Positions 1 to 20,000 of a stretch of DNA of 20,000 nucleotides are shown piece by piece. A program made the position numbers and the translations under genes. The notes below the pieces were generated by a model, which searched no databases, was not told where the DNA came from, and saw only the letters and a program-made list of their open reading frames with translations. Origin of the DNA: an uncultured virus (IMG/VR IMGVR_UViG_3300027159_000392) (lineage: Duplodnaviria; Heunggongvirae; Uroviricota; Caudoviricetes). The stretch is from IMG/VR virus record IMGVR_UViG_3300027159_000392; one strand, 5' to 3'. The first letter of the stretch is position 1; each line of letters opens with the position of its first letter.

Positions 1-44
1 GCCTTGCACGCAGGAGGTCATCGGTTCGACTCCGATATTCTCCA
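1..44 (+). tRNA. tRNA-Ala(TGC), 3' part (5' end lies outside the window); CCA not encoded
   Basis: Anticodon arm GCC-TTGCA-CGCAGG with TGC anticodon, variable region AGGTC, T-arm ATCGG-TTCGACT-CCGAT, acceptor 3' strand ATTCTCC plus discriminator A, followed by CAA. Resembles the flavobacterial tRNA-Ala(TGC) as recalled. Confidence 0.93.
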
Positions 45-60
45 CAATATATAATAAGGT

Positions 61-708
61 ATGAGTATACTTATAATTACAAATCCAAGATCAGGATCAA
101 CAGCATTATTGACTACCTTAGCTAGATGTATAGGGTATAGAGGAGTACATGAACCTTTAAATCCTATTTTTAAGCATCCTCTATTCCTATCTCCTCCTCA
201 CTTAGATTACTCAGATATAGATTTTGATAATATAGGAAAAGACGATAAGTTGGTAGTAAAATGTATGACTCACCAATACCCTGAGACAACTGATGCTTAT
301 AGCTATTTTCTTAATTTTGCAAAGCAGTTTAAACACGTTATAATTTTAAGCAGAAGAGATGTAAATGCACAAGCAATGAGCTATGCTATAGCACAAAAAA
401 GATCTAAACTATCCGGAAAGAATGATTTTCAGACACAGTATAGTTCTGATTATAAAGTTTCTCAAGAAGAAATCGATGCTAAAATAAATTTTTACGTTAA
501 TGAAAAAACTAAAATAGAACTTTTATCGTTAGATTTAAATACTGATATTACTTGGTATGAAGATGTGTTCAGTTCTTATAGTTCAATAAGATTAAAACAA
601 CTTGGCGAAATAAGAGATATAAATGGATTTAATGAGAAACTTTACGTAGAACGTACTAATCCTAATAATAGATTGAGAAAAGACACAAACAATAGAAGCA
701 TAATATGA
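61..708 (+). CDS. Sulfotransferase-like protein (Stf0/PAPS-binding fold)
   Basis: N-terminal PSB-like motif ILIITNPRSGSTAL, then HEP, IILSRRD..AQAMS (3'-PB-like) and WYED. Paralogous to 15020-15550. Confidence 0.7.
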   Translation: MSILIITNPRSGSTALLTTLARCIGYRGVHEPLNPIFKHPLFLSPPHLDYSDIDFDNIGKDDKLVVKCMTHQYPETTDAYSYFLNFAKQFKHVIILSRRDVNAQAMSYAIAQKRSKLSGKNDFQTQYSSDYKVSQEEIDAKINFYVNEKTKIELLSLDLNTDITWYEDVFSSYSSIRLKQLGEIRDINGFNEKLYVERTNPNNRLRKDTNNRSII

Positions 709-2363
709 TACAATTAGGTATATCAGCATTTTACCATGATTCTGCAGCTTGTATAGTTGAAAATGGTAAAGTAATAGCAGCAGCAGAAGAAGAAAGATTT
801 ACTGAATTAAAGCACGATAGTTCGTTTCCTTTAAACGCTATTAAATACTGTTTAGAAAGCACTAATACTAGTATAGATGATATTTCTGAAGTATGCTGGT
901 ACGAAGATCCTGCTTTAAAAAGAGATAGGGTAGAGAAGATATTTAGCAAACACCCATTACGTACCTTTTTTACTAAGAAAAGATTTAGAAAAGAGTTCGC
1001 AAAAAATAAACCTAAAAGGTTACTTTTTGATTTAGGGTATAAGGGTAAAATTAGCTATACCCCTCATCATGAATCTCATGCTGCTTTTTCGTTCTTTACT
1101 TCCCCATATAAATCAGCAGATATACTAGTAGTAGACGGAGTAGGAGAATGGCAAACAGTATCTTTCTGGAAAGGTGAAGGAAAAGAACTAAAATTAAAAC
1201 ATTCTTATAAGTTTCCAAATTCACTAGGTATGTTTTATTCAACTATGACTGCATTTCTTGGGTTTAAACCTAATGAAGGGGAATATAAAGTGATGGGATT
1301 AGCACCTTATGGTAACCCTGGAAAATATTTTGATTTACTTAAAAGCACGATAGAGTTAACAGGTTTTAAAGTAAACCAGAAGTTTTACACTTGGGAATAT
1401 ACAGATAAGATAATGTTTAATTCTAAGCTTGCAAAACTTTTAAACCTATCACCTAGACTTCCAGAAGAAGAGGTTACTCAAGATCATAAGGACTTAGCAG
1501 CTTCAATTCAAGCAGTGTATGAATATTTTTTCTTAGAGTTTGTACATAAAATGAAACTGATAGGTAAAAGCGATAATTTATGTTTAGGAGGAGGATGTGC
1601 TTATAACGGTGTTGCTAATTACAAAGCATATAAACACTATAATAATATACACATACCATTTGCCCCTTCTGATGCTGGTTCTGCAATAGGAGCATGTTTA
1701 AATAATTACAGAGGCCCGATTAAAGATAATGTTTCTCCTTACTTAGGTAATAGTTACACAAAAGAGGAATATCTAGACCAGATTTTAGCTAATTCAGACA
1801 AAGTAGATTTTATAGAATTTGCTGAAGAAAAACTAATGAATAGAGTTGCTAAATTACTGTACTCAGATAAGATAGTAGCATGGTTCCAAGATAGAATGGA
1901 ATTTGGCGCTAGAGCATTAGGTAATAGGAGTATTTTAGCTTCACCTTATAACCCTAAAATGCGTGAAAAGTTAAATTTAGTAATTAAAAAAAGAGAAGGT
2001 TTTAGACCTTTCGCTCCTTCTGTCATTGAAGAAGATACAACTAAATACTTTCTTACTAAAGACAAAATACCGTATATGAACCAGGTAGTAAAGGTAAAGA
2101 ATGGCTCTTTAAATAAATTTCCATCAGCTACTCATATAGATGGTACAGCAAGAGTACAGTCTGTTAGTAAGAAACAAAATGAAAGGTACTATTTATTGTT
2201 AGATGCTTTTAAGAGACTATCAGGACATGGAGTTCTACTGAATACCTCTTTTAACTTAAAAGACGAAACAATAACAAGAACACCTAACCAAGCAATCAAA
2301 AGATTTCTCAACAGTGATATAGATTACTTGGTATTAGGAAATTATTTAGTATTAAAAAAATGA
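705..2363 (+). CDS. O-carbamoyltransferase, NodU/CmcH/TobZ family
   Basis: LGISAFYHDSAAC, AAEEERF..KHD, HHESHAA, VDGVGE, EYKVMGLAPYG, LGGGCAYN, DAGSAIGA, EFGARALGNRSIL, REGFRPFAP, H.DGTARVQ, LLNTSFN. Confidence 0.95.
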   Translation: MIQLGISAFYHDSAACIVENGKVIAAAEEERFTELKHDSSFPLNAIKYCLESTNTSIDDISEVCWYEDPALKRDRVEKIFSKHPLRTFFTKKRFRKEFAKNKPKRLLFDLGYKGKISYTPHHESHAAFSFFTSPYKSADILVVDGVGEWQTVSFWKGEGKELKLKHSYKFPNSLGMFYSTMTAFLGFKPNEGEYKVMGLAPYGNPGKYFDLLKSTIELTGFKVNQKFYTWEYTDKIMFNSKLAKLLNLSPRLPEEEVTQDHKDLAASIQAVYEYFFLEFVHKMKLIGKSDNLCLGGGCAYNGVANYKAYKHYNNIHIPFAPSDAGSAIGACLNNYRGPIKDNVSPYLGNSYTKEEYLDQILANSDKVDFIEFAEEKLMNRVAKLLYSDKIVAWFQDRMEFGARALGNRSILASPYNPKMREKLNLVIKKREGFRPFAPSVIEEDTTKYFLTKDKIPYMNQVVKVKNGSLNKFPSATHIDGTARVQSVSKKQNERYYLLLDAFKRLSGHGVLLNTSFNLKDETITRTPNQAIKRFLNSDIDYLVLGNYLVLKK

Positions 2364-2476
2364 AAATATTCAACTACATAAAGAACTGGTATACTACCTA
2401 TAAAAAGAATAAACTCTACAATAAGAAAATTAAGGAGTTGAAAAAAAGGGATCCGTTTAGTTATAAGAATTTCTAG
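2360..2476 (+). CDS. Small basic protein (38 aa, MKIFNYIKNWYTTYKKNKLYNKKIKELKKRDPFSYKNF); not in the ORF track
   Basis: ATG overlaps the carbamoyltransferase stop (ATGA). The C-terminal KELKKRDPF.Y resembles small ORFs often seen after phage carbamoyltransferases. Confidence 0.65.
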   Translation: MKIFNYIKNWYTTYKKNKLYNKKIKELKKRDPFSYKNF

Positions 2477-2502
2477 TACTATTTATATAATATACTCTTA
2501 CT

Positions 2503-3798
2503 ATGGCGAATTTCAAGGACACGAGAATAAATCAAACCTACCAACGACTTGTACAGGTAGACGGTGCAATCTTACAAGACGGTAAAGGAAATGTAATTTC
2601 CGGATCAATGGGAGACTTAACAATAAGTGGGTCTTTAAATATCATTGGTCATACCAATGTATCTGCTTCATTAAGCAGGTTAAATTCTTTTAGTTCTTCA
2701 ATAGATGATATATATGCAACAGACGTTGATGTAACTGCAGTATCTTCTAGAGTAACTAGCTTAGAAAACTTTTCTAGTTCTTTAGATGCTACATACGCTA
2801 CAGATGAACAGCTCGATATAGTATCACAATCTCTTTCTTTAGAAACCGCTCAACTTTTAGACTTTAGTGCTTCGTTAGATGCTACATTTGCAACCGATGC
2901 TCAATTAACAACAGCAGTAGAAGCTCTTAATGCATCAACTAGTTCTTTAGCACATAAGAATGCAATATCCGGTGCTTTTTCAATTACCTCAGCTTCTTTA
3001 GCTAGCCAAATTGCTTCCTTAGACTCTGAATATGCATCTGATATACAATTAACAAATTTATCATCTTCAGCAGCTAATACCTACTTGTCTAAAGCAGGAA
3101 AAATTATTCTTAGTAGTAGTGCACAGTTATTTGAGGTATGTGATCCTAGATACGGTTTTACTCCTTATGATGCTAGATATGCTAATAGTGGTTCTTTTAC
3201 AGAATTAAGCGCATCATTACAGACAGATTATGTATTAAGTAGTTCTTTTGCAGTCTTAAGCTCTTCCTTGCAATCTGATATTACTGCATTAAATAATTAT
3301 ACGGGTTCTGCCAATATTATTCTTCAAGACCATGAACTACAGAGGTATTTACATGGTGAAAGGTTAACAAGTATAGAAACCTTTACTAGTTCAATACAAA
3401 GTACAGTAGACGGCTTATTGACTGATTATACCTCAGATGTTGAATTAACAAATTTTTCATCCTCAGCAGCTAATACGTATTTAACTAAACAGGGAAAAAT
3501 TATTATAAGTAGTAGTGTGCAGTTATTTAGTATCTGTGATCCTAGATATGGCTTTACTCCTTATGATGCTAGATATGCTAATATTAATAGTATAACAGGT
3601 TCCTTTGCTATAGAATCAAGCAGAATAGATTCATTAGAGACAGTAGTAAGCTCTTCAGCATTACTTAATTTAACTCCTAGTGCAACTTTACCGACTAATG
3701 TAAATACCGGATCATTAGCAGTAACTGGAAGTACATTAGCTTTCTATGACGGAAATAACTGGAAAGTAGTAATTACAGGTTCAACTTTACCATTATAG
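2503..3798 (+). CDS. Ser/Thr-rich repetitive protein, probable virion fibre/structural protein
   Basis: Repeated L..FSSS(I/L)D..YATD..(L/V) units, many SGS/TGS/SAS motifs, a duplicated 53-aa module, and a C-terminal GSLAV.G..LAFYDG..W as in phage fibre tips. Confidence 0.55.
   Translation: MANFKDTRINQTYQRLVQVDGAILQDGKGNVISGSMGDLTISGSLNIIGHTNVSASLSRLNSFSSSIDDIYATDVDVTAVSSRVTSLENFSSSLDATYATDEQLDIVSQSLSLETAQLLDFSASLDATFATDAQLTTAVEALNASTSSLAHKNAISGAFSITSASLASQIASLDSEYASDIQLTNLSSSAANTYLSKAGKIILSSSAQLFEVCDPRYGFTPYDARYANSGSFTELSASLQTDYVLSSSFAVLSSSLQSDITALNNYTGSANIILQDHELQRYLHGERLTSIETFTSSIQSTVDGLLTDYTSDVELTNFSSSAANTYLTKQGKIIISSSVQLFSICDPRYGFTPYDARYANINSITGSFAIESSRIDSLETVVSSSALLNLTPSATLPTNVNTGSLAVTGSTLAFYDGNNWKVVITGSTLPL
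3028..3582 (+). repeat. Two 159-bp direct repeats (3028-3186 and 3424-3582) within the 431-aa ORF
   Basis: EYASDIQLTNLSSSAANTYLSKAGKIILSSSAQLFEVCDPRYGFTPYDARYAN vs DYTSDVELTNFSSSAANTYLTKQGKIIISSSVQLFSICDPRYGFTPYDARYAN; the DNA gatcctagata.gg.tttactccttatgatgctagatatgctaat is shared. Confidence 0.95.
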
Positions 3799-3799
3799 A

Positions 3800-3831
3800 G
3801 TTGCTTATGAAATAAAAAGTTCTTATATTAT
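3800..3831 (+). promoter_or_regulatory. Bacteroidota-type (-33 TTG / -7 TAnnTT) promoter for the queD/queE unit
   Basis: GTTG at 3800-3803 and TTCTTATATT at 3820-3829; the same spacing recurs at 6219, 9415, 12126, 19570 and 19762 (1 nt shorter at 16062). Confidence 0.7.
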
Positions 3832-3845
3832 ATATATATGACTAT

Positions 3846-3872
3846 AGTGTCGTAGTACCACTTTAAAAACAC
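3846..3872 (+). ncRNA. preQ1-I-like riboswitch aptamer candidate (copy 1)
   Basis: Stem AGTG/CACT, loop TCGTAGTAC, A-rich tail TTAAAAACAC, ending just before ATG 3875; lies upstream of queD/queE. Confidence 0.7.
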
Positions 3873-3874
3873 TT

Positions 3875-4114
3875 ATGAAAAAATTAGAAAAAAAGGTTAT
3901 GCAAGAACTCTATAATAGAGAAGAAAGAGAGAATAATGCCTCTCTTGAGATCAATGGTCAGAAAGTACCAGATCCAAAATTACACCAAACAATTTCATTT
4001 ATTAAATCAGCTATCCGTATTTTAGGTTATGCTGCATTATGCTATAGTTTAGATTTAGCAGTAGGTTTACTTATATTAAGTGAAGGAATAGGAATTGTAG
4101 AAGAATTAGTTTAA
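3875..4114 (+). CDS. Small membrane protein, hypothetical (alternative start ATG 3899)
   Basis: Hydrophobic C-terminal half HQTISFIKSAIRILGY...LLILSEGIGIVEELV; first gene after the promoter and riboswitch candidate. Confidence 0.7.
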   Translation: MKKLEKKVMQELYNREERENNASLEINGQKVPDPKLHQTISFIKSAIRILGYAALCYSLDLAVGLLILSEGIGIVEELV

Positions 4115-4124
4115 AAAATAAGTT

Positions 4125-4595
4125 ATGGGAAAATTTCAATCAACAAAAGTCTTTGACGGGTTTAGTACTTGTTTTAGACAATGGAAAGCAGAAACTACTC
4201 ACTGTAGATTCTTACATGGGTACGGAGTATCTTTTAAACTATGGTTTGAAGGAGAATTAGATGATAGGAACTGGGTATGGGACTTTGGAGGCATGAAAAG
4301 AGCTAAAGCTACGATAGACGGAATGTCTCCTAAAGCATGGATGGACTATATGTTTGATCATACGGTTATAATTGCGGAAGATGATCCTCAACTTGCCGGG
4401 TACTTCAAAAAATTAGATAGAAACGGCACTATTCAGCTAAGAGTAATTGAAGCAGTAGGAGCAGAGAAATTTGCAGAGTACCTCTACAATAAAATTAATC
4501 CATTTTTGTTAGAAGAGACAGACGGCAGGGTAAAGCTAGCTAAAGTTGAATTTAGAGAACACGGTAAAAACACAGCATTATATGAGCCTAGGTAG
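4125..4595 (+). CDS. queD: 6-carboxy-5,6,7,8-tetrahydropterin synthase (QueD/PTPS family)
   Basis: HCRFLHGY (C..LHG zinc motif), WVWDFG, FDHT, GAEKFAE, V.F.EH..N.A.Y; adjacent to queE. Confidence 0.88.
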   Translation: MGKFQSTKVFDGFSTCFRQWKAETTHCRFLHGYGVSFKLWFEGELDDRNWVWDFGGMKRAKATIDGMSPKAWMDYMFDHTVIIAEDDPQLAGYFKKLDRNGTIQLRVIEAVGAEKFAEYLYNKINPFLLEETDGRVKLAKVEFREHGKNTALYEPR

Positions 4596-5361
4596 AATAG
4601 AAGATTACGATAAAAACTTACCGATCGTTGAAATATACACGGCAGTACAATCAGAAGGATCCAGAGCAGGTTATCCTACAGTGGTTATTAGGACTACTGG
4701 CTGTACTCATAGGTGTTATTTCGGAGAAGGTGGATGGTGTGATAGCTGGTATACTTCTATACATCCAGAAAAAGGAAAATACTCATTTAATGATATTATA
4801 AAAGCATATGACGATAATCCTCATATATCAGAAATGATGTTAACAGGAGGAAGTCCTTCTATGCATAAGAAACTAGTAAACGAATTAACACATTTAGCAA
4901 ATGAAAGAAATATCTTCATTACTATGGAGAATGAAGGTAGCCATTTTCTACCTACTGATTATCCTATTAATTTACTTTCAATCAGTCCGAAGTTCAGCAA
5001 TTCGGTACCTGTACTCGGTGTCGAAACTCCTGAAGGAAAGATTACAGATGAGAAAATGATAAAGCAGCATAATAAGTTTAGACTTAATTACCCTGCTATA
5101 AAAGAAAGTATTGCATACCATTCAGACTACCATTTAAAGCCTGTATGGGACGGGAAAGACGAAGGAGCATTAGAAGAGATTATGGACTGTATAGAGCAAT
5201 TGGATGCACCTAAGGATAAAGTATGGTTTATGCCTGCTGGGGATACTCGAGCAGCATTACAAAAGTCTTATCCAGTCATGTTTGATTGGGTTAGAGATAA
5301 TGGATATAGATTAACCTGGAGACCGCATATTATTGCGTTTGAAGATCAAAGAGAAGTATAA
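4582..5361 (+). CDS. queE: 7-carboxy-7-deazaguanine synthase (radical SAM); likely start ATG 4582 rather than TTG 4546
   Basis: [24 protein letters not shown]...C.......CDS.Y, LTGGSP, ENEGS, SISPK, C-terminal R.H; que context. Confidence 0.9.
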
Positions 5362-5669
5362 TGAGTTTTATAATTGGATCACCTTGCGTTAGTACTTGCG
5401 ATACAGCCTGTGTAGCAGTTTGCCCTGTAGACTGTATTCACGGTCCTATAGATATTACTGGAGCAGGAGCAGAAGTAGCAGGAATGTCCAAAGAAGACTT
5501 AATCGGTAAAAGCCTATACATAAACCCAGAAGAATGTATCGACTGTGGAGCTTGTGTTCCGGAATGCCCTGTAGAAGCAATTTTCGATAGTGAAGAAGAA
5601 GCAATCGAAGCAGGAGAAAAAGAGGCAGTTATTAACAACTATAAATTTTTCGGTTTAGATTATGAATGA
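5361..5669 (+). CDS. Dicluster (7Fe/8Fe-type) ferredoxin
   Basis: [18 protein letters not shown] and [24 protein letters not shown] motifs (FdxA-like). Confidence 0.92.
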
Positions 5670-5835
5670 AAAAGAATTTGTACAGTGGTTAAAAGGATTC
5701 ATAGAAGGAGTACACCACTATAATATTACTCCAGCTCAATTTGACCATTTAAAAGAGAAATTACAATCAGTAGGTAATACCTCTATAGCAAACTATTCTA
5801 CTGGCAACTGGGTAACGAATAATACATGGGAGTAA
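5662..5835 (+). CDS. Hypothetical protein (57 aa, [34 protein letters not shown]...); not in the ORF track
   Basis: Fills the gap between the ferredoxin and the PRTase, overlapping both ends. Confidence 0.7.
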
Positions 5836-6230
5836 AAAGAGTTTATTATAGTTGGGAGGATGTTTATAAACTCCTCGATAACATACACGCACAAACAAAA
5901 GGAAAAATAGATTACGTAACAGGAATTCCTAGAGGAGGTACTATCTTAGCAATAATGTATTCACATCGTTTTGATATTCCTTACTTTGAATATAAAAGTA
6001 ATCACTACCCTAGACTGTTAATTATAGATGATATAGCAGATAGTGGAGAGACAATATTAAAATGGAGAGAAGAAATGTTTAATCCTAAGTTTGCTACTCT
6101 ACATTACAAAACATCCTCGAAAGCAAAACCAGAATATTTCGCAAAAGAGATACCTGATGATTACGGTTGGATTGTATACCCTTGGGAAAAAGAAACTTCC
6201 AAAACTATTCAAGATTATTTGGATGTTTAA
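5826..6230 (+). CDS. Purine phosphoribosyltransferase (Gpt/XGPRT-like)
   Basis: GIPRGG, PRPP-binding LLIIDDIADSGET, and C-terminal WIVYPWE typical of Gpt-like PRTases. Confidence 0.88.
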   Translation: MGVKRVYYSWEDVYKLLDNIHAQTKGKIDYVTGIPRGGTILAIMYSHRFDIPYFEYKSNHYPRLLIIDDIADSGETILKWREEMFNPKFATLHYKTSSKAKPEYFAKEIPDDYGWIVYPWEKETSKTIQDYLDV

Positions 6231-6249
6231 AATAAATTTCTTATCTTTA
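6218..6249 (+). promoter_or_regulatory. Bacteroidota-type promoter for the folE unit
   Basis: TTTG 6218-6221, a 20-nt spacer, then TATCTTTA 6242-6249 (cf. TTTG-N19-21-TAnnTTTG). Confidence 0.7.
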
Positions 6250-6257
6250 ATTAAGAA

Positions 6258-6285
6258 TGAGTCGTAGAACCTCAGTAAAAACAAA
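6258..6285 (+). ncRNA. preQ1-I-like riboswitch aptamer candidate (copy 2)
   Basis: Stem TGAG/CTCA, loop TCGTAGAAC, tail GTAAAAACAAA; 9 nt upstream of the folE ATG. Confidence 0.7.
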
Positions 6286-6294
6286 TTATATATT

Positions 6295-7008
6295 ATGCCT
6301 AAAAAGTTTATAGAAGGAACAGAATTAGTAAGAGCCGGATTCGCTAACGGTATTTCAACTCAACTAGCGGAAAAACAAAAGACAGAAGGACCAGAAGCTA
6401 GACTTACTGATCATGAAAAGCAAGTTATTATAAAAAGAGCATCAGAAGCATATGCAAACTTTTTAACTGCATTAGGATGTGACTATAAAGACGATCCTAA
6501 CTCTGCAGATACTCCAATGAGAGTAGCTAAAGCTTATGTTAATGACTTGTGGGCTGGAAGATATAGCCCTTTAGACCGTATTACAGCATTTCCTTCTGAT
6601 GGATATGACGGCATTGTACAGGAGAGTAATATACCAGTAACGTCTATGTGTTCTCACCACCATCAAGCTATTAGAGGTACAGTAAGTATTGCTTATATAG
6701 CATCAGAAGATGGTAAGGTAGTAGGACTGTCTAAGCTTAATAGAATTGTAGAGCAATTCGGTAGAAGAGGAGCTATTCAAGAGCAGTTAACGGTAGCTAT
6801 TCATAATGCAGTAGATAAGATATGTGAAGGTAATTTAGGAGTAGCAGTTCAGGTAAATGCAACTCATGCATGTGTATCATGTAGAGGAGTAAAGCATGGA
6901 GGAGCTTCAATGCAGACTGCTAAGTTAACAGGAGCATTTTTAAATGAGGATTCAGCAAAAGCAGAGTTTTATAAGAACATAGAATTAGCAAGCATATGCA
7001 AGCATTAG
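6295..7008 (+). CDS. folE: GTP cyclohydrolase I
   Basis: DTPMRVAK, SMCSHH, VVGLSKLNRIV, IQEQLT, HACVSCRGV. Confidence 0.95.
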   Translation: MPKKFIEGTELVRAGFANGISTQLAEKQKTEGPEARLTDHEKQVIIKRASEAYANFLTALGCDYKDDPNSADTPMRVAKAYVNDLWAGRYSPLDRITAFPSDGYDGIVQESNIPVTSMCSHHHQAIRGTVSIAYIASEDGKVVGLSKLNRIVEQFGRRGAIQEQLTVAIHNAVDKICEGNLGVAVQVNATHACVSCRGVKHGGASMQTAKLTGAFLNEDSAKAEFYKNIELASICKH

Positions 7009-7439
7009 AACACGATGAAAGACCTTGGGGTTGTTATGATGTATTATTAGATACTGACTTTACTAAAGTTAAACTAATAACTGTAGCTCCTGGACAAAGA
7101 CTTTCTTACCAGTATCATACTAATAGACGTGAGCAGTGGACAGTTGTTGAAGGAGTCCTAACTGTTGTATTGGATGATGAAATCTATACAGTTAAAACAG
7201 GAGGTTCTATACATATTCCATTAGAAGCTAAACATAGAGCTTGGAATAAAACTGACGAAGTAGTACAATTTATAGAAGTTCAAACTGGTACTTATTTTGG
7301 AGAAGACGATATCATAAGATTAGAAGATGATTACGATAGAGCACAAGACGATCCATACTTCCATCTAGCCGATGGTAATTACATTGGAGGATTAACAATG
7401 CCGATAGAGAATACAAATAAATTAAATAAAGATGAGTAA
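6996..7439 (+). CDS. Cupin protein, mannose-6-phosphate isomerase type II (C-terminal domain-like)
   Basis: ERPWG, RLSYQYH..R.EQW.VV.G, HR..N, FIEVQTGTYFGEDDIIRLEDDY.R. Confidence 0.85.
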   Translation: MQALEHDERPWGCYDVLLDTDFTKVKLITVAPGQRLSYQYHTNRREQWTVVEGVLTVVLDDEIYTVKTGGSIHIPLEAKHRAWNKTDEVVQFIEVQTGTYFGEDDIIRLEDDYDRAQDDPYFHLADGNYIGGLTMPIENTNKLNKDE

Positions 7440-7974
7440 ACAATTAAATTTATTCTCAGAGAATGAGATGAAAGACATGGAACCACTACCAGTTTGGGTT
7501 AACGGAGTTCCTTTCGTAGATGAAGTAGAAACGTTTAATAAAACATTCGGAAAACCTAATAACTATGAACCAACTATACCAAGTAAAAAAGAGTGGCAAT
7601 TCGTTTATGACTTTATCCTCGAAGAACTCGAAGAATATAGAGAAGCTTGCGAAAGAGGGGACATTGTGGAAGTTCTGGACGCTTTGTGCGACATTACTTA
7701 TGTTTCCCTTGGGAACGGTACTATGTTACATGGCCTTAAAGATAAGATATGGCCAGCATATCAAGAGGTACAGGCTTCTAATATGTCAAAAGCTTGTAAA
7801 ACTGAAGAAGAAGCCATACAGAGTGTCAGCCAAAGAAGTAAGGAACAAGGTGAGGCCTGTCATTTTGAGAAGATTGCGGAAGGACGGTACATTGTCTATA
7901 GAACAAGAGATAGAAAAGTAATGAAATCGATTAATTACTTCAGACCTGATTTAAAACAGTTCTTTAATGATTAA
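7432..7974 (+). CDS. MazG-like all-alpha NTP pyrophosphohydrolase (DR2231/PRA-PH type)
   Basis: V..F...F, EELEEY, EVLDALCDITYV..G, EVQASNMSK, KVMKS..YF.PDL. Confidence 0.85.
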   Translation: MSKQLNLFSENEMKDMEPLPVWVNGVPFVDEVETFNKTFGKPNNYEPTIPSKKEWQFVYDFILEELEEYREACERGDIVEVLDALCDITYVSLGNGTMLHGLKDKIWPAYQEVQASNMSKACKTEEEAIQSVSQRSKEQGEACHFEKIAEGRYIVYRTRDRKVMKSINYFRPDLKQFFND

Positions 7975-8182
7975 TTTAGAGAAACATAAAGTTACAATTG
8001 ACGGTGAGGATTACTTACCATTCGATATTGTAAAGAAAGCATATTCTGAAATTTATGAATATGATAAGAATCAAACTAAACTTGACCATGCATTAGAACT
8101 TATCGATAACTCAGTAAGAACTATGTCAACACTATTAAATACTACAAATATAGATGATAAAGATAGCACACGAAAGTCCTAA
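7967..8182 (+). CDS. Hypothetical protein
   Basis: 71-aa ORF overlapping both neighbours in the operon. Confidence 0.65.
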   Translation: MINLEKHKVTIDGEDYLPFDIVKKAYSEIYEYDKNQTKLDHALELIDNSVRTMSTLLNTTNIDDKDSTRKS

Positions 8183-8957
8183 AGAAATATTCGAAGAGGT
8201 ACAGAGATATACTGACTACGACTATGCGTTAGTACATTTATTTGAAGAAGATAAAGGGTACTTAGATCAGTTTAAAAAGGCAGCAGTAAAAGGTAGGGAG
8301 ATTATTTTAGATAACTCTATATTTGAATTAGAAGAGGCTTTCGATGCAGATAAATTTAATAAATGGGTTAACGAACTTAAACCAACTTGGTATATAGTCC
8401 CAGATGCTTTAGAAGACGCTGGTAAAACTTGCGACCAGATGGAAGACTGGATTAATAAAGGATACGGTTACGAAGGTAGTGGTAAAATAGGAGTTGTTCA
8501 AGGTAGGACATATGATGAAATTGTAGATTGCTACAACTATATGAACAAGACAGCAGATGTAGATATGATAGCTATATCATTTGATTACTCGTATTATACA
8601 CAATCAGTTCCTCATGCTAACAAGTATGTTAGCTGGATGCTAGGACGTGTTAAGCTACTGGGAGATTTACTTAGAGACGGTGTGATCAATACAGCTAAAC
8701 CTCATCACTTACTAGGATGTGGATTACCTCAAGAATTTAGTTTTTATAAGCATTCCGATTATGATTGGATATATTCACTTGATACTTCTAATCCTGTAGT
8801 TCACGGTATTAAAGGTATATCATATGGATCAGATGGGTTATGGTCTAAAGAAAGACAGAAACTTCATGAACTGATTAATTCTGAGATTGATGATATTCAG
8901 TTAGGCACAATTAAAAATAATATTCAGAAATTTAAATGGTATACTAATGGCAACTAA
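8154..8957 (+). CDS. dpdA: TGT-fold guanine transglycosylase-like protein (phage DpdA, possibly DpdA3 subfamily)
   Basis: Motifs matching the TGT barrel: ILDNS (cf. DSGG), IVPD, GVVQG (cf. GIVQG), KPHHLLGCG.P (cf. KPRYLMGVG.P), SLDTSNP (cf. FD...P); embedded in the folE/que cluster. Confidence 0.68.
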   Translation: MIKIAHESPKEIFEEVQRYTDYDYALVHLFEEDKGYLDQFKKAAVKGREIILDNSIFELEEAFDADKFNKWVNELKPTWYIVPDALEDAGKTCDQMEDWINKGYGYEGSGKIGVVQGRTYDEIVDCYNYMNKTADVDMIAISFDYSYYTQSVPHANKYVSWMLGRVKLLGDLLRDGVINTAKPHHLLGCGLPQEFSFYKHSDYDWIYSLDTSNPVVHGIKGISYGSDGLWSKERQKLHELINSEIDDIQLGTIKNNIQKFKWYTNGN

Positions 8958-9495
8958 GACTTGGATAGCATTTTTTAGTCAGACTGGAGCTGAAATAGCT
9001 GATATAGCTGAATCGTTAGGTAGATGGCCAGATCGGATTATTACAAACGATAGACCTGAGCATCTTAGAACTATAGACCCTAGGATTGAAAAACAAGGTT
9101 ACTTTACCTTTAGTAATAAACCTGATGAAGAAGAGTATGAAGACTTATTAGTATACTTTCCGGAAGCATTAATAACTCTACATGGTTGGTTAAGAATAAT
9201 GCCTCCTTCTATATGTGAAAAATATATTATAATTAACGGGCATCCAGGTTTAATAACTGAGTACCCTGAACTTAAAGGTAAAGATCCTCAGATTAGAGCT
9301 TTCGAAGGTATTAACGAAGGTAAGTACCCTATAGCAGGAACTGTTCTGCATAGAGTTACCGCTGGAGTAGATGAAGGTAAAATTATAATGGAAGAAAGAT
9401 TTAATACTTTTCAGGTGGAGCTTGAAGATTTATTTCGTATCTTAAGAGACAGAGGGTTATATATGTGGTGTAACTTTTTAAGAGAAGCTTTATGA
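8947..9495 (+). CDS. PurN-like formyltransferase (DpdN-like preQ1 formyltransferase)
   Basis: FSQTG, LHGWLRI, IINGHPGL, G.VLHRVTAGVDEG.II: catalytic N-x-H and D of the GAR transformylase fold; adjacent to the DpdA-like gene. Confidence 0.82.
   Translation: MATKTWIAFFSQTGAEIADIAESLGRWPDRIITNDRPEHLRTIDPRIEKQGYFTFSNKPDEEEYEDLLVYFPEALITLHGWLRIMPPSICEKYIIINGHPGLITEYPELKGKDPQIRAFEGINEGKYPIAGTVLHRVTAGVDEGKIIMEERFNTFQVELEDLFRILRDRGLYMWCNFLREAL
9415..9443 (+). promoter_or_regulatory. Internal promoter candidate driving kinase-nuclease-queF
   Basis: GTG at 9415 and TTCGTATCTT at 9434-9443, the same spacing as the intergenic copies. Confidence 0.45.
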
Positions 9496-10013
9496 TAAAA
9501 AGAATAGCATTAGTAGGAGCAAGTAGTACAGGTAAGACTACTGTTTACGAATTACTTAAAAATAAATTACCTAAGTATGAGTTTGTTAATGAATCTACTA
9601 GAACAGTAGGTAGTTACGGATTTCCTATTAATGAAAAAGGTACCGATGCTACTCAATTAGCTATTAGTAGTTTTCATTTGGAAGCTTTACTTCAACCTTA
9701 TAACTTAGTATTAGATAGATGTTATATGGATGTTTTAGTTTACTCTAGATTTATGAAAGGAGTAACTACATATACGAACGATTATATAGAAGATACTTGG
9801 AATAGAATAAAGAGCGAATATACTCATTATGTTTATTTCCCTATTGAATTCGATTCAGTAGACGATGGAGTTAGAAGTGTAGATGAACAATGGAGAAAGG
9901 AAATAGATAGTGAGTTTAAAGCTGTTCTTGAAGGTGTACGTCAACCTTATTTGACGATAACTGGTTCCCCTATGCAAAGGGTAGAACAAATTTTAGATTT
10001 TATAAATGTTTAG
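9492..10013 (+). CDS. P-loop nucleotide kinase (NadR/AAA_28-like; putative dNMP kinase)
   Basis: Walker A GASSTGKTT, VLDRCYMD, DDGVR. Confidence 0.78.
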   Translation: MIKRIALVGASSTGKTTVYELLKNKLPKYEFVNESTRTVGSYGFPINEKGTDATQLAISSFHLEALLQPYNLVLDRCYMDVLVYSRFMKGVTTYTNDYIEDTWNRIKSEYTHYVYFPIEFDSVDDGVRSVDEQWRKEIDSEFKAVLEGVRQPYLTITGSPMQRVEQILDFINV

Positions 10014-10371
10014 ATACGGAGCAAAATTATTAAGAGTAGTTGATGGTGACACAGCAGATGTTATGATCGACTTAGGATTCAGTACTTGGGTTAAAGCAAG
10101 ACTTAGATTCAAAGGTGTAGATACCTGGGAAAAGAGAACAAGAAACTTAGAAGAAAAAGCTAAAGGTCTTCTTGCTTCTGATTTTACGAAAAAATATTTA
10201 GAGATGAATGATGGTAAGTTTGAAATACAATCTTACGGTAAAGGTAAGTACGGTAGAGTACTTGCAGAAATATTCATCAAAGGAGAAGAAAAATCTCTTA
10301 ATGATTTATTAATAGAAAACGGACACGCTTATGTTTATGAGGGTGGTAAAAAACAATTATTTAAAGGTTAA
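10006..10371 (+). CDS. Thermonuclease (SNase-like), no signal peptide
   Basis: RVVDGDT, R.R..GVDT.E, GKYGRVLA, N..L...GHA..Y.GG. Confidence 0.88.
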   Translation: MFRYGAKLLRVVDGDTADVMIDLGFSTWVKARLRFKGVDTWEKRTRNLEEKAKGLLASDFTKKYLEMNDGKFEIQSYGKGKYGRVLAEIFIKGEEKSLNDLLIENGHAYVYEGGKKQLFKG

Positions 10372-10372
10372 T

Positions 10373-11284
10373 ATGGCAGAAGTTAAAAATTATCAAGAAG
10401 TAGTAGACATTGCGTCTAAACATTTAGGAAAAGTAGGTGGAGACGGGTATAAAGATACCTACGCACCAGAGCTATTAGTTAAAGTACCTCGCTATTTGAA
10501 TAGAGAAGGCTATGGATTAACTGATAAGGACTTTGTAGGAGTAGATACTTGGAACTGTTATGAAGTATCAGCAATTACAGATAAAGGCTTACCTGTTGCA
10601 GGAATGTTAAAAATTGTATGTCCTTCAAACTCTCAATATCACGTAGAATCTAAATCTATTAAGTTATACTTAAATTCTTTTAATATGACTAGATTAGGAG
10701 CTACTTCTGTGGATTGTATTATACAGATTGAAGAGAAGGTAAAAAGTGATTTAGATAAGTTACTTGAAACAGATACAACAGTAAGTTTTTACACAGATTC
10801 AGAAGACGGTAAAGCATTATCTTTTGAAGGTTATCAAGATTTAGCTGAGATTGCAGATTTAGATCAAATAGACTTCACTGCTTTCTCTTCAGATGCTTCT
10901 CAATTAGAAATAGAAACTGTATCAGAAGAGGCTAAAGAAGTAAAGTTAAGATCTAACCTATTAAGATCTAATTGTAGAGTAACTAATCAACCAGACTGGG
11001 GAGATGTCTTTATTAGAATGAAAGGAAAGAATATTCCTTCTCCTGAATCAGTAGCGAAGTATATTGTATCTCATAGAACTGTAAGTCACTTCCATGAAGA
11101 GATTTGTGAAATGGTATTTAAACATTTAACAGATGCATATCAACCAGAAGATTTAATGGTATCTTGTTTATATACTAGAAGAGGAGGATTAGATATTAAC
11201 CCTATTAGAGCTACTCATTCAAGGTTTATTCCTGATTTTTTCACTAATACTGATTACAGAATAGAAAAAACTTTAAGACAGTAA
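10373..11284 (+). CDS. queF: NADPH-dependent preQ0 reductase, bimodular type; likely start ATG 10373
   Basis: D.WN.YEVS, VESKSIKLYLNSFN, LLRSNCRVTNQPDWG, FHEEICE, YTRRGGLDINP. Confidence 0.93.
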   Translation: MAEVKNYQEVVDIASKHLGKVGGDGYKDTYAPELLVKVPRYLNREGYGLTDKDFVGVDTWNCYEVSAITDKGLPVAGMLKIVCPSNSQYHVESKSIKLYLNSFNMTRLGATSVDCIIQIEEKVKSDLDKLLETDTTVSFYTDSEDGKALSFEGYQDLAEIADLDQIDFTAFSSDASQLEIETVSEEAKEVKLRSNLLRSNCRVTNQPDWGDVFIRMKGKNIPSPESVAKYIVSHRTVSHFHEEICEMVFKHLTDAYQPEDLMVSCLYTRRGGLDINPIRATHSRFIPDFFTNTDYRIEKTLRQ

Positions 11285-11285
11285 T

Positions 11286-11546
11286 ATGGCTGATATTATA
11301 ATCGAAGAAGAAAGAGAGCTAATTGCTAAGAGAAAAGCTCCCGGAGATAATTGGATTCTGGAAAGAGATCAATCAACTGTTGTTGAAGGATTGGTTATGG
11401 CACTGACGATGTATATGAGAGCAACTAAGTTCAAAGGTGAGTATAGATTAGCTCCATTAGAGGGTAAACTCTATGCTATCAAAACACATGAAGTTGAGAT
11501 CGAAGAAAAAGAACCAATGAAATTTGACCTATACGGGGAATACTAA
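11286..11546 (+). CDS. Hypothetical protein
   Basis: 86-aa ORF tightly packed after queF. Confidence 0.7.
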   Translation: MADIIIEEERELIAKRKAPGDNWILERDQSTVVEGLVMALTMYMRATKFKGEYRLAPLEGKLYAIKTHEVEIEEKEPMKFDLYGEY

Positions 11547-12124
11547 TGTCCAGACTGTTAAAGAAGTACTCACTTAAATACCAATACTTACAACTTGAAT
11601 TAGAGGATACTCAAGAAGAGTATGACTCACAAGAAGTAGAGTGGAAAGAGATATTCGGAAAGTACTTCAATAACATTAAAACTGAAATGTGGGTTAATCA
11701 AGAAACTGGAGAGATGCGAGATAAACCTCCCGGTGAAGAAGAAAAAAAGAAGTCGAAAGAGAAAGCATCTAAAGTAAAGAAACTATATCGTTCGGCTTCT
11801 AAAATTGCTCATCCAGATAGAGGTGGAACTGAAGAGGAGTTTAATAATTTAAAAAGTTGCTATGAAAGTAATGACTTAATAGGACTTATTTCTTATGCTT
11901 CTGAAAAAGATATTCCTTTCGAGGTAGAAGAAGAAGATGAGCAATTGTTTGAATTGAGCTGTAAATCAGTTCAAGGAGATATAAGAAAACTTCGTACTTC
12001 TTTAATTTGGAATTTCTTCAATGGTGATGTTCAAATGAAAACTAGAGTAATAGCTCAATTAGAAATAGAACATAAAATCAAGATAGATTCAGAAAAAATT
12101 CTTAAGGAACTTTCTAGTAAATAA
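11546..12124 (+). CDS. J-domain-containing protein with N-terminal coiled coil
   Basis: KKLYRSASKIAHPDRGG.EEEF..L...YE (HPD motif). Confidence 0.78.
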   Translation: MSRLLKKYSLKYQYLQLELEDTQEEYDSQEVEWKEIFGKYFNNIKTEMWVNQETGEMRDKPPGEEEKKKSKEKASKVKKLYRSASKIAHPDRGGTEEEFNNLKSCYESNDLIGLISYASEKDIPFEVEEEDEQLFELSCKSVQGDIRKLRTSLIWNFFNGDVQMKTRVIAQLEIEHKIKIDSEKILKELSSK

Positions 12125-12156
12125 GTTGCCTCCCTGTATAATTTTTCTTATATTTA
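12125..12156 (+). promoter_or_regulatory. Bacteroidota-type promoter for the GIY-YIG/polA unit
   Basis: GTTG 12125-12128 and TTCTTATATTTA 12145-12156. Confidence 0.7.
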
Positions 12157-12184
12157 TGTATAAATAATTAGTAAAATAAAGGTT

Positions 12185-12619
12185 ATGAACAATATTAAAT
12201 ATTGGGGTAAAAAAGGATTTGTTAAAGTTGCTGACTTATTTGTTAGCGATAGATTAAAGCAGGGTGTAGATGTCAGCTTTAATTTAGATAAAGACGATTA
12301 TAAAAAACAACCTGGTGTATATTTAGTAGTCTCTGAAGAAGGTGAGATTCTTAAAATTGGTCAATCAGCTAATGTTTTTCATCGAATCAATACACAGTAT
12401 AAATGTATATCTAATTCAGGGAATGATAGAATTAGAGATGAGATTAAAAGGAAATATAAGAAGGTCTTCTTCTATGTTTTAAAAACTCCTAAGCAACAGT
12501 ATACTTTATTGGATTATTCTTTCTATATTAATTATCAGAAAGGCTTAGAAGAAGCTATGCTTCAAGATTACTATAAACAGATAGGAGATACTCCGGTTCT
12601 TAACTTACAACGAAATTAA
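12185..12619 (+). CDS. GIY-YIG-like nuclease-domain protein
   Basis: PGVYLV......ILKIGQS....RI..Y plus a C-terminal LE..(M)L......P.LN, matching GIY-YIG motif order. Confidence 0.6.
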   Translation: MNNIKYWGKKGFVKVADLFVSDRLKQGVDVSFNLDKDDYKKQPGVYLVVSEEGEILKIGQSANVFHRINTQYKCISNSGNDRIRDEIKRKYKKVFFYVLKTPKQQYTLLDYSFYINYQKGLEEAMLQDYYKQIGDTPVLNLQRN

Positions 12620-12632
12620 TAAAAGGTTATAT

Positions 12633-15020
12633 ATGCAATTAGAAAAAAAGTATTACACGGTCCAAGATGAAAAGACTCTTAAACTATTACATCAACATAT
12701 TATAGACTCAGACGTTATCGCAGTCGATACGGAAACTACCGGTCTTAATCCTCGTAAGAATAAGATTATTGGTTGGTCAGTATCTGGTGACGAAGGTATA
12801 GGTTTCTACTTACCTACATTAGTATTTGACTATGAGAAAAACGAATTAGTACTTCAGACTATTAACGATCAATCTACTGAAGTTATTAGTAAAAATTTAC
12901 TTAAACTTCTTAAAGGTAAGAAACTAGTATTTCACAATGCTTCCTTTGATGTTCAGTTTATAAAGAACTACTTTGGTGTAGATTTACTTCCCGATGTTTG
13001 GGTCGATACAGGACTTCTAGTACATACTGTGTACGAAGAAGGTGCATTTGGTTTTGGTAATCCCTTTGGGCTTAAGTCTATTGCAATTATGAACCAAAAG
13101 GAGTTAGGGCTTGATGTAGAAAAAGCTGCTAACGAAGAACAAGTAATACTAAAAGAAAGCATTAAAAAAAATGGAGGATCAGTTACAAAAGAGTTATACG
13201 AAATATATAAAGCAGATCTTGACATTCTTAGCAGATATGCTAGTGCTGATACTGATCTCACCCTTCGTATTTGCAATTTATATTTGGATAAGTTACGAAA
13301 GGAAGGCTTGGAGAAGTTCTTCTTCGAAGACGAAGTAATGCCAATCTATAGGGAGGTAACAGTTCCTATGGAAGCGAAAGGAGTAGACTTAGATGTAGAA
13401 CTGATTGATAGAATTCATAAAGAGATTACAGAAGATCAAGCAAAGAATAAAGAGATTGTTATGAAATCTTTATTAGAAGTATCAGAAGTAAAAGCATGGA
13501 TAGTAGATACTGCTACAGATGCTTACCCTCCTTCTCATAAAGGTAACTTCGCTCAGAGACTAGTACAACGTTACTCTCTTCCTTTACCTAAAAGCGAGAA
13601 AACTGGTAAATACTCTCTTACTCAAAAGAATATAGAGGAACTAGAAGACTCTAAGATTAAGGAGTTCTTACTTACCGGTGATCTAGAGTTAATCGACGAA
13701 GTAGAAAGAGCTAGAATATCTATGTCGCTATGGAAAGAGTCTAATGATGGTGAATACCTTAATATACAGTCTAAGAAACACTTAGGTGAGATTGTGTTTA
13801 AATACATGGGTATTAAACCTAAAGTATCAGGAGCGAATACTAAATCTGGTAGAGATAAATTTGATATGTCTATGGTAGAAGAGCTAGCAAAGACGTACCC
13901 TTGGGCTGAGAATTTACGTATATATAATAAGTTACTTAAGATCAAATCTACTTACGTAGACAGGTTTAGAGACCGTCAGGAAGACGGTAGATATTATTTC
14001 TACTTTAAACAAAATGGTACTGTATCTGGTCGATATGGTTCTGATGCTCAACAGTTACCGAAGCCCCTAGAAGAAGGAGAAGATGCTCCTGTAATCATGA
14101 AGTATGTAAATATAGTTAGAGAGTTCTTAATTGCCGGACCTGGTAGAAAGGTTATTGATGCGGATTACGAATCTCTAGAACCTCACTGCTTTGCTAGTGT
14201 TACAGGAGATAAAGCTCTTCAAGAGATCTTTAATAAAGGATGGGACTTCTATTCTACTGTAGCTATAAAAACTGAGAAGCTAAACGATCAAAGAGATAGA
14301 TTCCCTAACGGAGTCTCAGCTGATAAAAAAGCTGATAACTACCTTAAGAAGTTAGAACCAGTTGCTCGTAATAAAGCTAAAGCATACTCATTAGGTATTG
14401 CATACGGTATGGAAGCATATGCTCTTAAGATGACTTTAGATGTAGATCAAAAGACTGCTGAAGGACTTATAAAAGGTTACTTAGATGGTTTTCCTGAACT
14501 AGCAGCATGGAGAGAAAGATCAAGAGAAATGGTTAAGGCTTACGGTAAGATAGAAAACTATGTAGGACGTGTACGTCACTTACCTAAAGTTAAACGTATC
14601 TATGAGCAAGTTGGGGACCGTATGATGGACTGGAGATATAGAAAGCAACTAGAAACTCAGATACCTACTAAGACTAATCCAAAGACTGGTAAAATGATAT
14701 CTGCTAGAGATCAAGTTACTCAAGCCTATAGAGATTACCGTAACGGACTTAACAACTGTTTAAACTTTCAATTGCAGTCATTAGCAGCAGCAGTAGTAAA
14801 TAGAGCTGCTCTTGTTATCAACCGTAAAGCTAAAGAGCTAGGTATCGATGCTGTATGTCAAGCACAGGTTCATGATCAATTGATAATTAACGTAGCTGAG
14901 AAAGATGCTGCAATGTTTGCTCCTTACGTTCAAGAGATTATGGAGAATACGACTAAACTACCTGGAGTAACTTTAAAAGCACCTCCAGAGATTGCTAATA
15001 ATTGGTCAGAAGGACATTAA
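12633..15020 (+). CDS. polA: Family A DNA polymerase with 3'-5' exonuclease, lacking the 5'-3' nuclease
   Basis: ExoI DTETTG, ExoII FHNASFD, ExoIII YASAD; GTVSGRYGS, motif A DADYESLE, motif B R..AK...LG..YG, motif C QVHDQL. Confidence 0.95.
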   Translation: MQLEKKYYTVQDEKTLKLLHQHIIDSDVIAVDTETTGLNPRKNKIIGWSVSGDEGIGFYLPTLVFDYEKNELVLQTINDQSTEVISKNLLKLLKGKKLVFHNASFDVQFIKNYFGVDLLPDVWVDTGLLVHTVYEEGAFGFGNPFGLKSIAIMNQKELGLDVEKAANEEQVILKESIKKNGGSVTKELYEIYKADLDILSRYASADTDLTLRICNLYLDKLRKEGLEKFFFEDEVMPIYREVTVPMEAKGVDLDVELIDRIHKEITEDQAKNKEIVMKSLLEVSEVKAWIVDTATDAYPPSHKGNFAQRLVQRYSLPLPKSEKTGKYSLTQKNIEELEDSKIKEFLLTGDLELIDEVERARISMSLWKESNDGEYLNIQSKKHLGEIVFKYMGIKPKVSGANTKSGRDKFDMSMVEELAKTYPWAENLRIYNKLLKIKSTYVDRFRDRQEDGRYYFYFKQNGTVSGRYGSDAQQLPKPLEEGEDAPVIMKYVNIVREFLIAGPGRKVIDADYESLEPHCFASVTGDKALQEIFNKGWDFYSTVAIKTEKLNDQRDRFPNGVSADKKADNYLKKLEPVARNKAKAYSLGIAYGMEAYALKMTLDVDQKTAEGLIKGYLDGFPELAAWRERSREMVKAYGKIENYVGRVRHLPKVKRIYEQVGDRMMDWRYRKQLETQIPTKTNPKTGKMISARDQVTQAYRDYRNGLNNCLNFQLQSLAAAVVNRAALVINRKAKELGIDAVCQAQVHDQLIINVAEKDAAMFAPYVQEIMENTTKLPGVTLKAPPEIANNWSEGH

Positions 15021-15550
15021 TGGAAGGTATACTTATTATATCAGGTCCTAGAACTGGCAGTACTTATCTCGGTAACGAATTAAGTAAAAATTATGACTTT
15101 AAGTTTATTAGTGAACCAAGAGAGATAAAACATTTAAAGAAGGCTAAATGTATTAAATTAATACCTTTCAAAACTGTTGATTATACGTTAGATGATATAG
15201 TAGATTTTAGTAAGCGGTTTAGTAATATTATTTTACTACAACGTAAAGATAAAATTGCTCAAGCAGAATCTTGGCAAGCGCTACACGGAATGAAATACCT
15301 AAAACAAGGAGATCATTTGAAATGGCAAGCAGGAACTATAGAACCTAAATACCCTTTAGAGTTTTATGTTGATAAAATAAAGTACTTAGATGAAAAAATA
15401 GAATGGCTATCAAAAAAATTAAATATACCAATCTCATTTTATGAGGATATATACTATGAAGGTAAAGTACCTTACGATTTAATTTTTAAACCAGATCTAA
15501 GCAAGAGACTTAGACAAGAACAGAAAAAGAAAAAACAACGATATTTATAA
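15020..15550 (+). CDS. Second sulfotransferase-like protein; likely start ATG 15020, overlapping the polA stop
   Basis: ILIISGPRTGSTYL, SEP, IILLQRKD..AQAES, FYED, KRLR; collinear with 61-708. Confidence 0.65.
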   Translation: MEGILIISGPRTGSTYLGNELSKNYDFKFISEPREIKHLKKAKCIKLIPFKTVDYTLDDIVDFSKRFSNIILLQRKDKIAQAESWQALHGMKYLKQGDHLKWQAGTIEPKYPLEFYVDKIKYLDEKIEWLSKKLNIPISFYEDIYYEGKVPYDLIFKPDLSKRLRQEQKKKKQRYL

Positions 15551-15624
15551 CAAATGGAAGGCAGCCCAGAGCGCTTTAAATTTTAATTAACCGATGACCT
15601 TAGGGCATCACAAATACAAATGAT

Positions 15625-16044
15625 ATGAGTACATTAAGAAATGTAATATATGAGCGTAATCCGTTCGACATCTTAGTCAGGAACTTCCTGCAAACAGCTA
15701 ACAGGTATCAACCTTTAGCAGATTCCAAATTACCCCACCCAGTAGATATTTACGAAAGAGACAACGGTCTAGGACTAGACATTGCTTGTACCGGAATTTC
15801 TAAGGATGATATCCAAATTCTCGTTGAGGGTAATATAATCAGAGTAAATTACGATAAACCAAAAGAAGATGACTTAGGCGAATATATCCATAGAGGTATT
15901 GCTAAAAGATCATTTAACTTAGGTTGGAAAATAGATAGTCAGTTTAATTTAGGCAAAGCAACAGCTGAGTTTAAAAATGGACTATTGCAAGTTATTATCC
16001 CTTTTGCTAAAGGATCAGAGCCAAGAACTTTGAAAATTAGCTAA
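15625..16044 (+). CDS. Small heat-shock protein (Hsp20/IbpA family)
   Basis: P.DIY, IA..G..K.DI, YIHRGIAKRSF, A.FKNGLL.V.IP. Confidence 0.92.
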   Translation: MSTLRNVIYERNPFDILVRNFLQTANRYQPLADSKLPHPVDIYERDNGLGLDIACTGISKDDIQILVEGNIIRVNYDKPKEDDLGEYIHRGIAKRSFNLGWKIDSQFNLGKATAEFKNGLLQVIIPFAKGSEPRTLKIS

Positions 16045-16060
16045 ATAAACCAGCTCTGGG

Positions 16061-16091
16061 TTTGTTCTTCCAATTTTTATTCTTATATTAA
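16061..16091 (+). promoter_or_regulatory. Bacteroidota-type promoter for the groES-groEL-nadE unit
   Basis: TTTG 16061-16064 and TTCTTATATT 16080-16089. Confidence 0.62.
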
Positions 16092-16112
16092 TATAAATAA
16101 ACAAAGTTACAT

Positions 16113-16421
16113 ATGTCAAAACAGTTATTACCAACAAATGATAGGATTCTCCTCAAACCAATAGACGAAGGAGAACAAACTTACGGAAATATAGTTATCC
16201 CCGATATGGGTAAAGAGAAGCCTGAAATGGGTGAAGTACTTGCCGTCGGTCCTGGAAGACAGTCCGAATTAGATCCAAGTAAAATTATTAGTGTTAGATC
16301 CTGCAAAGTAGGAGATGTTGTACTAGTTCCTAAAATCGGTACATTACGTATTGATTTCGAAGGAGATGAGTACTACGTAGCGCAAGATAGAGAAATTTTA
16401 GCAGTTATTAAAGAAGCATAA
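16113..16421 (+). CDS. groES: Co-chaperonin GroES
   Basis: LLPTNDRIL, GNIVIPD..KEKP..GEVLAVGPG, KVGD.VL, EILAV. Confidence 0.95.
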   Translation: MSKQLLPTNDRILLKPIDEGEQTYGNIVIPDMGKEKPEMGEVLAVGPGRQSELDPSKIISVRSCKVGDVVLVPKIGTLRIDFEGDEYYVAQDREILAVIKEA

Positions 16422-16423
16422 GC

Positions 16424-18079
16424 ATGAGCAAAGAATTAGAATTTAACCACAAAGCTAGAGTAGGACTTTCAGAAGGTATCGAAAAATTAGCAAAGACCGT
16501 TGTGTGTACATTAGGACCAGCAGGTAGAAATGTTATTATAGAACAACAACAGGGTAACCCTATATCAACCAAAGACGGTGTAACAGTAGCTAAGTCTATT
16601 GAACTTAAAGACCCGTTACAAAATGTAGGTGCACAGTTAGTTAAACAAGCATCAATTAAAACAGCAGAAGAAGCTGGTGATGGAACTACTACGTCTACGT
16701 TACTAGCAAGAGAAATATTCCAAAAAGGTTTAGGTACCATTGGTGATCATACTGCAGTGCAGGTAAAGAAAGGAATTGAACAAGCTACTAAAGTAGCTGT
16801 AGAGTATTTAGAATCAGTAAGTAAAGATATAACGGACGAAGGACAGCTAAAGCAAGTCGCTACTATCTCTGCCAATAACGATACAGAAGTTGGTGAATTA
16901 ATTTCTACTGCTATGGAAAAAGTAGGACAGGATGGTGTAGTTGCAATCGAAGAGTCAAAGACTGGGGAAACATATTTAGAAACAGTTGAAGGAATGCAAT
17001 TCAACAGAGGTTATAAGTCTCCATACTTCGTTACAGACAACAATACCATGACTGCTGTCCTTCGTGATCCGTTTATACTTATTACCGATAAAAGACTAAA
17101 TCAAGTCAAGGAGTTACTTCCTGTCTTAGAAGCAGTCTCTCAACAAAATAAGTCGCTATTAGTAATAGCTGACGATATCGATGGAGAGGCGTTATCTACT
17201 ATGGTAGTTAATAAGATGAGAGGTATCCTTCCCGTAGCAGCTGTAAAAGCACCAGACTTTGGAGATAGGAAAAAAGCAACTCTAGAAGATATCGCTATCT
17301 TAACCGGAGGTACAGTAATTTCATCAGAGAAAGGTATGAGATTAGATAAATTTAAACCTGAATGGCTAGGTAAAGCAGTTAAGGCTACTGTATCTAAAGA
17401 TACTTGTACTATTATTGATGCGAAAGGAGCTGAAGATAGAATCGAAGAGAGAGTTCAAGAGATTAGAACTCAAATCGATGAATCGAATTCACCTTTTGAG
17501 AAAGAAAACCTTCAAGATAGATTAGGTAAACTTATAGGAGGAGTTGCTATAGTTCATGTAGGTGGACATACAGAAATAGAAATGAAAGAGAAGAAAGATC
17601 GAGTAGATGATGCTCTTCACGCCACTAAGGCAGCTCTAGAGGAAGGAATTCTACCTGGAGGAGGAGTAGCACTACTTAATGCAGCAACTCTACTTAGAGA
17701 ATATAAAGATAAAGGTAAGTTTAAAAAGCTATCTTCAAGTGAACAAGTAGGTATTCAAATATTACTTGAATCAATTGAAAGACCTTTCTATCAGATACTC
17801 TACAATGCTGGTTATTCAGAAAAAGAAATAGAGGATATCAAAACGAAAATTGACCTTAAAAAGAAAGATCAATGGTACGGTTATAATTCAAGAGCAGAGG
17901 ACTTTGCTAATATGTTTAAAGAAGGTATTATCGATCCAACTAAAGTTACTAGACTAGCATTAGAGAATGCAGTATCTGTAGCCGGAACGATGTTAATTAC
18001 TGAAGCAGTAGTATCGATAGATAAGACTGTAGATTCTAAAACACCAGTAGATCCAGCTCAACAAATGTTATTAGGATAA
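16424..18079 (+). CDS. groEL: Chaperonin GroEL
   Basis: [69 protein letters not shown]; lacks the GGM tail. Confidence 0.97.
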
Positions 18080-18828
18080 TGAAATATACTTTTATTACAA
18101 ATTGGTTACGTGATTACAGTAAGGAGGCAAATGATAAAACCTTTGTTATTGGAGTAAGCGGCGGAATAGACTCCGCCGTTACTTCTACCTTATGTGCAGA
18201 AACTGGGGCACTGACTTATGTAGTCTCTCTTCCAATTGAACAAAACAAAGAAGAGCTTAGTAGAGCAGAATCTCACATTGAATGGCTTTGTAATAAGTAT
18301 GAGAATGTAATTCCTTTACAGTTTAATTTAGACGAGGTTTTTTGGGCTTTCAAGAACGTATTTGAGAAAGAGGATAAGTTAGCATTAGCTAATTCTAGAT
18401 CAAGACTAAGAATGACTACTTTATATCACGCTGCTGCAATGGTCAACGGATTAGTAGTAGGAACTGGTAATAAAGTAGAAGACTTCGGAATTGGGTTCTA
18501 TACTAAATATGGAGACGGAGGAGTTGATATTAGTCCAATAGCAGATTTAATGAAATCTGAAGTAAAAGAAGCTGCTTGTGAATTAGGAATTCTCTTAGAG
18601 ATTATTGACGCTGCCCCAACAGATGGATTATGGGGAGACGATCGAACAGACGAAGATCAAATAGGATGTACATACGATGAACTCGAATGGGCTATGACTT
18701 TTGGAGGTGATAAGAGAAAACTTACTAAAAGGCAAAAAGAAGTACTAAAAATCTTTTATAGCTTCCAGTATAGAAATAATCATAAGATGGTACCTATACC
18801 AATTTGTCCAAATACTAAAGATGCTTAA
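18079..18828 (+). CDS. nadE: NH3-dependent NAD+ synthetase
   Basis: GVSGGIDSAV, N..SRLRM..LY, GTGNKVE, GFYTKYGDGGVDISPIADL.KSEV, PTDGLW...TDEDQIG..Y.EL. Confidence 0.93.
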   Translation: MKYTFITNWLRDYSKEANDKTFVIGVSGGIDSAVTSTLCAETGALTYVVSLPIEQNKEELSRAESHIEWLCNKYENVIPLQFNLDEVFWAFKNVFEKEDKLALANSRSRLRMTTLYHAAAMVNGLVVGTGNKVEDFGIGFYTKYGDGGVDISPIADLMKSEVKEAACELGILLEIIDAAPTDGLWGDDRTDEDQIGCTYDELEWAMTFGGDKRKLTKRQKEVLKIFYSFQYRNNHKMVPIPICPNTKDA

Positions 18829-19306
18829 ACATAAAGAACTTATAACGTTAATGTTTGTAGTGTTGGCTGTCTTTGTAAGATTAGCACCTCATCCTCCTAA
18901 CTTTACTCCTATAGTTGCCTTAGCATTATTTGGAGCAACTACTTTTAGTAATAGAGTGTTAGGAACTCTTCTTCCATTAATAGCTATGGCGATATCAGAT
19001 ATCTACTTAGGGTTTTACTCAATATCGATTTGGGTTTACGGTTCCTTCTTAGCTATCAGTTTACTTGGTCACTATTGGAAGACCGTTAAGACTAAAAATA
19101 TACTGATGAGCAGTTTAATATTCTTCATTGTTACTAACTTTGGAGTATGGTTGACTGGTTATCCAAAAACTATAGAAGGATTTGTACTTTGTTATACTTT
19201 AGCAATTCCTTTCTTTATTAATGCAATAGCAGGAGATTTATTTTTCAGCTATATCTTAAAGTATAGTTATTCATTCACTAAATATAAATTAATTAAACAA
19301 TTATGA
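18821..19306 (+). CDS. Integral membrane protein (DUF6580/ECF S-component-like, putative vitamin transporter)
   Basis: R..PHPPNFTPI.A.ALF, SD..LGFY, FF.VTNFGVW, CY..AIPF..N...GD; several hydrophobic segments. Confidence 0.65.
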   Translation: MLKHKELITLMFVVLAVFVRLAPHPPNFTPIVALALFGATTFSNRVLGTLLPLIAMAISDIYLGFYSISIWVYGSFLAISLLGHYWKTVKTKNILMSSLIFFIVTNFGVWLTGYPKTIEGFVLCYTLAIPFFINAIAGDLFFSYILKYSYSFTKYKLIKQL

Positions 19307-19473
19307 ACAAAGAAGAATTATTCGAACAAATTGCAGAGCAATTTAATGTACTAGCTGAAAATAATAGCGGAAGTACAAAGACTTCACAAGCAAGAGCTCG
19401 TAAAGCAGCAGGTGAGATTAAAAAATTAATTACACCTTACAAGAAAGCGAATATGGAGGCAACGAAGGGGTAG
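19303..19473 (+). CDS. Small basic protein, histone H1-like Hc1-type (56 aa); not in the ORF track
   Basis: MNKEELFEQIAEQFNVLAENNSGSTKTSQARARKAAGEIKKLITPYKKANMEATKG; K.S..RARK...E..K pattern; ATGA overlap with the upstream stop. Confidence 0.65.
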   Translation: MNKEELFEQIAEQFNVLAENNSGSTKTSQARARKAAGEIKKLITPYKKANMEATKG

Positions 19474-19517
19474 GGGGCGTTTCTCTCTCCGACGAAGTCG
19501 CCACGCGCGAATTTGAC

Positions 19518-19548
19518 AAGCCCTTCCGGAAACGGAGGGGTTTTTTTT
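19518..19548 (+). terminator. Rho-independent terminator
   Basis: AAGCCCTTCCG-GAAA-CGGAGGGG followed by T8. Confidence 0.92.
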
Positions 19549-19568
19549 GGGAAATATATGGTGATATA

Positions 19569-19600
19569 GTTGCATATGAACTTTATTATTCATATATTGT
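19569..19600 (+). promoter_or_regulatory. Bacteroidota-type promoter driving the ncRNA candidate
   Basis: GTTG 19569-19572 and TTCATATATTG 19589-19599; same spacing as the other copies. Confidence 0.65.
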
Positions 19601-19604
19601 AGTA

Positions 19605-19750
19605 AGTTAGTTAAGGTAAGAAAGTCGGTATGGAGTAGTCCGGCGTCAAGTACCCCGTGAGCGTAAAAGAAATTTCCGGTAATCTTAATTGCATCCGGTT
19701 GCAGTACACTTCTTAACATCAATAGCCCGGCAGACGTGCCGGGTTTTTTA
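19605..19750 (+). ncRNA. Putative stand-alone small RNA (~140 nt), family unknown
   Basis: Lies between the promoter motif and a strong terminator, has no credible plus-strand ORF, is GC-richer than the flanks, and has terminal complementarity GTTAAG (19610-15)/CTTAAC (19712-17). Confidence 0.55.
19724..19750 (+). terminator. Rho-independent terminator
   Basis: AGCCCGGCA-GACG-TGCCGGG followed by T6. Confidence 0.9.
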
Positions 19751-19760
19751 TTGTTTATTC

Positions 19761-19791
19761 TTTGGATATTTATAATAAAAATCGTATATTG
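19761..19791 (+). promoter_or_regulatory. Bacteroidota-type promoter
   Basis: TTTG 19761-19764 and ATCGTATATTG 19781-19791. Confidence 0.6.
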
Positions 19792-19795
19792 TAGT

Positions 19796-19960
19796 ATGGA
19801 ATTTATTTACTTTAGTGATGAGTGGAACGAAAAGAGAGAAAAAAGAGGTAAAGTTGGAGGAAGTGGTGTTGACCTACCAAGAGTGGGTCCATGCTCTGCG
19901 CATGCCATCGCCAGTGAAGAACAAGAAGAAATATACCAGAAAAACAAAACACAGAAATGA
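19796..19960 (+). CDS. Hypothetical protein (54 aa, likely start ATG 19796, probably leaderless)
   Basis: The ATG sits right after the promoter motif; the track's GTG 19736 start lies inside the terminator hairpin. Confidence 0.45.
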   Translation: MEFIYFSDEWNEKREKRGKVGGSGVDLPRVGPCSAHAIASEEQEEIYQKNKTQK

Positions 19961-20000
19961 GAGAACACCTTAAAAAGTACATAGGGTATTACTTCATCGC
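19957..20000 (+). CDS. 5' fragment of the next ORF (MREHLKKYIGYYFI...)
   Basis: ATGA overlap with the previous stop; open to the window end. Confidence 0.45.
   Translation, partial: MREHLKKYIGYYFI

Follow-up and report, generated by a model that had tools for sequence, protein, structure and literature searches.

Candidate preQ1-I-like elements in the leaders of folE and the queD-queE unit of a Bacteroidota-type phage

Two copies of a small leader motif with strong resemblance to class I preQ1 (preQ1-I) riboswitches were located in the window (the whole stretch of DNA analysed, 20,000 nucleotides), one heading a queD-queE unit and one before folE. By their bases and gene context they probably let the phage throttle its 7-deazaguanine pathway through predicted ligand binding. 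Each element is 25 bases long, a hairpin plus an A-rich tail ending in C. The first-pass annotation had proposed such a pair of leader elements with a shared motif and had placed the last loop C at 3858 and 6270; both elements and both bases were found where it put them.

Anatomy and setting of the two elements

The elements, the promoter-like boxes before them and the surrounding genes were as follows.

3846..3870, + strand: element 1, read from the sequence; R1 46.4 bits; without match to Rfam PreQ1
3846-3849 AGTG, 3850-3858 loop TCGTAGTAC, 3859-3862 CACT, 3863-3870 tail TTAAAAAC: parts of element 1
3858, + strand: candidate specificity C of element 1, last loop base
6258..6282, + strand: element 2, read from the sequence; R1 43.1 bits; without Rfam match
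6258-6261 TGAG, 6262-6270 loop TCGTAGAAC, 6271-6274 CTCA, 6275-6282 tail GTAAAAAC: parts of element 2
6270, + strand: candidate specificity C of element 2, last loop base
3820..3829, + strand: promoter-like decamer TTCTTATATT, lying 16 nt before element 1
6238..6247, + strand: promoter-like decamer TTCTTATCTT, lying 10 nt before element 2
3875..4114, + strand: first ORF of unit 1, 79 aa, unmatched in Pfam and PHROG
4125..4595, + strand: queD (6-pyruvoyl-tetrahydropterin synthase family), PF01242, E 1.6e-13
4546..5361, + strand: queE (radical SAM), PF04055, 24.4 bits, below the Pfam cut-off
5361-5669, + strand: ferredoxin, in the element 1 unit
5662-5835, + strand: 57-aa ORF, in the element 1 unit
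5826-6230, + strand: phosphoribosyltransferase-domain protein, closing the element 1 unit
6295..7008, + strand: folE (GTP cyclohydrolase I; step one of the pathway), PF01227, E 2.4e-42
8154-8957, + strand: DpdA-type DNA guanine transglycosylase, 74% identical to immuto gp206
8947-9495, + strand: DpdN-like formyltransferase, 51% identical to immuto gp204
10331..11284, + strand: queF (preQ0 to preQ1 reductase), PF14819 and PF14489

Elements 1 and 2 share 8 of 9 loop bases, and their stems differ by compensatory swaps in two pairs (pair 1, A-U to U-A; pair 3, U-A to A-U), as had been claimed. The stem P1 comprised four pairs with unpaired flanking bases, both in the two elements and in related leaders. 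Taken alone the stem was weak: its -1.5 to -3.9 kcal/mol did not surpass shuffled sequences, which fits the expectation for a ligand-dependent fold. An ATG lies 4 nt past the tail C of element 1 (at 3875) and 12 nt past that of element 2 (at 6295, folE). Between tail and ATG neither leader held a Shine-Dalgarno (SD)-like sequence, in agreement with the first reading.

The loop 9-mer by itself occurred at chance level (10 matches against 10.2 expected, one mismatch allowed). The complete motif did exceed chance: the pattern TCGTAGNAC-N3-6-DTAAAAAC occurred twice in the 40.5-kb record and not at all in the reversed control. Covariance model R1, which was built from related copies of the motif, gave 8.9 bits for the next best of 15 listed matches in the window after the two elements.

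The promoter motif claimed before each element was recovered as a decamer at the distances listed above. The same decamer was also present at 12145 (before ORF 12185) and at 16080 (before groES, 16113), with no hairpin following either copy. Related leaders carried TATATT-type boxes upstream of the motif, with noisy promoter-to-stem distances and AT-rich spacers. Metatranscriptome contigs from four RNA runs of four studies cover both elements; since such contigs are blind to start and strand, and DNA may be present in the libraries, transcription is not implied. For element 1 they span 3846-4062, starting at the first stem base (X15 record 1), and 3799-4014 (X16 record 9); for element 2, 6197-6330 with zero differences (X16 record 12) and 6173-6316 (X18 record 26).

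The queE product was 64-67% identical to the proteins of two relatives (L046 and L078), and its counterpart in phage immuto is annotated as 7-carboxy-7-deazaguanine synthase. The listed TTG start of queE is probably too early, since homology to the relatives starts at residue 15. The name DpdN for the immuto gp204 formyltransferase was taken from a preprint (10.1101/2023.04.13.536721). With queF, dpdA and a dpdN-like gene in the phage, the candidate ligand would be made by the phage itself.

Conservation and distribution in related phages

An IMG/VR scan in which only the loop and tail were fixed returned at least 129 matches. A stem of at least four pairs flanked the loop in 96 of the 129 matches listed (about 2% expected by chance), and 28 of those listed, with 0-2 pairs, were unrelated and mostly GC-rich sequence. 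Of 126 downstream ORFs, 81 were scanned, covering 45 of 58 distinct leaders. Among these, the identifiable downstream gene was folE, queD or queE in all 32 leaders that had one: FolE in 7, small ORF(s) followed by QueD in 20 (a thioredoxin intervening in one case), QueD directly in 3 and QueE directly in 2. The place of the first ORF was filled in 20 related leaders by ORFs of 61-107 aa without Pfam match, a correspondence of position that does not imply mutual homology. The tail C was followed by the ATG at a spacing of 2-13 nt in 88 distinct leaders.

Homologue searches were also run without the motif imposed. The element stood directly upstream of FolE homologues in 56 of 80 loci and within 900 nt upstream of QueD homologues in 24 of 80; it was missing from the other 24 folE leaders and 56 queD loci, and its absence from many close relatives marks it as dispensable. 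In one relative (L304) the folE leader was motif-less, yet the contig carried the motif before queD. A clean correlation between queF and the motif was rejected, queF being found in four of four motif-bearing records searched and still in four of five records with a motif-less folE leader.

Two near-complete phage genomes of 156-177 kb held exactly two copies each, both among the 7-deazaguanine genes and separated by about 2.3 kb, an arrangement also seen in the window. There was a single copy, before folE, in Flavobacterium phage immuto 2-6A, and none in one unrelated phage genome. The expectation that the motif should be conserved before homologous genes and not stand equally before unrelated ones was thus borne out: it recurs at folE, queD and queE of related Bacteroidota-type phages, and in the whole genomes searched it was confined to the 7-deazaguanine region or folE. 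In 185,579 bacterial species genomes the strict pattern was matched six times. Two of these matches share a phage-like contig of 5.9 kb that is assigned to a Verrucomicrobiales MAG. The other four (three Lysobacter, one Terriglobia) were rejected as lacking the stem, the Lysobacter site also being without PreQ1 match, and no stem-bearing match to the strict pattern was found elsewhere in these genomes. A looser version of the motif may occur in Bacteroidota host genomes.

Across 58 distinct sequences, pair 1 was AU in 35, UA in 12 and GC in 11; pair 2, GC in 57 and AU in 1; pair 3, UA in 43 and AU in 15; and the closing pair, GC in 58, bearing in mind that alignment A1 was preselected for four of four stem pairs and its 100% pairing arises by construction. 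Two leaders (L086 and L157) had an outer-pair mismatch. Six stem types were distinguished, with both-sided changes in three of four pairs, so that the covariation first seen between two copies holds on the larger set. These data bear on action at the DNA level, where the 4-bp inverted repeat would be a transcription-factor operator beside a promoter. A promoter-like box 10-16 nt upstream would suit such an operator, but the half-sites change while staying complementary, and the conserved parts are an asymmetric loop and a one-sided A-rich tail; this combination points to a folded single strand and not a palindromic protein site, and we consider a DNA operator very improbable.

The loop consensus was U(C/U)(G/A)NAGNAC. 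The U opening the loop (T8) and the loop G were invariant, loop C2 was kept (U in two variants), and the AC before the P1 3' strand was invariant in A1 and present in all motif-bearing folE leaders printed unfiltered. The tail consisted of three to seven A's followed by an invariant C. The ligand-reading loop C, the loop G and the tail-end C named in the first-pass annotation were all present and are conserved in the relatives. Loop position 4 was free (U, A, G or C); the matching base of the Thermoanaerobacter tengcongensis (Tte) aptamer is presumably the anti-SD base C9, and variation here fits the absence of an SD. Loop position 4 was compared with the bases that follow the tail C in search of P2 covariation, and the few variants gave no pattern. 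Those following bases showed no convincing pairing and vary without matching loop changes. In these alignments P2 beyond one G-C pair is unsupported, and the loop G and tail C, both invariant, leave no room for covariation.

Candidate ligand pocket and proposed action

The Tte type II preQ1-I aptamer reads CUGGG-UCGCAGUAAC-CCCAG-UUAACAAAAC-AAGG. Once one A of L2 and two bases of L3 are left out, the Tte loop and tail agree with those of element 1 at 16 of 17 positions. The ligand pocket of preQ1-I has been described as U6, C7, G11, the C15 that is preceded by A, a G5-C16 floor, C30 and an A-rich L3, with G11-C30 as the ceiling, C7 forming a triple and the C of the AC as the specificity base (PMC11625349). 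Every pocket part named there has a conserved counterpart in the phage motif.

We hold it reasonably probable that the elements are a shortened variant of type II preQ1-I, acting in cis as sensors at the 5' end of the mRNA and blocking translation initiation. Pseudoknot formation, ligand identity and the translational effect are what we infer. When preQ1, or the preQ0 from which it is made, accumulates as free 7-deazaguanine, it would pair with the last loop C (3858 or 6270), stacked between the stem-closing G-C pair and the loop-G/tail-C pair. With the A-rich tail docked into the stem's minor groove, the whole would form an H-type pseudoknot. The folded knot would hide the initiation region, because the start codon lies 2-13 nt past the tail C and Bacteroidota ribosomes use unstructured leaders instead of an SD; Flavobacterium translation is tuned by leader structure and not by SD (PMC6847099). 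Both folE and the queD-queE unit would be translated less, and the result would be feedback on the first three steps supplying the base written into phage DNA. An even call, in our judgement, is the bolder statement that the elements form a distinct phage-borne aptamer class of about 25 nt, derived from or convergent on preQ1-I, which senses the precursor of the phage's own DNA hypermodification (preQ1, preQ0 or formyl-preQ1) and stops SD-independent translation in Bacteroidota.

The same anatomy could serve a protein. Phage translational operators are classically hairpins of this small size at the initiation region, their loop strictly conserved, and the element might be a translational or stability operator for a phage- or host-encoded protein co-regulating both 7-deazaguanine units, with the conserved loop and tail as a protein recognition surface and no ligand pocket. 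The lack of covariation support for P2 and the blindness of the Rfam PreQ1 model to the element would both be in keeping with this. Two coincidences would have to be accepted, however: the match to Tte loop and tail, every named ligand contact included, and the placement solely on preQ0-pathway genes. The small ORF after element 1 is absent from the folE leaders and from the five direct queD/queE leaders and is therefore not an obligatory cis partner, and no candidate RNA-binding protein was identified. A protein operator is on balance unlikely.

If the riboswitch reading is true, phages meter the supply of the 7-deazaguanine that takes the place of G in their DNA; formyl-dPreQ1 occurs in phages related to this one (preprint 10.1101/2023.04.13.536721). 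Structural and engineering work would gain a minimal aptamer from nature, its length below the 34 nt of class I, and a natural SD-less example would be at hand that is widespread among uncultivated Flavobacterium phages of marine and Baltic type; riboswitches in SD-less mRNAs are named an open challenge in a preQ1 review (PMC11625349). Were the distinct class to be true, its aptamer would be smaller than that of any other natural riboswitch. It would also be the first case known of a riboswitch governing a viral pathway of DNA modification, and the first expression platform of the preQ1 type to work without an SD.

Relation to known RNA elements

The type II preQ1-I riboswitches (T. tengcongensis, Bacillus subtilis queC; RF00522) and the phage elements share a hairpin with an A-rich 3' tail, a loop that starts UCG.AG and ends AC before the P1 3' strand, a G-C pair closing P1, and a tail-end C that might pair with the loop G. 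Both stand in leaders of preQ0/preQ1 genes, and the phage elements lie near the translation start, like the translational Tte switch. Unlike type II, the phage P1 has four pairs instead of five, L2 is shorter by one base and L3 by two, so that 25 nt compare with 34 nt. In translational preQ1-I members P2 takes in part of the Shine-Dalgarno, whereas the phage element is without SD/anti-SD pairing. Its occurrence in phages of Bacteroidota is a further difference.

Infernal with the Rfam PreQ1 model, proposed with the first reading as a check, gave nothing: RF00522 (cut-off 39 bits) had no match in the window at the gathering threshold, and relaxing the limit to E <= 10 brought none either, whether in the window, in slices of 141 nt and 40 nt or across the 40.5-kb record. 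No Rfam riboswitch family was found on the window, short slices or the immuto element, and standard Rfam scans miss the variant. Of the label 'preQ1-I-like riboswitch', the comparative predictions, ligand-contact bases and gene context stood and membership of Rfam PreQ1 did not; 'preQ1-I-like', partly supported in this way, denotes strong resemblance and the right gene context, not membership or function. The Escherichia coli type III preQ1-I (PMC10622847, as cited in PMC11625349) shares the AC specificity motif. It is the smallest and most stringent class I model, a translational switch with 1:1 ligand binding, in which UU follows the P1 5' strand and the AAGG SD is buried by Watson-Crick pairing; the phage loop starts UC and there is no SD.

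Among other leader RNAs, element 1 matched DUF805 RNA (RF03081) weakly (14.4 bits, E = 2; shared GUG...CACUuaAAAAAC). DUF805 and DUF805b (RF03081, RF02914) resemble the phage elements as small Bacteroidota hairpin leaders with a ...CACUUAAAAAAC-type tail near start codons, and this match would favour a ligand-independent structured leader of their kind, a small hairpin or pseudoknot setting translation efficiency or mRNA stability and inherited with the genes. Membership was rejected, as the score, obtained for element 1 only, is far under the cut-off of 51.1; no DUF805/DUF805b match above cut-off (51.1 / 35.6 bits) was found in five phage records, and the que elements were not among the weak matches there. 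The restriction of the motif to folE/queD/queE and its absence from other genes behind the same promoter-like decamer also speak against such a leader, which we rate as quite unlikely.

Literature searches returned no description of the phage motif itself and, as the first-pass annotation had supposed, no phage DNA-modification pathway under riboswitch control. Streptococcus phage Dp-1, which we took to be a possible carrier of a preQ1 riboswitch in its que cluster, was rejected, Rfam at the gathering threshold finding none in the first 5 kb. Phages are reported to carry riboswitches only rarely in PMC5473149 and PMC9004378, where c-di-GMP-I (Clostridioides difficile prophages) and glutamine riboswitches (cyanophages, Melnitz-like phages) are recorded. 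These reported examples belong to known classes, are found by standard models and do not sit on DNA-modification pathways; like them, the elements described here are phage leaders with a metabolite as the candidate signal.

Gene context of the two leaders

The window comes from a 40.5-kb virus record in IMG/VR, the completeness of which is put at 25%; it corresponds to the reverse strand of positions 8066-28065, and its + strand carries every gene of interest. In Flavobacterium phage immuto 2-6A (immuto), formyl-dPreQ1 replaces dG in the DNA (bioRxiv 10.1101/2023.04.13.536721).

Table. Leader elements (25-nt hairpins with an A-rich tail) and genes of interest in the window.
3846-3870, + strand, element 1, AGTG-TCGTAGTAC-CACT-TTAAAAAC; ATG at 3875
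3875-4114, + strand, ORF of 79 aa, first of the que unit
4125-4595, + strand, queD
4546-5361, + strand, queE
5361-5669, + strand, ferredoxin
5826-6230, + strand, phosphoribosyltransferase-domain protein
6258-6282, + strand, element 2, TGAG-TCGTAGAAC-CTCA-GTAAAAAC; ATG at 6295
6295-7008, + strand, folE
8154-8957, + strand, DpdA-type transglycosylase, 74% identity to immuto gp206
8947-9495, + strand, DpdN-like formyltransferase, 51% identity to immuto gp204
10331-11284, + strand, queF

The longest queE ORF opens with TTG and overlaps the end of queD (4546-4590); relatives align only from residue 15 onward, so the true start probably lies downstream of the listed TTG. At 1-44 the window edge truncates a tRNA gene, leaving its 3' portion (29.1 bits with the Rfam tRNA model, cut-off 29). 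Two further ORFs lie 5' of the 7-deazaguanine genes, one weakly sulfotransferase-like (61-708) and the other encoding a carbamoyltransferase (705-2363; PF16861/PF02543). Phage-encoded Hsp20, GroES and GroEL homologues are consecutive at 15625-18079, followed by an NAD-synthase-family protein (18079-18828) with a faint QueC-like PHROG match; a clear queC was not found in the window.

Both elements were confirmed at the positions proposed in the first-pass annotation. The loop 9-mer by itself occurred at chance level (10 matches against 10.2 expected, one mismatch allowed); for the complete motif, the 40.5-kb record gave exactly two occurrences and a reversed control none. The promoter motif claimed directly before each element was also recovered, as a promoter-like decamer (TTCTTATATT at 3820-3829 for element 1, TTCTTATCTT at 6238-6247 for element 2). 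TTCTTATATT was likewise present 5' of ORF 12185 (12145-12154) and groES 16113 (16080-16089), the leaders of which are ~20 nt shorter and have no hairpin. Decamer-to-start-codon distances were 33-57 nt at these four + strand starts (que unit, folE with the TTCTTATCTT form, ORF 12185 and groES), and total counts of the degenerate pattern were at chance level. The decamer probably represents a promoter box of phage or Bacteroidota type. Since it precedes ORF 12185 and groES without the hairpin, box and hairpin are separable, and the hairpin is thus the component specific to the 7-deazaguanine genes. An operator acting at the DNA level is considered a very remote prospect.

Conservation and distribution of the motif

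IMG/VR was scanned with loop and tail fixed (TCGTAGNAC-N5-TAAAAAC) and no stem criterion, giving at least 129 matches in at least 128 loci. Among the matches listed, six flanking pairs were present in 2, four in 94, three in 5, two in 1, one in 5 and none in 22, four pairs being expected by chance in ~2%; the stemless matches came from unrelated, mostly GC-rich sequence and act as an internal background. An ATG followed within 30 nt in 97/101 of the listed matches with at least three pairs, and the other four look like chance hits. The listed stem-bearing matches represented 58 distinct leaders, 45 of which were taken in by a Pfam scan of 81/126 downstream ORFs.

Table. Genes downstream of the 45 leaders (among the matches listed).
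FolE: 7 leaders
QueD after one or two short ORFs, usually with QueE next: 20 leaders, 1 with an intervening thioredoxin
QueD directly: 3 leaders
QueE directly: 2 leaders, 64-67% identity to the window QueE
Short ORF without a Pfam match, nothing further in the retrieved DNA: 13 leaders

None of the 45 ran into an unrelated pathway by Pfam among the matches listed; equal occurrence before unrelated genes was what the first-pass annotation had named as speaking against its reading. Its prediction of conservation 5' of homologous genes was borne out in part of the loci retrieved with no motif imposed. A covariance model built from related copies (R1) placed the element directly upstream in 56/80 of the best FolE-homologue loci and not in 24/80, several of the latter retaining a TATATT box followed straight away by ATG. 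For the best 80 QueD-homologue loci, it lay within 900 nt upstream in 24/80 and was missing in 56/80, a relaxed pattern included. Exactly two matches, ~2.3 kb apart like the pair in the window, were present in each of two near-complete genomes (176.6 and 156.1 kb); immuto (160 kb) held one, before folE only, and an unrelated 190-kb phage none. Cellulophaga phage phiST had neither motif nor queF, and queF was retained in 4/5 records with an element-less folE leader. From this survey the element is specific to folE/queD/queE genes yet optional.

Across 185,579 bacterial and archaeal species (one genome each), the strict pattern gave no stem-bearing match except on one phage-like 5.9-kb contig. 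This contig, filed under a Verrucomicrobiales MAG, carries both elements ~2.3 kb apart with phage-type leaders, and is probably phage DNA that was assigned to a bacterial MAG during binning. Three Lysobacter genomes (1501-1524 in each) share a conserved stretch, GCG-TCGCAGAAC-CCC-TATAAAAAC-AGGG, with preQ1-like loop and tail wording; it has no flanking stem and no PreQ1 match by Rfam.

Stem covariation, as claimed in the first-pass annotation, was seen at three of the four pairs of the stem (P1) among the 58 distinct sequences (AU35/UA12/GC11; GC57/AU1; UA43/AU15; GC58). Full pairing had been a condition for selecting these sequences, and the evidence is therefore the diversity of pair types and not the 100% pairing; in two leaders in real context (L086, L157) the outer pair was mismatched. 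Over 88 distinct leaders, six stem types were found, with the loop consensus U(C/U)(G/A)N-A-G-N-A-C (variants TTGAAGCAC, TCGGAGCAC, TCGAAGAAC and TCACAG(C/T)AC), a tail of 0-3 bases, 3-7 A's and C, and an ATG 2-13 nt past the tail, most commonly 6.

Possible mode of action

Bacteroidota mRNAs lack a Shine-Dalgarno sequence (SD), and leader structure and upstream bases tune initiation (PMC6847099). In all leaders the tail and the P1 3' strand are no more than ~25 nt away from the ATG, so that a pseudoknot locked by ligand would occupy the initiation region. No terminator-like site was found on the + strand at 3600-6500. A translational off-switch sensing preQ1/preQ0 is the reading we favour, with somewhat better than even confidence. 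By itself the hairpin is only marginally stable, at -1.5 to -3.9 kcal/mol (z-scores between -0.7 and +0.6). Leader structure acting independently of ligand is judged improbable, and a hairpin operator bound by protein, if less doubtful, is still unlikely.

In element 1, CACU of the 3' stem strand (3859-3862) recurs at 3870-3873, immediately 5' of the ATG, and in the centroid fold P1 gives way to a pairing between GUGU (3847-3850) and ACAC (3869-3872). CAC after the tail occurs in most queD-type but not in folE-type leaders. Going by the predicted folding, the repeat could provide an alternative ligand-free pairing or form part of the candidate pseudoknot pairing, loop G with tail C (P2).

Full-text literature searches found no account of preQ1-type elements in 7-deazaguanine clusters of phages, in agreement with the first-pass annotation, which knew of no phage DNA-modification pathway under riboswitch control. 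The formyl-dPreQ1 paper (bioRxiv 10.1101/2023.04.13.536721) contains neither 'riboswitch' nor any word starting 'regulat', and a 2017 survey calls riboswitches rare in phages (PMC5473149).

Comparison with class I preQ1 aptamers

The Infernal comparison suggested in the first-pass annotation was negative: the Rfam PreQ1 model RF00522 (45 positions, cut-off 39 bits) gave no match at E <= 10 in any setting. A weak resemblance to DUF805 RNA, scoring 14.4 bits where the cut-off is 51.1, was not borne out on follow-up. Class I preQ1 aptamers have a 5-bp P1, as in the T. tengcongensis (Tte) type II aptamer CUGGGUCGCAGUAACCCCAGUUAACAAAACAAGGG (PMC10639078), whereas the phage P1 has 4 bp; the phage element buries no SD, and P2 was without support beyond the invariant G and C. 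Given these differences and the RF00522 result, we do not class the element among the members that the family model can detect.

Aligned to Tte, element 1 reads AGUG / UCGUAGUAC / CACU / UUAAAAAC. Its loop is the Tte loop minus one A of loop L2, with U replacing C at position 4, and its tail is Tte loop L3 plus C30 minus two bases; after those deletions, 16/17 unpaired positions are identical. The single freely varying phage loop position matches Tte C9, which we take to be the anti-SD base and which would have no role in leaders without an SD. We infer that the P1 shorter by one pair and the L3 shorter by two bases go together, the tail having to span the groove of a shorter helix.

In PMC11625349, type II preQ1-I is defined by AC before the P1 3' strand, only 2/4 steps of Tte P2 are canonical, and the pocket comprises the specificity C, U6, a G5-C16 floor, a C7+.G11-C30 ceiling and adenines of the A-rich L3 docked into the P1 minor groove. 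Each pocket residue so named has an invariant or near-invariant counterpart in the phage motif. Judged by this alignment, the element is most likely a shortened variant of the type II aptamer that would work likewise.
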